Positions 1 to 64,000 are shown, counted from the first letter of the stretch. The stretch is 64,000 nt of DNA from an uncultured bacterium (GCA_963977015.1 CAXBMO010000001.1:1-64000), one strand, 5' to 3'. The notes: generated by a model from the sequence alone, not told the origin. A program made the numbers and translations.

Positions 1-52
1 GGGTAGCGCAGAACTTCAGTTTTCAAGTGTCCATTTTTCGGGAAACAGGTCA
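1..52. mobile_element. Probable terminal inverted repeat of an IS3-family insertion sequence; the rest of the element lies outside the window
   Basis: 28-52 reads TGTCCATTTTTCGGGAAACAGGTCA (reverse complement TGACCTGTTTCCCGAAAAATGGACA). This resembles IS3/IS150-type ends (TGA.CTG..CCC.AAAA.TGGACA). It lies at the window edge and cuts into the ORF that starts at 563. Confidence 0.55.
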
Positions 53-563
53 GAATTACAACTCTATGAACGTAGTTTTGTTCGTAGAAACGTGTTACCA
101 ACGCATCAGTCCTCCTCATGGAGGTTTCGAGTCGCTGAAGTGCTTCATGTAGGTTCCCATTCGCCTCTGCCCGTAACTCTTTGGCTTTCAATTGTGCCTG
201 TCGTGCCGCAAGTTGATTGACATTTCCGAAGGCGTTTGGAGTCATCCAATCCGCAGCTTTTGCATCTTGCCTGATCGCTTCATTTTCAATTTGCTCGCCA
301 TCTTCTTTTACTTTCCCAACCTGGTATTCAGCGGTAAAAATATCTCGAACCGTTTCTACAATCTCTGCAGCAGTTGCTTGCTCACTAAGGCTTGAGGTTT
401 TGGCTAGGGTGTTAAGTTGATGTATTGCTAGCTTAGCTGATGATAAGGATGGTTCTTCAAGTGGTTTAATGGCATAGTCTATCGGGTCACGTAGAGTTTG
501 TGCAGGCAGCGAACCTGCTAGTGAAAGAATCAAAGAGGAAATGATGTATATGTGATATTTCAT
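1..563 (-). CDS. Low-GC secreted hypothetical protein, 3'-truncated; probably interrupted by the IS end at 52
   Basis: Manual translation from ATG 563: MKYHIYIISSLILSLAGSLPAQTLRDPIDYAIKPLEE...; signal-peptide-like N-terminus, helical body, no stop before the window edge. Not in the ORF track. Lines 421 and 541 contain only 23/60 and 17/60 G+C. Confidence 0.7.
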   Translation of the reverse strand, partial: MKYHIYIISSLILSLAGSLPAQTLRDPIDYAIKPLEEPSLSSAKLAIHQLNTLAKTSSLSEQATAAEIVETVRDIFTAEYQVGKVKEDGEQIENEAIRQDAKAADWMTPNAFGNVNQLAARQAQLKAKELRAEANGNLHEALQRLETSMRRTDALVTRFYEQNYVHRVVILTCFPKNGHLKTEVLRY

Positions 564-920
564 TAATTCAAAACGTTGGGAAATTTTAACATATCGTCGC
601 TTGGATGACTGAGTGCCTCAGACACAAGTTTTGTGCCATCTAAAGCCCTTTGATAGCCACCTGCCGCCTAACACGGCACCCAAGCATACTTGGGCTTGGT
701 GGTCAAAAAAACGATGATTTAATTTGGCTTCAGCCTCAGCGAAGTTGAGGTGTCTTGCTGCATTACCAGGGGTTGGGAGTGGTTAACCGAAAATGCGTCG
801 TTTTTTGCCGACGAGATTTTGATGCTGAAGCTTCGCTCTCTAGACTTTGGGGATTGATTGATCGCTCTTCCCGGTGTGAAATATTGGCAACGCTCCTCCC
901 GTGATACTCGGTGACTCTTC

Positions 921-2351
921 GTGAACGAAAATCCCTCCATGCTGCAAACGCGCCGCCAACTCTTCCAAAACGTTGGAATGGGAGTGGGCGGTTATGCGCT
1001 GCATTCGTTGCTGGCGCAGGATGCGATGGGGGCGGGGAAGGCACCGGCGATGCATCATGCGGCGAAGGCGAAGAACGTGATCTACATTCACCTGGTGGGC
1101 GCGGCCTCGCATTTGGATCTTTTCGATTACAAGCCGGAGCTGCAAAAGCGGACGGGCCAGCTTTGCCCGGATGAGATGTTCGTCGGGAAGCAACTCGCGT
1201 TCATTCGTTCCCAGCCCAAGCTTTTGGGGACGCCGACCAATGACGAGAAGTTCGCCTTCAAACAGGTGGGCGACAACGGGATGCATATTTCGAACTTGAT
1301 GCCGCATCTTCAGGGCGTGGCGGACGATCTTTGCTTCATTCGGACGCTCCAAACCGAGCAATTCAATCACGCACCGGCTCAGATGTTTTTGCTGACGGGG
1401 TTCAACCGGTTCGGCAGACCCAGCATTGGTTCCTGGGCGAGTTACGGAATCGGGAGTGAAAACCAAAACCTCCCCGGTTTCGTTGTTCTCGTGACCGGCC
1501 AGGTACTGGGAGCAGGGAACTCGGCCTGGGGAAGCGGCTTTCTGCCGACGGTACATCAGGGCATCGAGTTTCGCAGTCAGGGCGATCCGGTGCTGTTCCT
1601 GAGCAATCCCAAAGGAATGAGCGACAACGATCGCAAGACGACCGTGGATTCGATCAACCATCTCAACAAGCTGGCGCTCGACGATATTGGCGATCCGGAA
1701 ATCGCGACTCGAATCAGTCAATACGAGATGGCGTATCGGATGCAGAGCAGCGTTCCCGAACTGATGGATATTGAGTCCGAGCCCAAATCGATTCACGAGA
1801 TGTATGGCACCCAACCCGGGAAGACCAGCTTTGCGAACAACTGCCTGCTCGCCCGGAGGATGGTGGAGCGCGGTGTCCGATTCGTCCAACTCTTCGATCA
1901 AGGCTGGGATCATCACGGCAATGTGTTTGGCTCTCTTCCCAAAAAGGCGGCGCAGGTGGATCAACCGATTGCGGCCCTCATCACCGATCTCAAAGATCGC
2001 GGACTTCTCGACGAGACTTTGATTGTCTGGAGCGCGGAATTCGGCCGGACGCCAATGGCGCAGGGGTCGACCGGGAATGGAAGCACGGTTTCCAAAGCGG
2101 GACGCGATCACCACAAGGAAGCATTCACCGTCTGGATGGCCGGAGGTGGCACCAAGGGCGGTCACGTGTATGGGCAAACGGATGAACTCGGCTATCAGGC
2201 TGCGGAGAATCCGGTCCACGTTCATGACTTCAACGCCACCATTCTCCATCTTCTCGGCATCGATCACGAACGGCTCACCTTTCGCTACCAGGGGCGGAAT
2301 TTCCGCCTGACCGATGTTCACGGTCACGTGCTCAAAGACTTGATTGCGTGA
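921..2351 (+). CDS. DUF1501 domain-containing protein with Tat-like N-terminus
   Basis: TRRQLF Tat-like motif; [72 protein letters not shown] start. Confidence 0.9.
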
Positions 2352-2385
2352 TCCGTCGTGGTGTCGTTTAGTCGCCCAGCCTCAC

Positions 2386-5313
2386 GTGAATCCAAACCTC
2401 CATCAACTCGCCGAGTCGCTTGCGGGCGACCTCTTTTTTGACGAAACCATGCGGACGCTTTATGCGACCGATGCGTCTGCTTATCAGGAAATGCCGCTCG
2501 CCGTGGCGATTCCGAAAACCGAGGAAGATCTCGAAAAGCTGATCGAGTTTGCGCGCGCCAATCGGGTGGGGTTGATTCCGCGAACGGCTGGGACTTCGCT
2601 GGCCGGGCAGGTCGTTGGCAAGGGGATCGTGGTGGACGTTTCGCGACATTTCACGAAGATTCTGGAGATCAACGCGGAAGAAGGTTGGGTGCGGGTGCAG
2701 CCGGGGGTGATTCGCAATGAACTGAACATGGCGCTCGCTCCACATGGGCTGCTGTTTGGGCCGGAAACGTCGACGGCCAATCGCGCGATGGTCGGCGGGA
2801 TGCTGGGGAACAACTCCTGCGGCTCCAACTCCATTGTGTATGGAAGCACGCGGGATCACACGTTGGAGGTTACGGGGTTTTTGAGCGATGGAACAAAGAC
2901 GTCGTTTTGCGCGCTGTCACCGGCTGAGTTTGAAGCGAAATGCGGTGGGGAAAGCGGTCTCGAAACCCAGGTTTACCAGAAGGCGCGGGAGATTTTCTCC
3001 GATCCTGAGAATCGGGCTGAGATCGAGCGGGAGTTTCCCAAACCCGAGATCAATCGACGCAATACGGGCTACGCGATTGATCTGCTCGCGGATTACTGGA
3101 CGAACGAGGATGATGAGCAACGGCGTTTCGACTTCTGCAAGCTGATCGCCGGATCGGAGGGAACGCTCTTTTTGACAACGGAGATCAAGCTGCATTGCGA
3201 CCCGCTCCCACCGCCGGTGTCGGGATTGCTTTGCGGGCATTTCGAAACGATCGACGACGCCTTGAAAGCGACGGTGATCGCGGTGGAACACGGCCCGTAT
3301 GCCTGTGAACTCATTGATGACATCATTCTCGGTTGCGCGGGGAATAACATTGAGCAGCGCAAGAATATGGACTTCGTGGAAGGGAAACCACGGGCGATTC
3401 TGGTGGTGGATATTCGCGGAGAAACTGAGGCTGAGGTTCGAAAGGTAACCGATGCCGTGGCGCGTGAATGGCGGGAGGCGAAATTTGGTTATGCCTACCC
3501 GGTTTTGTTTGGTGAGGATACCGGGAAGGTCTGGGAGTTGCGCAAGGCTGGCCTGGGCGTGATGAACAACATGCCGGGCGATGCGAAGCCGGCGCCGGTG
3601 ATTGAGGATACGGCGGTCGCGGTTCCTGACCTGCCGGGTTACATCGCGGAATTCACGACGCATTTAAAGAACGCCTACGGCCTTGAATGCGTTCACTACG
3701 CCCATGCGGGAAGCGGCGAAATTCATCTGCGCCCGATTCTGAATCTCAAGACGAAGGAAGGGAACGCGCTCTTTCGGAAAGTGGCGCAGGACATCGCGGT
3801 GCTGGTGAAGAAATACCGGGGTTCCCTCAGTGGTGAGCATGGTGACGGCAGATTGCGTGGTGAGTTTCTTCGCCAGATGATCGGTGACAGGAATTATGCG
3901 CTGGTTGAGGAGATCAAGCACACGTGGGATCCCCTCAATATCTTCAACCCGAACAAGATCATCGATACGCCGTCGATGAATACGAGCCTTCGCTACGAAC
4001 CCGGCGTCGAACAGCGCGAAGTCGCGACCGTCCTCAATTTCAGCGGAACGGATGGAATCATTCGTGCGGCGGAACTCTGCAACGGTTCCGGAGATTGCCG
4101 CAAGACCCAACTCACCGGCGGCACAATGTGCCCCAGTTACATGGCGACCCGGAATGAAAAGGATACGACCCGGGCCCGCGCCAATATCCTGCGCAATGTT
4201 CTCACCAAAAGCACGGAAGCAAACCCGTTTGATAGCGAGGAGATCCATGAGGTGATGGATCTCTGTTTGTCTTGCAAGGGGTGCAAGGCGGAATGTCCGT
4301 CCAACGTGGATGTTGGGAAAATGAAGGCCGAGTTCCTCCAGGGTTACTACGACGCCAATGGAGTTCCGCTCCGCACCAAATTGATCTCCGATTTTGCGAG
4401 TCAGGCCAAATTGGCGAGTCGCGTTCCGTGGGCTTACAACGCGTTGATCTCCAATCCGATTACGGGAGGCGCGTTTCGGAAATTTGCCGGGTTTGCGGCG
4501 GAACGAAGCCTTCCGCCGATGAGCAACCCGACTCTCGGGGCGTGGCTGGAGCGAAGGCCGGGAAACCGTGAGGGACGCGTCGTCTATCTGTTTAATGACG
4601 AGTTTACGAATTTTCTGGATGCCGGGATCGGGATCAAGACGGTGCAGTTGTTGGAGTTGTTGGGATACCAGGTCAAGTTTCCACCGCATCAGGAGAGCGG
4701 ACGAGCGGCGCTTTCCAAAGGCCTGCTTCGGAAGGCCCGCGAATTTGCAACGACGAACGTGAAGGCGCTGGCCGAGCTCGTTTCGGAGGAAACGCCGTTA
4801 TTGGGCATTGAGCCGTCGGCCATCCTTTCGTTTCGCGACGAGTATCCTGACCTGGTCTCTGAAGAGCTTCGGGAGCGTGCCGCCCAGTTGGGCGAGAACT
4901 GCCTGTTGATTGATGAGTTCATTGCCCGGGAGATGGATGCCGGTCGAATCCGGCCGGAACAGTTTTCCAGCGCTGAAAAGACGATCAAACTTCATGGGCA
5001 TTGTCATCAGAAAGCTCTCGCTTCGCTAACACCGACAGTGAGAATGCTGGAGTTGCCGGCGAACTACAGCGTGCAGCTCATTCCTTCGGGGTGTTGTGGA
5101 ATGGCGGGTTCGTTTGGTTATGAAGCGGAGCATTTTGACGTGTCGATGGCGATCGGCGAACTGGTGCTTTTCCCGACCATTCGCAAGGCCCGTCCCGAGG
5201 TGGTGATTGCGGCACCGGGAACCAGCTGTCGTCACCAGATCAAAGATGGAACCGGACGAACGGCGTTTCACCCTGTGGAGATCTTGTGGGAAGCGTTGGT
5301 GGAAAGCAGATAG
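2386..5313 (+). CDS. FAD-binding and (Fe-S)-binding oxidoreductase (YdiJ / D-2-hydroxyacid dehydrogenase family)
   Basis: YATDASAY, PRTAGTSLAGQ, SGEHGDG, CNGSGDC, MCPSY, CLSCKGCKAECP, HGHCHQ, CCGMAGSFG, GTSCRHQI. GTG 2386 is the likelier start than 2344. Confidence 0.9.
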   Translation: MNPNLHQLAESLAGDLFFDETMRTLYATDASAYQEMPLAVAIPKTEEDLEKLIEFARANRVGLIPRTAGTSLAGQVVGKGIVVDVSRHFTKILEINAEEGWVRVQPGVIRNELNMALAPHGLLFGPETSTANRAMVGGMLGNNSCGSNSIVYGSTRDHTLEVTGFLSDGTKTSFCALSPAEFEAKCGGESGLETQVYQKAREIFSDPENRAEIEREFPKPEINRRNTGYAIDLLADYWTNEDDEQRRFDFCKLIAGSEGTLFLTTEIKLHCDPLPPPVSGLLCGHFETIDDALKATVIAVEHGPYACELIDDIILGCAGNNIEQRKNMDFVEGKPRAILVVDIRGETEAEVRKVTDAVAREWREAKFGYAYPVLFGEDTGKVWELRKAGLGVMNNMPGDAKPAPVIEDTAVAVPDLPGYIAEFTTHLKNAYGLECVHYAHAGSGEIHLRPILNLKTKEGNALFRKVAQDIAVLVKKYRGSLSGEHGDGRLRGEFLRQMIGDRNYALVEEIKHTWDPLNIFNPNKIIDTPSMNTSLRYEPGVEQREVATVLNFSGTDGIIRAAELCNGSGDCRKTQLTGGTMCPSYMATRNEKDTTRARANILRNVLTKSTEANPFDSEEIHEVMDLCLSCKGCKAECPSNVDVGKMKAEFLQGYYDANGVPLRTKLISDFASQAKLASRVPWAYNALISNPITGGAFRKFAGFAAERSLPPMSNPTLGAWLERRPGNREGRVVYLFNDEFTNFLDAGIGIKTVQLLELLGYQVKFPPHQESGRAALSKGLLRKAREFATTNVKALAELVSEETPLLGIEPSAILSFRDEYPDLVSEELRERAAQLGENCLLIDEFIAREMDAGRIRPEQFSSAEKTIKLHGHCHQKALASLTPTVRMLELPANYSVQLIPSGCCGMAGSFGYEAEHFDVSMAIGELVLFPTIRKARPEVVIAAPGTSCRHQIKDGTGRTAFHPVEILWEALVESR

Positions 5314-5375
5314 CAGCCCGGATTTCAGGCCAACTGGCATTGGACAATCTGAGTTTCCTGCGCCAAGTGCCGACG

Positions 5376-5729
5376 ATGACTGAATCTGACGCAACATACA
5401 CCGAACTTCCGAGTGGTCTGAAGTATCGCGAAATTACGGAAGGGAAAGGTGACAAGCCCACCGCCAAGAGCATGGTGACGGTGCATTACGAAGGCACGTT
5501 CGAAGACGGTGAGGTGTTTGATAGCTCCCATCAGCGTGGAGAACCAGCCACTTTTCCGCTCGGTGGAGTGATTGCCGGATGGACCGAAGGCGTTCAACTC
5601 ATGAACCCGGGTTCCAAGTTTCAGTTCATCATTCCTCACCAATTGGCCTATGGCGAGGATGGGATGGGTGACGTGATCCCTCCCTACGAAACGCTCCATT
5701 TTGAAATCGAACTCCTCAACTTTAAATAA
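5376..5729 (+). CDS. FKBP-type peptidyl-prolyl cis-trans isomerase
   Basis: SGLKY, VTVHYEG, FDSS, VIAGWTEG, IPHQLAYG, IPP..TLHFEIEL; ATG 5376. Confidence 0.93.
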   Translation: MTESDATYTELPSGLKYREITEGKGDKPTAKSMVTVHYEGTFEDGEVFDSSHQRGEPATFPLGGVIAGWTEGVQLMNPGSKFQFIIPHQLAYGEDGMGDVIPPYETLHFEIELLNFK

Positions 5730-5737
5730 TTCGCGCC

Positions 5738-6037
5738 ATGTTAGCTGTTGTTGTGATGATTGATGCCGTTCCGGGCAAGGAAGACGATTTGATTTCTGCG
5801 TTGGAGCACAACGCCGTGGGATCGCGCGCTGAACCTACCTGTTTGAAGTGGGAATGGTCTCGCCATATTTCCGATCCCGGCAAATTCGCGATCTATGAAC
5901 TTTACACTGACGAAGCGGCATTCGCGGCTCACAAGGCCAGCGAGCACTTTGCCGAGTGGAAGAAGATGAGCGAAGACGCGATCGCCACGAAGGTGGCCGG
6001 CCAATACGAAGTGCTCGGCGAGGACTCGCGGTCCTGA
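5738..6037 (+). CDS. ABM-family (antibiotic biosynthesis monooxygenase / LsrG-like) protein
   Basis: 99 aa; SRAEPTCL, F.IYELYTDEAAFAAHKASEHF. Confidence 0.85.
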   Translation: MLAVVVMIDAVPGKEDDLISALEHNAVGSRAEPTCLKWEWSRHISDPGKFAIYELYTDEAAFAAHKASEHFAEWKKMSEDAIATKVAGQYEVLGEDSRS

Positions 6038-6044
6038 GTATCTC

Positions 6045-8321
6045 TTATTTAAAACGCTGAAAAAGTCCGTTAATCGCGATGTTGGGTGACTCGAGCCCGG
6101 CTTCGCGGATCTGGGTGCGTTTGGGTTCTGAAAAGGTGCCAATCATCAGGTGGTGCATCAGGATGAGCGCGTTGTTCGTTGTGTCAGGCTGTTCCGGAAT
6201 CGCCACGGTGCGATCCGGCCCCATCGACGCAATCCAGTCGTGAAGCAGGAGAACGCCCGCATCGTCGACCGTTGAGCAACCCAGCATGGGCATGTGCCCG
6301 ACGCCTTCCGTTGCGGCGCGGTAGTAGACCACGGAGTTGTAGGGATCGCCGGGCGCGATGAGTTTGGCCGCGTTGAGGCCAAAGCCGCCTTTGACCGGAT
6401 CGGTTCCCAGCAGGTTCATTTGGTCGAGTGGCGCTTGCGCGTTCATGTGGATCGGGACCGAACCGCCACCGGAAAATCGGTGGCAGTGGGAGCAGTTCGC
6501 GTGGAGCCAGGAACGCGCGCGAAGTCCCAACGATTCGGTTTCGTCACTCGGCGATACCAAGGGCTGTTTTTCGGCGGCTTCCAGAAAGGTGTCATCGACC
6601 ATGCCGATCTGATGGAATCGCTGGAGTTGACCGTCGCGATTGAGCTGGCCGGGAAGAAACGCCAGGGTTCGGGTGAAGTTTCCGGCATGACATCGCGTGC
6701 ATTCCGCCCGGCTGTGGAAACGCCATGGCCGCCCTTCAATCATCTCCGTGCCGCCCTCGGGGCCAACCAACTCGGCATCGGTGCCTGATTGGTTCCAGGC
6801 ATAGGAGTATCCATTCCAGAAATCGTCAAAGTGGAGAATCTGCGTTTCGACGTTGCGGCCATCCAGTTCGAGCGTTTTGACCAACACCATGTCCTGCGGC
6901 TTGGTGGTGCGAAACATGGGAACGGCGACTTTGGGATTGAACTGGGTTTTCAACCCTTCGTCGCCGGGGATCGCGACCCAATACCGCGAGGTCGCTCCGT
7001 CCTGCCACATGGGCGCCTGGATTTTGAATTCATAGACGCCGTCCTCAGGTTCGAGCGTGGCAACATCTTTGAAGACGCCGGTTTGGCTGAGGCGAACGGG
7101 GAAATCGTGAATTTCTTCGGGCTCGGGCGTTGGAACGAGGCGCTGCAGAGTCTGGTCGGTCGGCCAATCGAGGAAAACGACTTCTCCGTTGGAGGCTTGC
7201 CCGAAACTGACGATCTGCTTGCGGGTATCGGCGATCCACTCGTTTCGCGTGATGGTCTTGCCGTCATCCCAGAGCGCCCAGACTCGGCCGGTGACGAAAT
7301 CCCCGTAAAGATAGGCGCCATCCAATCCCGGAAGTCGCGAGGTCTCGGAAACGTAGCCTCCCGTGATCGAAGCTCCTTCCGCATGACTGTAGTAATGCGT
7401 GGGAGGCGAGATCACCGAAGGTCCCATGTTCTGGAGCGGTTTGATTGGCTGCGGTCCTTCCACGATCGACCAACCGTAGTTCCCGCCGCGCTTCACGCGA
7501 TAGAGCATCTCCCAGAGTTCCCAGCCGACGTCGCCGACCCAAAGATCGTTCGTTCGCGGATGAAAACACAGCTTCCAAGGATTTCGAAGTCCGTAGGCCC
7601 AGATTTCAGGGCGGGTTCCATCCAGGCTGACGAAGGGATTGTCGGGCGGAATCCGGTAATTCAAACCTGGGTCGCGTTGGTCGACGTCGATGCGAAGAAC
7701 TGACGAAAGCAGGTCCGAGGTATCCTGGCCGGTATCGCGGGGATCGGGAGGAGAGGGGACTTCGCCGTCGCCTGCGAGAATGTAGAGCATTCCGTCCGGC
7801 CCAAAGCCAAGATGTCCTCCGTTGTGACCGCCGCTCAACCACGTCAGCAGAATTTCCTCCGAATCCGGGGCGAGTTTGAGATCGTTTGGCTGGACGCTGA
7901 AGCGCGAAATCCGCGTCCCATCGTCGAGTTTGGAGCTGATTCGGTAAAAGAGATAGACCTCATGGTTTTCCTCAAACCGGGGGTGAAAAGCCATCCCAAA
8001 AATCGATTCAAACTCCGGAAGGTCGCTCATCAAATCGGCAAACAGCCTCGGTTGAGGAGTTTTTTCGTCCAGATTTCCAGGAAGAATCCAGATTTTTCCC
8101 TTCTGCTCGACCACGAACATCAGGTCGCGGCTGGGGAGCCGGGCGATGTCGAGGGCCTTCTCGAATTTCAAGGCCGGCCAAACCGGCTCCGCAGAATAGG
8201 CGAGGGGAGGCTCGGGGGATCCTTTGAGGCGGGAACTGGTCCACGGGAGGCGTTCTTCAGCTTTGACAAAGGGGGAAACGGGGAAGATTAGGGCGAGGGC
8301 GACGAATCGCGCAGAGATCAT
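6045..8321 (-). CDS. Secreted PQQ-dependent glucose/sorbosone dehydrogenase-family protein with C-terminal c-type cytochrome region
   Basis: Signal peptide; AFHPRF, HNGGHLGFGPDGMLY, EIWAYGLRNPW, GDVG, NYGW; two CxxCH motifs (CTRCH, CSHCH). Confidence 0.85.
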   Translation of the reverse strand: MISARFVALALIFPVSPFVKAEERLPWTSSRLKGSPEPPLAYSAEPVWPALKFEKALDIARLPSRDLMFVVEQKGKIWILPGNLDEKTPQPRLFADLMSDLPEFESIFGMAFHPRFEENHEVYLFYRISSKLDDGTRISRFSVQPNDLKLAPDSEEILLTWLSGGHNGGHLGFGPDGMLYILAGDGEVPSPPDPRDTGQDTSDLLSSVLRIDVDQRDPGLNYRIPPDNPFVSLDGTRPEIWAYGLRNPWKLCFHPRTNDLWVGDVGWELWEMLYRVKRGGNYGWSIVEGPQPIKPLQNMGPSVISPPTHYYSHAEGASITGGYVSETSRLPGLDGAYLYGDFVTGRVWALWDDGKTITRNEWIADTRKQIVSFGQASNGEVVFLDWPTDQTLQRLVPTPEPEEIHDFPVRLSQTGVFKDVATLEPEDGVYEFKIQAPMWQDGATSRYWVAIPGDEGLKTQFNPKVAVPMFRTTKPQDMVLVKTLELDGRNVETQILHFDDFWNGYSYAWNQSGTDAELVGPEGGTEMIEGRPWRFHSRAECTRCHAGNFTRTLAFLPGQLNRDGQLQRFHQIGMVDDTFLEAAEKQPLVSPSDETESLGLRARSWLHANCSHCHRFSGGGSVPIHMNAQAPLDQMNLLGTDPVKGGFGLNAAKLIAPGDPYNSVVYYRAATEGVGHMPMLGCSTVDDAGVLLLHDWIASMGPDRTVAIPEQPDTTNNALILMHHLMIGTFSEPKRTQIREAGLESPNIAINGLFQRFK

Positions 8322-8439
8322 TCCTCAGTCTGGCGAAGAATCCAGGGAATGGCAAGTGACGGCGGCGCGCCGAATAAAGTTGGTGTTTGCGTCAGGGGCA
8401 ATAGTTGACCTCACCGTAGTTTTGGGGTCTTCTATCCGC

Positions 8440-9387
8440 ATGATGCGCGGCACGGTTTCCATCCTTATCGCTTTTGGAATGCTTTTTTCCGGATTGTCGG
8501 CTGATGGCGATTCTGCAGGCTGGGGAGACGATTTTGAGATGGCATCCTCGCGGGCCGCGAAGTCGGGAAAAGACCTCTTGATTTGTTTTACGGCGAAAGA
8601 GGCGAATGCCATTTGTCGTCAGTTTGAGAGGGAGTTCCTGGGGAGAGCGGATTTGGTGGGGCCACTTCGGGAAACCTTCGAGATGGTGTGGTTTGACGTC
8701 AGCAGCGAATCGGGCAAGAACGACGACGAGTCGACTTCGCTGGAGCTGCGTCGTCGCTATGAAGTCGATGCTTTCCCGACTGTCGTGTTGGCGGATTCCC
8801 AGGCAATACCCTACGCCTACACCGGGTTTCGGCCGGGTGGAACAAAGAGTTATCCGGATCATTTGATCAACTTGCGACAGCGGCATGAGAGTCAATTACG
8901 GCTCTTCAAGGCGGCAGAACGAGCCAAAGGAGTCGAGAGAGCCCGGTTTTTGGCCAAGGCAATTCCGGAGTTGGGAGGACAGCGCTCGGCGAAGTTTTAT
9001 GGCGATGTAATGCGCGAAATCGTGAAATTGGACCCGAATGACGAGTCGGGGGTTGTTCAGCCGCTCAAGCTGGAACTGGCTGATTTGGAGTATGTCAGGA
9101 AGATGCAGGAGTTGGACAAGGAAGTTCGCTGGTCGGAAATGGTGGATCTGACCAATGCCTACATTGAAGATTACGAGCTAACAGGAAGCCGAAGGCAGGC
9201 TGCGTTGATGAATCGCTTTGATATCCATCGGCGTCAGGCCAATCTGCGGGCAATGCTTACGACCTTGGCCCAGGTGGTTGAGATCAATCAATACAATCAT
9301 CATGGGCGTCAGGCGAAGGACATTCTCAAGACGATGACCGATGAGTTGCAAATGCAGCAAGTTTTGCAAAGCGTCCCCGCACCGTGA
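8440..9387 (+). CDS. Secreted thioredoxin-fold protein (degenerate CxxC) with helical C-terminus
   Basis: Signal peptide; W..DF..A...A....K.LL..FT pattern and Y.V.AFPTVVLAD cis-Pro motif; ATG 8440. Confidence 0.7.
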   Translation: MMRGTVSILIAFGMLFSGLSADGDSAGWGDDFEMASSRAAKSGKDLLICFTAKEANAICRQFEREFLGRADLVGPLRETFEMVWFDVSSESGKNDDESTSLELRRRYEVDAFPTVVLADSQAIPYAYTGFRPGGTKSYPDHLINLRQRHESQLRLFKAAERAKGVERARFLAKAIPELGGQRSAKFYGDVMREIVKLDPNDESGVVQPLKLELADLEYVRKMQELDKEVRWSEMVDLTNAYIEDYELTGSRRQAALMNRFDIHRRQANLRAMLTTLAQVVEINQYNHHGRQAKDILKTMTDELQMQQVLQSVPAP

Positions 9388-9421
9388 ATGGAAGCCTTTC
9401 GTCAATCGACCAACTTTCGCC

Positions 9422-9877
9422 ATGAAACATGATTCCAAGGACAACCTCGCATCATTCAGGACGGTTCGCTGCTGTGCGTTGTTGATCGTTGGTTTGGTGG
9501 GATGTGAATCGATGGATGTCGTATCGACCGATGGACCGGTTGTAACTCCCGATCACAGTCTCCCCAAACATGAGTATCCTTTCGATTCATCGGGCCGATA
9601 CCGCGAGGATTGGGTGAAAACCCCTCGCGGAGTCGAGGGCGGAACTTCAGGGCGTGGTTCATCTTCAGCCTCGAAATCCCGTAGCAGCGAGAGTTCCAGC
9701 CGACAAACCGTCGCTTCGGTTGGGACCAGAAGCGGATCCCGCTATCACACCGTGGTTCGAGGCGACACGCTGTGGGGGATCAGTCGCCGCTACGGAGTCT
9801 CGGTTGGCGCGTTGAAATCGGCGAACAAGCTCAGCTCTGACCTGGTTCGCACCGGGCAAACGCTGAGGATTCCCTAA
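9422..9877 (+). CDS. LysM peptidoglycan-binding lipoprotein
   Basis: Lipobox LVGC; Ser-rich linker; C-terminal YHTVVRGDTLWGISRRYGVSV..LK.AN.L....V..GQ.L.IP. Confidence 0.88.
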   Translation: MKHDSKDNLASFRTVRCCALLIVGLVGCESMDVVSTDGPVVTPDHSLPKHEYPFDSSGRYREDWVKTPRGVEGGTSGRGSSSASKSRSSESSSRQTVASVGTRSGSRYHTVVRGDTLWGISRRYGVSVGALKSANKLSSDLVRTGQTLRIP

Positions 9878-9881
9878 GTGC

Positions 9882-10307
9882 TCAAGGGGCGGTGGGGCTT
9901 TCGGCTTCACCTGAGTCGGGCTCAACCGTGAGCACCACATTCCAATCCCGCGCCAGTTTGCCGAGAAACTCGTCAAATCCCTTTTCCTGTTCGGGCTCGA
10001 GAATCTCCCGAATTTTTGGCCCGTGAGTGCGGACGATCGTGGCCAATTGCCGACGGGTTGAATTTCGAATCGGGACAATATCCTCGATCATGGACTCCAG
10101 AACGACGGAAATTTCATCGTGCTGTGTTTCAGTGAGGTTCAGCTTGCGATCCAAATGCTTGAGCACCATCGCGTGTCCCACCTTGGGATCTTCCATCTTC
10201 TTTTTGGCCCCTTGAGCGATGACAATCGTTCCAACCACGCCGAAAACCGTTCCGGCGACAAACGTCAGCAATATTCCGAGGGCGAATTTCCACCAGTTTC
10301 GTTTCAT
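9882..10307 (-). CDS. Membrane-anchored periplasmic Spy/CpxP-like (heavy-metal-sensor-like) protein
   Basis: N-terminal TM; LNLTETQ and LEPEQ (LTxxQ-like) motifs; ATG 10307 overlaps the upstream stop (ATGA). Confidence 0.65.
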   Translation of the reverse strand: MKRNWWKFALGILLTFVAGTVFGVVGTIVIAQGAKKKMEDPKVGHAMVLKHLDRKLNLTETQHDEISVVLESMIEDIVPIRNSTRRQLATIVRTHGPKIREILEPEQEKGFDEFLGKLARDWNVVLTVEPDSGEAESPTAP

Positions 10308-10618
10308 GGCAAAATCTGGGTTGAAGGCCAACTCGCGTTTTGAACCAGCGCGGATAATGCCCAATCCGTGCTGACTACGTCCAAATCAGCCTGAAACCAG
10401 GCCCAACTGCCAAGCGCGAGGGCAAGAGTCAAGGAAACGAAGGCTCCCCGAAGGAATGCATTCGCCCACTGGCCGAGGCTGTCCTCTGAGCGGCTTGCAG
10501 ACCTCAGGGTTGTCATGACTCGAGTTTGCAGACCCAAGGCCACTTGGGCGGCGTCCTGATCCATGGCAGGCTTCGCGGATTCAAAAAGCCGATGAAGTTG
10601 GTCGTGTTCAGTTTCCAT
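10304..10618 (-). CDS. Putative single-TM anti-sigma factor
   Basis: 104 aa, one TM helix, start overlaps the end of the ECF sigma gene. Confidence 0.6.
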   Translation of the reverse strand: METEHDQLHRLFESAKPAMDQDAAQVALGLQTRVMTTLRSASRSEDSLGQWANAFLRGAFVSLTLALALGSWAWFQADLDVVSTDWALSALVQNASWPSTQILP

Positions 10619-11180
10619 ATCCTAATTCGATCAAATGTTCCTTCAGGCGATTTCGGGCGCGCATGGCCCGGACCTTCACGTTGCTGACGGACCAGCCCGT
10701 CAACTCGGCAATCTCTCGCACGCTCTTGTTTTCCAGTTCCCGGAGCGTCAGAATCAGCTGATCCTTCGGCTTAAGGCACCTCATGCCATGTTGAAGCACC
10801 TCGCGAGCTTCCCCCGCATCCAGATCGGCGTTCTCGGTCGATTCTTCGGTCAGTCGCTCGTTCTTTTCGTTCACCAACTCGCGGGAAATCTCGTTGTCCC
10901 GAAATCGGCGATTCTTCCGCAAAAAGTCATAGCAAACGCGGACCGCCAACCGCATCAGCCAATGTTCAAACGGCGCTGTCGCTTTGAATGTGGGGAGTCC
11001 CTTCCAAGCCTTCAGAAAAATGTCCTGGCTCAAATCCTCGAGTTCGTGACGATTCCTCGCAAACCGGGATGCGGTTCCCAGAATTCGGGACTGGTATCGA
11101 TCCACAAGCACGCTGAATGCCTGGGGATCGCCTCCCAGCGAATGCCGTACAATCTCCTCGTCGCTGTGGTCCTCTGTCAT
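10608..11180 (-). CDS. ECF (sigma-70 group 4) RNA polymerase sigma factor
   Basis: DEEIV...GD..AF..LV.RY, EDLSQDIFLKAW, F..WL.R.A, S..EIA...G.S...VK.R..RAR. Start 11180 (alternative 11225). Confidence 0.92.
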   Translation of the reverse strand: MTEDHSDEEIVRHSLGGDPQAFSVLVDRYQSRILGTASRFARNRHELEDLSQDIFLKAWKGLPTFKATAPFEHWLMRLAVRVCYDFLRKNRRFRDNEISRELVNEKNERLTEESTENADLDAGEAREVLQHGMRCLKPKDQLILTLRELENKSVREIAELTGWSVSNVKVRAMRARNRLKEHLIELGYGN

Positions 11181-11317
11181 CGTCGAAGCTGTGGATTGCA
11201 AGCGCAAGGCATGCGCCTTGCGCATCGGCGGAGAACCCGACAGGCAGGGGGAGCAAGGCAAACTGAGATTGGCCGCGACACTTAGAACCATTTTTCCAAG
11301 AAGTTTCTTTTCTTCCA

Positions 11318-11344
11318 AGACTCAATCTGGAGAAAATGGGTTAC
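11318..11344 (-). promoter_or_regulatory. Candidate ECF-sigma promoter for the sigma operon
   Basis: Minus strand GTAACCCATTT-N12-GTCT, i.e. AAC-type -35 and GTCT-type -10; same motif and spacing at 35737-35763. Confidence 0.55.
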
Positions 11345-11399
11345 ATATTCTGTTGAATGAATTATGTAACTCCTGAACTCTCTGTTCTGACTTAAATCC

Positions 11400-12326
11400 A
11401 TGGAAGCCGAGTTGTGGCAACAACCTAAAGGCCTGAAAGCGAAGCTAGAAGGCAATTGTGTGATCGGGCGAAGTCCGGAAGCTGATATCAAGGTATTCAG
11501 TTCCCGGGTATCGCGGGAGCATGCCATGATTCGTCAGCAGGCGACAGGGTTTTGGCTCTATGATCTGGGGAGCGCAAACGGCACCATGCTCAACGATCGG
11601 GAGATTCCGCAACCGACTCAACTGAAGCATGGTGATTTGATCAGTTTGGCGGACATCACGTTTCTCTTTCATGTCCCGGAGGAGGCTGGCACAGCGTCGA
11701 GTGAGGAAGCGCTGACCGATACTCCGATGGCCACCGTGATTGGTGTTCGCAAAACGCCAATGGTGCTTCTGGTCACCGACATCATGAATTTCAGCGGTTT
11801 GTCGGAGCGACTTGGCGAAGAACGCGTCGCTCAGATCCTGAACGTTTGGTATGACGACTGCCGGGCAATCATGGACGAGAAGGAGGGGACGATCGATAAA
11901 TTCATGGGCGATGGAATGTTTGGGTATTGGACGAAAACGACGCCACAAGCCCGTTTCCAAGCCTTGGAAGCCGCAAAACTTCTCGCGGGAGGCCCGCGGA
12001 CGTTGCCCACGGAGGTTCGCCAATTCTTGGAATTTGAGCAGATCCCGGTTCGTTGTGGTGTTGGGCTTCATATTGGCGAAGCCGCCGTTGGTTCCGTGGC
12101 CCGCGGCACTCGCACGGCACTGGGAGACGCGGTGAACATGACCTTTCGGATCGAGTCGCTGACGCGTGAGCTGGGAACGCCAATCCTGACCAGCAGCACG
12201 TTTCTGAGTGGCTGGGATTCAGGGGGGACGGAATTTGAAAGCTTTGGGCTGCAGGCTCTGAAAGGATACACGGAGCAGATGGAGCTTTTTGGGGTCGTTG
12301 AAAGCCCCGAACCTGACGAAGCTTAG
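11400..12326 (+). CDS. FHA domain plus class III adenylate/guanylate cyclase
   Basis: FHA: IGR, SRVSREHA, DLGSANGT; cyclase: LVTDIMNFS, DKFMGDG, GLHIG, GDAVN..FRIE. Confidence 0.9.
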   Translation: MEAELWQQPKGLKAKLEGNCVIGRSPEADIKVFSSRVSREHAMIRQQATGFWLYDLGSANGTMLNDREIPQPTQLKHGDLISLADITFLFHVPEEAGTASSEEALTDTPMATVIGVRKTPMVLLVTDIMNFSGLSERLGEERVAQILNVWYDDCRAIMDEKEGTIDKFMGDGMFGYWTKTTPQARFQALEAAKLLAGGPRTLPTEVRQFLEFEQIPVRCGVGLHIGEAAVGSVARGTRTALGDAVNMTFRIESLTRELGTPILTSSTFLSGWDSGGTEFESFGLQALKGYTEQMELFGVVESPEPDEA

Positions 12327-12461
12327 AGCAGAGATCGGGAAAGGAAGGGGCCTTGGAGTGCCGGGCTGATCCTGCGACGCACCGCTTGGACGCGATCTTT
12401 TCGCGCTGAAATCCCCCGAGTCTGGAAACTCTGCCAGGATCCCAGGCGCAACCGAATGCAC

Positions 12462-12493
12462 AAAAAACCCGGAGCCCTCAACGAGCTCCGGGT
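12462..12493 (-). terminator. Rho-independent terminator after the DUF1501 gene
   Basis: ACCCGGAGC-loop-GCTCCGGGT stem with flanking A-run (U-tract on minus strand), 35 nt past the stop at 12528. Confidence 0.8.
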
Positions 12494-12527
12494 CTGAAAC
12501 GTGGTCAAAATGTTCTGACCTCTCGGC

Positions 12528-13847
12528 TTACGCCATGCCAAAGAATGGCATGATTGGCTTGCCGTCAGGAATGATCTTCTTCGTCTTGGGATCTTCAGAG
12601 TGACCTGCGACAAGGAATGGACGTCCTGATGGAGCAAACACAATCTCGTCCAAGGGAATTCCAAGCGCCATCGCGATGGTCGCGTTGTAGTCCTCTGGAG
12701 TGACCGGGTTTTCTTCAGGTGCGTATCCGTTCTTGTCGGACTTGCCGTACTTCTGACCACCAACGATTCCGCCACCGGCCATCACACCGGAGAAACAGCG
12801 TGGGAAGTGGTCGCGGCCAGCGTTGGCGTTGATCTTGTTGGTCCGACCAAACTCAGTTCCGACAACAATCAGAGTTTCGTCAAGTTTGCCGATTGCCTGA
12901 AGGCGGTCGATCAGTCCGGACATCGCATCATCCAAAGCCCTTGCGGGGTTCTGGAACGCTGTCTGGATGTTCTGGTGGTTATCACATCCGCCACCGGAGA
13001 TACGGACGGCTCCAACACCTTTCTCGACGAGGCGAGCAGCAAGCAAAGCGCCCTGGCCCATGCGACCCATGCCGAATTTCTGGCGCTCGGCATTGCTCTC
13101 CTTACTCAAGTCGAAGACGTCAAGGTCATCGCTCTTCAGGAAAGACATGGTGTTGTCATAATATTCGCTGTAAGCCTCCACTTCGTGGGTCGCAAACTTG
13201 GACTCGAAAGAGCGGTTGAAGGTATTTAGTGCTTCGATTCGCTTTTTCTCACGAGAAGCATCAACCGGAGACATGGAGTCTGGGAGACCGCGATTTGGAT
13301 CGCCAATTGGAAGCGGCGCATAGGCTGGGCCCATGAAACCGGAACCGGGAAGAGCGCCACCACCTACGACAAACGAAGAAGGCAGATTGGACTCCTCATT
13401 GGGGCCGTGGAACTTCTGCTTCCAGGCTGCCATTTCAGGGTGAACGATTGTCGCCCGCTTCTGGTAACCGGTCAGCATCCAGTAGCGTCCGCCGTCGTGA
13501 GCACCGGTTTTCTGGGTCAGCGTGTTTACGATCGCAAGCTTGTCAGCCATTTTGGCCAAGCGTGGGAAGTAAGAACCAACGCGAATGCCATCGACGTTTG
13601 TGGCGATCGAACCAATTGGACCAGCAATATCCGAAGGAGCATCTGGCTTGGGGTCGAAGCTGTCGATGTGAGTCATTCCCCCACCCATATAGAGGTAGAT
13701 GAGGTGTTTTGCCTTGCCTGCGGTGCCGTTCGCAGCCATGGCGCGATCGACAACGGGCATCATGCTAAGGCCCAAAGCAGCTTTCGCCGTGTTGGCCGCA
13801 AATTGGCGGCGCGAAAGCGGGTCGAGTTTTTTCAATTCGTCTTTCAT
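12528..13847 (-). CDS. DUF1501 domain-containing protein (Tat signal)
   Basis: LSRRQF; AKHLIYLYMGGGMTHIDSFDPKP, EFGRT, GRDH; ATG 13847. Confidence 0.9.
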   Translation of the reverse strand: MKDELKKLDPLSRRQFAANTAKAALGLSMMPVVDRAMAANGTAGKAKHLIYLYMGGGMTHIDSFDPKPDAPSDIAGPIGSIATNVDGIRVGSYFPRLAKMADKLAIVNTLTQKTGAHDGGRYWMLTGYQKRATIVHPEMAAWKQKFHGPNEESNLPSSFVVGGGALPGSGFMGPAYAPLPIGDPNRGLPDSMSPVDASREKKRIEALNTFNRSFESKFATHEVEAYSEYYDNTMSFLKSDDLDVFDLSKESNAERQKFGMGRMGQGALLAARLVEKGVGAVRISGGGCDNHQNIQTAFQNPARALDDAMSGLIDRLQAIGKLDETLIVVGTEFGRTNKINANAGRDHFPRCFSGVMAGGGIVGGQKYGKSDKNGYAPEENPVTPEDYNATIAMALGIPLDEIVFAPSGRPFLVAGHSEDPKTKKIIPDGKPIMPFFGMA

Positions 13848-13902
13848 AATGGGAAGTGTGCAGTTATAGGATTTTTTTGGGATAGATAGAGGTGGGGATT
13901 GT

Positions 13903-16074
13903 TTACTGGATGAACATGAATTCGCGGGTGTTGAGCAGGGCCCAGAGCAGGTCGCTGTAGTCATCACCCTGAACCAGGTTTTTGGCTTGGCTCGCCTCGT
14001 CGGAGGTCGGCTTGCGGTTCAGCACGCTGAGGAAAACAACGTTAACGCCATCGGCCTGGCTTTTGGCTGCTTTCGCGTTGCGCACCACAGCGGTTTCGTC
14101 GCGAACCATGGTCTTGTTGGTCAGGTCGCCATTGAGCATGAACATCACCTGAGGAACTGAACCCACGGTGTTGGCATTCTCGATGATCAGCTTGTCCGAC
14201 TGGCCAAACTTGAAGAGCATCGAACCAACTGGGGCAGGGAGACGCTGCTCGGAAGCGCGAATCATGCCGCCCCGGCCCCGGTTTCCGCCCATTGCGGCCA
14301 TGTCCATGTCGCTCATTTCCATCATTTGAAGGCCGCCCATGGAATTGAACTTGTTTTTGAGAGCAAGGGCTTCATCAAAGCTCACCTTGGACCAGTCCGT
14401 CTGCATGAACGCCTGATAGTCTTCCAAGACACGAGTCCGAGCTGCCTCAGGCTTGTTGGTAGAGAGGGCAACCATGGAATCCCAGAGTTGTTCGGAGGTC
14501 ATCCGGCGAAGAACCGGAGCGGAGAAGTGGTATTCACCCTTGTCGACCTGAGCCATCGTTGGAGAACGGTGGTTGGCTTCCTGCTGGTAAGCGCGGCTGT
14601 TGTAGAGCGTGCGGAGGAAACCTTTGATGTCGTAGTCGAGACCCAGCATGATCTCTTCAAGATACTTGAGGAGTTCATAGTTTTGAGCTTGGCCATCCAA
14701 GTGCCCCGGAATGTTGTGAACGGGCTCGATTTGACCAAGACCAAAAGCGAATTTCCAGAGACGGTTGACGATGTTGATCGTGAAGCGGGGATGTTCCCTG
14801 TCAGTCATCCAATCCGCGAATGCCATCCGTGGATTCTCGAACTGCTCAAGTTCAACGACCTTCCCGAAATAGGCTGCCGGAGAAACGGCCTCCATTGGGT
14901 CGGCATCATCGTATTTGTAGTCGTGAGGCAAACGAACGCTACCGGTTGCGGCGTCGGTCGCTCCATAGCGGTAGGAGCTGAGAATGTCCTGAAGGTTCCG
15001 GTCAAAGCGCGGCATCGGTTGTTTTCCGGCATTTCTCTCTCTCCACTCCGTCTGATACTTTTTCAGCGCTGCTGAAGCTACTTTTCCTTCTTCAGAGGAA
15101 ACTCTGAGTTGTGCACCACCAAAGAAGGCGGCCATCCGATAGAAGTCCATCTGATAGACCTCCTCGAAAGGGTGATCGTGGCACTGTGCGCAGGTGATTT
15201 CTGTTCCCGTGAAAACCGTGAAGGTGTTCGAGAGATTACAAAGTGGCATTCCAATATCGGTGAGCATGTAACCCACCGCAGGATTCTCCCAGTAGGAACC
15301 CTGGCTTGCGACGAGTTCACTGACCCACTCATCCCAAGGGCGATTGGAGCGGATTTGATCTTTCGTCCAGTCGACATAGGCACCGGTCTTAATTCCATTA
15401 AGGCCGTTCATGCCGATTCCGTCGCGAATCCGAAGAAGGTCGGAAAGAAAGGTGAAGAAATGGCTGACAAAAGCTTCCGAATCGAGCAGTTCATCGATCA
15501 ATTGTGCTCGCTTGTCACGGCTGCGGTCCTCGAGGAACGCAACGGTCTCGTCGTAAGTTGGAATGCGTCCTCCAATATCGAGATAAACACGGCGAACAAA
15601 TTGCTCGTCCGTCATCACGCTTTTAAAGGTTGGGCTGTCTTGCGTTCCTGCGACCCCACCAGTCGGGAAGGTCATTTGTTGCAGATACTTTAATTCGTCG
15701 AGCTTCTTGGTTTTGTCTGCAGCGGTGAAGGCCGCGCTGGTTGGTGTCTCGTAGACCTTCTTGATTTCATCTCGAATCTCAATGTTAGCCTTGAGAAGCT
15801 TCGTCATGACCAGACGATCGATGTTCTTTGCGGCAGTCCCGGCATCGATGGGGGCATTGTCCCGGACGAACTTCTGGTCTGCGGCACTCAACAGATTGAG
15901 CGGGAAGGCCAGCGTTTTTCCGCTTTCCATTTTCATCAGGACTTTGCCATCCTTCATTCCGACCATTTCCGCAGTAACATTGCGGCCTTTGGTGTCTGTC
16001 CAGGTGCGCATTTCACCTGCCATAAGAGGGGCCGTGATTAAGCCAAGCACGGCTAGGGCTAGGAGTTTTTTCAT
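13903..16074 (-). CDS. DUF1549/DUF1553 protein with N-terminal SHD1-like domain
   Basis: Signal peptide; RTWTD.KG...A...L.LS.ADQ.FV (SHD1); D.QFVRRVYLDI.GRIPT, CAQCHDHPF, VNRLW..FG.G, RRMTSEQLWDS, DL.WALLN.EF.F. Confidence 0.88.
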   Translation of the reverse strand: MKKLLALAVLGLITAPLMAGEMRTWTDTKGRNVTAEMVGMKDGKVLMKMESGKTLAFPLNLLSAADQKFVRDNAPIDAGTAAKNIDRLVMTKLLKANIEIRDEIKKVYETPTSAAFTAADKTKKLDELKYLQQMTFPTGGVAGTQDSPTFKSVMTDEQFVRRVYLDIGGRIPTYDETVAFLEDRSRDKRAQLIDELLDSEAFVSHFFTFLSDLLRIRDGIGMNGLNGIKTGAYVDWTKDQIRSNRPWDEWVSELVASQGSYWENPAVGYMLTDIGMPLCNLSNTFTVFTGTEITCAQCHDHPFEEVYQMDFYRMAAFFGGAQLRVSSEEGKVASAALKKYQTEWRERNAGKQPMPRFDRNLQDILSSYRYGATDAATGSVRLPHDYKYDDADPMEAVSPAAYFGKVVELEQFENPRMAFADWMTDREHPRFTINIVNRLWKFAFGLGQIEPVHNIPGHLDGQAQNYELLKYLEEIMLGLDYDIKGFLRTLYNSRAYQQEANHRSPTMAQVDKGEYHFSAPVLRRMTSEQLWDSMVALSTNKPEAARTRVLEDYQAFMQTDWSKVSFDEALALKNKFNSMGGLQMMEMSDMDMAAMGGNRGRGGMIRASEQRLPAPVGSMLFKFGQSDKLIIENANTVGSVPQVMFMLNGDLTNKTMVRDETAVVRNAKAAKSQADGVNVVFLSVLNRKPTSDEASQAKNLVQGDDYSDLLWALLNTREFMFIQ

Positions 16075-16248
16075 AGTGGGTTCTAGAGTGAGACAGTGTG
16101 GTTTGATTTTCGCGAAACTCGTAACATACGATGGTGAAACGGGCCGTTGAAGATTATTTTCTCAACTATCAGTAGAAAAATCGCACTGATTTGGATTTTT
16201 GCCAAGAAAAGGCACTTGGTGCCAGGGGCCGAGACATCCTGACGCCAC

Positions 16249-16280
16249 AAAAAAACCGCCTGACTATAAAGTCAGGCGGT
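16249..16280 (-). terminator. Rho-independent terminator after the PPC-domain gene
   Basis: Perfect 11-bp stem ACCGCCTGACT-ataa-AGTCAGGCGGT preceded by an A-run (U-tract on minus strand). Confidence 0.88.
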
Positions 16281-16314
16281 CTTGGTAATTTGTAGAGCTA
16301 AACTAAGTGGCAGG

Positions 16315-18861
16315 TTATTTTCCTTCTTCCGCCTGCTTTTTGGCTTCGAGGCGAAGTTGCTCGAGGCGGGAAAGTGGTTTTTCCACTTTGGGCTTCGGCG
16401 CTGGGGCTTTGGCGTCTGCGGTTTTAACCGGTGCCGGCTTGGCCGGTTCCTTGGGTTTGGGGTCAACGCGAACGATGCCGCCCATCCCTGCTCTCTGGTT
16501 CAATGTCTTGTCACCATCTTTGAAATCGATCTGGCAGAAAAGGTTCTTGTGCTGACCAACTCGAGCACCTTCCTCGGTGGCGATTTTAAAGACCAGCTTA
16601 TCCTGCCCATTTTTCAAAATGGCGTCTTGGGTTGATGTTTTCGGCGGGAGTCCCATCAGCTTGACGGTTGCGTCGCCGCTGAAATCGCGAACGGCTTCCA
16701 CGTCAATGATCATATCCCCACTTTGGCCCTGCTTTACGCTAGCCATGTTGATCTTCATTTTGACGAAGTGATCTTCGATCGTTAGATCGGTCAGAGCAGA
16801 GGCGGTTCTGACCAGACCTTTCCCCGCATCAGCTTCGGCGAGAACAACCACTTTCCAGGTTCGGGTCTCAGCAGTTCCATTGCAGTTGAGCGAAAAGACC
16901 CCTTCTGTTTTGCCCTCGGGAATGGTGACCGTGCTATTGCAACTGATTCCCGGAGGTCGCCAGAGCCAACGAACGACGATGGGTTTGGTAAATCCCTCTT
17001 TCCGCGTTGCCCGCACGGTAACCTTTGTCTGACCGTCCCTCAGGATCGGCTGATCCGGCTTGACGATGTCGATGGTAAAGGGGGCTTCCTCGGCAACTGC
17101 AACCGGAAGCTGATCTTCGGTCCGGGTGTAGTAGAGCGTTCCGTTGGGATTCCCCCGGACGTAATCCATCAATTGAGTGTACTGACCGGACAAAGGCTTT
17201 TCCTTATCCGTGCTGTGGGCAAAGAGTCGGCTCAATTTTCCACCAATCGGTGCGTCGGCCTTCGCTTCAAACACAATCGGATACTGGGTCACATTGGCCG
17301 GAAGCAAATCGGCAGAAAAGGTGATTCCTGCTGGAAGATCCTTTACCTCAAAATTGGCATCGCAACGGACTCCCTGGCGGGTGACGTTCACAACGGTCGC
17401 AAACCGGCCGCCTCGAGGCACGGTCATCGACTTCCGGAACTGATTGTCCCGTTGCGTGAATTCAGGCATCGTGACAACAAGTGCGGGTTCGGTCGCTTCG
17501 GTTTCGATGCGGTAGACATAGTCCTCTCCGCCACGTTTGAGCATATCGTAGATTCTCACCCAGTAATCGCCGTCTGCTGGAGCGGTGAAGTCATAGCGGC
17601 TGTCAGCAGAGCCGTCGGCATCGTCACTGCTACCAATGGTGGTGATGGACTTGTCCTTGGGCGCAAAAATATGCATCACCGGATCAACCGGCGAGTTGAT
17701 CTTCTTGGCATGAGCCCTGAAGCGGAACTTCTGGCCCTTTTTCGCGGTAAACCGGAAATAGTCGTAATCAGGGATGACGTTGCCGTCTGCATCCGTTTTG
17801 GATTGAAGGATTCCGTTGAAAGCCAATGGCAGGCTTCCTGAACTCTCCTTAATGGTCGCCCAGCTTTCGTTGTTGGACTCATCTTCAAGGACGTTGTCGT
17901 AATTGACGACTCGGAAGGTGTTGGCGGAAGGCGGAAGTTGCCCTTCGTGCTCGGCAAAGACTCCGAAATCATCCGTCGGCTCGCTGGGAACCTGAACCTT
18001 GGTCTTGTAGTCGCCCTTCACGTCGCCAATCAGAGTGACTTCAACACTTGAACCCGCCTTTCCTCCGGCAGGGTAAATGGCTTTCGGTCTTGGGAATGTC
18101 CCGATGTGGGCCCGGTATCGACCATCTCCCTGATAGGACGCATCCCGTATTAACAGAATGTATTCGCCATCTTCGGGAGCGATGAGAGAAACGTAACAGT
18201 CCTGCTTCAGAAGTGGAGTGTCATCGGAAGAAACCAGCTCAAACCGATCCGCATTGAGGATCGCGCAATAGGGATCAATTCCCACACGGTTCCTGATGGA
18301 GTTGGCTCGAAGCCCCTCGACTTCGGCGCTGATTCGTTGGCCCTTTTTAGCCGTGAAACGGTAGTAATCAGCCGTTTCGGGTTTGGAGTAGCCGTCGATG
18401 GTCGAATTGAGGACCACGTCCTGAGGAGTCTCGAACTCATTGTTGGGTTCGGCTTCAAGGGTGTTGGGAAACTGAGAGACCCAAAAACGCCGAGCGTAGG
18501 AAACACCGCTCTTGGTTCGAACGCGAAAGGCATGCTCACCCAACTTGGCGTCTGGTGCGATGACAAATTTCACGTGGAAAAAGCGTCCGCTGTTCTTCTC
18601 GTCGTGCTTGATTTCCTTCCAAGTAATCCCGGGTTGGTGAAAAAGGATTTCTTCGGCATCCCAAAGTCGACTTCCAACCAACTTCACCTCGATCTCGGTG
18701 CCGCGCTGCCCGCCGCGCGGTTCAGCGTATTGAAAGTCGGGGCTTGCGGCATGGAGCAGGGATCCCATTGGCAAACATGCCCACAGCGCTAAGGCGGTGA
18801 GCATGTTGCGAAGGAGAAAACCTGTTCCAGCGGCTGTAATGTTGCAGCTGCTTGTTTTCAT
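16315..18861 (-). CDS. Secreted PPC (pre-peptidase C-terminal) / Ig-like repeat protein typical of DUF1501 loci
   Basis: P.GGQRGT..EV..G, E.EPN, D.Y.F.AKKGQ repeats, APEDGEY/APADGDY; Lys/Pro-rich tail; no recognisable catalytic domain. Confidence 0.8.
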   Translation of the reverse strand: MKTSSCNITAAGTGFLLRNMLTALALWACLPMGSLLHAASPDFQYAEPRGGQRGTEIEVKLVGSRLWDAEEILFHQPGITWKEIKHDEKNSGRFFHVKFVIAPDAKLGEHAFRVRTKSGVSYARRFWVSQFPNTLEAEPNNEFETPQDVVLNSTIDGYSKPETADYYRFTAKKGQRISAEVEGLRANSIRNRVGIDPYCAILNADRFELVSSDDTPLLKQDCYVSLIAPEDGEYILLIRDASYQGDGRYRAHIGTFPRPKAIYPAGGKAGSSVEVTLIGDVKGDYKTKVQVPSEPTDDFGVFAEHEGQLPPSANTFRVVNYDNVLEDESNNESWATIKESSGSLPLAFNGILQSKTDADGNVIPDYDYFRFTAKKGQKFRFRAHAKKINSPVDPVMHIFAPKDKSITTIGSSDDADGSADSRYDFTAPADGDYWVRIYDMLKRGGEDYVYRIETEATEPALVVTMPEFTQRDNQFRKSMTVPRGGRFATVVNVTRQGVRCDANFEVKDLPAGITFSADLLPANVTQYPIVFEAKADAPIGGKLSRLFAHSTDKEKPLSGQYTQLMDYVRGNPNGTLYYTRTEDQLPVAVAEEAPFTIDIVKPDQPILRDGQTKVTVRATRKEGFTKPIVVRWLWRPPGISCNSTVTIPEGKTEGVFSLNCNGTAETRTWKVVVLAEADAGKGLVRTASALTDLTIEDHFVKMKINMASVKQGQSGDMIIDVEAVRDFSGDATVKLMGLPPKTSTQDAILKNGQDKLVFKIATEEGARVGQHKNLFCQIDFKDGDKTLNQRAGMGGIVRVDPKPKEPAKPAPVKTADAKAPAPKPKVEKPLSRLEQLRLEAKKQAEEGK

Positions 18862-18879
18862 TATGTAAGGATTATTCGG

Positions 18880-20205
18880 TTAGGCAATCTTGTCGAGAAT
18901 ATCCGTAATCACTTTACCGCCATCAACGATTTCCATCGGACGAGGTCCAGGGGCAATCAGCTCTTTGTCTGCTGTAATGCCCAACTGATTGTAAACCGTG
19001 GTTGCAAAGTCCATCACGCTCATCGGATCGGATTCCGGCTCGGCGCCCAATGAATCGGAGGAACCATAGATGTAACCGCGCTTCACCCCGCCACCAGCAA
19101 GCATGGTGCTGAAGACGCGAGGCCAGTGGTCGCGGCCATCCGTTTTGTTGATTTTTGGTGTCCGTCCAAATTCAGAGGAAACCATGACGAGAGTTTCGTC
19201 GAGCATTCCACGCTCATCGAGATCCGTCAGAAGAGCGGCGAGCGCTTTGTCCAGCTCAGCACCGCCGCGCTTGAAGGCGCTCTCGATATTGTTGTGGTGA
19301 TCCCAACCGCCGTAGGTGAGAGTTACCAAACGGACGCCAGATTCGACGAGGCGGCGAGCCATGAGCATTCTCATACCTGCCTGATTCTTGCCATACTTGT
19401 CCTTCAGCTTGTCATCCTCTTTGGTGATGTCGAAAGCCTCGCGGGCTTTCTGGGAGCTGATCAAACCGTAAGCACTCTGGTAAAAGCTGTCCATGGCATC
19501 GATTTGGTCGTCTTTTTCGATGGAGCGGAAATGGCTATCGACAGCTTCCAGAAGACTGCGGCGTCGAGAGAACCGTTTGTCATCGACTCCGTTTGGCAGG
19601 GTCAAGTCACGGACGGAGAAACCACTGCTTGCCGGATCGGAACCCAGGCTGAACGGGCCATAGGCAGAGCTGAGGTAGCCGCTGCCAGCGAACTCGTTTG
19701 GCTGATTGGGAACGCAGACGTAGGGAGGCAGGTTGTTTCTGGATCCCAACTCGTGAGAAACTACGGAACCGAAACTTGGGAAACTCGAAGCCGGGCTCGG
19801 GCGATATCCCGTGAACATGTTGTGGGTTCCGCGCTCGTGGGCCGCTTCGCGGTGGGTCATGGAGCGAATGAAGGTCGCTTTGTTGGCAACCTTCGCCATG
19901 TCCTTCATGATTTCACTGAATTGGGCGCCTTCAATCGAGGTGTTGATCGCTTTGAATGGTCCACGGTATTCAGCTGGTGCGTAAGGCTTGGGATCAAACG
20001 ATTCCTGATGAGCGATGCCTCCGGGCAGGTAAATGTGAATCAGTGACTTTGCGACGCCTTCGCGAGTTGGATAATATTTCGCTGCGCCTTGTGCCTCTGT
20101 CTTGAGAAGCTCAGGAAGAGACAGGCCAAGTCCTCCGGCAAAGCCAACATACATAAACTGGCGGCGAGGGAGAAATCCGCCACAGTGTGTTTTTCGGCTT
20201 TTCAT
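18880..20205 (-). CDS. DUF1501 domain-containing protein (Tat signal)
   Basis: PRRQFM; AKSLIHIYLPGGIAHQESFDPKP, ARRLVESGVR, GGWDHH, EFGRTP, GRDHWP; ATG 20205. Confidence 0.9.
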   Translation of the reverse strand: MKSRKTHCGGFLPRRQFMYVGFAGGLGLSLPELLKTEAQGAAKYYPTREGVAKSLIHIYLPGGIAHQESFDPKPYAPAEYRGPFKAINTSIEGAQFSEIMKDMAKVANKATFIRSMTHREAAHERGTHNMFTGYRPSPASSFPSFGSVVSHELGSRNNLPPYVCVPNQPNEFAGSGYLSSAYGPFSLGSDPASSGFSVRDLTLPNGVDDKRFSRRRSLLEAVDSHFRSIEKDDQIDAMDSFYQSAYGLISSQKAREAFDITKEDDKLKDKYGKNQAGMRMLMARRLVESGVRLVTLTYGGWDHHNNIESAFKRGGAELDKALAALLTDLDERGMLDETLVMVSSEFGRTPKINKTDGRDHWPRVFSTMLAGGGVKRGYIYGSSDSLGAEPESDPMSVMDFATTVYNQLGITADKELIAPGPRPMEIVDGGKVITDILDKIA

Positions 20206-20421
20206 TGTAGTCTTAATCTTAGTAGGGTGGGTGGGTAATGTGGATTTGAGCGATTGTTTTGGGCAACTGTGTCTTGCCTGCAACGGTCACGCTCGAGGCA
20301 TAACACGTGGGCTATTTTTCTCTTTTATCACGAAATGCGCAGTTTCAGGCGCTTTTCGAGAAATTTGAAATCGAGACCGTTCTGAAGTGTTCACAATCTG
20401 ATTTTTATGGAGGCCACGTCT

Positions 20422-21390
20422 TTACGAAGCAATTCGGGATCCCAATGGAACCGGAATTCCCGTACCTGGAGAATTGGAATACGCTTTGGCGTTTGGCAAG
20501 ATCAATCTCCCTGCGGGAACAGGCGCGATGGAGACACTCTGATTTCTTGGGTTTTCGGCAATTCTCAACACGGCGTCGCCAACATCCTTAATCTGTTGAA
20601 AGCGGTCATCCGGATCCTGTTGCATGGCCTGAACCACGATTTCATCATATCTCGGGTCGAGCGCCGAATTCAGGCTGCTGGGGGACCGCCATGCTCCCAG
20701 CGGCAATTTGCCGGTTAGAAGTTGGTAGAGAACAACCCCCACACTGTAAATGTCAGCGCGGTGATCGACGTCGGCACCGCTTTCCATCGCTTCTGGAGCG
20801 AGGTAGTTGGGCGTGCCGATGGAAATGCTGGCCTGGGTAAGTCCGATTCGCCCTTGGGTCGCTTTCCGCTTCACCAAGCCGAAGTCGGTCAGTTTTACGA
20901 CTCCGTCTTGGTCGATCATGATGTTGCCAGGCTTCACATCCCGGTGAATCAAGTCACGGCTGTGGGCATAACTGAGCGCTTCGCAGACTTGGGGGATCCA
21001 ACTCTGGACGTGTTCGGTGGTGAGTCGGCCGCCTTCAGAGATTTTGTGAAGATCCTTGCCATCAACGTACTCCATCGTGAAGTAAAGGAGGTCGCCTGCA
21101 TCATCAAAATCGTGAAGCTTCACGATGTTCGGATGATTGAGGAGGGCAAGCGCCCGGGCCTCTCTCCGAAATCGTTCAACAAAGTCCCACCCCTGGCGCG
21201 GAGCTTGGGAGGACAAGATTTTGACTGCAACGTAACGGCGAAGTTTGGATTGGAACGCCCGATAGACGGCTCCCATCCCTCCTTGACCGATCAGTTCGAG
21301 GAACTGGATTTGGTTTTGAAACCTAGCGTTTAATTCCGTGGGGGTCGGCGGAACGAACGCAGCTTCAAGTAGCGTATCGTTTTCGCTCAT
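20422..21390 (-). CDS. Hanks-type Ser/Thr protein kinase (cytoplasmic, short C-terminal tail)
   Basis: IGQGGMGAVY, VAVK, HRDVKPGN, DFG, GTPNYLAPE, DIYSVG. Confidence 0.93.
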   Translation of the reverse strand: MSENDTLLEAAFVPPTPTELNARFQNQIQFLELIGQGGMGAVYRAFQSKLRRYVAVKILSSQAPRQGWDFVERFRREARALALLNHPNIVKLHDFDDAGDLLYFTMEYVDGKDLHKISEGGRLTTEHVQSWIPQVCEALSYAHSRDLIHRDVKPGNIMIDQDGVVKLTDFGLVKRKATQGRIGLTQASISIGTPNYLAPEAMESGADVDHRADIYSVGVVLYQLLTGKLPLGAWRSPSSLNSALDPRYDEIVVQAMQQDPDDRFQQIKDVGDAVLRIAENPRNQSVSIAPVPAGRLILPNAKAYSNSPGTGIPVPLGSRIAS

Positions 21391-21407
21391 AAGTAGGTTA
21401 CGGATGT

Positions 21408-21424
21408 AGCGATATTCATGCCAA
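21408..21424 (-). promoter_or_regulatory. Candidate sigma-54 (-24/-12) promoter for the kinase gene
   Basis: Minus strand TTGGCATGAATATCGCT, GG-N10-GC spacing, about 18 nt upstream of ATG 21390. Confidence 0.45.
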
Positions 21425-21643
21425 AACGTCGAAATTCAAGATTTGTTGTCAATTGATTTGGAGGTGCCTTACTCTGATTAAGTTTCTGTTAGGAACAATC
21501 CCTGCGCTGTGAAAGAATTGGCACGATTTGCGGTGAATACGGCATCAAGTTTCTTCAGGTTTCGGCGTTACTGGCCTCTTTGTGCTTTGGTGCTGGGGCT
21601 TAGACCATTTTCCCGCTAATTGTTCAGACAAACCCTTCAAACC

Positions 21644-22948
21644 ATGATTAATCGCCGCCGATTTATTAATTCGTCTATCGCCGCAGCTGTTTCTGCGCCT
21701 GCCATCGTCAGAGGTCAGGATCTCAACTCCAAGGTTCAACTCGCTTCCATCGGTTCCGACGGGAAGGGGTGGACCGATACCAAGGAGCTGTCGACTCACC
21801 AGAAGTCGTATCACGTCGCCTTTTGCGATGTCGATCTCTCCCGGACCCAGAAAGTTGCCGAGTTGCGGCCTGAAGCACCCATTTTCCAGGATTACAGGGA
21901 AATGCTGGAAAAACTGGGTGATCAAATTGATGCAGTCACCGTCTCCACGCCGGATCACATGCACGCCTATATCGCCCTCGATGCGATGCGGCAGGGGAAA
22001 CACGTTTACGTGCAAAAACCGCTGACCCACAATGTATGGGAAGCCCGTCAGATGACGCTGCAGGCTCGGAAATCCGGCGTCATCACGCGAATGGGCAACC
22101 AGATTCATTCGCACGAGGCCTATCGGACAGGCGTTCAATTGATCCAAAGTGGAGCGATTGGGAAGGTGAAACGGGTTCACAGCTGGTGTGGCGCAACCGG
22201 GCATGGCAAATCTTTCCATATCGACCGTCCGGAGGTCAGTGAGGATCCGCCCGCCTCGGTGGACTGGGACTCTTGGATTGGTGTGGCCCCAATGCGGCCG
22301 TATGGCGCTCACAAGGTGTATCATCCGTGGGGATGGCGTGATTGGCAGGATTTTGGCAATGGAGCCCTTGGTGATTTTGGCTGCCACATTCTCGACCCCG
22401 TTTACACCGCGTTGGAAATTTCAGAAGCTCCAACTCAGATTGAGGCGGATCACACCGGTATCAACGATGAAGTCTGGCCAGCCCAAACCACGGTTCATTA
22501 CACCTATCCCGGCACCTCACGAACCGTGGATTCGCTTCAGATTACCTGGTATGACGGAGGTCGGCTTCCCAGTATCAAGGGCAGCCATCTTCCGGCAACC
22601 GAATCCCTGCCCCGCAGTGGATCGCTGTTCATTGGCGAAGAGGGAAGCATGGTGATGCCGCATATCTCTGCCCCGCGATTGTATCCCCAACGGCCATTCG
22701 AGATGGCTGAAAACCAGAATCACTATCACGGCTGGCTGGATGGAATTCAAAGCGGACAACAACCCAGTGATGGTTTTGACTATGCTGGCCCACTTACGGA
22801 AGCGGTTCTGTTGGGAAATGTTGCGGTGAGATACCGGGGACAAAAACTGCATTGGGATGCCAAAGCCTTCCGGATCACCAATTTGGTCGAGGCGAATTCC
22901 TGGCTGTGGCGTGACTATCGGGAAGGCTGGGAAATTGCGCCCGTCTGA
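21644..22948 (+). CDS. Tat-exported Gfo/Idh/MocA-family oxidoreductase
   Basis: NRRRF; DAVTVSTPDHMH, GKHVYVQKP, GALGDFGCHILD; ATG 21644. Confidence 0.92.
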   Translation: MINRRRFINSSIAAAVSAPAIVRGQDLNSKVQLASIGSDGKGWTDTKELSTHQKSYHVAFCDVDLSRTQKVAELRPEAPIFQDYREMLEKLGDQIDAVTVSTPDHMHAYIALDAMRQGKHVYVQKPLTHNVWEARQMTLQARKSGVITRMGNQIHSHEAYRTGVQLIQSGAIGKVKRVHSWCGATGHGKSFHIDRPEVSEDPPASVDWDSWIGVAPMRPYGAHKVYHPWGWRDWQDFGNGALGDFGCHILDPVYTALEISEAPTQIEADHTGINDEVWPAQTTVHYTYPGTSRTVDSLQITWYDGGRLPSIKGSHLPATESLPRSGSLFIGEEGSMVMPHISAPRLYPQRPFEMAENQNHYHGWLDGIQSGQQPSDGFDYAGPLTEAVLLGNVAVRYRGQKLHWDAKAFRITNLVEANSWLWRDYREGWEIAPV

Positions 22949-23002
22949 GATTTTCTGCAGAAGTCTTGAAATGGTTCGTCTAACCCATCCCTAACAGACT
23001 CC

Positions 23003-26000
23003 ATGAACCTGCGACTACTTCTTTGTTTTTTGATGCTGGGTTCGCCCAGTTTTGCGGTCACGATGAAAGAGGCGGAACAACTCTATCGAGATGGGAACTA
23101 TGCGGAGGCGTTTTCCGCCTATGAACAGCTCTTGGATGAAGGATCCGGAATCCCTCCCTCCGATGCTGCTCAAGCGGTCAACCGCGGTCGACGGTGCCTG
23201 GAGCGGCTGGATCTGGTGAAGCTGGATTCCTTTCTGGAAACCGCGATTGCGAACCATGGTTCGAGTTGGCAGGTCCTGCTTGTTGTCGCAAAATCCTATC
23301 ACCAATCGACCCATCGCGCGGAATTGATCGATGGCGATTACCGGAGGACCTGGGGACGCTACGATTCTTCGAAACGAGATCGTGTTCGGGCCCTGCAGCT
23401 TCTGGAACGGGCCTTCCCGATGATCCAACAGGCGGCAGATCAAGTACGAGCTGATTTTTGGGAGGAGGTGGCGCAGATCCTTCAACCTCGGGAAAGCTGG
23501 CGATTCCAGGAACTGACCGACCTTTCGGAGCTTCCTGACTATGAGGAACAGGCGCGCTACGATTCCAGAAGAGCTCCCGTGAATGCGAATGGGGAGCCTG
23601 TTTTTCACCAGAAACCAGAGAGTTGGGAGGGCGCAGTTTCGGACGGCGAGCGTTGGCGTTGGGTTCTCGCGCAACTGGAGGAAGTTGGCGAAAATCACCA
23701 GCTCAAGGCGCTGAGCATTCGGGCCCGCTTCCTTCAGAGTCAATTCGGAGTGCAAACCCTTGTTTCGGTTTGGCGATTCAGTGGTGAGGAGGATGCCGAA
23801 AAAGCGCAGTTGCTCGCGAGGAAACTGCGCGACCTGCAGGACGATCAAACCATCGCCTACCTCGCCACAGGGCCCCAGAAAATCACCCTGCCAGGGGAGC
23901 ACAATCACTTGGAACTTTGGAAACAGGTTGCGGCTGCCGATGTCAAAAACGGACATGTCGAAACCGCTCTGAGCGAACTCGCGGAAATTCATGTTCAGCG
24001 GGATCAGCGCCCCAAGGCGGCGGAATACCTCCGCCGTGCGATTCAGCGTTTTGAGACCAAGCATCACCGAGAGCTTCTGCAGCAACTCACGGGAAATTTT
24101 GGCCGATTTGATGGCACGCGGACGGAGGCGCACGGTCAACCTGTTGAAGTTGGCTTCGTGTATCGAAACGCCTCGGAAGTGAAGTTCCAGGCTCGCCGGA
24201 TCGATTTCACGCAATTGCTCGATGACGTGAAGGATTATATTCGGAGCAACCCCAAGGATTGGGATTGGCAGGAATCAGACATCGAAAACATTGGGCGGCG
24301 ATTGTTGGAAGAGGACCAGCAGAAGTATCTCGGAGAAGAGGTCGCCGCGTGGACCGTTGCGCTTGAGCCTCGCGAAGCTCATTTGGAGAGGCGGGCCATC
24401 GTTGATACCCCACTTCAGGAGGCCGGCGCCTACTGGCTGGAGGCTCACGTTTCTGAGGGGAACAAGACCAGCGTGGTGGTTTGGGTCACCGATACGGCGA
24501 TTGTCCGGAAACCGCTCGATGGGAAATTTCACCATTTCATTGCGGACGCAAGAAGCGGAGTCGGAATCGCGAAGGCTGATGTCGAGTTCTTTGGTTGGGA
24601 GCGGGATCGTGGACGCGTTCAGCAGAATAAATGGAAGGTTAACGTCAGTTCTCAATCCAAACAGACGAATGAAAAAGGCGAGGTCGAGTTTCAGCAAGGG
24701 CAGCGCGATCGCAAGCAGTGGTTGACGACCGCAAGGACGGAACAGGGCCGTTTTGCCTATCTCGGCTTTCGTTCGATGTGGGCGCGCGATTACCAAAACG
24801 CTCAGCCGGATTCGGCTCGGATTTTTGCCATCACCGATCGCCCTGCCTACCGGCCCGGAGATACGGTGAACTTCAAGGCGTGGGTTGGGCGTTCGCGCTA
24901 TGATCAGGAGTTGATGGGAGAGTTTGAAGGTCGCCCTGTGGAGATCACCATTCAGGCTCCCAATGGTGAAAAAGTTTATGAGGCAGCCAATTTATCCGCA
25001 GACAAATATGGTGGTGTTAGTGGCCAATTTGTTCTGGGCGAAGAAGCCACCCTTGGGGCTTATCACATCAGGATAGAAAGCCGGAAAATTTATGGTTCCG
25101 GAAACTTCCGGGTCGAGGAATATAAGAAACCGGAATTCGAGGTCATTGTCGAAGCACCGGACGAGCCCATTGCTCTTGGCGAAAAGTTCACGGCAAGTGT
25201 CAAGGCCAAATACTATTTTGGAGCTCCGGTCACCAACGGTGAAGTCGCGGTAAAAGTGAAGCGCCGCCCTCACGAGGAGCAATTCTTTCCGATTCGGCCT
25301 TGGGATTGGTTGTACGGTCGTGGTTATGCGTTCCATCTTCCCGAGCATCGATGGTATCCGGGGTGGAATAGCTGGGGATGCGTCGCTCCGCGGTATTCCT
25401 GGATTCCGTGGCATCAACCGGAACCTGAGCTGGTGCTGGATGAGACGTTTTCCCTCGGTCCGGATGGAACCGTGAAAGTGGAGATCGACAGTTCCCTTGC
25501 GAAGGAACTTCATGGCGATACGGATCACCAATACACGATTGAGGTTGAGGTGACGGATGAATCACGTCGCACCATTACCGGTAGCGGTTCGGTGATCGCG
25601 GCGCGGTCTCCTTTTGAGGTTTTTGTTGCCTTAAATCGCGGGTTTTACGAGGCTGGTGATACGATCCAAATGTCTGCCTTTGCTCGTACGCCGGATGGCA
25701 AACCGGTGAGAGGGAAGGGGGCCGTGACTCTTTACGCGGTCAGTTATGATCAGGAAGGAAACGCCAGGGAAACGAAGGCCCACCGTCAAGATGTTCCCGT
25801 CAGCGAGGATGGCCGAGTCGAGATTCAATTGGAAGCTGCGAAAGCTGGGCAATTCCGACTGACTTGCGTGGTGGCGACTGATTCGGGAGTGACTGCAGAA
25901 GGAGCAAGGTTGGTTACGGTTCGCGGTGGTGACGTTGATAGTGCGGATTTCCGCTTCAACGCCCTGGAATTGGTTCCAGATCAGCCCACCTATCAATCGG

Positions 26001-29000
26001 GAGACACGATGAAACTTCTCATCAACACGGAGCAGGAAAACAGCACCGTGGTTCTCTTTCTGGATCCGGTGAACGGAGTCTACACCCAGCCGGTTATTCT
26101 GAACGTTCCGGGAAAAAGTTTGGTCTATGAGCACGTGGTTGAGGCTCGTGATCAGCCGAATTTTTTCGTGGAAGCCTATACCATTAGCCACGGCGACGTG
26201 CATCAGGTGACCCAGGAAATTGCAGTGCCTCCGACAGAGCGAACGCTGAACCTGGAAGTGACGGCGGATGCTCAAGATTATCGCCCTGACACGGAAGCAA
26301 AATTGCGTGTTCGCCTTACGAATCCTGATGGAACTCCGTTCGTTGGGCAGACCGTTCTCGCCGTCTATGACAAGGCAATCGAGTATATTTCCGGCGGGTC
26401 CAATGTCCCTGACATCCGTTCCTTTTTCTGGAGCTGGAAGCGACGCCACCATCCGCAACGTGAGGACAACCTGCACGGCTACTATCCAAACCTTCCATTA
26501 TCGAGCGAGGATCTGATGCCGCACTTTGGGCTCGGCTTAGTGGGAATCGAGGATGCCGAAGTTGGTGGTGCCGTTCTAGCGGTTGAAGAGGCCGTTCCTC
26601 AAGGGGCGATGGCAAAAATGGCACGAACACCGGCGCCGATGGCGTCGGCAGCAGTCGGGGCCGTTGCCGACGCTCAGGAAGGTGGTGCTGAAGAGGTTGT
26701 TGTCGCGGCTGTTCGAACCGATTTTGCGGATTCAATTTTCTGGGCCGCAGCTTTGGAAACGGACCAAGAGGGGTTCGCCAATGTTTCGATCGATTTGCCC
26801 GATAACCTGACCACCTGGAAGATTCGCGGATGGGGACTAGGTTCTGGAACGCGGGTCGGGCAGGGCGAAAGCGAGTTTACGACCAGTAAAAAGCTGGTTC
26901 TCCGCCAACAAGCACCGCGGTTTTTTGTCGAGAAAGACGAAGTGGTTCTTTCCGCAAACGTGCATAACTATCTCGACAAAGCCGTGGATGTTCGAGTCGA
27001 GTTGGAACTTGAGGGAGGGGTGCTGGAGGCGATGGACGCACAATCGCTCTCCCAATCCGTAAAATTGGATTCGGGTGGTGAGCAGCGATTGAATTGGAGA
27101 GTGAAGGCGGTGGGTGAAGGTGAGGCCATTGTCAGGATGAAAGCTCTCACCAACATAGAATCGGATGCGGTGGAACTGAGCTACCCGGTTTACGTTCATG
27201 GGATCTTGAAGACTGAATCCTGGAGTGGAGTCATTCGGCCCGACGAGACAACCGGTAACCTGACGTTCAACGTGCCTGCCGAACGGAAACCGGAACAGTC
27301 AAAGTTGGAAGTCCGGTTCTCGCCCAGCATTGCCGCGGCAATGGTCGATGCACTTCCCTACCTGATTGAGTATCCCTATGGATGTACCGAACAGACGGTG
27401 AACCGTTTCATTCCCTGTGTCATTACTCGGAAAGTATTGGATGATATCGGAATCGATCTGAAGGCGATCCGGGACAAGGCGGTGAACCTCAATCCCCAGC
27501 AATTGGGGGATGCCCAAGAACGAGCCGCGCAATGGAAACGCCACATCGAAAATTCTCCGGTTTTCAATGAGAACAAGCTCAATCGTTTGATCGCGAAAGG
27601 GAGTCAGAAGTTGGAGGACATGCAGAATGCGGATGGCGGTTGGGGCTGGTTTACCGATTCATCTTCGCCGCATACGACATCGATTGTCGTTTACGGTTTG
27701 CAGCGCGGGATTGCAGCAAACTCCAAAATCAATCAGGGAGTGTATGAACGCGGATTGCAGTGGCTGATGCGCTACGAACGAGAGCAGCTTCGGCGGCTTA
27801 CGCTTCCAAAGGACGAGAAAGGTCACAAGAGTTCTGCCGATCACCTGGATGCGTATGTGGCCTCGATTCTTGCTGCCGAGCAACGTGGGGAGTCCAAGAT
27901 GCTGGATCTGCTTTACTGGGACCGGACCAATTTGACCTTGTATTCCAAGGCGTTGTTGGGGCTTGCTCTTGAGATGAAGGGGAGGGATGAGGAGCGTGAT
28001 ATGGTGGTTCGCAACCTTGAGCAGTTACTCGTGATCGATGACGAAAACCAGACGGCCTATCTCAACCTTCAGAACGGAAGTTACTGGTGGCATTGGTATG
28101 GAAACCAGATTGAGACGCACGCCGCCTATCTCAAACTGTTGGTCGCGATCGATCCGAAGTCTGAAACGGCTTCAGGAGTCGTAAAATACCTCCTCAATAA
28201 TCGTCGCCATGGCTCGTATTGGTACAATACCCGCGACACCGCAGCCTGTATTGATGCGATCGCAGACTATTTTGTGAAAAGTGGGGAAGCCAAGCCGGAT
28301 ATGACGTTGCAGATTCTGGTTGATGGCCAGGTTCGGAAAAATGTCGAGATCGGTAAAGATGATCTGTTCTCGTATGATAGCCAGTTCCTGGTCGGAGCGG
28401 ATGAACTCACGAACGGTGAGCATCAGCTGGAATTTCGCAAGGAAGGAACCGGTCCTCTGTATTTCAATGCCTATCTGACCAATTTCACGAAAGAGGATCC
28501 CATCACGAAAACCGGGTTGGAAGTCAAAGTGGAACGACGATTCTGGAAACTGACTCCCAAAAACGCACAGGCAACGGTCTCAGGGCAACTTGGACAAGTG
28601 GTCGAGCAGAATGTCGACTCTTATGATAAGACACGTATCGACGGTGAGTCCGTACTTCAAAGCGGTGATATGGTCGAGGTGGAACTGATCGTCGAAAGCA
28701 AGAACGACTATAGCTACATCTTGATCGAAGATATGAAGGCGGCCGGGATGGAACCTCTCGATGTTCGCAGTGGATACTTCGGCCAACTCGGGGCCTATCG
28801 AGAATTGCGTGATGAAAAGGTCGTCTTTTTTCTTCGCAACTTGCCGCAAGGGCAACATTCCCTCAGCTATCGAATCAAAGCGGAGATTCCTGGGAAGTTC
28901 AGTGCTTTGCCCACAAAAATCATGGGAATGTATGCTCCTGAACTGGTCGGGAATGCGGATGAAGCAAAGATCGAAATTGAAGACCCCAAAAAAGGCGGTT

Positions 29001-29002
29001 AA
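23003..29002 (+). CDS. Bacterial alpha-2-macroglobulin with N-terminal TPR-like extension
   Basis: [10 protein letters not shown] (MG2), [18 protein letters not shown], thioester motif [29 protein letters not shown]. Confidence 0.92.
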
Positions 29003-31425
29003 GCCACTTTCGCCAGCTTCGTATGATTCCGCATGATGGCTTGGCGCAATTCATCCAGAGCCACGGGCTTCGTCAAGAAGTCATCCATTCCAACTTCAAG
29101 GCAGCTCTCGCGGACTCCAGTCAGCGCGTGACCCGTCATGGCGACGATCACCGGTTGTTTGGGCAGATCGAAATTCTTGCGGATCAATCGGGTTGAGTCG
29201 ATTCCGCCAAGCACCGGCATCTGCAAGTCCATGATGACCATGTCATACTCACCACTTTCATTGACGGTGTTTGCACCTTCCAGCCCGTTGGGGGCAATAT
29301 CGACTTCGTAGCCCAGCTTCTTCAACATCATCGAGACGATCTTCTGGTTGAGGGGCTGATCCTCAACGAGCAGGAACTTCGCAGGATACTCCAGAGCCAT
29401 TTCCTTGGAGTAGGCTTTCGCCTCCGCTTTCTCTGCGGCGACCACATCCTCAGAGAAGATCCTCGCGAGATTCTGCATCATGGCCCGCTCTTTGAACGGT
29501 TTCACTTGTTTGCACACTTTCGGATGCTCTGGAATCGAGATGTCGCGATCAGCCCGGTGCAGCACCATGACGGGAATCTGGTGACTGGCCAACTGATTGA
29601 CGAAGGCAACCAACTGCTGCTCATCTTGATCATTGGCGTCGAGCACGACTCCTTCCGGATTGAACTTCCCAAGTTCCTCATACATCTCTTCACTCAATCC
29701 AGGAATCGACTTCGCCTCCATGGCCCAGCCTTTGAAGTAGGTCTCGATCGTTTCGGCAAACACGGGCTTCTGACTGACCACCGCAATTTTCTTCTCACGG
29801 ATCGCCTCGAAGTACGGGAACAAATGTTCCATTCTCGGCTGCTCGGGGTCGATCTTCAGCGGAATTTCGAAGATGAAAGTCGCCCCTTCATCGACGGAAC
29901 TTTCCACCCGTAGATTTCCTTCCATCAAGCTGGTCATTTTCTCGCAAATCGCGAGACCAAGACCGGAACCTCCGTATTCCCGGGTGGTCGAGTTGTCCAC
30001 TTGTTGAAACGCTTCAAAGATCAGTTCGTGGTTCTCCTCAGCAATTCCAATTCCGCTGTCTTGCACGGAGAAACGAATAATTGGCTTGGCGTTTTCGGTT
30101 TCAGTGACGGATGCCTTGACCACGATCTCACCACCTTCAGGCGTGAATTTGATGGCGTTGTCGACCAGATTGATCAGAATTTGCCGAAGCCGCTCATAGT
30201 CCGCAAAGACCACCTCGGGGATGGTCGGGTCGATCCAATGAATCAACTCCAGATTCTTGGCGTGAGCCTTGTAGGTCATTCTGGAGGTGACGTCTTCCAG
30301 CAGCTCTCGCATCTCCATCGATTTCACGTCCAGAACAACTTGTGCGGAATCCAGTTTCGAGAAATCGAGCACATCATTAATCGTATGAAGAAGGGATTGC
30401 CCGCTCGCGCGAATCAGATTGAGCATTTCGCGATGCTCGCTGGATACTTCGCCGTCCAGCATCAGGCTGGTTGTCCCGATAATTCCGTTCATCGGAGTGC
30501 GAATCTCGTGACTCATGTTCGCCAAAAAGTCGGATTTGGCTTGCATGGCTTTTTCAGCCTGTTCTTGCGAAACCGCCGCGCATTTCTGGGCTTCGTTGTT
30601 GTTTTTCTGGACGCTCTCGAGGCATTCCGCCAGTTGATTCACTCCTCGCTGTGTTTTGCCAATTTCGTCCTCGGTCAGAACCCGAATCCGATATTCATAC
30701 CGGCCATTCCGGACTTCATTGATTCCATGGAGAATCTTGGAGACTTCTCGCGCAATTCCCCGGACGAAGCCGCCTCCCAGGAACATCGCAGGAATTGAGC
30801 CGGCGATGATTCCCAAAATCACCGTTCCGACAAAGGGCTGCCACTTGATGATCCTGGCGGAACGAATTTGACGCGCTGCGACGATGCCTTGAATGCCGGG
30901 CTTCCCCGATTGGACGATTGGGCTGACTGCCGTGATCAGGCGGGGCTGTCCCCAGGAAGCTCCGAGTTTGTTGCCCAGATTGGGGAGCGTGGGGTTTTTC
31001 GTCTCAAAGTCAATGTACTCGACCTGATGGGCAGCTTCGCCGAGAAAGGCGCGCTGCATTGCAAGGGTTGAGCGAATGGCGGTCAGTTCGAACGGCGTCA
31101 AATCGCTGGGCAAAAGTTCCAACTCTCTCGTAGATGGATCGACTCGAAAAATGGCGACCTTGGTTGCAGGTTGGTCTTCGAACCGGGCCCGGAGGTTCTC
31201 CGCGATTTGGCCAAGAGTTTGCGGATCCTCGCTGTTGAAGGCTCCGTTTCTGGAAACGGACTGTGCCGCAAATTGAACTTGAGAGTAGAGAGCGTTCGCC
31301 TGCTCAAGTTCCATTCTCGCCTTTTGGGTGAAGTAAACCACCGCCACCAAGGTAAGGCTGGAGGTGATCACCAACAGGAACGTGAGAATCATCTGACGAA
31401 CTGAGAGCGGAAAGCGAGAGATCAT
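28999..31425 (-). CDS. Membrane hybrid sensor histidine kinase / response regulator
   Basis: Two TMs, [41 protein letters not shown]; degenerate middle receiver; C-terminal receiver (EDQ, MDLQMP, KP). Confidence 0.93.
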
Positions 31426-31700
31426 TTGGGAATGCTAAATTTAAACACAAAAACAATAAAAACAATAACTAGAGTATGATTTCTTGGCACAGAAAGTGTT
31501 CGCCACCCCGATGGGGGCTGCAGGCGGTGGTTGGCCCTATTTGATCTTCTGCCAGTTGTGTCTATCTGACCCGACTCTCGAAAGTTTGTGGCTGTTGCTC
31601 TCCCCGTTCGTTGACGCCGTTCACCATTCGATCTCGGAGCCGATCGTTCTCGCTGGCGTCCCTTTTGCGTTTTGGCCCGTATACTGCTTCATATCCCAAA

Positions 31701-32342
31701 GTGAGCCGTAGTGAATTTCAGCTTCCTGAGTCGGCACCGGTAATGGTGCTTCCTCAATGCAATTTTTTCCCCCACACACCGCTTACCCTTTTCATCTTTG
31801 AGCCCCGTTACCGGCAGATGCTTGCCAAGGTTCTCGAAACGGACCGGGTTTTCTGCATCGGTACCCCTGCGGGAGGTCAGAGCGACGCTCCAATTGAGTC
31901 AGTTGCCGGGATTTATCAGCATGGAACGGTTGGCCTGGTTCGTGCGTGTGTGAAGAATGACGACGGAACCTCTCATCTGGTCCTGGATGGGCTTGAGCGC
32001 GTTCATTTTATCGATTGGATCGTTGATGAACCCTATCGCATCGCGGAAATCGTTCCCGTCGAGACTGCGATGGAAGATGCATCGCTTCTCGATCCCTTTT
32101 TGGATCGCATTGGGGAACTTCTCGCCGAAATGCGGGACGGAGACATTTCAATGCCGCCGCTGTTTGCTCAAGAGGAATGGAGACACGTGGAGCCTGAGAT
32201 TTTGGTGGACTGGATCGCGAATTACTTCATCGAAGACATTCACGCCCGACACTTTTTGCTGAGTGAACCTCGACTTGTGGAGCGGTATCGATTCGTCACG
32301 AACTGGATGGAAACGCAAGTCGCTGCGATTCGAAAAAGCTAG
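31701..32342 (+). CDS. Stand-alone LON peptidase substrate-binding domain protein
   Basis: FFP...L.IFEPRYRQM, GTVG, DG...L...G..R; no AAA or protease domain; GTG 31701. Confidence 0.85.
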   Translation: MSRSEFQLPESAPVMVLPQCNFFPHTPLTLFIFEPRYRQMLAKVLETDRVFCIGTPAGGQSDAPIESVAGIYQHGTVGLVRACVKNDDGTSHLVLDGLERVHFIDWIVDEPYRIAEIVPVETAMEDASLLDPFLDRIGELLAEMRDGDISMPPLFAQEEWRHVEPEILVDWIANYFIEDIHARHFLLSEPRLVERYRFVTNWMETQVAAIRKS

Positions 32343-32352
32343 CCTCAATCGC

Positions 32353-33102
32353 TCAAAGCAGGGTTCCTACCGATCCTCCATCGACCAGGATCGTTTGGCC
32401 CGTGATCATGGCGGCCGGTTTCCCGGCAAGAAAAATCGCTGCGGCCGCGACTTCCTCAGGGGTGGCCAATCGTTTGGCCGGAACTTTTTCAACGGCGGCG
32501 CTCAATGCTTCCGGAGTTGGGTGGAGCTGACGAATGCGTTGGGTGTCCGTTGCTCCCGGGGCGACGTTGTTCACCGTGATTCCTTCCGCCGCCACTTCCG
32601 TTGCGAGGGTTCGTGCAAATCCGGTGACTCCGGCGCGAAAGGCGTTGGAAAGAGTGAGGTTGGCGACCGGTTCTTTGACCGAAAGGCTGGTGACATTGAT
32701 GATGCGTCCCCATTTCGCGGCTCGCATCGCCGGCAGGCATTCGCGCGCCAGGCGAATGGCCGACATTAGCGTCAATTCGTAGCCCCGGGCCCAGGTTGCG
32801 TCATCCAAGTCCGCAGCTGCGCCGGGAGGTGGGCCTCCGGCATTGACGACGAGAATTTCAGGATCACCAATTTGCTCCCGGGTTTGACTCAAGAGCGCGG
32901 CGATGGCTTCCGGATCGCTCGCATCAGCGGGAATCGCGGCGACGGCTCCCGTCTCGACTCTTGCGCTTTCCAAGCTTGCCGTGTTTCGCGACGAAATGAC
33001 GACTTTCGCTCCTTCCTGCGCCAGTCCTTTCGCGATCGCAAAGCCGATTCCCTGGGAGGAGCCGGTAACCAGGGCGATTTTACCCGCAATATCCAGGTTC
33101 AT
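32353..33102 (-). CDS. SDR-family oxidoreductase
   Basis: TGSSQGIG, VNAGGPP, WGRIIN, NNVAPG, VDGG. Confidence 0.9.
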   Translation of the reverse strand: MNLDIAGKIALVTGSSQGIGFAIAKGLAQEGAKVVISSRNTASLESARVETGAVAAIPADASDPEAIAALLSQTREQIGDPEILVVNAGGPPPGAAADLDDATWARGYELTLMSAIRLARECLPAMRAAKWGRIINVTSLSVKEPVANLTLSNAFRAGVTGFARTLATEVAAEGITVNNVAPGATDTQRIRQLHPTPEALSAAVEKVPAKRLATPEEVAAAAIFLAGKPAAMITGQTILVDGGSVGTLL

Positions 33103-33917
33103 GATCCCAAGGTAGGAAATTCACCCCGTTCCAAGGCCGCTTCGTAGGCTTCGTTCAGGAGGTAATGTTCCCAAATCGCTTCGCCCAACACATCTTTGTC
33201 GGCTTTGCTGAATCCGAGGTGGAGGTGCCTTCGCCATCCTTCTGCATGTTGATATTTACCCGACATGCGGCCGACTTCGGCGGATGTCTCGTCCATGGAT
33301 TGAAGGTAGCTGTCCATGCCCTGGGTTTTATCGAGCCAGTCCTTTTGGCTCATGTGGGCGGCCAGCGCTTCCCGTTTGATGTCGTGAACATCAGTTGTGT
33401 CGACATAGGCTCCGGGAACGATTCGGCGCCGGAGCTGGTCACGCAATCCATGGGGCATCGCGTGATAAAGGGTGACCTCGTGAGCGACCGCTTCACTGGG
33501 GGGATGGGTTCCAAAATTCGGCATTCCACGTGCAAAAGCCGCCGTCACCACGATTCGCGAGGTGTTCATGTGGTCCTCCATGTAATCTTCCGGCGAATGG
33601 GTGAGGATGATGTCCGGTTTGACCTCGCGGAGCACGGCTGCGACTCGACGAACGGAGTCCACCTCATACACAATCTGAAGATCTTTGCCGGGCGAACCAT
33701 GAAATTTGGAACCGAGAATCGCTGATGCGGTTCTCGCCTCTTTGCCGCGAATTTCGATCGTTTGTTGAGGATTGAAGGTCATGCTTCCGCAATCTCCTCC
33801 ACTCAGTGTCATGTAGTGGGTTTCCCAGCCCGCATTGCGGAGGCGCAAGAGCGTTCCGGCGGCGACAAACTCGATATCATCAGGGTGGGCGAAGATGGCA
33901 AAGGCGACCTTGGGCAT
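33099..33917 (-). CDS. PIG-L/LmbE-family deacetylase
   Basis: AHPDD, TH..DY..DH, K..ALA.H.SQ, AE. Confidence 0.9.
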   Translation of the reverse strand: MPKVAFAIFAHPDDIEFVAAGTLLRLRNAGWETHYMTLSGGDCGSMTFNPQQTIEIRGKEARTASAILGSKFHGSPGKDLQIVYEVDSVRRVAAVLREVKPDIILTHSPEDYMEDHMNTSRIVVTAAFARGMPNFGTHPPSEAVAHEVTLYHAMPHGLRDQLRRRIVPGAYVDTTDVHDIKREALAAHMSQKDWLDKTQGMDSYLQSMDETSAEVGRMSGKYQHAEGWRRHLHLGFSKADKDVLGEAIWEHYLLNEAYEAALERGEFPTLGS

Positions 33918-33948
33918 GGCGCAAACCTAACGAGGCGTGAGCTGAAAC

Positions 33949-34521
33949 TCAAGCTTCCAAATCCTGGCCGACGTAGTGGATGGCCCGGAACCCAAATTTC
34001 TCGCCGGCGCGGATATTGGGCTCCAGATCGTCGATGTAGATCGTATTGCCGGGATCAATCCCAAACTTGGTGATGGTGTGTTCGTAAATGGCCGGATCGG
34101 GCTTGGCGGAACCGGCTTCGTGGCTGAAAACCCAGTCGTCAAAACACCGGAAAACGGGGTAGTCATTCATGAAGTGATCGACATGAAGCTGGTTCGTGTT
34201 TGAAAGCAGCAGCATGCGATGACCTTCGCTTTTGAGCCGTTCAATCATCTTTGCGACGGGCTCGTTCAGCGTGAAAATGTGCTGCCAGGCCTTGATGAAG
34301 GCTTCGCGGGTTCCCCGGTAGCCGATCGTCTCAAACGCCAACTTCAAAAAGTCCTCCGTTTCCATGGTCGATGCCTCCATTTCGGACTTCGGATCGGCGA
34401 TCATCTCCAAAAGTCGCGGGACGGGGACCTCGCAATCCGCTTCAATCGCTTTGGCGAACTTCTCGAAGTCAAAAAAGAGGATCACGTTTCCGATGTCGAA
34501 GAGGTAGTCGGGCTTGGCCAT
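33949..34521 (-). CDS. HAD-family phosphatase (YihX-like)
   Basis: FDIGNV, LSNT, KPDP.IY, IDD..N; ATG 34521. Confidence 0.9.
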   Translation of the reverse strand: MAKPDYLFDIGNVILFFDFEKFAKAIEADCEVPVPRLLEMIADPKSEMEASTMETEDFLKLAFETIGYRGTREAFIKAWQHIFTLNEPVAKMIERLKSEGHRMLLLSNTNQLHVDHFMNDYPVFRCFDDWVFSHEAGSAKPDPAIYEHTITKFGIDPGNTIYIDDLEPNIRAGEKFGFRAIHYVGQDLEA

Positions 34522-34620
34522 GGTTGGATCTATCGGTTTCGGGCGAACGGTTTCAAGTGCCAAGTCCGTCATTCACGAAGCTTGAAACCTGAGACTCGCG
34601 CTCGTAAGACTTTTTCCACG

Positions 34621-35652
34621 ATGAAAGCCCTGACCCTGACCGCATACAACGAATTTCGCTATGAAGACGCGCCGGACCCCGAGATGGGACCCGATGACGT
34701 GATTATTGGCGTGAAGGCATGTGGAATTTGCGGGAGCGACATTCACGGCATGGACGGATCCAGCGGACGGCGCATTCCTCCGATCATCATGGGACACGAA
34801 GCGGCGGGCGAAATCGTGAAAACCGGGGACAACGTAAAGGATTGGAAGGTTGGCGATCGTGTCGCTTTTGATTCGATGATTTTTTGCGGGAAATGCGAAG
34901 CTTGTCAGTCCGGGCACACCAACCTTTGTCCCGAACGCCGTGTGATCGGGGTTTCCTGCGAAGATTACCGGCGTCACGGTGCCTTTGCCGAATTGGTCCA
35001 GATTCCCCAGCACATTCTCGTCCCGATGCCGGAAGGGCTCAGTTTCGAGGAGGCTGCGTTTGGCGAGCCGGTTGGGGTTGCGCTTCATGCCGTCGGATTG
35101 GTTTCGCCGGAGAAGGGCGATGTCGCGGTCGTCGTTGGCGCCGGTTTGATTGGCTTGCTCGTGGTTCAAGCGCTGAAGCGCGCTGGGTGTGAGCGGGTTC
35201 TCGCGGTTGATCTCGATGAAAAACGTTTGGAATTGGCCAAGGAACTTGGTGCGGATGCCGCCGTCAATTCGGGGGCGGAAGACGTTCTCGATCAGATTCG
35301 GGCTTGGACGGGAGGCGATGGCGCGGACATCGCGATGGAGGTGGTGGGAATCTCGCCGACCATTAATCTGGCCGTCAGATCGGTTCGCAAAGGCGGCAAA
35401 GTCGGGGCTGTTGGCAACTTGAAAGCTACCGTCGATTTTCCACTCCAGGATGTCGTGACTCGAGAAATCACCGTTTATGGATCCTGCGCTTCGGCTGGAG
35501 AATATGAAGAAGCACTTCAAGCCGTTTCCTCTGGCGAGATCAGCGTCAAGCCGCTGATTAGCGCTTCTGCGCCGATCCGTGAAGGTGGAGACTGGTTTCA
35601 GAAGCTCTACAACAAGGAGGGTGACCTGTTGAAAGTGATCCTTCATCCCTAA
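34621..35652 (+). CDS. Zn-dependent polyol/sugar dehydrogenase (MDR family)
   Basis: GICGSD, GHE, CGKCEAC..G..NLC, GAG.IG; ATG 34621. Confidence 0.92.
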   Translation: MKALTLTAYNEFRYEDAPDPEMGPDDVIIGVKACGICGSDIHGMDGSSGRRIPPIIMGHEAAGEIVKTGDNVKDWKVGDRVAFDSMIFCGKCEACQSGHTNLCPERRVIGVSCEDYRRHGAFAELVQIPQHILVPMPEGLSFEEAAFGEPVGVALHAVGLVSPEKGDVAVVVGAGLIGLLVVQALKRAGCERVLAVDLDEKRLELAKELGADAAVNSGAEDVLDQIRAWTGGDGADIAMEVVGISPTINLAVRSVRKGGKVGAVGNLKATVDFPLQDVVTREITVYGSCASAGEYEEALQAVSSGEISVKPLISASAPIREGGDWFQKLYNKEGDLLKVILHP

Positions 35653-35736
35653 GGCGGGGGCGTTTGAACCTTCTCACAAAGCCCCGAACAGCATTTCCTG
35701 TCGGGAAAAGCGCCGCATCTTTAGATCACGCGAAGC

Positions 35737-35763
35737 GTAACCCATTTGAGCGAGACGTTGTCT
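35737..35763 (+). promoter_or_regulatory. Candidate ECF-sigma promoter for the lipoprotein/propeller operon
   Basis: GTAACCCATTT-N12-GTCT, matching 11318-11344 (minus); about 97 nt upstream of ATG 35860. Confidence 0.5.
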
Positions 35764-35859
35764 AACAACGAGACAAGTTTTCTCTGAAAACTTGTTGCAG
35801 CAAAGTTAACACCGTAAAAATGTAAGCCAGTGTTAGTATCTTCGTTCGCCTAGGACTTG

Positions 35860-37065
35860 ATGGATTTGTTCCGAATATTTGCCCCTTTTGTTCGATTGAC
35901 TGCTGTAGCCGCGTTGGCTTTAGCGGCGACGAGTTGTGCGATCTATCCCGATACTCCAGTTTGGAAAACCAAAATGGCAAAGGGAAAGCACATTAAAAAC
36001 CTTTCGGAACGGAGTTTGCTCCGAAAAGCTCGTCAGGATACGGTTGACCATGGCTTGTCTGAGGCTCGGGAGGAGTTGCTCGTGAATCTGCGCAATCTCG
36101 ATGCCAAGAATGGGTTGCTGGAAACCCGACTTTCCATGGCGACTGCAAATCCTGGGATGGTCTTCGAGGATGCGATTCGAACCATGCCGAAGAGTGAGCG
36201 GTCCAAAGTCGGCTTTTTGATGGTGCCGGGAATGCGCCGGGGGGTTGATGATCCTCACACTTCCAAAGAGTTGCTGGATGCCGCATCGGACGAATGCCGA
36301 AAGTATGGCTTCTCTGCAATGGTTGTCGACACGGTGCCTGATGGTCCCGCGATTACCAATGCTCCGTTGTTTGCTCCGCAGTTTGAAAAAATGCTTCGGG
36401 AAAAGGAAAGCGTGATCATCGTAACGGCATCGAAAGGGGCAACCGATCTGGTCCATTACCTCTTCTTCGAAGGCAAAGAGCTCGAACCGGAATTGCGTTC
36501 CCGGATCAAAATGATTTTCACCCTCGCCGGGCCACTTCAAGGAGCCTACATGGCCAATTGGGCCGCGACGAATCCCAGGTTTGTGCCTTTTCTCATTCGG
36601 ATTACGGCGGGCCGTCCGCCTTATCGCTATCGCCTCACCGCGATTCGCGAAATGGGATCTTCCTTGTGGGGAAAAGAAGAAGAGAACGCCTGGCTTTCCG
36701 AAACCTATCCCAATCTTACCTGGGTCAGTTTGGTGATGGTTTCCGATGGACCGAACGGACTGATTGGAGACACTCCGTATTGGCCGCCAAGTTTGCTTGA
36801 GCGAGTCTTCTACACCTCACATCTCTACAGCCCCAATGATGGGCTCGTTGAATCAGCATCTGCAGTTTTGCCTCCGGGGACCGGTGTGGAGCAGTGGGTG
36901 GTACGCGGTCGTGGAGCTCATGCGGTTCCGCTCGGGAAATACCCGGACGGAACCCCGATTGCCGGGAATACGCAGGGCGATGTTCGGGATGATATCAATC
37001 CTGAGGCCGGTCAGGAGATGTTCAGCGCGTTGTTGCGCAGCTTGCCGCGCTCCGTGTTAAAGTGA
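35860..37065 (+). CDS. Lipoprotein with probable alpha/beta-hydrolase fold
   Basis: Lipobox LAATSC; LMVPG, nucleophile-elbow-like TASKG, AGPLQG, NDGLV, later H. Confidence 0.6.
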   Translation: MDLFRIFAPFVRLTAVAALALAATSCAIYPDTPVWKTKMAKGKHIKNLSERSLLRKARQDTVDHGLSEAREELLVNLRNLDAKNGLLETRLSMATANPGMVFEDAIRTMPKSERSKVGFLMVPGMRRGVDDPHTSKELLDAASDECRKYGFSAMVVDTVPDGPAITNAPLFAPQFEKMLREKESVIIVTASKGATDLVHYLFFEGKELEPELRSRIKMIFTLAGPLQGAYMANWAATNPRFVPFLIRITAGRPPYRYRLTAIREMGSSLWGKEEENAWLSETYPNLTWVSLVMVSDGPNGLIGDTPYWPPSLLERVFYTSHLYSPNDGLVESASAVLPPGTGVEQWVVRGRGAHAVPLGKYPDGTPIAGNTQGDVRDDINPEAGQEMFSALLRSLPRSVLK

Positions 37066-37068
37066 GCC

Positions 37069-38373
37069 ATGTTTCGGCTTGCCTGTTTTCTCCTGATCAG
37101 CGCCTCGTTGGCGGTTGGTCAGACTGACTGGCCTCATTTTCGGGGCCCGCTTTTCACCGGGGAAGCTCCCGAGGCGAATCCTCCTGTCGAATGGAGCGAA
37201 ACCCGGAACCTTCGTTGGAAGACCGAGCTTCCCGGGTTGGGGCACTCCTCACCCATTGTCTGGGGCGATCAGATTTTTCTCACGTCGGCGATTCCGGTTG
37301 GTGACCCGTTGCCCGAACCCAAATTCAGCGGGCGCGAGGGAGCGCACAACAATTTACCGATCACGCACCGGCAGCGATTTGTGGTTCTGTCGGTCGATCG
37401 ACAAAGTGGTGAACTTCTCTGGGAAACCCAGGTCAACGAGGCTCTGCCGCATGAAGGTGGTCACGAGACGGGAAGTCTCGCGTCAGCTTCGATCGTCACG
37501 GATGGGGAGCGTGTTTACGCCTTTTTCGGTTCCTACGGGCTCTTTTGCCTCGATTTGGATGGTCGCGTGATTTGGACGGCGAATTTTGGGGCGATGCATT
37601 CCAAACATGGTCATGGCGAAGGGGCGTCACCTCTCGTCGCCAATGACTTTGTGATCGTGAACTGGGATCATGAGGAGGATTCCTCACTTTCCGCGTTCGA
37701 TCGAAGAACCGGGGAACTCCAATGGCAAACCAAGCGCGATGAAAAGACTTCCTGGGCCTCACCGATTGCCGCGAAGGTGGATGGGAAAATGCAGGTCATC
37801 GTGAGTGGGACGAAGGCCGTTCGCGGCTATGATCTCGAGACCGGGGATGTCATTTGGGAATGCGGGCCGCTTTCGGCCAATGTGGTGGCTTCACCGCTTT
37901 ATCAAGATGGCGTCGTTTACGCCATGAGCAGCTACACCTTCCAGGCGGGGTTTGCGGTGCGAATCTCTGACGGCGCGAAAGGGGATTTGTCGGGATCGGA
38001 TCGAGTGCTTTGGCGACGAACCCGACGCACGCCCTACATCCCGACTCCGCTGCTGACTGATGGTGTTCTCTACTTTTTGGCGCATTATCAGGGCGTGCTT
38101 TCCCGTGTGGTGGCCGAGACGGGCGAAGAAGCGACAGGACCGTTTCGGATCCCGGGAATGCGCGAGGTCTACGCTTCGCCGGTTGCGGCAAAGGGACGGC
38201 TCTATTTCGTCGACCGGAGTGGCGCTACGCTGGTGCTTTCGAGCGATCCGGAACCGAAACCGTTGGCTCTGAATCAGCTCGACGATCGTTTCAGCGCCAC
38301 TCCTGCCTTGTCTGGCGACATGTTGATTTTGCGCGGAGAGCGCCACCTGTATGGCATTCAGGCTGCCGACTGA
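37069..38373 (+). CDS. Secreted PQQ-binding-like beta-propeller protein
   Basis: DWPHFRGP, W...LPGLGHSSPIVWG, repeated D..TG..W and ASP units. Confidence 0.88.
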   Translation: MFRLACFLLISASLAVGQTDWPHFRGPLFTGEAPEANPPVEWSETRNLRWKTELPGLGHSSPIVWGDQIFLTSAIPVGDPLPEPKFSGREGAHNNLPITHRQRFVVLSVDRQSGELLWETQVNEALPHEGGHETGSLASASIVTDGERVYAFFGSYGLFCLDLDGRVIWTANFGAMHSKHGHGEGASPLVANDFVIVNWDHEEDSSLSAFDRRTGELQWQTKRDEKTSWASPIAAKVDGKMQVIVSGTKAVRGYDLETGDVIWECGPLSANVVASPLYQDGVVYAMSSYTFQAGFAVRISDGAKGDLSGSDRVLWRRTRRTPYIPTPLLTDGVLYFLAHYQGVLSRVVAETGEEATGPFRIPGMREVYASPVAAKGRLYFVDRSGATLVLSSDPEPKPLALNQLDDRFSATPALSGDMLILRGERHLYGIQAAD

Positions 38374-39585
38374 TCAGGATTCACTCGGAATGAATTCCGC
38401 GTGCAACGCCCGCACCGCGTCCTCAATTTCTCCGCTGGGAAGAATCCAGGTGATCCGGAACGATGACGTAAAGACTTCGCGAGTCTGAAACGCCGCCAGA
38501 ATCCTGAGACCTCGCCTCAGATTGTTGTGATTCGCGTTGATACCTGCTCCAATGACGCTCACCGCCCCAAAATGGCGCGAGAGTTTCGCCGCTTCTCCAA
38601 ACTGGTCGTTGAGTTTCGTCTCAAAGGTTTCGCTCTGATGGAGATTCTCATTGGAGATCACCATCGAGATCTGGGATTTGCCGGCATCACCGGCCAGAAT
38701 TTGGACCTGTTTCGCACCGATCTCCAATTGGTCCATGCTTTGCAACAGGGCGCCTGGATCATCCACCTCAGCACTCAACAGGCTGATCGATTTTTCGCTC
38801 GCCACTCCGGATACGGAACCCGGCGCTGCTGGAGAAAACTTGCGAACCACGGTTCCGTCGCGAGTCGGATCATCATCCGGCAATGGACCGGAGGTTGCTC
38901 GCGCGTAAATCGCAATGCCGGACTCTTTTGCGAATTCAACGGCCTGCGCGTTCAGGACCTTGGCGCCCGATTCCGCCATTTCCTGGGTTTCTTCGTAGGA
39001 AAGCTCGGGAATCCGTTTCGCGTTGGGAACGATTCGGGGATCGGCGGTGTAAACGCCATCGACATCGGAACAAATTTCGCACCATTCCGCATCCAGTGCT
39101 GCCGCCAAGGCAACGGCTGTGGTGTCACTACCGCCTCTCCCTAACGTCGTGATTTCGCGTTTGTAGGACATGCCCTGATAGCCTGCCACAATCACGATCT
39201 TGCCTCGCGCCAACTCGTCCTCGACTCGAATGGGACGGACCTCGATAATCTTCGCGTCGACGTGGCGATCGTTGGTCAAAATCCCAGCCTGGCTCCCCGT
39301 AAAACTGATCGATTCGCCTCCGCCATCTCGAATCGCCATGCTCAAAAGCGCCATGCTGATGCGCTCTCCCGCCGTCAGCAGCATGTCCAATTCGCGACGC
39401 TCCGGCGCTGGGCAGATCGCTTTGGAGAGGGCCAGCAACTCATCAGTCGTTTTCCCCATCGCCGAAACCACGACGACGACAGAATGGCCAAGTCGCTGAG
39501 TTTCAAGGACTCGCTTCGCGACCTGCTTGAGTTTATCCGGGCTGGCAACGGAACTGCCGCCATATTTTTGAACGACGATCGACAT
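38374..39585 (-). CDS. lysC: Aspartate kinase
   Basis: [40 protein letters not shown]-terminal ACT-like region. Confidence 0.92.
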
Positions 39586-39909
39586 GATTCTAGTTCACAA
39601 CGCAAAGTGAAAATGGCGAGTGCGAAATTGGCGGAAGTTCGCGCGTTTTACTGATTCCATAATTTGCATACCAATTGTGCGTTTTGTAAAAAATGCGACT
39701 CACACTTGCAGAATGAACAATCCCTTACGAAGATCCCATTGAGGCCTGCCCAGGAACCCAGTTGTTGGAAGACGCAAATCTGTTTCTGATCTCTCAGAAT
39801 TGGAGTAAGTCGTTCCTCGAAAACCTGTCAGGCTTCACGTGTTTAATAATTGTTGAACTTTTAGAGCCGCTGGTTAGTTTCGACACTAACAGTTCTCCCC
39901 AATCACACC

Positions 39910-41364
39910 GTGAAAATTCTGATAACCAATTTCCGGCTGGCCGAACGGACCGCATCGGAGATTTACGCGCGCGACATTGCCAAGGCTCTCGTCGCGGGAG
40001 GAAATACGGTCGCGGTTTTCGCTTCAAAAAAAGGGGCGATCGCTTCGGAACTCGAGGAATGCGGCATTCCCGTTCTGGAGCATCCTTCGGATGTTCCCTT
40101 TCAACCTGACATCATTCATGGTCAGTTCAATCTGGAGACGATCACCGCGCTTCTGAGTTTTCCTGACGTTCCCGCGGTGTTCATGAGTCACGGCTCCCAG
40201 CAGTGGCGAGGTCAACCTCCCCGCCACCCGCGAATCCTGCGTTACATTGCGCATTCCGCACGAGTGGGGGACTGGTTGCTCAATCAACTCGGACTCAGCA
40301 AACGCTCCTTTCTTCTCGTGCCGAACTTCATTGAGATGGATCGCTTTCAAGAGATCCGTCGCTTGCCGGAAGAGCCTCGCCGGGCCCTGATTTACGATCG
40401 CGGAACGGCTCCGGGACGGCATTTGGATGCAATCCATCAAGCCTGCCGGTATGCGGGAATCGAACTGGATGTGATTTCCGAATTGGTCGGGAAAACATCA
40501 ACCCGCCCCGAAGTGTTGCTTCCGCAGTATGATTTGGTGTTTGCGGCTGGCAGACCCGCGATTGAGGCTTTGGCTTCGGGATGTGGCGTCATTACGCTCA
40601 ACGGAGGTCAGATCGGGAACCTGGTTACGACTGACAATTACGAGGCGATTCGGGATTGTAACTTTTCGCTCGACGATCAGCGCAAGGGACAATCCCAGAC
40701 CGTCGAAGAAATTCTCCTCGAAATCCAGAAATGGGATTGGCGCCGCCTCGCCCCGGTTCCGCGCCGGGTTCGGGAGGAACTCGATACCAAGATCGCCCGG
40801 ACGCGTCTTGAGCGGCTCTATCGGAAAACGATTCGCGACTTTGCCGACAATCCAGTGGATCCCCGCGACGAGTTTCCAGCCTTGGCGGAGTGGTTGATCA
40901 AGATGGCCGATCAGCACCATGCGGTGGATAGCGGCTTCCTCGCGATCCAAAACCGCGTTTCCAGTCTGCGGAACGATGGACGGAGAACGGAGGAACGGAA
41001 GGACAAATTGGCCCAGCAATTGGAGGCGGAAAAAGAGAAAGTGCGGGCTGCCAGACGTCTCCTGAATGACGGAAACCTCGTTCACCGGGGGTTGCGGAAG
41101 CGCATCGAAGGCGAGTGGAAGGAAATTGCCAAGAAAGGCGACGATGACCACTTCCTGCCCGCTGCGAAGAGCGCCAGCAGCATCGCCGCGCTGAAGCCGA
41201 AACCCAAGTCGAGCTTCACCGAAAATCACCTGCTTACCGAGGAGAATGGATTCGTCTTTGCCGAGGGCGTGGCAACGAACGGTTTTGAAAAGGGGCTGCC
41301 TCCGGCGAAGTTTCCCGACAAAGGGGAAGCCAAGGTGCGCTTCGGGATTGAATTACCACGATAA
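39910..41364 (+). CDS. GT-B (family 4-like) glycosyltransferase with C-terminal coiled coil
   Basis: MKIL, PDIIHG, VPN.I...F, GR.AIEALASGC.VI; charged heptad tail. Confidence 0.75.
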   Translation: MKILITNFRLAERTASEIYARDIAKALVAGGNTVAVFASKKGAIASELEECGIPVLEHPSDVPFQPDIIHGQFNLETITALLSFPDVPAVFMSHGSQQWRGQPPRHPRILRYIAHSARVGDWLLNQLGLSKRSFLLVPNFIEMDRFQEIRRLPEEPRRALIYDRGTAPGRHLDAIHQACRYAGIELDVISELVGKTSTRPEVLLPQYDLVFAAGRPAIEALASGCGVITLNGGQIGNLVTTDNYEAIRDCNFSLDDQRKGQSQTVEEILLEIQKWDWRRLAPVPRRVREELDTKIARTRLERLYRKTIRDFADNPVDPRDEFPALAEWLIKMADQHHAVDSGFLAIQNRVSSLRNDGRRTEERKDKLAQQLEAEKEKVRAARRLLNDGNLVHRGLRKRIEGEWKEIAKKGDDDHFLPAAKSASSIAALKPKPKSSFTENHLLTEENGFVFAEGVATNGFEKGLPPAKFPDKGEAKVRFGIELPR

Positions 41365-41483
41365 GGTTGGTGTTGGCGGACGGACGAAATTCGGTTTTCG
41401 CTGGGAGAGCTGAATCGTTTCGATAGCGCATTCCGGCTTTGGTCGCTTGGAGTCAGTCAGCACTCATCGATGAGAAACCCTTC

Positions 41484-42191
41484 ATGCCGCGAACCACGAC
41501 TCAAATTCGGATAATCCTGGCGCTGAGCTTTGGCCTCAGTTTTCCGCTGGTTTCCAATTCATTGTATTTCGTGGTCGCGGAAAACCCGGTTTTGGCCCGG
41601 ATCGGGTATTTTGCTTCCAAAGCGACTCTCCTCGCGTGGCCACTGGTTTGCTTCTACTTCCTCTTGCCCAGGCAACCGGGTGAAACACGACCAGGTCCCG
41701 CGAAAAAACAGATTGGATGGTCGCTTTTCATTGGGGTGCAAACTGGAGTCATCATCGTCGCTGCGATCGTCTTTCTGATGCAAACACCCCTCGGAGACGT
41801 GGTGCGGGAAGGCGGGGACGCCGTCAAGGATCGCGTGAGTCAACTCGGGTTTGACCGGAATTTTCTGGTCACCGCGCTCCTCATCTCCAGCGTTCATGCT
41901 GCGCTTGAGGAATACTACTGGCGTTGGTTCGCCTGGGGGCAGCTACGGCGCTTTGTGCCGGGAGGCTGGTCCCATGTCATCGCCGGATTCGCCTTCGCCG
42001 CGCATCACTACGTCATCGTCTGGGTATTTTTTACCCCATGGTTCGCGATTTTACTCGGAACCATGGTTGCCGTTGGCGGGATGATCTGGAGCGTCCTCTA
42101 TCAACGCACGGGAACGCTGATCGGGGCGTGGATCAGTCACATGTTCGTCGATCTCGCGATTTTTTGGGTCGGCTGGACCTTGATCCAGTGA
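41484..42191 (+). CDS. CPBP (CAAX/Abi) family intramembrane metalloprotease
   Basis: EEYYWR, FAAHH, W.SH...D; multiple TMs; ATG 41484. Confidence 0.88.
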   Translation: MPRTTTQIRIILALSFGLSFPLVSNSLYFVVAENPVLARIGYFASKATLLAWPLVCFYFLLPRQPGETRPGPAKKQIGWSLFIGVQTGVIIVAAIVFLMQTPLGDVVREGGDAVKDRVSQLGFDRNFLVTALLISSVHAALEEYYWRWFAWGQLRRFVPGGWSHVIAGFAFAAHHYVIVWVFFTPWFAILLGTMVAVGGMIWSVLYQRTGTLIGAWISHMFVDLAIFWVGWTLIQ

Positions 42192-42200
42192 TCTGGCGTT

Positions 42201-42842
42201 CTAAACATCCAGAAAGTCGACCACGCCGGTTTCCAGCGAGTATTCGGCACCAACGACCATTAGACCGTTGTCCTGAATCAGGCTTTCGAGAATTGCGGAA
42301 CCGTTGCGAAGCTGGTTGACGGACGCCCGGATATTGGCGCGAATCGCGATTTCGAGCAATTCTTCGGGACTCTTTCCGGATTCCGCTTCGACCAGGGTCT
42401 CAACCGCTGGGCGAATGCGATTGACGATCGATCTGAGATTGGGAGAGCGATTTTCCTGGGGAGTTTCCAGCTGATCCAGGGTTGCCTGGACGGCGCCGCA
42501 CATGGAATGCCCCATCACGACGACGAGAGGAGTCCCAAACTGGCTTGCCGCGAATTCGACGCTGCCGATCTGAGACGGAGCGACGATGTTTCCGGCAACC
42601 CGGATGACAAAGAGATCGCCCAGGCCCTGATCGAAAATGAGTTCTCCGGGAACACGTGAGTCGGAACAACCCAGAAGGATTGCGAACGGCGTTTGGCCCG
42701 AGACCAGTTCGCTGCGACGTTCCTGGCTGGGATGAGAGTGGAGACCGCGGACGTCAGCCTGAAACCTGAGGTTTCCTTCCTTGAGTCGTTCGAGAGCTTC
42801 TTGTGCGCTTTCCATGATGATTGAAGTGTTCAGTTCGTCCAT
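42201..42842 (-). CDS. Beta-class carbonic anhydrase
   Basis: GCSDSRV, DLFVIRVAGN, GHSMCGAV; start could be 42815. Confidence 0.93.
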   Translation of the reverse strand: MDELNTSIIMESAQEALERLKEGNLRFQADVRGLHSHPSQERRSELVSGQTPFAILLGCSDSRVPGELIFDQGLGDLFVIRVAGNIVAPSQIGSVEFAASQFGTPLVVVMGHSMCGAVQATLDQLETPQENRSPNLRSIVNRIRPAVETLVEAESGKSPEELLEIAIRANIRASVNQLRNGSAILESLIQDNGLMVVGAEYSLETGVVDFLDV

Positions 42843-42919
42843 CGTTGCTGTCAGGCAGCGTCACAGTCAATACGGAAGTTTTCGATTGCTGCATTGGTTC
42901 CAGACTCCAACTTTCTGAA

Positions 42920-44317
42920 ATGTCCAAAGGCCCAAACCCTCTCAGCCGAATTCCTGCGGTCGAAAAAGTGATCAACGCGCTGGAAAAGGCGGGTTCAATT
43001 CCGGAAAAGTTACCACGTCCGCTGGTGGTCGAGACGATTCGGCAGGAGATCGCCAATCTTCGGACGCAGGTTCAGGAAGGAAATGCTGAACCGGGCGAAT
43101 TTGATGAGATCGTGGCGGGGATTCAGGGGGAATTGGAGTCGTTGAATCGTTCTCGAATCCAGCCGGTCATCAACGGAACCGGCGTTTTGATTCATACCAA
43201 TCTGGGACGCTCGCCCTTGAGCTATGCGGTCGGAGACGCGATTCGAGAAATCGGGACGGGGTACAGCAATCTGGAATTGGATCTCGATTCCGGCAATCGC
43301 GGGAAACGAGGCGGATACCTCGAACGATGCCTGGCGCTCCTTTGCAACGCGGAAGCGGCGACCCTGGCCAACAATTGCGCTTCGGCTCTCATTCTCATTT
43401 TGAAGCACCTTGCGAACGGCGAGAAAAATGAAGTGGTGATTTCGCGGGGCGAATTGGTCGAGATCGGTGGCGGTTTCCGCATTCCCGAAATCATGGAAAC
43501 CAGCGGCGCGGCTCTCAGGGAAGTTGGCGCGACCAACAAGACGTCGTTGCGGGATTACGAGAAGGCGATTGGCCCAAACACGGGCATGTTGCTCAAGGTT
43601 CACCGGTCCAATTTCTACATCGAGGGCTTTGTCGATGAGCCCAGCACCGAAGAGTTGGTCGAATTGGGCCGGCGCTATGGAATTCCGGTCGTCGAGGATC
43701 TGGGCAGCGGAGCCATGGTCCAAACCGATGCCCTGGCGCCGATTCCGCACGAACCGACCGCGCCGGAAGTGTTGGCGCGCGGTGTGGATTTGGTTTGCGT
43801 CAGCGGCGACAAGCTGTTTGGCGGGCCTCAGGCGGGAATCATCGCCGGCCGGGCGGACATCGTCGCGGGACTGAAGCAGGAGCCGTTTTTCCGGGCGTTG
43901 CGTTGCGATAAACTGATTTTGACCGGGCTCCAGGCGGTCGTGAGCGAGTATTTGAACCAGGTTGGCGATTCGATTCCGGATTTGCCGCTCACGCGGATGC
44001 TGTCACTACGCAGCGCGGAGGATCTCAAGCCCCGGGCCCAAAAACTGGTTCGAAAGATGAAGGGCCTGAACATTTCGATCGGGGAGGGAATTGCCCGTTG
44101 TGGTGGCGGAACCATGCCCAAGGCGCAGATTCCATCGCTGACCCTCGATATTCGGCCGGAAACGATGAGCGTGAACAAGTTGGCGGAGCGCCTGAGAAAG
44201 GGGACTCCGCCGGTGATGGGCTACACCTCGGAGGACTGTTACAAAATCGACCTGCGAACCGTTCATCCGGATTTGGATGCAGCGTTGGCCGAAGCTCTCC
44301 TTTCCGCCCTTTCGTAG
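42920..44317 (+). CDS. selA: L-seryl-tRNA(Sec) selenium transferase
   Basis: VINGTGVLIHTNLGR, SRGELVEIGGGFRIP, EVGATN.T, KVH.SN, EDLGSG, SGDKLFGGPQAG, RALR.DK; ATG 42920. Confidence 0.93.
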   Translation: MSKGPNPLSRIPAVEKVINALEKAGSIPEKLPRPLVVETIRQEIANLRTQVQEGNAEPGEFDEIVAGIQGELESLNRSRIQPVINGTGVLIHTNLGRSPLSYAVGDAIREIGTGYSNLELDLDSGNRGKRGGYLERCLALLCNAEAATLANNCASALILILKHLANGEKNEVVISRGELVEIGGGFRIPEIMETSGAALREVGATNKTSLRDYEKAIGPNTGMLLKVHRSNFYIEGFVDEPSTEELVELGRRYGIPVVEDLGSGAMVQTDALAPIPHEPTAPEVLARGVDLVCVSGDKLFGGPQAGIIAGRADIVAGLKQEPFFRALRCDKLILTGLQAVVSEYLNQVGDSIPDLPLTRMLSLRSAEDLKPRAQKLVRKMKGLNISIGEGIARCGGGTMPKAQIPSLTLDIRPETMSVNKLAERLRKGTPPVMGYTSEDCYKIDLRTVHPDLDAALAEALLSALS

Positions 44318-44383
44318 AAGTCTCCGAACGTGAAATTCGTATTCAGTGATAGGAACGGTGGTTTGTACCCGTCGTTAAGGAGG

Positions 44384-45526
44384 ATGCCAAAATTTCCCCG
44401 TCGAGTGAATCCACTCATTCTTTGTCTGCTCCTGATGTTCGTCCCGATTTTTGCGGGCGCTCATCCGGTTCCAGCAATTCCGATTCGAGCCTATTTTCAG
44501 GAAGACGATTCGGTCACCTTTCGCGTCGAGATCGAAACGCGGGCGTTCGAGGAAAATCCGGACCAGGTTCAGTATGTCTATTTCAAAGATTTTCTGAACT
44601 TCAGCGAAAGGCAGCGGCATGAGCTGAAAAGCAAGGCAAGGGATTACGTCAGGGACCGTTTTGATCTGATTTTTGAACCGGGAGGCGAAATCGAGCCGGA
44701 CTTCAAATTTGAGTTCACCACTTGGAATAACGAGCCCCTGCGTGGGGCTTACGATTATGTGATGCTGACGGGAACGTGGACGACCGAAGTTCCCGAAGGC
44801 AGCACCGGGTACAAAGTGAAGGCAGGCGACAAGGATCAATTCGTCGTCGAATCCTACCAGTTCTGGCGAGATCAACCCTTGGAGCGCTGGGCTGCCCTGT
44901 GGCCCAATGAAATGAGCTTCGTCCGGGATTTGGCGAAACTCAGGGAGGCGGAAGTCGCGACGGAAGTCGAGACTCACGATTTTGGGCCGGTGGTTGTGAG
45001 CTATCTCCGGGCGGGATTGGTTTCGGTTTTCTCATGGCCGGGTGCCGAACTGATCATTTTTGCCCTGCTGTTGATGTTGCTGGTTCAGGAATGGAAACCT
45101 CGGGCGATTCAGGCTGTCGCGTTCCTGGGGGCGATCGCTCTGATGTTGTCGCTCGGCTCCCTTGGAATGCTCCGATTTCCGGTTTCCCTGCTGGCGTTCC
45201 TGATGGGGGCAGGTGTCCTCGTCATCGCACTCGACAATATCTTTCGACCTGGATTTACGTCATGGCGGATTTTACTCGTTACCCTTTTTGGCCTGGTTCA
45301 CGGAGCCGTCCTTGCGCGTCTTTTGGGTGATTTTCGACTGGTCGGCGATGAGGCCGCGACAGGGCTGATCGGATTTGTTGGTGGAATTGCTGCTGGGTTA
45401 CTCGCGATTTTTCTCGTCTCGTGGGCGATCACCTTCTGGGTCCGGAAACCTGTCTTTCGCAGGATGATTGCCGTTCCTGGCTCCATTGTTCTTGCCGTGG
45501 CAGGGGTGGTTTTTTTGGTCGTCTGA
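44384..45526 (+). CDS. HupE/UreJ-like membrane protein with periplasmic N-terminal domain
   Basis: Signal peptide ending AH; about six C-terminal TMs with A.DN and FGLVHG; start 44384 or 44405. Confidence 0.7.
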   Translation: MPKFPRRVNPLILCLLLMFVPIFAGAHPVPAIPIRAYFQEDDSVTFRVEIETRAFEENPDQVQYVYFKDFLNFSERQRHELKSKARDYVRDRFDLIFEPGGEIEPDFKFEFTTWNNEPLRGAYDYVMLTGTWTTEVPEGSTGYKVKAGDKDQFVVESYQFWRDQPLERWAALWPNEMSFVRDLAKLREAEVATEVETHDFGPVVVSYLRAGLVSVFSWPGAELIIFALLLMLLVQEWKPRAIQAVAFLGAIALMLSLGSLGMLRFPVSLLAFLMGAGVLVIALDNIFRPGFTSWRILLVTLFGLVHGAVLARLLGDFRLVGDEAATGLIGFVGGIAAGLLAIFLVSWAITFWVRKPVFRRMIAVPGSIVLAVAGVVFLVV

Positions 45527-45693
45527 ATTTTTTCGGTCTCTGTAGACAAAATTCGACCGGGGTGGCGATCCATCTCTAGTAGAATGTTGTCTTCGACAGT
45601 TTCAGAAAATTCAGGATCGGGCGCGTCGGGCCAGTCCTCTTTTGGAAGTTGTCGGAGCGAAACCTGACATTCGCATCAACTCCCTAACCACTA

Positions 45694-47202
45694 ATGATGA
45701 AAAAACGTTCATTACTTGTTGTATTTACCGTTGCTGTTGCCGCCGCGTTCCCGATCCTCGCACAGAAAGATCAGGAAGGATTGCGCGGTCGTCTTTCGAT
45801 TGAAGATTCCGCTCCGGAACGTTCCGGTCCGCTGGGCGGCTATGCGAACATTGTCGACGAAGTCTCACCCGCGGTCGTATCGATCGTGACGACAGTCGGC
45901 GCTCGCGCCCAACAAACCACAACCCTGCCGGATCTCTTCAATGATCCAATGTTTCGGCGCTTCTTCGGCGATCCGTTTGGCGACCCTAACTCACCACAAG
46001 GGCGTCAGCGCGAACCCATGCCGGCACCCAAGCGCCAAGGCCAGGGATCAGGCGTGGTGCTGACAAGCGACGGTTACATCGCGACCAACAACCACGTGAT
46101 TGAAAACGCGGAAAAAATCGAAGTCACCCTGCCCGGTGATCGTTCGAGTTACGAAGCTGAAGTTGTCGGGACTGATCCGGCGACCGATTTGGCGCTGATC
46201 AAAATCGACCGCAGCGATCTCCCCTTTGTCCAGGTTGGCGATAGCGCCCAGATGAAGCCGGGTGACACCGTTTTGGCGATCGGAAACCCATTTGGGCTTA
46301 GTCAGACAGTAACCACGGGAATCGTCAGCGCGATCGGTCGCAAGAGCCTTGGCATCACCGGCCGCAATGGCTATGAAAACTTCATCCAGACCGATGCCTC
46401 GATCAATCCCGGAAACTCCGGAGGTGCGTTGATCGACAACAAAGGTCGCCTCATTGGAATCAATACGGCCATCTTTTCGCGCTCCGGTGGCAACAACGGA
46501 ATTGGTTTTGCCATCCCCGTGAATCTGGCGGTCGACATCATGGATCGCCTGTTGGCTGATGGAGAGGTCCGCCGCGGATTCCTTGGTGTGACAATTGGCG
46601 ACGTGACTCCTGATCTGGCACAGGGATTTGGGGTCGAGCCGAAAGGAGCCCTCGTGAACGAGGTGAATCCGGATACGCCAGCCGCTGCCGCGGGAATGAA
46701 GCCAGGTGACATCATCGTCAATTTCGACGGGAACGAAGTCACCGATGTTGCGGCGCTGCGGTTTGTTGTCGCCAATACCAATCCTGGGAAAAAGGTGGAT
46801 GTGGACGTGATTCGCCAAGGAAAGACCGAAACGCTCAAGGTTCAGTTGGGCAAGCTTCCCGGTTCTGAGGTTGCCTCGACAGGACGGAGAACGGAAGGCA
46901 GTCCGTCGGCAAAGACGGAATTCCTCCCCGGGGTTGAAGTGGCTTCTCTCACCGAAGATGCTCGCAACCAGGTTAATCTTCCCGAAGGAATGAACGGCGT
47001 GGTGGTCGTGTCAGTCGATGCCAGCTCCAAGGCCGCGGACGCGGGCTTGCGCAGCGGCGATGTTGTCGTCAGCGTAAACCGTCAGAATGTTTCTTCACCG
47101 GCGGATGCTGCGAAAGCATCGAAAAATGCTTCAGGGCGGGTCATCGTTCTCCGCATTTTCAATCAGGGCGGATCTCGCTTCCTCGCTGTTGAAAAGGGAT
47201 AA
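45694..47202 (+). CDS. Do/DegQ-family (HtrA) periplasmic serine endoprotease with two PDZ domains
   Basis: GSGV, TNNHV, TDLA, QTDASINPGNSGG; two PDZ domains. Confidence 0.95.
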   Translation: MMKKRSLLVVFTVAVAAAFPILAQKDQEGLRGRLSIEDSAPERSGPLGGYANIVDEVSPAVVSIVTTVGARAQQTTTLPDLFNDPMFRRFFGDPFGDPNSPQGRQREPMPAPKRQGQGSGVVLTSDGYIATNNHVIENAEKIEVTLPGDRSSYEAEVVGTDPATDLALIKIDRSDLPFVQVGDSAQMKPGDTVLAIGNPFGLSQTVTTGIVSAIGRKSLGITGRNGYENFIQTDASINPGNSGGALIDNKGRLIGINTAIFSRSGGNNGIGFAIPVNLAVDIMDRLLADGEVRRGFLGVTIGDVTPDLAQGFGVEPKGALVNEVNPDTPAAAAGMKPGDIIVNFDGNEVTDVAALRFVVANTNPGKKVDVDVIRQGKTETLKVQLGKLPGSEVASTGRRTEGSPSAKTEFLPGVEVASLTEDARNQVNLPEGMNGVVVVSVDASSKAADAGLRSGDVVVSVNRQNVSSPADAAKASKNASGRVIVLRIFNQGGSRFLAVEKG

Positions 47203-47238
47203 TCAAAATCCGCTTTCTACCCAATCATTCTAAGTCGC

Positions 47239-47272
47239 AGGGATGAGCTCGAAAGTCGGGCTCATCCCTTTT
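47239..47272 (+). terminator. Rho-independent terminator after the Do protease gene
   Basis: AGGGATGAGCTCGA-aag-TCGGGCTCATCCCT followed by TTT. Confidence 0.8.
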
Positions 47273-47284
47273 CGCTGAACTTCA

Positions 47285-47761
47285 ATGCACGACCTCGAAG
47301 CCATCCTCGAACAGGCAAAGAAACACTGTACCATCGCGGTCAACGGGATTCACGGCGTGTCGCATTGGCAGCGTGTGCGCGAGAATGGCATTCGTGTTGC
47401 GGAAGTTTCGGGAGCAAACCAGGATGTGGTGGAGCTCTTTGCCTACCTTCACGATTGCTGTCGAATGAATGATTGGCTGGACCCGCGACATGGTCCGCGA
47501 GCGGCTGACTATGCAGAAACGCTGCGAGGCTCAATGATCCATTTGGCGGACGACGACTTCGCGCTCCTTTATGAGGCAATTCACGATCACACGTCCGGTC
47601 ATCATCACGAGGATGTCACGATCGGGACGTGTTGGGACGCGGATCGTCTCGACATCGGCAGAGTTGGCCGTCGTCCTTCGCGGAAGTATTTGTCGACGAA
47701 AGCGGCCAAGGACGAAGACGTCATGACGTGGGCCTACCAGCGAAGCCTGGCCGCTCGCTGA
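47285..47761 (+). CDS. Small HD-superfamily metal-dependent phosphohydrolase
   Basis: HG..HW.RV, YLHDCCR, HG..AA, CWDADRLD.GRVG. Confidence 0.8.
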   Translation: MHDLEAILEQAKKHCTIAVNGIHGVSHWQRVRENGIRVAEVSGANQDVVELFAYLHDCCRMNDWLDPRHGPRAADYAETLRGSMIHLADDDFALLYEAIHDHTSGHHHEDVTIGTCWDADRLDIGRVGRRPSRKYLSTKAAKDEDVMTWAYQRSLAAR

Positions 47762-47767
47762 AATCTT

Positions 47768-49114
47768 CTACTTGCGCAAATCGTAGGCGATGAGCCGGGA
47801 GCCGAGCGCGTTTTGGTTCACGAAAAGCAGTCCCCGGCTCAAGGCGGGCGCTCCCCAGGTTTCCGGCGCGCGGAACAGTTGGGCCTTGCTCAAGATCGTG
47901 ACTCCCTTTGGGGAGAGATCGAGCCAGAGCAGCGACCCTTGTGCGCCGAGGCAGAGAAACGCGCCGTCTGCCCGCAGCAGACTTCCACGACCGGGCAGGG
48001 CTCGGCTGGCGCCAATCTCGATGGCCAGTCCATCTCGCCAGACTTCGCGACCGGACTCTGCCTCATAACAAACCAGCTCGGTCCCACTGGCCGAACTGCC
48101 GTCGAATCCGTAGAGGTGGCCTTCATGCAAAACCGGCGTGGTAATCTGGCTCCCAAAACGAGGGGCTTTCCAGACCAGTTCGGCTTTTCCGGTCGGTGGG
48201 AACCGGATCAAGCCGCCGCCTTCGGTGTAGGATTCGGTAATAAACACACCATTCCCCACGACGACGGGAGATGCTGCGTTGACGCTGGCGAACATGCTCG
48301 CCCGCCAGGGAAACGCGCCGTCGATTTTGCCGTTTGCCGGATCGAGGCTGAGGAGGCCGCCGCTGGGAGGATTGGTCATTCCGCCGGTGAGGACCATGAC
48401 GCGTTTTTTTCCGTGAATCGTGGCCGGAACGGGCGACGCGTAGCTGGCTTGCCACTGGTGTGGGGTGGCCCAAACTTCCTTGCCCGTCTTTTTGTCGAGC
48501 GCGACGACGCAGGCTCGTCCTCCGGTGTTCAGGATCAGGTGCTCGCCCAGCACGAGGGGTGACGAACCGCGTCCGAAGAAGAACGGCGCATCGCCATACT
48601 CCTCGTTCAGGTTCTTCTTCCAGACCACCTCTCCCGTTTGGAGATGGAAGCAATGGAGATCGCCGCGGAGACCGACGCTGAACGTCAGGTCGCCATCAAT
48701 CACCGCAGGCGCGCGCGGTGCATCCTGCTGACCGTAGCTGGAGCCGAGCGTTACCGGGTAGTCGAACTTCCAATGCCGTTTCCCGGTTTCGGGATGCAGG
48801 CATTCCACCAACTCGCGGCTGTTCAATTCGTGAAAGAGCACCACGTAATCGCCCTTGACCACGGCCGGAGCGTGTCCGCTGCCGCGTTCGACCTCCCAGA
48901 TGGGCGTTGGACCGGATTCCGGCCAGTCTTTGAGCAACTGGGTTTCCGGGGAATGGAGATTGTGGTTGGGACCCAGAAAACGCGGCCAATCGGACGTAAC
49001 GGCTTCGTGATTGAGCGGTTCTGGCGCGGAATGGAAGGTGAGGCGATCGAAATCTTCCGGTTCGGCCGAAGCATAAGCGGCAAGCGCCAGAAAAAGGCAA
49101 AAATGGCGTTTCAT
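47768..49114 (-). CDS. Secreted PQQ-binding-like beta-propeller protein
   Basis: DWPRFLGP, ASYASP, TG..W repeats. Confidence 0.87.
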   Translation of the reverse strand: MKRHFCLFLALAAYASAEPEDFDRLTFHSAPEPLNHEAVTSDWPRFLGPNHNLHSPETQLLKDWPESGPTPIWEVERGSGHAPAVVKGDYVVLFHELNSRELVECLHPETGKRHWKFDYPVTLGSSYGQQDAPRAPAVIDGDLTFSVGLRGDLHCFHLQTGEVVWKKNLNEEYGDAPFFFGRGSSPLVLGEHLILNTGGRACVVALDKKTGKEVWATPHQWQASYASPVPATIHGKKRVMVLTGGMTNPPSGGLLSLDPANGKIDGAFPWRASMFASVNAASPVVVGNGVFITESYTEGGGLIRFPPTGKAELVWKAPRFGSQITTPVLHEGHLYGFDGSSASGTELVCYEAESGREVWRDGLAIEIGASRALPGRGSLLRADGAFLCLGAQGSLLWLDLSPKGVTILSKAQLFRAPETWGAPALSRGLLFVNQNALGSRLIAYDLRK

Positions 49115-49174
49115 AGCCGCATTCTGGTCGGCAACGGGAGAGAATGCGAACGGGAAATGCCAAGCTTCCGGGGA

Positions 49175-50587
49175 CTACTCGGGATTTTCCTTCTCGGCCT
49201 CAGCTTTCTTTTTCGCTTCTTCCTCGGCCTTCTTTGCCTTCTCGATCTCCTTCAATTCCGAGGAGGTGTAGATTTTGCGAACTTCGAAGTTTCGGCCCAA
49301 GGGCTTGGACGCTTCGTAAATCTTATCGGTCAGTTCGCGGGATTTGAGACGCAGAGCGTTCATTTGGGGCGTCACCTCGGCCATGATTGCGGCCAATCTG
49401 GCTTGATCGCCGGGAAAATTCACGCGAACACGCTTCACATCCTGCCACAAGTCGCGCAACGGGATGATGCTCGTTTCATAGCGCCTGGCATTCATGTTGG
49501 CGACGCTTTGCGCACGTTTGAACTGGGGCCGCTCCTGAAATTTGTGAATCTCCACCCCGTGAGCCAGTTCGGCGTGGGTGAACTTGTCGCCAATCTTGGT
49601 TCCGGCGATGAAGATCTGGTAGTCGCCCGCTGCGAGGCCAACCACGTGAAGCAATTCTTGGTTGAAACGTGCGTCAATATCCGCCAACTCGACCCCGATG
49701 GAAGCTTCGCCCGGCATGGCCCAGGGAAGCGCGCGCGGCTTCCAGATAAAGCTCATGTGACGATTGCTCCCGCTTAGTTGACTGATGGAACCGCCGCTGG
49801 TGCCGCTGGAGCTCCACCCGCTATCGCCGCCAACGTAGTGAACTTTGATGCTGCCGATTTTGTCCCGCTCCATCGCCAGGGTTCGGATGACTTCTCCCGC
49901 GATGACGACCGATCCACCGGGATCGGGATGAACGGCATCCGGCATCAAGCTGAATTCCACATTGGTTTTGCGGACATCCGCCGTGTAGGTGTTGAGCGGT
50001 CCCCAGGTGTCGATGAATCGCGAATCGCGCTCATAGGCCTCATCACGGAGCCAGGATCCGTACAATCCCATGACGCCGTTGTAGTTGGGAGCCATGGATT
50101 TGAGCCGGAATCGGTAGCTTTCGTCCTCCATGCGGCGTTGCCGGGTCTGAAAGTCGAACATCGGAGGCGACATCAAGAGCGGATAGCACCGGGCTCGTTT
50201 CAAGCGATCGAGCAGCAAGCGCATGTTTTCCTGATAGGCCTCGAAACGTGCTGAATTGTAGTCTTCGAACCCGCCGTCCCAGGTCCCGAGCATGATCATG
50301 CAGTAATCGAGCTTTCGCTCCAAAACGTCCTGTTCCAGGCGCTCCAGGACATCAAACGCGGTGTCGTTTTTGCAACCCGCGTTGTAGAAGATCATCCGCT
50401 TTTCGGGATAGCGGGTGTAAAAGTAGTTTTCGACGTATTGGCACCACTTCGCGCCGTAGGTGGACTCATCGCCGATGAATCCCATCGCCTGATTGTTCGA
50501 AAACTCGAAGTGATAGGGAAACGCGGAAAGGTAGGCCGTGCCCAGCCAGATGCTGACGATGAGAGAGGAAAGCAGGCGGAGGCGCAT
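49175..50587 (-). CDS. Secreted SGNH/GDSL hydrolase-like protein (variant block I)
   Basis: FIGDEST, YNAG, GTWD, DAVHP; Lys/Glu-rich tail. Confidence 0.75.
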   Translation of the reverse strand: MRLRLLSSLIVSIWLGTAYLSAFPYHFEFSNNQAMGFIGDESTYGAKWCQYVENYFYTRYPEKRMIFYNAGCKNDTAFDVLERLEQDVLERKLDYCMIMLGTWDGGFEDYNSARFEAYQENMRLLLDRLKRARCYPLLMSPPMFDFQTRQRRMEDESYRFRLKSMAPNYNGVMGLYGSWLRDEAYERDSRFIDTWGPLNTYTADVRKTNVEFSLMPDAVHPDPGGSVVIAGEVIRTLAMERDKIGSIKVHYVGGDSGWSSSGTSGGSISQLSGSNRHMSFIWKPRALPWAMPGEASIGVELADIDARFNQELLHVVGLAAGDYQIFIAGTKIGDKFTHAELAHGVEIHKFQERPQFKRAQSVANMNARRYETSIIPLRDLWQDVKRVRVNFPGDQARLAAIMAEVTPQMNALRLKSRELTDKIYEASKPLGRNFEVRKIYTSSELKEIEKAKKAEEEAKKKAEAEKENPE

Positions 50588-50638
50588 TTCGGCGAGATTA
50601 TATCACCGGATAGGTGGTTGGGCAGGAAAAATTCCGAA

Positions 50639-51820
50639 TCAGGAATTCTGCTCGATCAGGTCGGCAAATTCCTGGAAGAAATACTTGGCGTCGTGGGGGC
50701 CGGGAGCGGCTTCCGGGTGATACTGAACGCTGAAAACCGGGTAGTCTTTGTGGCGCAATCCTTCAACTGTGTCGTCGTTGAGGTTGATGTGCGTTACCTC
50801 GACGTTGCTCGGGAGGCTGTCGGCATCGACCGCGAATCCGTGGTTTTGCGACGTGATCGCGACTTTCCCACTGCGAAGATCCTTCACCGGCTGGTTTCCG
50901 CCACGATGGCCGAACTTCAGTTTGAAGGTCTTGCCGCCGAATGCGTGTGCCAGAACCTGGTTCCCCAGACAAATCGCAAAGATCGGCTTTTCCGTGACCA
51001 GTTTCCGGATTTCCGTGTGGACGTAATCGAGCGCTGCTGGATCTCCGGGACCGTTTGAGAGGAAGATCCCGTCAGGCTTGCGGGCCAGAACCTCTTCCGC
51101 CGATGTCTTTGCGTTGACGACATCCACCGTGAAGCCGTTTTGGCGCAAGCGACGCAAAATGTTGTATTTGATCCCAAAATCGTAAGCAACGATGTGGTGC
51201 TTGGCTTCGGGGAGCGGGCGAACCACCTCGCCGTCTGCGCGTTGGATTTGGCGATCCATCGGCTCACACGCGTTTGGAATTGTCCATTCGCGGCTTTCTT
51301 CGTCAGTAGGATCCCAGCGAAAGTTTTCTTCGGTGCTGACCTCCTTCACAAAGTCACTTCCGCTCATCGGCGGCGCATCCTTCGCCATTTGCACGGCTTG
51401 CTCAGGGGTGACGTTGGGATCAGCTGTGATCACGGCCTGCATCGCCCCCGCCGTTCGCAGATGTTTGGTCAGGGAGCGGGTGTCGATTCCCTGAATTCCG
51501 GGAATTTTCCAGCGCAGCATGTAATCGTTCAAGCTCTCGGTGGAACGCCAGTTGCTTGGAATATCGCAGAGTTCCTCGATCACGAAGCCGCGCACATGAG
51601 GATTTTTGCTTTCGGCGTCCGTCGGGTTCACCCCGTAGTTTCCAATCAACGGGTAGGTCATCGCCACAATTTGACCGCGGTAGGAGGGATCGGTCAAAAC
51701 CTCCTGGTAACCAGTCATGGATGTGTTGAAGCAGGCTTCGCCAGTCGCCGTCTCCGGCGCTCCAAAGCCGACCCCGTGAAATACCCGTCCGTCGGCGAGT
51801 GCTAGTAGAGCTGGTTTCAT
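50639..51820 (-). CDS. carA: Carbamoyl-phosphate synthase small subunit
   Basis: [42 protein letters not shown] 51820. Confidence 0.96.
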
Positions 51821-51847
51821 TGAGAGCGCACGATGGCAGATCAAAAC

Positions 51848-51876
51848 CAAATCTCAAATCCTCAAATCTCAAATCC
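51848..51876. repeat. Short tandem repeat of CAAATC(C)T, about four units
   Basis: CAAATCT CAAATCCT CAAATCT CAAATCC in the carA/STAS divergent intergenic region. Confidence 0.75.
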
Positions 51877-51914
51877 CCCTTGCCGGATGCCGTTGACGCT
51901 TTAAATTCCCGTTC

Positions 51915-52253
51915 ATGAACCTAACCAAACGGCAAGCGGACAATGGCGGTGCCATCATTGAACTGGAAGGTGATGCCGATTTGGCGGCCGCGCCGGTGTT
52001 TCAGGAAGCCGTTGAAGGCGTGATTGCGGACAATCCGCCCTTCCTCGTCATCGACTTCAGCAAGTCCACGTTCGTGAACACGCCAATCTGGGCGGTGGTG
52101 GTTCAATACTACCAACACACCACCAAGGAAAATACGGGAATGGCGGTCAGCGGTCTGCAAGGCCGGGTTGCCGCATCGTTTGGGGTTGTCAGGCTAGGCG
52201 AATTCATCAGCACTTACGATACGACCGACGAAGCTGTGGCTGCCCTTTCCTGA
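51915..52253 (+). CDS. STAS-domain anti-sigma-factor antagonist
   Basis: 112 aa; L.G..D, IDFS..FVNT, F...RL, EAV..L. Confidence 0.88.
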   Translation: MNLTKRQADNGGAIIELEGDADLAAAPVFQEAVEGVIADNPPFLVIDFSKSTFVNTPIWAVVVQYYQHTTKENTGMAVSGLQGRVAASFGVVRLGEFISTYDTTDEAVAALS

Positions 52254-52254
52254 T

Positions 52255-53919
52255 ATGGAGGAGCCCATTTCCACCGAGAAACGTCAGCAACTGCTGATCA
52301 ATGTGGCTCGTGATCTGAGCCGGACGGAGAATGTCGAGCAATTGCTCGATCAAATCTTGGAATGCTCTCGCGAGGTCATGGATTGCGAGGTTTGCTCCAT
52401 TTTGCTCCCGGAATTTGGAACGGGCGATCTTCTCATTCGGTCGACCAAGGATGAGCCGGGCCAGGAAGCGATTCGCGTACCGAAAGGGAAGGGGATTGCC
52501 GGCTATGTTTACGAGAACAAGATTCCCGTGAACCTGGAGGACGCCAAGACCGACCCGCGCCACTTCGCCGAAGTCGGCTCCGAAATCGGGCTCATTACCC
52601 GGAATATGCTCACCATCCCGCTTCTCGATGGGGAGCGCTGCCTCGGCGCGATGCAGGCGATCAACTCGAAGCATCGCGAGAAGTTTGCGGAACCGGACGA
52701 AGAGATTTTCGAGACGTTCGGTGCCTTGATCGCCGTGACCTTGATTCGCCTTGAGTCGCAGCAAAAGTCGATCCGCGAAGCCGAAGTTCGCCAGCAACTC
52801 GAGTTGGCCCACGAGATCCAGGCCTCGTTTCTCCCGCCGATGGAAGCCAAAATCGGCCATATCAAACTGAGCGCGCTCTACGAACCCGCCGCCGAAACCG
52901 GTGGCGACTTTTTCTTCTGGCACGAGTTGGATGATAAAAAGGTCCTGCTCGGGATTGGCGATGTCTGCGGAAAGGGCTTCCCCGCCGCGCTCGATATGGC
53001 GCGAGGAACCACCCTGATCGCCAGCCTTTCGCACCGGGCATCGCGTTTTCCGCTGCATGAATGGGTAACGGAGGTGAATGGCCGCCTTTGCGATGTGATG
53101 AGCAGCGGGCGCTTCATCGCCTGTGCCTTCCTCCTCATCGACCTCAAGAAACGCATCGTCAGTGTCTGCCTTTGTGGCGCCCTTCCGCCCAAGGTACTGC
53201 TCGGTGATCACTGGGAAGACGTTCCGGTGACGCCCAATCCGCCGCTCGGGATTTCCTGCTCGTTCGGCTACAAGGCCGAAACCTTTTCCCTCGCCGCGAG
53301 CCGATCCTGGATGGTGCTTTCCGACGGAATTCTCGAAACCCAGAATGAGAAGGGCGAGTATTTTGAGGAAGGCCCGTTTGACGAGGTCATGGCGGCCATC
53401 GCCGCGAATGGAGACCCGGATATTCTCGGAACGCTGACCCGCGTCTGGAAGGAGTTTTCCAAAAACGCGACCTATCAGGACGACACCACGGTCTTGCTGT
53501 TCGAGGACGAGTTTCCGCGTCCCGCGCCCATTTTTGACTTCACCTGTTCGCCGGAATCCATCGTCAAAGGGCGTGAATTCGTGGAGGAATGGGCCAAGTT
53601 CTGCGGGATGGATGAAGAAACTGTGGGGATGGTGGTTTTGGGCTGCGATGAATTGCTGACGAATGTCTCCAAGCACGCCTACTGCGGCAACGGACCGGTC
53701 CGGATTCACGCTTCGGCGGATTTGGATGGCTTGGAATTCCGCATCGAGCACGCTGGAGCCGGGATTGCGAACGAGGACGTTCCCGAGGTCAAAGTGAAGA
53801 CCGAGCCCACCGTCGGCAAAATGGGCATGGGCGTGATCCACACCATCTTTGATGAAGTGGATTACCAAAAAGGCGAGGGTGCTTCCTCCGTGACGGTAAC
53901 CAAGCGGGTTGAGCGCTAG
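52255..53919 (+). CDS. GAF + SpoIIE/PP2C phosphatase + RsbW-like HATPase_c fusion
   Basis: GAF (GKGIAG, DPR.F, P.L, INSK, F...D); PP2C GGDF, GDVCGKG, SDG..E, DDTT; HATPase ELLTN..KHAY, GMG. Confidence 0.88.
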   Translation: MEEPISTEKRQQLLINVARDLSRTENVEQLLDQILECSREVMDCEVCSILLPEFGTGDLLIRSTKDEPGQEAIRVPKGKGIAGYVYENKIPVNLEDAKTDPRHFAEVGSEIGLITRNMLTIPLLDGERCLGAMQAINSKHREKFAEPDEEIFETFGALIAVTLIRLESQQKSIREAEVRQQLELAHEIQASFLPPMEAKIGHIKLSALYEPAAETGGDFFFWHELDDKKVLLGIGDVCGKGFPAALDMARGTTLIASLSHRASRFPLHEWVTEVNGRLCDVMSSGRFIACAFLLIDLKKRIVSVCLCGALPPKVLLGDHWEDVPVTPNPPLGISCSFGYKAETFSLAASRSWMVLSDGILETQNEKGEYFEEGPFDEVMAAIAANGDPDILGTLTRVWKEFSKNATYQDDTTVLLFEDEFPRPAPIFDFTCSPESIVKGREFVEEWAKFCGMDEETVGMVVLGCDELLTNVSKHAYCGNGPVRIHASADLDGLEFRIEHAGAGIANEDVPEVKVKTEPTVGKMGMGVIHTIFDEVDYQKGEGASSVTVTKRVER

Positions 53920-53924
53920 ACCGT

Positions 53925-55319
53925 CTAAAATGGCCGGATGTTGGTGATCCATTCGCGAAAACCGTCCCACAAGGTGGGGCCTTCCTGCTTCAGGACCAAC
54001 GCGTTGTGTTCCGATTCAATCCCAAGTCGATGCCCTTCATAGCGATTGCGAAGGACCTTCAGCACCTTGGTTGGCGTCGTGTTGCGGCGTTCGATGTTCT
54101 CGATGTCCTCGGAAAACGGGATCAACAGATTGGAATCGAGTTCGACGGCATCTGCGGCCAGATCAAACAGATCGAAAACGTCCATCGAGTTGACCACCGG
54201 GATGTTCACCTCAAACAAATTCCGGGTTGATCGAGGGTTCGGCATGAAAGGCAGTGCTTCGATGTCGAACCAGACCCGGGCGCGTTGGGGATAACAGACG
54301 ATTTCGATCGGGGCGTCGGCCATCGGGAGTCGAGCGGCTTGAATCCGCGGTTTTCGCTCAAACCAGGCGCGCGGAAACCGGAGTGATTCGTCAATTCCCT
54401 GGTAGCGAAAATGGCACTGCTCTGCCCAGACGGCAGGACTAACCCGGCCCAGGACAAAGCGCAGGTCATTATCCGGAACAAGATCCCAGGTTTCTCCCCG
54501 TCGCCCGACCTCGCGCACATCGTTTGGTCCCGACGCAATGAACTGAAAGCGGACTCCGGATTCGAGCACAATCTGGTCGCCCGCTTTGGTCGGAATGGCG
54601 GCAACATCAGGCGTTCCGCATGGCAACTCAAGCATGATTTGGATGGGCGTATCGTGCCAGATCTTGAGCTGAATGTCGGCAAAGCGGACAGGGCCGGAAC
54701 GCTTCACGGAGCCTGAAATGACGGGCCAATGGGTTCGGCGGTCGAACGCCTCCACTTCGCCATCCCAGGTTCGAAGTCCACTCCCGGCAAAAACGAGCCG
54801 CAGAACCGGTTGCTGAACCGGATCATTGAGGAATTGGGGGGCGATCGGCGGCAACTCGGGAAACCCGGGAACGGTCTTGCCCGTTTTCGGATCAAAATAT
54901 CGCAGCACTTCCTCATCTCCCGGAATCCAAAGTCCAGTCGCCGCCAACTCGATCTCCAACTCACCTGGCAGCGTTGCGATCGCTCCCTTTGCCTCAATCA
55001 TCAGCGCCCCCACTTCGCCCCCGTGCGAACGCGGCGGCTCAATCAAACGCCGCTGAATCCAGATATCGCGCTCCCCAACTTCGACATCGGGAATGCTGTA
55101 GGGCGGCGAATGCTCCGGGGCTTTTGGAGGGGGAGGATTGCGGGCGTTTCCCCATCGATCGAACTGTGGATCTTCAAACTTTCGGACTGCGGTCGCCGAA
55201 ATAGACCAGGGCGACTCGATTGCTCGAAGTGCGACGCTCACGAAGCCCAACACGAGCAGGCCTGCCGCCACCCAACGGATGTGGAGCCGTTCGGACAAAT
55301 TGAGGGCGCGCTCGATCAC
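53925..55319 (-). CDS. Hypothetical membrane-anchored protein
   Basis: 464-aa ORF, GTG start, N-terminal TM; fills the gap between convergent and co-oriented genes; no family recognised. Confidence 0.7.
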   Translation of the reverse strand: MIERALNLSERLHIRWVAAGLLVLGFVSVALRAIESPWSISATAVRKFEDPQFDRWGNARNPPPPKAPEHSPPYSIPDVEVGERDIWIQRRLIEPPRSHGGEVGALMIEAKGAIATLPGELEIELAATGLWIPGDEEVLRYFDPKTGKTVPGFPELPPIAPQFLNDPVQQPVLRLVFAGSGLRTWDGEVEAFDRRTHWPVISGSVKRSGPVRFADIQLKIWHDTPIQIMLELPCGTPDVAAIPTKAGDQIVLESGVRFQFIASGPNDVREVGRRGETWDLVPDNDLRFVLGRVSPAVWAEQCHFRYQGIDESLRFPRAWFERKPRIQAARLPMADAPIEIVCYPQRARVWFDIEALPFMPNPRSTRNLFEVNIPVVNSMDVFDLFDLAADAVELDSNLLIPFSEDIENIERRNTTPTKVLKVLRNRYEGHRLGIESEHNALVLKQEGPTLWDGFREWITNIRPF

Positions 55320-55361
55320 GCCGACGTTTTACCCCAAAATGGGCCGATCGTATAGTCGGCT

Positions 55362-56066
55362 CTACCCGAAGCGCTTTCGCAGCTTGCCCAGCTTCGCCAA
55401 CACCCGCCCGCGCAAGGTCCCCAAATGCTGCAGATCGCGCGGTGGCTCGCCAAAGCGCTCGCGATAGATCCCCCGCCACCGCTCCACTTGTGCGATAAAG
55501 CGCCAATCCGTCTCAATAAACGAGCGCAGCACATACATCGGAACCGGCGAACGCAGCGCAAACAACTTGGGATCAAACGTCGACGCAAACGGGCAGGTCG
55601 GGAAAAACTCCCCCACCAAAATTCCGGACTCCAGCATATCCCCCTTCAGATCCCGGCTCGCATCCGTCGCATCCAGCAGCAATTGGCCCGTCGTCTCCGG
55701 AAAAATCGCCACCACCGTCTTCGTCATTGCCGCCGGCATCTCCATCGGCTCCAACTCATTGAAAATCCGGGCAAACCGTCGCAACTCCCCATCAATTGCC
55801 CCGATATTGTTCGGTGCCGCCAACTGCGCCAACGCAAAATGCATCGTCTCCCGCTGAATCGCCGGCTCCACGAACGGGCAAATCGCCTCCGTCCGTCCAA
55901 ACTTCACCACCTTTCGCGTTGGGAAATCCGCCACCCAATCGCGAATCTTCACCAGCGCCTCGCGCTCCACTGTGGAGAGCAAATCCAACTTCATCGGATC
56001 ATCACAATCATTGGGCAGAAACAACAGCGGCTCCGCCATCGCGGCAGACTCAGAAATACCAATCAT
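55362..56066 (-). CDS. Hypothetical protein with CPF motif (DUF6875-like)
   Basis: GR..AICPFVEPA near N-terminus; G.LVGEF.P, RSP.P...LR....D.RF; strong codon periodicity. Start may be 56039. Confidence 0.65.
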   Translation of the reverse strand: MIGISESAAMAEPLLFLPNDCDDPMKLDLLSTVEREALVKIRDWVADFPTRKVVKFGRTEAICPFVEPAIQRETMHFALAQLAAPNNIGAIDGELRRFARIFNELEPMEMPAAMTKTVVAIFPETTGQLLLDATDASRDLKGDMLESGILVGEFFPTCPFASTFDPKLFALRSPVPMYVLRSFIETDWRFIAQVERWRGIYRERFGEPPRDLQHLGTLRGRVLAKLGKLRKRFG

Positions 56067-56120
56067 GGCCTCCAGTTTAGCAAACGGAGAAGGTGTTTAA
56101 AAGATCTTAATTATCAATTT

Positions 56121-56169
56121 ATCTGAAACGAGGGACCACGCTCCGTCGACGAAGCATCGCCCTCCAGAT
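56121..56169. repeat. REP-like imperfect palindrome
   Basis: ATCTG..GAGGG-ACCAC-GCTCCGTC|GACGAAGC-ATCG-CCCTC-CAGAT; nested arms 56130-34/56160-64 and 56140-47/56148-55. Confidence 0.45.
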
Positions 56170-56284
56170 GCGTGCGGCAAAGTTCAAAGCGAGGGAGATC
56201 GCCACGCTGTTGACCGATTTGGTAGCCGGAGTTTGGTGCGCTGAAGACCCGCGTTATCAGGGCTGATTGCGGCGGTGCGCGCGA

Positions 56285-56620
56285 CTACCCGACTTTCTTC
56301 ACGAACTGGGCTTTGAGGCCGATGGCGATGCCGTCCATTTTGCAGGAGATTTCGTGATCGCCATCGACGAGGCGGATGGGCTTGGATTTGGTGCCGACTT
56401 TCAGGACTTGGGAGCTGCCTTTGAGCTTGAGGTCTTTGATCATGGCGACGATGTCGCCTTGGGCGAGGACGTTGCCGTCGGCATCTTTGACGATGCGTTC
56501 TTCTTCCTGTATCTCCTCGGTTTCGCGCGACCATTCGTGGCCACAGGTGACGCATTCGTAGTGGTCGGCGAGTTCAAGGATTTCGTCCATGGTGCACATG
56601 GGGCAGGCGGTCTTGCTCAT
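56285..56620 (-). CDS. PhnA/YjdM zinc-ribbon protein
   Basis: CPMC, C.TCGHEW, KDADGN.L..GD.V..IKDLK.KGSS..LK.GTK, LKA.FVKK; ATG 56620. Confidence 0.9.
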   Translation of the reverse strand: MSKTACPMCTMDEILELADHYECVTCGHEWSRETEEIQEEERIVKDADGNVLAQGDIVAMIKDLKLKGSSQVLKVGTKSKPIRLVDGDHEISCKMDGIAIGLKAQFVKKVG

Positions 56621-56722
56621 AGGCTGGGAACCATGGCGAAGCGATGGTCCGGGGCAAGAAGGGAGTTTCCTGAGCCGCAATTTTCCGGTTCCGTTTCCGG
56701 GGTTTGCGGGCTAGCGGTAGCG

Positions 56723-57991
56723 ATGCCCAATACGTTTTATGGTGCGTTTGATGTTGAGACGCTGAAGGATCGGCCGCCGGGAAAGGGGGAGTTTCGGACG
56801 CAGTTTCAGATCGATCGCGACCGGATCATCCACACGTCGGCGTTTCGCTCGCTGCAGAGCAAGACTCAGGTTTTTCTGTCGGGGGAGTATGATTTTTACC
56901 GGACGCGGCTGACCCATTCGATTGAGGTAGCGCAAATTGGCCGATCCATTTGTGCGCGGCTGAATCATGAAAGCGAGGCGTTGCGGGAGGACTACCAGAT
57001 TGATCCGGCGTTGGTGGAGGCGGTATGTCTTTCCCACGATATTGGGCATCCGCCGTTTGGGCATTGCGGGGAGCGGACGCTGAATCGGCTGATGCGGCCT
57101 TACGGAGGGTTTGAGGGCAATGCGCAGACGTTGCGCCTGCTGACGCGGACGATTTTTGATGACCGGGGGATGGTGCCGAGCCGGGGGTTTTTGGATGGGG
57201 TGCTGAAGTACAAGACGTTGTTCAGCGAGTTGGAAAATCCGGTGAACCATTTTGTGTATGATGAGCAGGCGGAGTATCTGGATTTCGCGATGGGGGGGCG
57301 CGATTTTCCGCCGGAGCTGACGCCGGGCAAGCCGCGTGATGCGTTTCGGTCAATCGAATGCCAAATTATGGATTGGGCGGATGATACGGCGTATTCGCTG
57401 CACGATGTGGCGGATGGGATTGCGGCGAAGTTCATTTCGATCGAGCGACTGGAGCGCTGGGCGGAGGCGCAGGAGGATCAGGCGAAGGTGGCGCCGGTGG
57501 TGGAGGGAATTTTGAAGAATATCCGCGATGAGAAGATTGAGGGGCGCACGGGGCAGCGCATCGGGATGCACATTGCGGCGTGTTCGTTGGCTGATGACGT
57601 GAATTTCATGAGCCCGAGTTCGAACCGGTATCGCTACCGGCTGGAGATCGATCCGCAGATTCTGAGCGAGTGCAAGATCTACAAGCGAATCGCGTTTGAC
57701 CTAGTGTTTCGCTCGCAGCAGCTTCAGCAGTTGGACCGCAAGGCAGAGCACATTTTGTCGCGCTTGTTTGCGGCGTTTGCGGAGTACTACATTGAACCGG
57801 AATCGCGGCGTGCGGATCACATGCATCTGCTGAGCCCGAAGGAGGAGGCTGCGATTTGGAAGGTGGAGTCGAGGCGTGAGCGGGCGCGGTTGGTTTGCGA
57901 TGTGATTGCGAAGATGACGGATGGATTGGCGACGCGAACGTATAAGCGGCTTTTTGATGCAGATTTTGGCTCGATTGTTGATTTGGTTTAG
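56723..57991 (+). CDS. dgt: dGTP triphosphohydrolase
   Basis: DRDRIIH..AFR.LQ.KTQVF, RTRLTHS.EVAQI, HDIGHPPFGH, FEGNAQ, ADD.AY..HD, D.IA.MTD; ATG 56723. Confidence 0.92.
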   Translation: MPNTFYGAFDVETLKDRPPGKGEFRTQFQIDRDRIIHTSAFRSLQSKTQVFLSGEYDFYRTRLTHSIEVAQIGRSICARLNHESEALREDYQIDPALVEAVCLSHDIGHPPFGHCGERTLNRLMRPYGGFEGNAQTLRLLTRTIFDDRGMVPSRGFLDGVLKYKTLFSELENPVNHFVYDEQAEYLDFAMGGRDFPPELTPGKPRDAFRSIECQIMDWADDTAYSLHDVADGIAAKFISIERLERWAEAQEDQAKVAPVVEGILKNIRDEKIEGRTGQRIGMHIAACSLADDVNFMSPSSNRYRYRLEIDPQILSECKIYKRIAFDLVFRSQQLQQLDRKAEHILSRLFAAFAEYYIEPESRRADHMHLLSPKEEAAIWKVESRRERARLVCDVIAKMTDGLATRTYKRLFDADFGSIVDLV

Positions 57992-58011
57992 GTTTTAGTT
58001 AGGAGTTCACA

Positions 58012-58431
58012 ATGACTGCGTCCGAACAGCAACAGCTCGTCGAAGACTATGTCTTGATCGAGAATCCGCAGGAGCGTTTCGGCTTGTTGGTGGCGCGTTC
58101 GTCTCCATTGGCGCCGTTGGAGGAGGCGGAGAAGATTGACGAGAATTTGGTTCCCGGCTGCATTTCCCAGGTTTGGTTGGCGGGGAGTCTGGAGGACGGG
58201 CGTTGCCGGTTCCGCGTCCAGGGCGACTCGACGGTTGTCCACGCCGTTGCCGCGTTGCTCTGCGAGTGGTTTGACGGGTTGACGCCGGAAGAGGTGTTGA
58301 ATTCGCCGAAGAACCTTCTCGACCAGCTCAAGATTTCCAGCCAGCTGTCGCCCACCCGCCGTCGTGGAATGGGGCAAGTGGTGACAAAAATTTGCTCGTT
58401 GGCAGAAAGCTGGCATTCTACTCCATCATGA
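58012..58431 (+). CDS. sufE: SufE-family Fe-S sulfur-transfer protein
   Basis: VPGCISQVWL, GDS, LSPTR..G. Confidence 0.9.
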   Translation: MTASEQQQLVEDYVLIENPQERFGLLVARSSPLAPLEEAEKIDENLVPGCISQVWLAGSLEDGRCRFRVQGDSTVVHAVAALLCEWFDGLTPEEVLNSPKNLLDQLKISSQLSPTRRRGMGQVVTKICSLAESWHSTPS

Positions 58432-59003
58432 CCAAAATCCTCGCCTTTGCAGGCAGTGCCCGGAAAGATTCCTTCAACAAAAAGCTCGCTGTGATTGGGG
58501 CGGACAAGGCCCGTAGTTTTGGGGCTGAGGTGACATTGATCGATCTCGCGGATTACCCGATGCCAATTTACAATGGTGATTTGGAAGAAACGGACGGGAT
58601 GCCGGAAAATGCGCTGGAGCTTCATGGAATGATGATGCAGCACGACGCGCTGATGCTGGCGTGTCCGGAGTACAATGGCTCGATCACTCCGTTGCTGAAA
58701 AACACGATCGACTGGATTTCGCGACCGACGGAAGACGCGGGGCCGGTTGCGGCGTTCAAAGGAAAGATTGCGGGGTTGATGAGCGCTTCTCCAGGGGCGT
58801 TGGGCGGAATGCGCGGACTCGTCCATGTGAGGGCAATTTTGAGTGGAATTGGCGTTCTCGTGGTTCCCGGAGACGTGTCGGTGGGAAATGCCTATGACGT
58901 TTTTGACGAGGATGGGAGTTTGAAAGACGACAAGCTTGAGGCGCGGCTCTCGAATTCCGTGAAGAGTCTGGTTGAAACGGCTTCACGCCTGGGGAGCGAC
59001 TAA
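58428..59003 (+). CDS. NAD(P)H-dependent FMN reductase
   Basis: GSARKDSFN, PEYNGS...LKN.IDW.SR, SASPG..GG.RG; ATGA overlap with sufE. Confidence 0.92.
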   Translation: MTKILAFAGSARKDSFNKKLAVIGADKARSFGAEVTLIDLADYPMPIYNGDLEETDGMPENALELHGMMMQHDALMLACPEYNGSITPLLKNTIDWISRPTEDAGPVAAFKGKIAGLMSASPGALGGMRGLVHVRAILSGIGVLVVPGDVSVGNAYDVFDEDGSLKDDKLEARLSNSVKSLVETASRLGSD

Positions 59004-59107
59004 AAATGATGACGGACGTCATTTTCAAACCCACCCTAAATGGCGACGCCGGTTGAGGGTGGTAGTGGACTTTACGGTCGGAATGGGCGAGAATAACGCG
59101 TAAACTC

Positions 59108-59560
59108 ATGCGTCCAACCTCCCCCATGATCAGGATCGCCCCATTCTTAGCAATTGCACTCACCCAGCTGTTCGCGATGAGCGTTGTCTCGGCCGACGTT
59201 TCCGCGTTGGGATACTGGGAATTCGATACCGATCGCCGCGAAGTCTACATCGATTCCGTCAAGGCTTCGCAGATCGACACGACCAGTATGTCGGAAATCG
59301 CAGCCCAGATGGGGATGGCGAAAATCCAGAATTCCATCTACGAATTTGGTTTCGACAAGGAAGGCCCCTATCTGGAGATCAAAGATAAGGCCAGCAATCG
59401 TTGGGAAATGATTCGCCTCAAGGTGGAGGTAGTCGATGGGAAGCTGGCGATGAAGAAACTGGAGAGTGGAGATCGCTTGCGAATGGAGCCCATTGACAAC
59501 GATCACATGACCTTGATTGACGAAGGCAAAAAGCTGAAAATCCCACTCCGCCGGATTTAG
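59108..59560 (+). CDS. Secreted hypothetical protein
   Basis: Signal peptide and G.W.F motif near the mature N-terminus; start 59108 or 59126. Confidence 0.65.
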   Translation: MRPTSPMIRIAPFLAIALTQLFAMSVVSADVSALGYWEFDTDRREVYIDSVKASQIDTTSMSEIAAQMGMAKIQNSIYEFGFDKEGPYLEIKDKASNRWEMIRLKVEVVDGKLAMKKLESGDRLRMEPIDNDHMTLIDEGKKLKIPLRRI

Positions 59561-59575
59561 AGCTAAAGTTGTTCT

Positions 59576-60253
59576 CTAGGATTTGACGGATCGGACCATG
59601 CCGAGCAGGCCTCTCAACATGAGGAGAAGGAAGACGAGGGCGACCAAAAGTCCCACGATATAGAGACACCATTTGAGGATCGTCATCCCGCGCAACCACT
59701 CTCGCAAGGGCAGGTGTTTCCAGCGAAGCTTCTTTGCGTCCTCAGCCACGAAAACGAGTTTCGTTTCCGGGTTGTTGAACATCGACTGGTAGATTGCTGC
59801 GTCGCTCCCTGCGGCAGAGATTTCGCGAATCACGGTTTCACCCACTCCCTCCGTACCGAGGTTGAAACTGCTGATGACGCCGCGTCCCGAACCACCTGGG
59901 CTGTAGCGTACGATATCAGCGCCTCCGTTTCGTTTTTTGATGGCTGAGGCCTTCTGATGAAATTCGATTGGAGCTCCAGTGGTCAGCTCGTCGATCCGCT
60001 CATAACCTCCACCGGGAAGGGAGCGGTAGAGAACCCAGATGTTACCCTGGCGGCCATTGACGGTGTTGTTGTAGGTAAGCAGAATCTCGGGAACGCCATC
60101 GGCATTGAGATCGGGTTCCGTTTTGATGACGTCCTTGGGATCTTGAACATCGAAGTTCAGCAGGAAATCCCGCATCGGATTCGAAATCGGATTTGCCGAG
60201 GCGACTGCGATCTGACCTAGAAACAATGCGGCGATGATGATGGGAATTTGCAT
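59576..60253 (-). CDS. Secreted protein with C-terminal membrane anchor and DxNxDG Ca-binding-like loop
   Basis: Signal peptide; DLNADGVPEIL; hydrophobic C-terminal helix; starts 3 nt after the upstream stop. Confidence 0.7.
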   Translation of the reverse strand: MQIPIIIAALFLGQIAVASANPISNPMRDFLLNFDVQDPKDVIKTEPDLNADGVPEILLTYNNTVNGRQGNIWVLYRSLPGGGYERIDELTTGAPIEFHQKASAIKKRNGGADIVRYSPGGSGRGVISSFNLGTEGVGETVIREISAAGSDAAIYQSMFNNPETKLVFVAEDAKKLRWKHLPLREWLRGMTILKWCLYIVGLLVALVFLLLMLRGLLGMVRSVKS

Positions 60254-60256
60254 CAG

Positions 60257-61723
60257 TTACTCCTCAATGGGCATATCACCTTCTATCTCGTGATGAACCA
60301 CCTTGTAGACATAGTTGTTTCGGTTCTTGATAAACTTCCACCGTTTCCCACTGGGGTTGCCTGGATAGAACTGCCAACAGCTTCGGTAGTAGGACCAGGT
60401 GTTGTAGCGGTTCTTGAGTTTGCGAACCACCGCAGCGCCATTGTAGAGTTGCATGATGCTGGCCTCTTCCCCGGTTAATGTGGTTTTACAGCCCGGAGGT
60501 TTATAGGTCTTTGGTGGTGCTTCCCACTTGGTTGGATAGGTCTTCTTGATTGCGTCGAAGTACTTCTTCGTGTCCTTCTTTGCGGTTTTCAGTTCTTCCA
60601 AGCCTGCCTTGATGTTGACCCGCCAGTCCCAGACTTCTTCGGTGGTGACTTCTTCCCCTCTTGCGGAATCAATCTGGAAGATGCCCCAACCATCCGGTGG
60701 ACCGAAGTTTGGTTCGAACGCAATGTTGCCGGAACTGTTGAACTGGTTAAAGACACGCTTGTTCTGGCGGCTTTCGTGTTGGGAAATGGCCCAGGCAAAC
60801 CAGAACGTCTCGCCCTGAGTTTTCTTGATGTAGGCTTTGGCGCTTTCGTCGCGAGGGTTCCGGCACTTGATCTGGAAGGGGCGCGATCCGGCGTGGATAT
60901 AGTCTCCATTGTCGTCCTGAATCTTGAAACTCAACTTTGCCTCCCCGCCGAAATAGCGTTCATGATAAGTGGCGTAGGCCTTCCAGGCTTCGTCTCCCGC
61001 GACGTCCAGCCAACCCTTTTCCGGAAACTGGATCTTGTCGCGATCGCCGCGGCGGCCATAGCGACTTTGCATGAGCCAGTGCACGGTGTATTCCGTCGGC
61101 AAGCCTTCGATTCTGGCTTCGAGCCGGGGCATGATGGGGAGGTCAAATGAGTCGGCCTGATAGTGGGTCAGCCACGCCGTGTCGCCGTCCCCAATCGTGT
61201 CGTCGTCTCCGGGACTAGTCAGATCGCGAAGGTCGACCAACTGGATGTCGGCGCACCGAATCTGGAACGGAGCGGTGGATCCGCGCTCTGCGTCGGTCGA
61301 ATCGACCTCGGCAAAGAGCTCGACGGGATGATCCGAAGTTCGCTGATGGGAAACCTCAAAGGCGAGTTTCCCCTGATGCTGTCCCAGACCAAAATAGTTC
61401 GCATAGTACCATTTGTCGGGACTGACACTCAGACGGCGGCGGCTTCCGGCATGAAGCGCTACCACATTGACCGGCGTTGTTTGGTCCGCGTTGCCGTCGG
61501 CGGCCTGACGGGCAACAAAGCGCATTTGCACGCCTTTCCAGACGGCGGATTCGCTCGGGTGAGCGACAACCTGGACTTCGGCGGTAGCTGATTGACCGGG
61601 AAAGAGGAGCACGCTCGGCTCATCGAGATCGAAACTAATACTGAGCGAAACGGATTTCTCTTGTGCGGAGACAAGGGCCGTTAACGCGAGGGAAATGAGC
61701 CAAACGGAGAGGATTCTGGACAT
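60257..61723 (-). CDS. Secreted protein with C-terminal lysozyme/transglycosylase-like domain
   Basis: Signal peptide from ATG 61723; AISQHES, GWGIFQI, W.W..NI.AG, YNG motif series as in SLT-like folds. Confidence 0.65.
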   Translation of the reverse strand: MSRILSVWLISLALTALVSAQEKSVSLSISFDLDEPSVLLFPGQSATAEVQVVAHPSESAVWKGVQMRFVARQAADGNADQTTPVNVVALHAGSRRRLSVSPDKWYYANYFGLGQHQGKLAFEVSHQRTSDHPVELFAEVDSTDAERGSTAPFQIRCADIQLVDLRDLTSPGDDDTIGDGDTAWLTHYQADSFDLPIMPRLEARIEGLPTEYTVHWLMQSRYGRRGDRDKIQFPEKGWLDVAGDEAWKAYATYHERYFGGEAKLSFKIQDDNGDYIHAGSRPFQIKCRNPRDESAKAYIKKTQGETFWFAWAISQHESRQNKRVFNQFNSSGNIAFEPNFGPPDGWGIFQIDSARGEEVTTEEVWDWRVNIKAGLEELKTAKKDTKKYFDAIKKTYPTKWEAPPKTYKPPGCKTTLTGEEASIMQLYNGAAVVRKLKNRYNTWSYYRSCWQFYPGNPSGKRWKFIKNRNNYVYKVVHHEIEGDMPIEE

Positions 61724-61801
61724 CGAACGGGGGAGCCGCGGATGGGCGTTCGCTGAACTCAAGGTGAGCAGAATTTTCGCGAACAATCCAGATTGGTTTG
61801 C

Positions 61802-61843
61802 AAAAAAAGAACCGCTTGGCATTTCGCATGCCAAAAGCGGTTC
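61802..61843 (-). terminator. Hairpin with U-tract: probable terminator of the DUF1232 gene; also contains a sigma-54-like element
   Basis: GAACCGCTTGGCAT-ttcgc-ATGCCAA(AA)GCGGTTC preceded by A7. Confidence 0.5.
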
Positions 61844-61878
61844 GAGATTCATCCTAAGAGAGTCGCCAATCTTGGGAA

Positions 61879-62172
61879 TTAGTTGTCAACGACCTTTCCT
61901 TTGACGGTTTTTTCGGTCGTGGTTTCCTGGGTAGTTCTGGCTTGCTCCCCTTTGTCAAAGAGCGATTTGAGCTTGCCGACCGGGATTCCCAGATAGTTGA
62001 GGCAGGCGAGGAAAATGCCCGCAGCAGCGGCTTCATCGAGCCAGCCGAGAACCGGAACAACATCGGTGGGATCGGGAACAAAGATCCAAGCTAGTGATAG
62101 GAGGCCAACGAAGCTAACCGCCACTTTCTTGACGAGCGGTTTGGGTTCCTGGCTTTCGGGGGAGTCTGTCAT
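61879..62172 (-). CDS. DUF1232 (YkvA-like) small membrane protein
   Basis: PDP.D.VPVLGWLDE motif; ATG 62172. Confidence 0.8.
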   Translation of the reverse strand: MTDSPESQEPKPLVKKVAVSFVGLLSLAWIFVPDPTDVVPVLGWLDEAAAAGIFLACLNYLGIPVGKLKSLFDKGEQARTTQETTTEKTVKGKVVDN

Positions 62173-62290
62173 GGTGAAACTGGGATAAGGTGAGGGATAA
62201 AGATAGGATCGGCCCATTTCTGAATCAGGCCAAGCCATTTCTTTGGTTGATGTGGTCCGGTTCAACGGACGAATTTTGCCCCGGAACCAT

Positions 62291-63616
62291 TCAGTCCCCA
62301 GCCATCAGAGCCTCAATGTCGTCCGCTTCGATCGGCACGTTTTCGAGCAGGTCCACGTTCCCCCCGGAGGTGACGACGACATCGTTTTCCAGTCGAATTC
62401 CAAAACCTTCCTCAGGCAGATAGATTCCCGGCTCAATCGTGTAAACCGCACCATCTAGCACGATGCGATTGGCGGGCGTCACATCATGAACGTCGAGACC
62501 CAGGCTGTGTGAGGTGCCGTGCATGAAGTACTTTCGATAGGAGCGGTTTTCCTCTTTCATTTCCTCTTCCGTGCCGTCCTTGGCCCGTTCCTCCGCCACG
62601 TTGGCTGGATCGAGCAGGTCCAAGCTCAGCAACTCCGCCTCCATGCTTTTGCCGACTTCCTTCTGGTAGGCTTTGATCTCGACGCCGGGTTTCAGAAGTT
62701 CCGCGCGGCAGGCTTTGAAGACGTTCAGCACCGCATTGTAGACCGCGCGTTGGCGATCGGTGAATTTCCCGTTCACGGGGATCGTTCGGGTTAAGTCTGC
62801 GTTGTAGTGCGCATACTCCGCCGCGACATCGAGCAACAGCAAATCGCCGTCCTGGCAGGTGTCGTTGTTGTCGAGGTAGTGCAGGACACAGGCGTTCCCA
62901 CCGGATGCAATGATGGGATTGTAGGCAAAGCCGCGCGAGCCATGTTGCATGAACTCATGGATGAATTCCGCTTCGATTTCGTATTCCTTCACCCCGGGTT
63001 TGAGAAAGTGACAGACCCGGCGGAAGCCCTTTTCGGTGATGTCGCACGCCTTGCGGAGAAGCTGGATCTCCGTCTCTGATTTTGCGGCGCGGAGAGGGTA
63101 GGTGAGGGGAGCCAGACGCTCGTAGCGATGCTGCGGATACCTGGTTTGGCAGTGTTGGCGAAAGCGTTCTTCCCGGGTTTCGACCTCGCTGGCATTTCGA
63201 GGATGCTCATTGGCGTTGAGGTAGAGCGTTTTCCAATGCTTCATGCAGCGGCGAAACTGGCTTTCGAAGCGATCCGACCACATGACGTTCGTGATGCCCG
63301 AAACGGCGGTGGCGTCCTCGGCGGTCAGTTTGTTGCCTTCCCAAATCCGAATGAGGTCGGAGGTTTCCCGAACGAACAACATCTCCCGATCCGCGGGATC
63401 CGTGGCGTGGGGATTGAGAATCAGGGTGGTTTCCTCCTGATCGACGCCGGTCAGCCAAAACAGATCGCTGCTTTGGTAAAACCGCATCGATCCATCAGCG
63501 CTTTGCGGCATGATGTCGTTGGAATGAATCACGGCGAAACTACCGGGTTTGAGCTTGGCAGCGAGTTTCGCCCGGTTTTCGACGAAGAGCTGGGAATCGA
63601 TGGGATCGTAACGCAT
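62291..63616 (-). CDS. pepP: Xaa-Pro aminopeptidase (M24B)
   Basis: KS..EI..., VLHY, D......ADLTRT, HG.SH.LGLDVHD, TIEPGIY, GIRLE.D. Confidence 0.93.
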   Translation of the reverse strand: MRYDPIDSQLFVENRAKLAAKLKPGSFAVIHSNDIMPQSADGSMRFYQSSDLFWLTGVDQEETTLILNPHATDPADREMLFVRETSDLIRIWEGNKLTAEDATAVSGITNVMWSDRFESQFRRCMKHWKTLYLNANEHPRNASEVETREERFRQHCQTRYPQHRYERLAPLTYPLRAAKSETEIQLLRKACDITEKGFRRVCHFLKPGVKEYEIEAEFIHEFMQHGSRGFAYNPIIASGGNACVLHYLDNNDTCQDGDLLLLDVAAEYAHYNADLTRTIPVNGKFTDRQRAVYNAVLNVFKACRAELLKPGVEIKAYQKEVGKSMEAELLSLDLLDPANVAEERAKDGTEEEMKEENRSYRKYFMHGTSHSLGLDVHDVTPANRIVLDGAVYTIEPGIYLPEEGFGIRLENDVVVTSGGNVDLLENVPIEADDIEALMAGD

Positions 63617-63686
63617 GGGTTTGGCGGAAAGCTCACCGCTACCTCACAATTGCAAAGCTGTAAATCCGGCACAAGCTCTCCGACCT

Positions 63687-64000
63687 ATGCGAAACATCGC
63701 CGACTGCCATTTGTATGGAATTCTGGACCTTGGATATGTGGATGAATCCCGTTTGCCATCCGTGTTGAGCGAGATGCTGGAAGGAGGCGTTGACGTGGTT
63801 CAACTTCGGGCCAAAAACGCGACGGAATCGAAAATCGAGGCCTTGGCCGCGGAGTTGCTGCCCCTTTGTCGCCGCGCTGAAGTTCCGTTTATCATCAACG
63901 ACTTTCCGGGAATCGCGGCGAAGGTGGGGGTGGATGGCGTTCACGTCGGGCAGGATGATCAACCGATCTCTGAAGTCCGGGAAATCGTCGGTGAAGAAAT
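63687..64000 (+). CDS. thiE: Thiamine-phosphate synthase, 5' part; runs off the window
   Basis: Manual translation MRNIADCHLYGILD...GGVDVVQLRAK...FIINDF...DGVHVGQDD; not in the ORF track. Confidence 0.92.
   Translation, partial: MRNIADCHLYGILDLGYVDESRLPSVLSEMLEGGVDVVQLRAKNATESKIEALAAELLPLCRRAEVPFIINDFPGIAAKVGVDGVHVGQDDQPISEVREIVGEE

Follow-up and report, generated by a model that had tools for sequence, protein, structure and literature searches.

The window, a 64,000-nucleotide stretch of genomic DNA from a marine Verrucomicrobiales bacterium, contains a 218-nt spacer (56067..56284) between two minus-strand genes. To its left lies a gene for a DUF6875 protein (55362..56066, minus strand; Pfam PF21780, E 8e-34), which the original prediction had taken for a CPF gene, followed by a gene for a hypothetical 464-aa protein with no Pfam match (hyp464; 53925-55319, minus strand). 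To its right lie phnA/yjdM (56285..56620, minus strand; Pfam YjdM, E 3.4e-25), dgt for a dGTPase-like HD phosphohydrolase (56699..57991, plus strand; Pfam HD, HD_assoc), sufE (58012..58431, plus strand; Pfam SufE) and an NADPH-dependent FMN reductase gene (58422..59003, plus strand; Pfam FMN_red). The ORF listing also gave a long open frame of 574 aa (56267..57991, plus strand) antisense to phnA and continuing into dgt. Within this frame, dgt's Pfam domains begin only after 56699, and we read the frame as a probable by-product of codon bias and not as a gene extension. Gene calls came from our own crude caller, with the top pairs checked by Pfam; the caller took the 574-aa frame and therefore missed phnA among the called genes.

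We observed that the plus-strand skew at third codon positions, (G+T-C-A)/N, flips sign within the spacer. In 300-bp bins it was -0.68 and -0.64 across 55500-56099 and +0.46 to +0.68 across 56100-58199, and then passed through 0.04, 0.40 and 0.18 to background; finer 30-codon bins agree on the position of the flip. Cumulative G-C is flat in the spacer, with its minimum at 56070-56170. In 1-kb windows, GC skew went from -0.185 (55001-56000) to +0.133 (56001-57000), +0.299 (57001-58000) and +0.179 (58001-59000), against a background mostly of +0.02 to +0.15; an absolute value of 0.29 is attained by 44 of 27,368 1-kb windows genome-wide.

The affected stretch extends ~0.65 kb leftward and ~2.1 kb rightward of the spacer, with weaker patches farther out. 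The left arm, in DUF6875, has a plateau (55497..56034) made up of six 30-codon bins in a row with values from -0.55 to -0.83, outward of which the next bin is -0.30 and then about -0.1. An outlying C-rich third-position patch lies inside the hyp464 gene (54915..55092; plus-strand (G-C)/(G+C) of -0.78 and -0.40 in 30-codon bins, ~0 on either side). The right arm, with dgt as its main body, has a plateau (56345..58152) that runs through phnA and dgt into sufE, of which it covers the first third. Most of its 30-codon bins lie between +0.33 and +0.90, but values drop to 0.08 at 57595-57682 and to 0.12 at 57955-58062. Its non-coding pieces lean likewise (56621-56698, G27 C19; 57992-58011, G5 C2). 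The skew stops within sufE, where bin 57900-58199 stands at +0.53 versus 0.04 for bin 58200-58499, and in the FMN reductase gene the sign is kept in a weaker patch (bins 58514-58781 at +0.38 to +0.55, then ~0).

The jump between DUF6875 and the dgt frame, 1.03, is the largest among 4357 adjacent gene pairs. Among the 4137 genes with 150 codons or more, DUF6875 is the most G/T-ending, phnA has a third-position value (-0.57 to -0.59) below the minimum of all called genes (-0.53), and the dgt frame as called ranks 11th of 4555 (dgt proper, GT3 0.58). Codon positions 1 and 2 are ordinary in all three genes. The bias followed position and DNA strand, as the original prediction had proposed. DUF6875 is G/T-ending on its own minus strand (coding-strand third positions A14 C33 G139 T49), which leaves the plus strand C/A-rich; phnA is C/A-ending on its own strand (A20 C68 G19 T5), which leaves the plus strand G/T-rich; and dgt, on the plus strand, is G/T-ending (A23 C68 G234 T106). 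Since phnA and dgt are thus alike on the plus strand and DUF6875 is mirrored, and opposite-orientation neighbours of extreme genes across the genome share the plus-strand sign in 31 versus 12 cases, the bias acts at the level of the DNA strand and not of coding.

Ordinary causes, namely codon-usage classes that adjoin by chance, translational selection, the chromosomal origin, an inversion of recent date or faulty assembly, are largely refuted and, taken together, highly improbable. Extreme genes are not unique in this genome, which holds ~230 short blocks of extreme third-position bias, but here the most G/T-ending, the most C/A-ending and the 11th-ranked genes adjoin. Selection for expression or translation was rejected, since the ribosomal-protein operon and fusA show ordinary codon composition. 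The skew switch is local, and it is not oriC: at the 50-kb scale the skew is positive on both sides, and dnaA is on another contig (C8:1371-1853). Gene order around DUF6875 is kept in congeners, which rules out an inversion breakpoint, and a contig from another study's run bridges DUF6875 to phnA, which rules out a chimeric join; a 7719-nt Tara scaffold identical to 54578-62296 agrees but may stem from the same data. The local C-to-G switch at 56067-56284 is real, and is the strongest of a few dozen origin-like flips in the genome. To our knowledge, no described mechanism explains such a local, two-sided skew switch.

Next, we considered which substitutions the bias reflects. The 4-fold sites of dgt hold G 0.73, C 0.10, T 0.09 and A 0.08, those of DUF6875 G 0.68, C 0.17 and T 0.04, and those of phnA C 0.89; T is thus depleted in dgt and DUF6875 relative to the genome (0.16). 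The bias is a partition of G versus C, with A/T bias only at two-fold codons, where no other choice exists, and 4-fold G of 0.73 and 0.68 with T depleted calls for pyrimidine-to-purine change or selection. The share of TTR among Leu codons is 0.38 in G-ending genes versus 0.07 in C-ending genes, and the GC skew of spacers tracks the third-position skew of their flanks (slope 0.41 +/- 0.03 over 1956 spacers; 0.15-0.34 in 7 of 8 orientation-by-replichore classes). Both observations point to a bias at the nucleotide level.

This signature bears on the mechanism first proposed, in which a HUH/RAYT nuclease nicks a REP-like hairpin (56121..56169, minus strand) and strand displacement leaves a C>T and A>G footprint. 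The 4-fold sites show no such transition-only footprint, as T is not enriched. The hairpin lies directly downstream of phnA and is terminator-like but for the lack of a T-run; the RNA fold of 56112-56178 (minus strand) has -26 kcal/mol (z = -2.0; matched by 5 of 200 shuffles), and a terminator scan did not call it. Most likely it is simply the end of the phnA transcript. It is not a repeat: blastn of the 218-nt spacer against the genome returned only itself, with other matches of <=20 nt. In a related strain from a run of another study, 52 other letters replace 56129-56237 (109 nt, most of the hairpin), and the skewed arms are near-identical. The genome has 15 Y1_Tnp matches, but none within 280 kb on the window's contig, where the nearest is at C1:339606. 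At the window's site the nicking model is already contradicted and barely credible. What stood of it concerns other switch sites. Two Y1_Tnp matches lie ~0.5 kb or less from such sites (C6:129896 and C7:187393), and repeats occur in 13 of 40 spacers with an up-jump (a C-to-G switch as here) versus 261 of 2529 overall and 1 of 14 with a down-jump, with ~5 of the 40 expected from gap-length bins. Some of these repeats adjoin Y1 transposase genes, and the repeats in four other up-jump spacers comprise a 133-nt one, found next to Y1 genes, and a palindromic array. The outward polarity would also suit strand displacement.

Within the spacer, an A+T-rich stretch (56096..56125) that precedes the start of DUF6875 by 30-60 nt could be part of a promoter region; in a consensus scan the spacer gave no sigma-70-like site. 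No Rfam family was found in the locus that covers the spacer (L015).

We compared the locus with three congeners. Their dgt orthologues (82-89% aa identity) have GT3 of 0.16, -0.01 and 0.08, and their DUF6875 orthologues (73-86% identity) 0.01, 0.12 and -0.03. The hyp464-DUF6875 and divergent DUF6875-dgt arrangements are kept in congeners; in congener G001, only 140 bp separate the divergently oriented DUF6875 and dgt. phnA was not found with this query in the three congeners and is present in 2 of 12 relatives searched (GT3 0.15 and -0.19), and thus appears to be a lineage-specific insertion between DUF6875 and dgt. The unbiased orthologues, together with unchanged codon positions 1 and 2, indicate that the skew arose recently and in place in this lineage. 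Among relatives, dgt GT3 ranges from +0.58 to -0.70 (the latter in G011), and its 4-fold sites in seven other genomes are 0.87 G or 0.72-0.94 C. Other Verrucomicrobiales show the same G-versus-C signature across tens of kb regardless of gene orientation; in loci L089, L091 and L098, spacers and genes of either orientation are skewed alike.

Such genomes raise the alternative that the two arms are DNA with different skew histories, joined by insertion, rearrangement or recombination, with the spacer as the junction. Examples of such sources would be a relative with strong skew, or blocks whose skew stays tied to their own transcription unit. Both the order and the family include strongly skewed genomes that share this 4-fold signature, and the genome of one relative, G031, is a mosaic in two states, high skew and low skew, with 5-kb windows at +/-0.3 to 0.43. 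All three switch sites compared with congeners are synteny breaks. At our site the break is the phnA insertion. At the second-best site (C6:102.9 kb) the flanking genes are 138 kb apart in G001, where the CysG-side skew is shared (at all positions only; CysG 87% identical in protein) and the CoaC-side skew is not, so that the CysG-side skew moves along with its gene. At the C30 site the G-ending gene lacks a close congener orthologue (best 48%). The plateau-like, patchy arms stop inside genes, like recombination tracts, and junctions carry repeats and mobile-element ends. However, the order of dgt, DUF6875 and hyp464 is ancestral and the closest dgt (89%) and DUF6875 (86%) are the unbiased genes of congener G003, so that these genes were not imported from any sampled skewed genome, and phnA matches its arm even though its orthologues are not extreme. 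Random blocks would also give equal numbers of up- and down-jumps, which was not observed (see below). We regard a junction of this kind as unlikely, though a serious contender.

Across the 4357 adjacent gene pairs, jumps of >=0.5 were up in 28 cases versus down in 5, and those of >=0.6 in 14 versus 1; for third-position bins at >=0.6 the counts were 219 and 15. This main asymmetry was repeated without gene calls, with 43 up versus 11 down sites at >=0.35 and 20 versus 2 at >=0.4. The mean profile over 20 sites shows a sharp jump with decay across ~3 kb on each side. Origin-like jumps thus exceed the reverse. Up-jump rates (>=0.5) were alike across the four orientation classes (10/1237, 9/1532, 5/798 and 4/790), with up-jumps as common between convergent genes as between divergent ones. 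The jump scans were confined to the order Verrucomicrobiales, and the excess was absent in 79 pooled loci of its other members (7 versus 5 at >=0.35).

The boundary could alternatively be an insulator between transcription units, with selection for RNA that is G-rich and C-poor where it leaves the boundary and C-rich and G-poor where it approaches. Rho prefers the latter composition, and transcript starts would be Rho-resistant, with ends and antisense RNA Rho-sensitive. The axis is indeed purely G versus C, the bias is also present at the synonymous first position of Leu codons and in spacers, and the CysG-side skew (all positions only) persists in G001, dgt being the one gene in which silent-site saturation was measured. 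Co-directional pairs with a C-ending upstream and a G-ending downstream gene outnumber the reverse by 17 to 2 (D-U >=0.5, n=2589), mostly at gaps >100 nt, and G/T-ending falls weakly 5'-to-3' within genes genome-wide (+0.05 to about -0.02). Against this, divergent neighbours of extreme genes share the plus-strand sign in 22 versus 6 cases, which makes one G-ending and the other C-ending, unlike two 5' ends. The mean jump at transcription-unit boundaries is only ~0.01-0.02, the phnA mRNA would be the most Rho-prone of the genome, and the swing among relatives occurs in a housekeeping gene, dgt. Selection on transcripts seems improbable to us.

Instead, we favor the reading, with a probability of roughly 0.4, that the spacer anchors a substitution bias at the DNA-strand level that runs outward. 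On either side, the strand that runs 5' to 3' away from the spacer has gained G and lost C at almost every free site, which gives a local, two-sided geometry like that of a miniature replication origin. The simplest route to this geometry would be a polymerase that repeatedly sets off outward from the spacer or its vicinity, and the observed polarity is that of such a process, as originally predicted. We infer a site-started process as the cause; candidates are DNA synthesis primed at the spacer or divergent transcription with R-loops, either of which would treat the two strands unequally. The strand- and nucleotide-level character of the bias, the polarity excess, the large-scale signature in relatives, the origin in place, the ordinary composition of the ribosomal-protein operon and fusA, and the repeats at up-jumps were counted in favor of this outward bias. 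Counted against it were a spacer that holds no promoter-like site, repeat or known RNA, arms that are plateau-like and patchy without smooth decay, and the separate histories of the arms at the C6 site, which fit juxtaposed blocks equally. Neighbours of extreme genes are weakly skewed on average (means 0.02-0.09), so that many blocks are gene-sized, and non-coding DNA <=2.5 kb from 28 sites has a skew in the sense of its arm of only 0.065. The 7-versus-5 count in other Verrucomicrobiales also weighs against it, and classical single-strand deamination does not yield 4-fold sites with G of 0.7-0.9 and T depleted.

The switch resembles that at a bacterial oriC in its C-rich left and G-rich right plus strand, its independence of gene orientation and a G-versus-C signature that matches the domain-wide skew of relatives, but it covers ~0.65 kb and 2.1 kb and not a replichore, on a contig that is positive on either side. 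Its local amplitude, a GC3 skew of ~0.6, is far above the replichore effect in this genome (leading-strand genes mean +0.02, lagging -0.14). Vertebrate mitochondrial heavy/light asymmetry comes from strand-displacement replication and is attributed to deamination (C>T, A>G) of DNA that stays single-stranded for long. It has a comparable amplitude of silent-site strand partition, but here T is depleted at 4-fold sites. So-called N-domains are marked by sharp upward skew jumps without matching downward jumps. Two-sided strand asymmetries are described at human CpG-island promoters and origins (Polak & Arndt 2009, PMC2817419). The human cases share sharp up-jumps with decay, the up excess and a two-sided anchor at a short element, but they are eukaryotic, span tens to hundreds of kb, and are small in amplitude and transition-dominated; the window's switch is bacterial, covers 1-3 kb and has silent sites near G/C saturation.

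Transcription-related strand asymmetry, R-loop-prone GC skew and symmetrical bacterial promoters are treated in bioRxiv 10.1101/2020.01.31.928960 and PMC12825309. Similarly, DUF6875 and dgt point away from the spacer with a G-rich coding (non-template) strand, but phnA sits in the right arm on the opposite strand with opposite coding bias, and highly expressed operons are not extreme here. Constitutive stable DNA replication in E. coli mutants is primed by R-loops at oriK sites (PMC7045392, PMC12000880). Bacterial DNA synthesis can thereby begin at transcribed sites away from oriC but, as far as is known, this is confined to RNase H or topoisomerase mutants and to a few broad regions. RNase HI is present in this genome. 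We know of no compositional footprint of oriK. Reversal of per-gene GC skew has been read by Merrikh & Merrikh (2018, PMC6220195) as a sign of recent gene inversion. DUF6875, a lagging-strand gene, does have a leading-strand-like G excess, but in congeners it keeps its place and direction with respect to both neighbours, and the amplitude is larger than any that an inversion within this genome could have brought along.

We observed that strand composition in the studied DEV007 genome (a 6.89-Mb assembly of 51 contigs, 55% G+C) changes sign abruptly at the spacer 56067-56284. This focal spacer separates a DUF6875 gene (55362-56066, minus strand), initially read as a CPF gene and reassigned by Pfam, from phnA/yjdM (56285-56620, minus strand; Pfam). 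A hypothetical gene with no match in a Pfam search lies further left (53925-55319, minus strand). To the right, Pfam identifies genes for a dGTPase-like HD protein (dgt, 56699-57991), SufE (58012-58431) and an FMN reductase (58422-59003), all on the plus strand. GC skew in 1-kb windows moves from -0.185 at 55-56 kb to +0.299 at 57-58 kb, against a background of about +0.05 on contig C1, and a skew of |0.29| is attained by only 44 of 27,368 1-kb windows in the genome. Cumulative G-C turns at 56070-56170, within the spacer. In DUF6875, phnA and dgt the bias is confined to third codon positions, first and second positions being ordinary. Third-position counts on the coding strand are A 14, C 33, G 139 and T 49 for DUF6875, A 20, C 68, G 19 and T 5 for phnA, and A 23, C 68, G 234 and T 106 for dgt. 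We expressed this as GT3, (G+T-C-A)/N at third codon positions. On the plus strand GT3 is -0.64 to -0.68 across 55.5-56.1 kb and +0.46 to +0.68 across 56.1-58.2 kb, unbroken from phnA through dgt into the opening third of sufE. Beyond these limits, weaker patches extend to 54.9 kb on the left and 58.8 kb on the right. This confirms the sharp, position-dependent and two-sided switch of the original prediction, at a larger size than reported there. The bias is also tied to position and not to coding strand, as claimed, since phnA (minus) and dgt (plus) share a G-rich plus strand.

To place the locus within the genome, genes were called with a crude caller of our own (4665 genes), which takes only first and second codon positions as input and is therefore blind to the third-position bias under study. 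DUF6875 ranks first for G/T-ending codons among the 4137 genes with 150 codons or more, and the dgt open frame is within the top eleven. The C/A-ending of phnA exceeds that of every called gene, and DUF6875 and dgt form the biggest jump among 4357 adjacent gene pairs. Whatever its cause, such bias yields long false antisense open frames. One of these, a 574-aa frame at 56267-57991 (plus strand), runs antisense to phnA, continues into dgt and is kept open by the codon bias; it misled our caller, and automatic annotation could likewise lengthen dgt or lose phnA. A 587-aa shadow frame is open on the strand opposite a GAF-SpoIIE(PP2C)-HATPase_c_2 fusion gene (52255-53919, plus strand), which combines a phosphatase with an anti-sigma-like kinase domain.

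Strand skew in bacteria is used to read the direction in which replication proceeds from one origin, with a minor contribution of transcription. An oriC at the focal site was rejected. Each of the thirteen 50-kb windows of C1 has a GC skew between +0.02 and +0.07, and the sole Bac_DnaA match above cut-off lies on another contig (C8:1371-1853). Skew is mostly positive over 1-54 kb of the window, so there is no replichore-wide sign change at the site. An A+T-rich stretch in the spacer holds two TTATC-containing words, weak DnaA-box matches by eye. A recent inversion was also rejected: the hypothetical gene (464 aa) also comes after DUF6875 in the same orientation in two congeners (G003 and G002), and DUF6875 and dgt are divergent neighbours in a third (G001). 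There they lie 140 bp apart, which makes phnA an insertion at the switch. With the query used, phnA had no match in the three congeners; two orthologues in other genomes show unremarkable bias.

A chimeric assembly was rejected on the basis of a contig from a sequencing run of a different study (X4), which carries a related strain and joins DUF6875 to phnA, covering 55973-56128 and 56238-56371. Short identical contigs of study P1 span 55873-56181 and 56274-56696. DNA matching the window was found in marine metagenomes; an identical Tara scaffold (L118), possibly the same data, was excluded from independent support. The X4 strain shows 78 unpolarised differences from the focal locus. Its identity is uneven, at 92-94% over 54.7-55.7 kb and 98.6-100% over 56.4-58.5 kb. 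The metagenome scan returned no relative of identity between 100% and 66%.

Next, we set out to define the chemistry of the bias. At four-fold sites dgt has G 0.73, C 0.10, T 0.09 and A 0.08, DUF6875 has G 0.68 and T 0.04, and phnA has C 0.89; the genome-wide values are C 0.38, G 0.33, T 0.16 and A 0.12. There is no T enrichment where all four bases are free, and T>A or A>T bias is restricted to two-fold codons, where no other base can stand in for C or G. The focal bias is a G-versus-C partition between the two DNA strands. These values contradict the C>T plus A>G footprint originally proposed, as a transition-only process cannot lift four-fold purines from 0.45 to 0.81. Compared with its closest orthologue (G003, 89% amino acid identity), dgt has 88 more G, 2 more T, 54 fewer C and 36 fewer A at third positions, with no change at first or second positions. 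Its third positions are near saturation, with 54% identity at conserved residues even against this congener, so the parsimony counts on the studied branch (17 of 19 changes toward G or T, including C>T 8, C>G 5 and A>G 3) are weak and composition-biased.

Transcription-associated strand asymmetry would make the coding strand G/T-rich in proportion to expression. The sign in phnA is the opposite of this, and expression level was rejected as a cause on the GT3 of the ribosomal-protein operon (about -0.2 to +0.3) and of fusA (0.33). Translational codon selection was rejected because four-fold sites of that operon have C 0.34, G 0.27 and T 0.27, unlike phnA and dgt. Bias intrinsic to the genes was rejected on GT3 in the three congeners, which is 0.16, -0.01 and 0.08 for dgt and 0.01, 0.12 and -0.03 for DUF6875. 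Models of double-strand breaks with 5' resection ('kataegis-like') and of SbcCD acting on a hairpin were set aside, by reasoning only, as having the wrong polarity.

The original prediction had named, as one example of a trigger, a HUH/RAYT nuclease acting on a REP-like hairpin at 56121-56169. We found the focal spacer to be single-copy: blastn-short against the genome returned the self match and other hits of at most 20 nt. PF01797 (Y1_Tnp) has 15 matches in the genome. On C1 there is no match closer than 280 kb, the nearest being at 339606, 283 kb away. In the X4 strain, 109 nt (56129-56237, including most of the hairpin) are swapped for 52 other letters; the arms, the skewed stretches on either side, are 96-99% identical. 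We therefore rejected REP/RAYT action at this site. The hairpin lies just past the end of phnA (-26 kcal/mol, z = -2.0) without a T-run, and most likely marks where the phnA transcript ends; it is not called by the terminator scan, as its tail has too few T. A promoter and terminator consensus scan of 55300-56800, limited to sigma-70-type promoter sites, left the spacer empty. The RNA fold of the whole spacer was no better than shuffles (z = -0.52), and Rfam gave 0 matches in 114,302 bases from 12 switch loci and the focal locus. What survives of the initial proposal is a position-dependent two-sided strand effect, stripped of its chemistry and its REP/RAYT trigger.

The focal site is an extreme member of a class of skew jumps. 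We counted up-jumps, at which the plus strand is C-rich on the left and G-rich on the right as at an origin, and the reverse down-jumps. Third-position bins gave 219 up and 15 down at a threshold of at least 0.6, and 44 and 0 at 0.8 or more. The corresponding counts were 28 and 5 (at least 0.5) and 14 and 1 (at least 0.6) for gene pairs, and 43 and 11 (at least 0.35) and 20 and 2 (at least 0.4) for sites scored without gene calls. An average of 20 sites shows a sharp jump followed by decay over about 3 kb on either side. The jump rate is alike in co-directional, divergent and convergent gene pairs, and the genes beside jumps are ordinary enzymes, including CysG, ROK, DAHP synthase, CoaBC, TrmB and QueF.

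We consider it somewhat unlikely that the switches reflect a mosaic, in which neighbouring blocks differ in their skew history; a mosaic cannot account for this excess of one polarity. Several results also weigh against a simple site model. The genes flanking the second-best site are 138 kb apart in G001, and in an all-position comparison the skew on the CysG side is common to G001 and that on the CoaC side is not. For the G-ending gene of the third site, the congeners hold no close orthologue. Together with the phnA insertion, the three switch sites that were compared with congeners are thus all synteny breaks. The focal arms are patchy, and neighbours of extreme genes are on average only weakly skewed. 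Non-coding DNA up to 2.5 kb from 28 sites follows the arm with a skew of just 0.065.

Selection on the G/C content of transcripts, under which whole genes would be recoded at silent sites, was weighed as a further alternative and is regarded as distinctly improbable. A separate coding-only reading had drawn on two early non-coding tests in which spacers were barely skewed; it was overridden by a larger regression, in which spacer skew tracks the third-position skew of the flanks (overall slope 0.41). Moreover, opposite-orientation neighbours of extreme genes share their plus-strand sign in 31 cases versus 12. The pressure accordingly acts on nucleotides, largely on the DNA strand, and not on tRNA choice.

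Our preferred reading, at a probability of about 0.38, is a site-anchored substitution bias that acts at the level of the DNA strand and runs outward, driven by DNA synthesis or by divergent transcription and R-loops. The remaining probability is shared by the nuclease model of the original prediction, ordinary causes and unknowns. A more specific proposal, which we hold to be unlikely, is that in some Verrucomicrobiales chromosomes DNA synthesis or long-lived single-stranded DNA repeatedly radiates, over 1-3 kb to either side, from a few dozen fixed sites. Such sites would be local mini-origins or fragile sites, with the 56.1-kb spacer as the clearest case. The G-versus-C strand partition that they leave would match that of mitochondrial DNA in strength, and they would also be hot spots of insertion, of rearrangement and of small mobile elements. 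In relatives, the extreme domain-wide skew would then be the same process on a larger scale.

Among these relatives, seven other Verrucomicrobiales genomes have dgt four-fold sites dominated by G (0.87) or by C (0.72-0.94). In three related loci (L089, L091 and L098), spacers and genes of either orientation are skewed alike. All-position GC skew in 5-kb windows reaches +/-0.3 to 0.43 in the genome G031, where low-skew blocks are interspersed as in a mosaic. This recurrence of the signature at large scale indicates that a strand-level process of this kind exists in the order; in the studied genome it is globally weak and strong only locally. Jump scans covered genomes within the Verrucomicrobiales. 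The 79 pooled loci showed no up/down excess (7 versus 5, gene-free scan), and jumps in 304 kb of G031 and G011 lean up (10 versus 3). Gene-pair counts for other genomes (8 up, 7 down) were set aside in favour of the gene-free scan, because calls made with the model of the studied genome were partly mis-framed and the counts unreliable. RNase HI, present in the studied genome and in three of four others checked, gives no lead. Extreme skew extends over tens of kb in L089, L091, L098, L108 and L055 and in G031:C1:1-168656 and G031:C2:1-60000, and is broken by low-skew blocks of 10-35 kb. In strongly skewed relatives 87-94% of dgt four-fold sites are G or C, and a skew sign change lies near G031:C1:153 kb, ~10 kb upstream of dgt.

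Over 1-2 kb here, G or C occupies 70-90% of silent sites; the sign flips sharply at the spacer, and jumps of origin-like polarity are in excess across the genome. If mutational, this would point to a strand-asymmetric process not recognised so far, local in the studied genome and domain-wide in relatives, and sequence alone could reveal which DNA is repeatedly re-synthesised or exposed as a single strand. Whether mutational or selective, the bias defeats methods that use per-gene skew and codon usage to infer expression level, inversions or horizontal transfer. In the portions of the literature available to us, the parallels are eukaryotic cases, bacterial bidirectional promoters and oriK work; within those portions, neither local origin-like skew switches nor extreme skew in Verrucomicrobia were found described.

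Repeats occur in 13 of 40 up-jump spacers, versus 261 of 2529 spacers overall, and include a 133-nt element seen beside Y1 genes and a palindromic array. Full copies of the 133-nt family (C4:53678-53810 and C21:54772-54904) lie in up-jump spacers without a transposase and are thus MITE-like. Partial copies are found at C16:25208, C41:19387, C29:8157, C27:19479, C18:40933 and 41910, and C28:71541; two of these lie ~150 nt from Y1_Tnp genes (C16:25398 and C41:19597). The REP/BIME-like array at C31:32324-32584 consists of 4-5 copies of a palindromic unit of ~30 nt, spaced by ~45 nt. The unit recurs at C36:11269, C30:69763-69834 and C12:4653-4671; the spacers that hold it are at the same time skew up-jump sites. 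Directly upstream of another up-jump lies a C-ending gene (C8:149252-152653; L005:1253-4654) whose 1133-aa product carries a TIR domain (TIR_2, ThsB_TIR) at its N-terminus. Across the genome, each of the three gene-length classes shows a weak but consistent fall in G/T-ending from the 5' end of genes (+0.05) to the 3' end (about -0.02).
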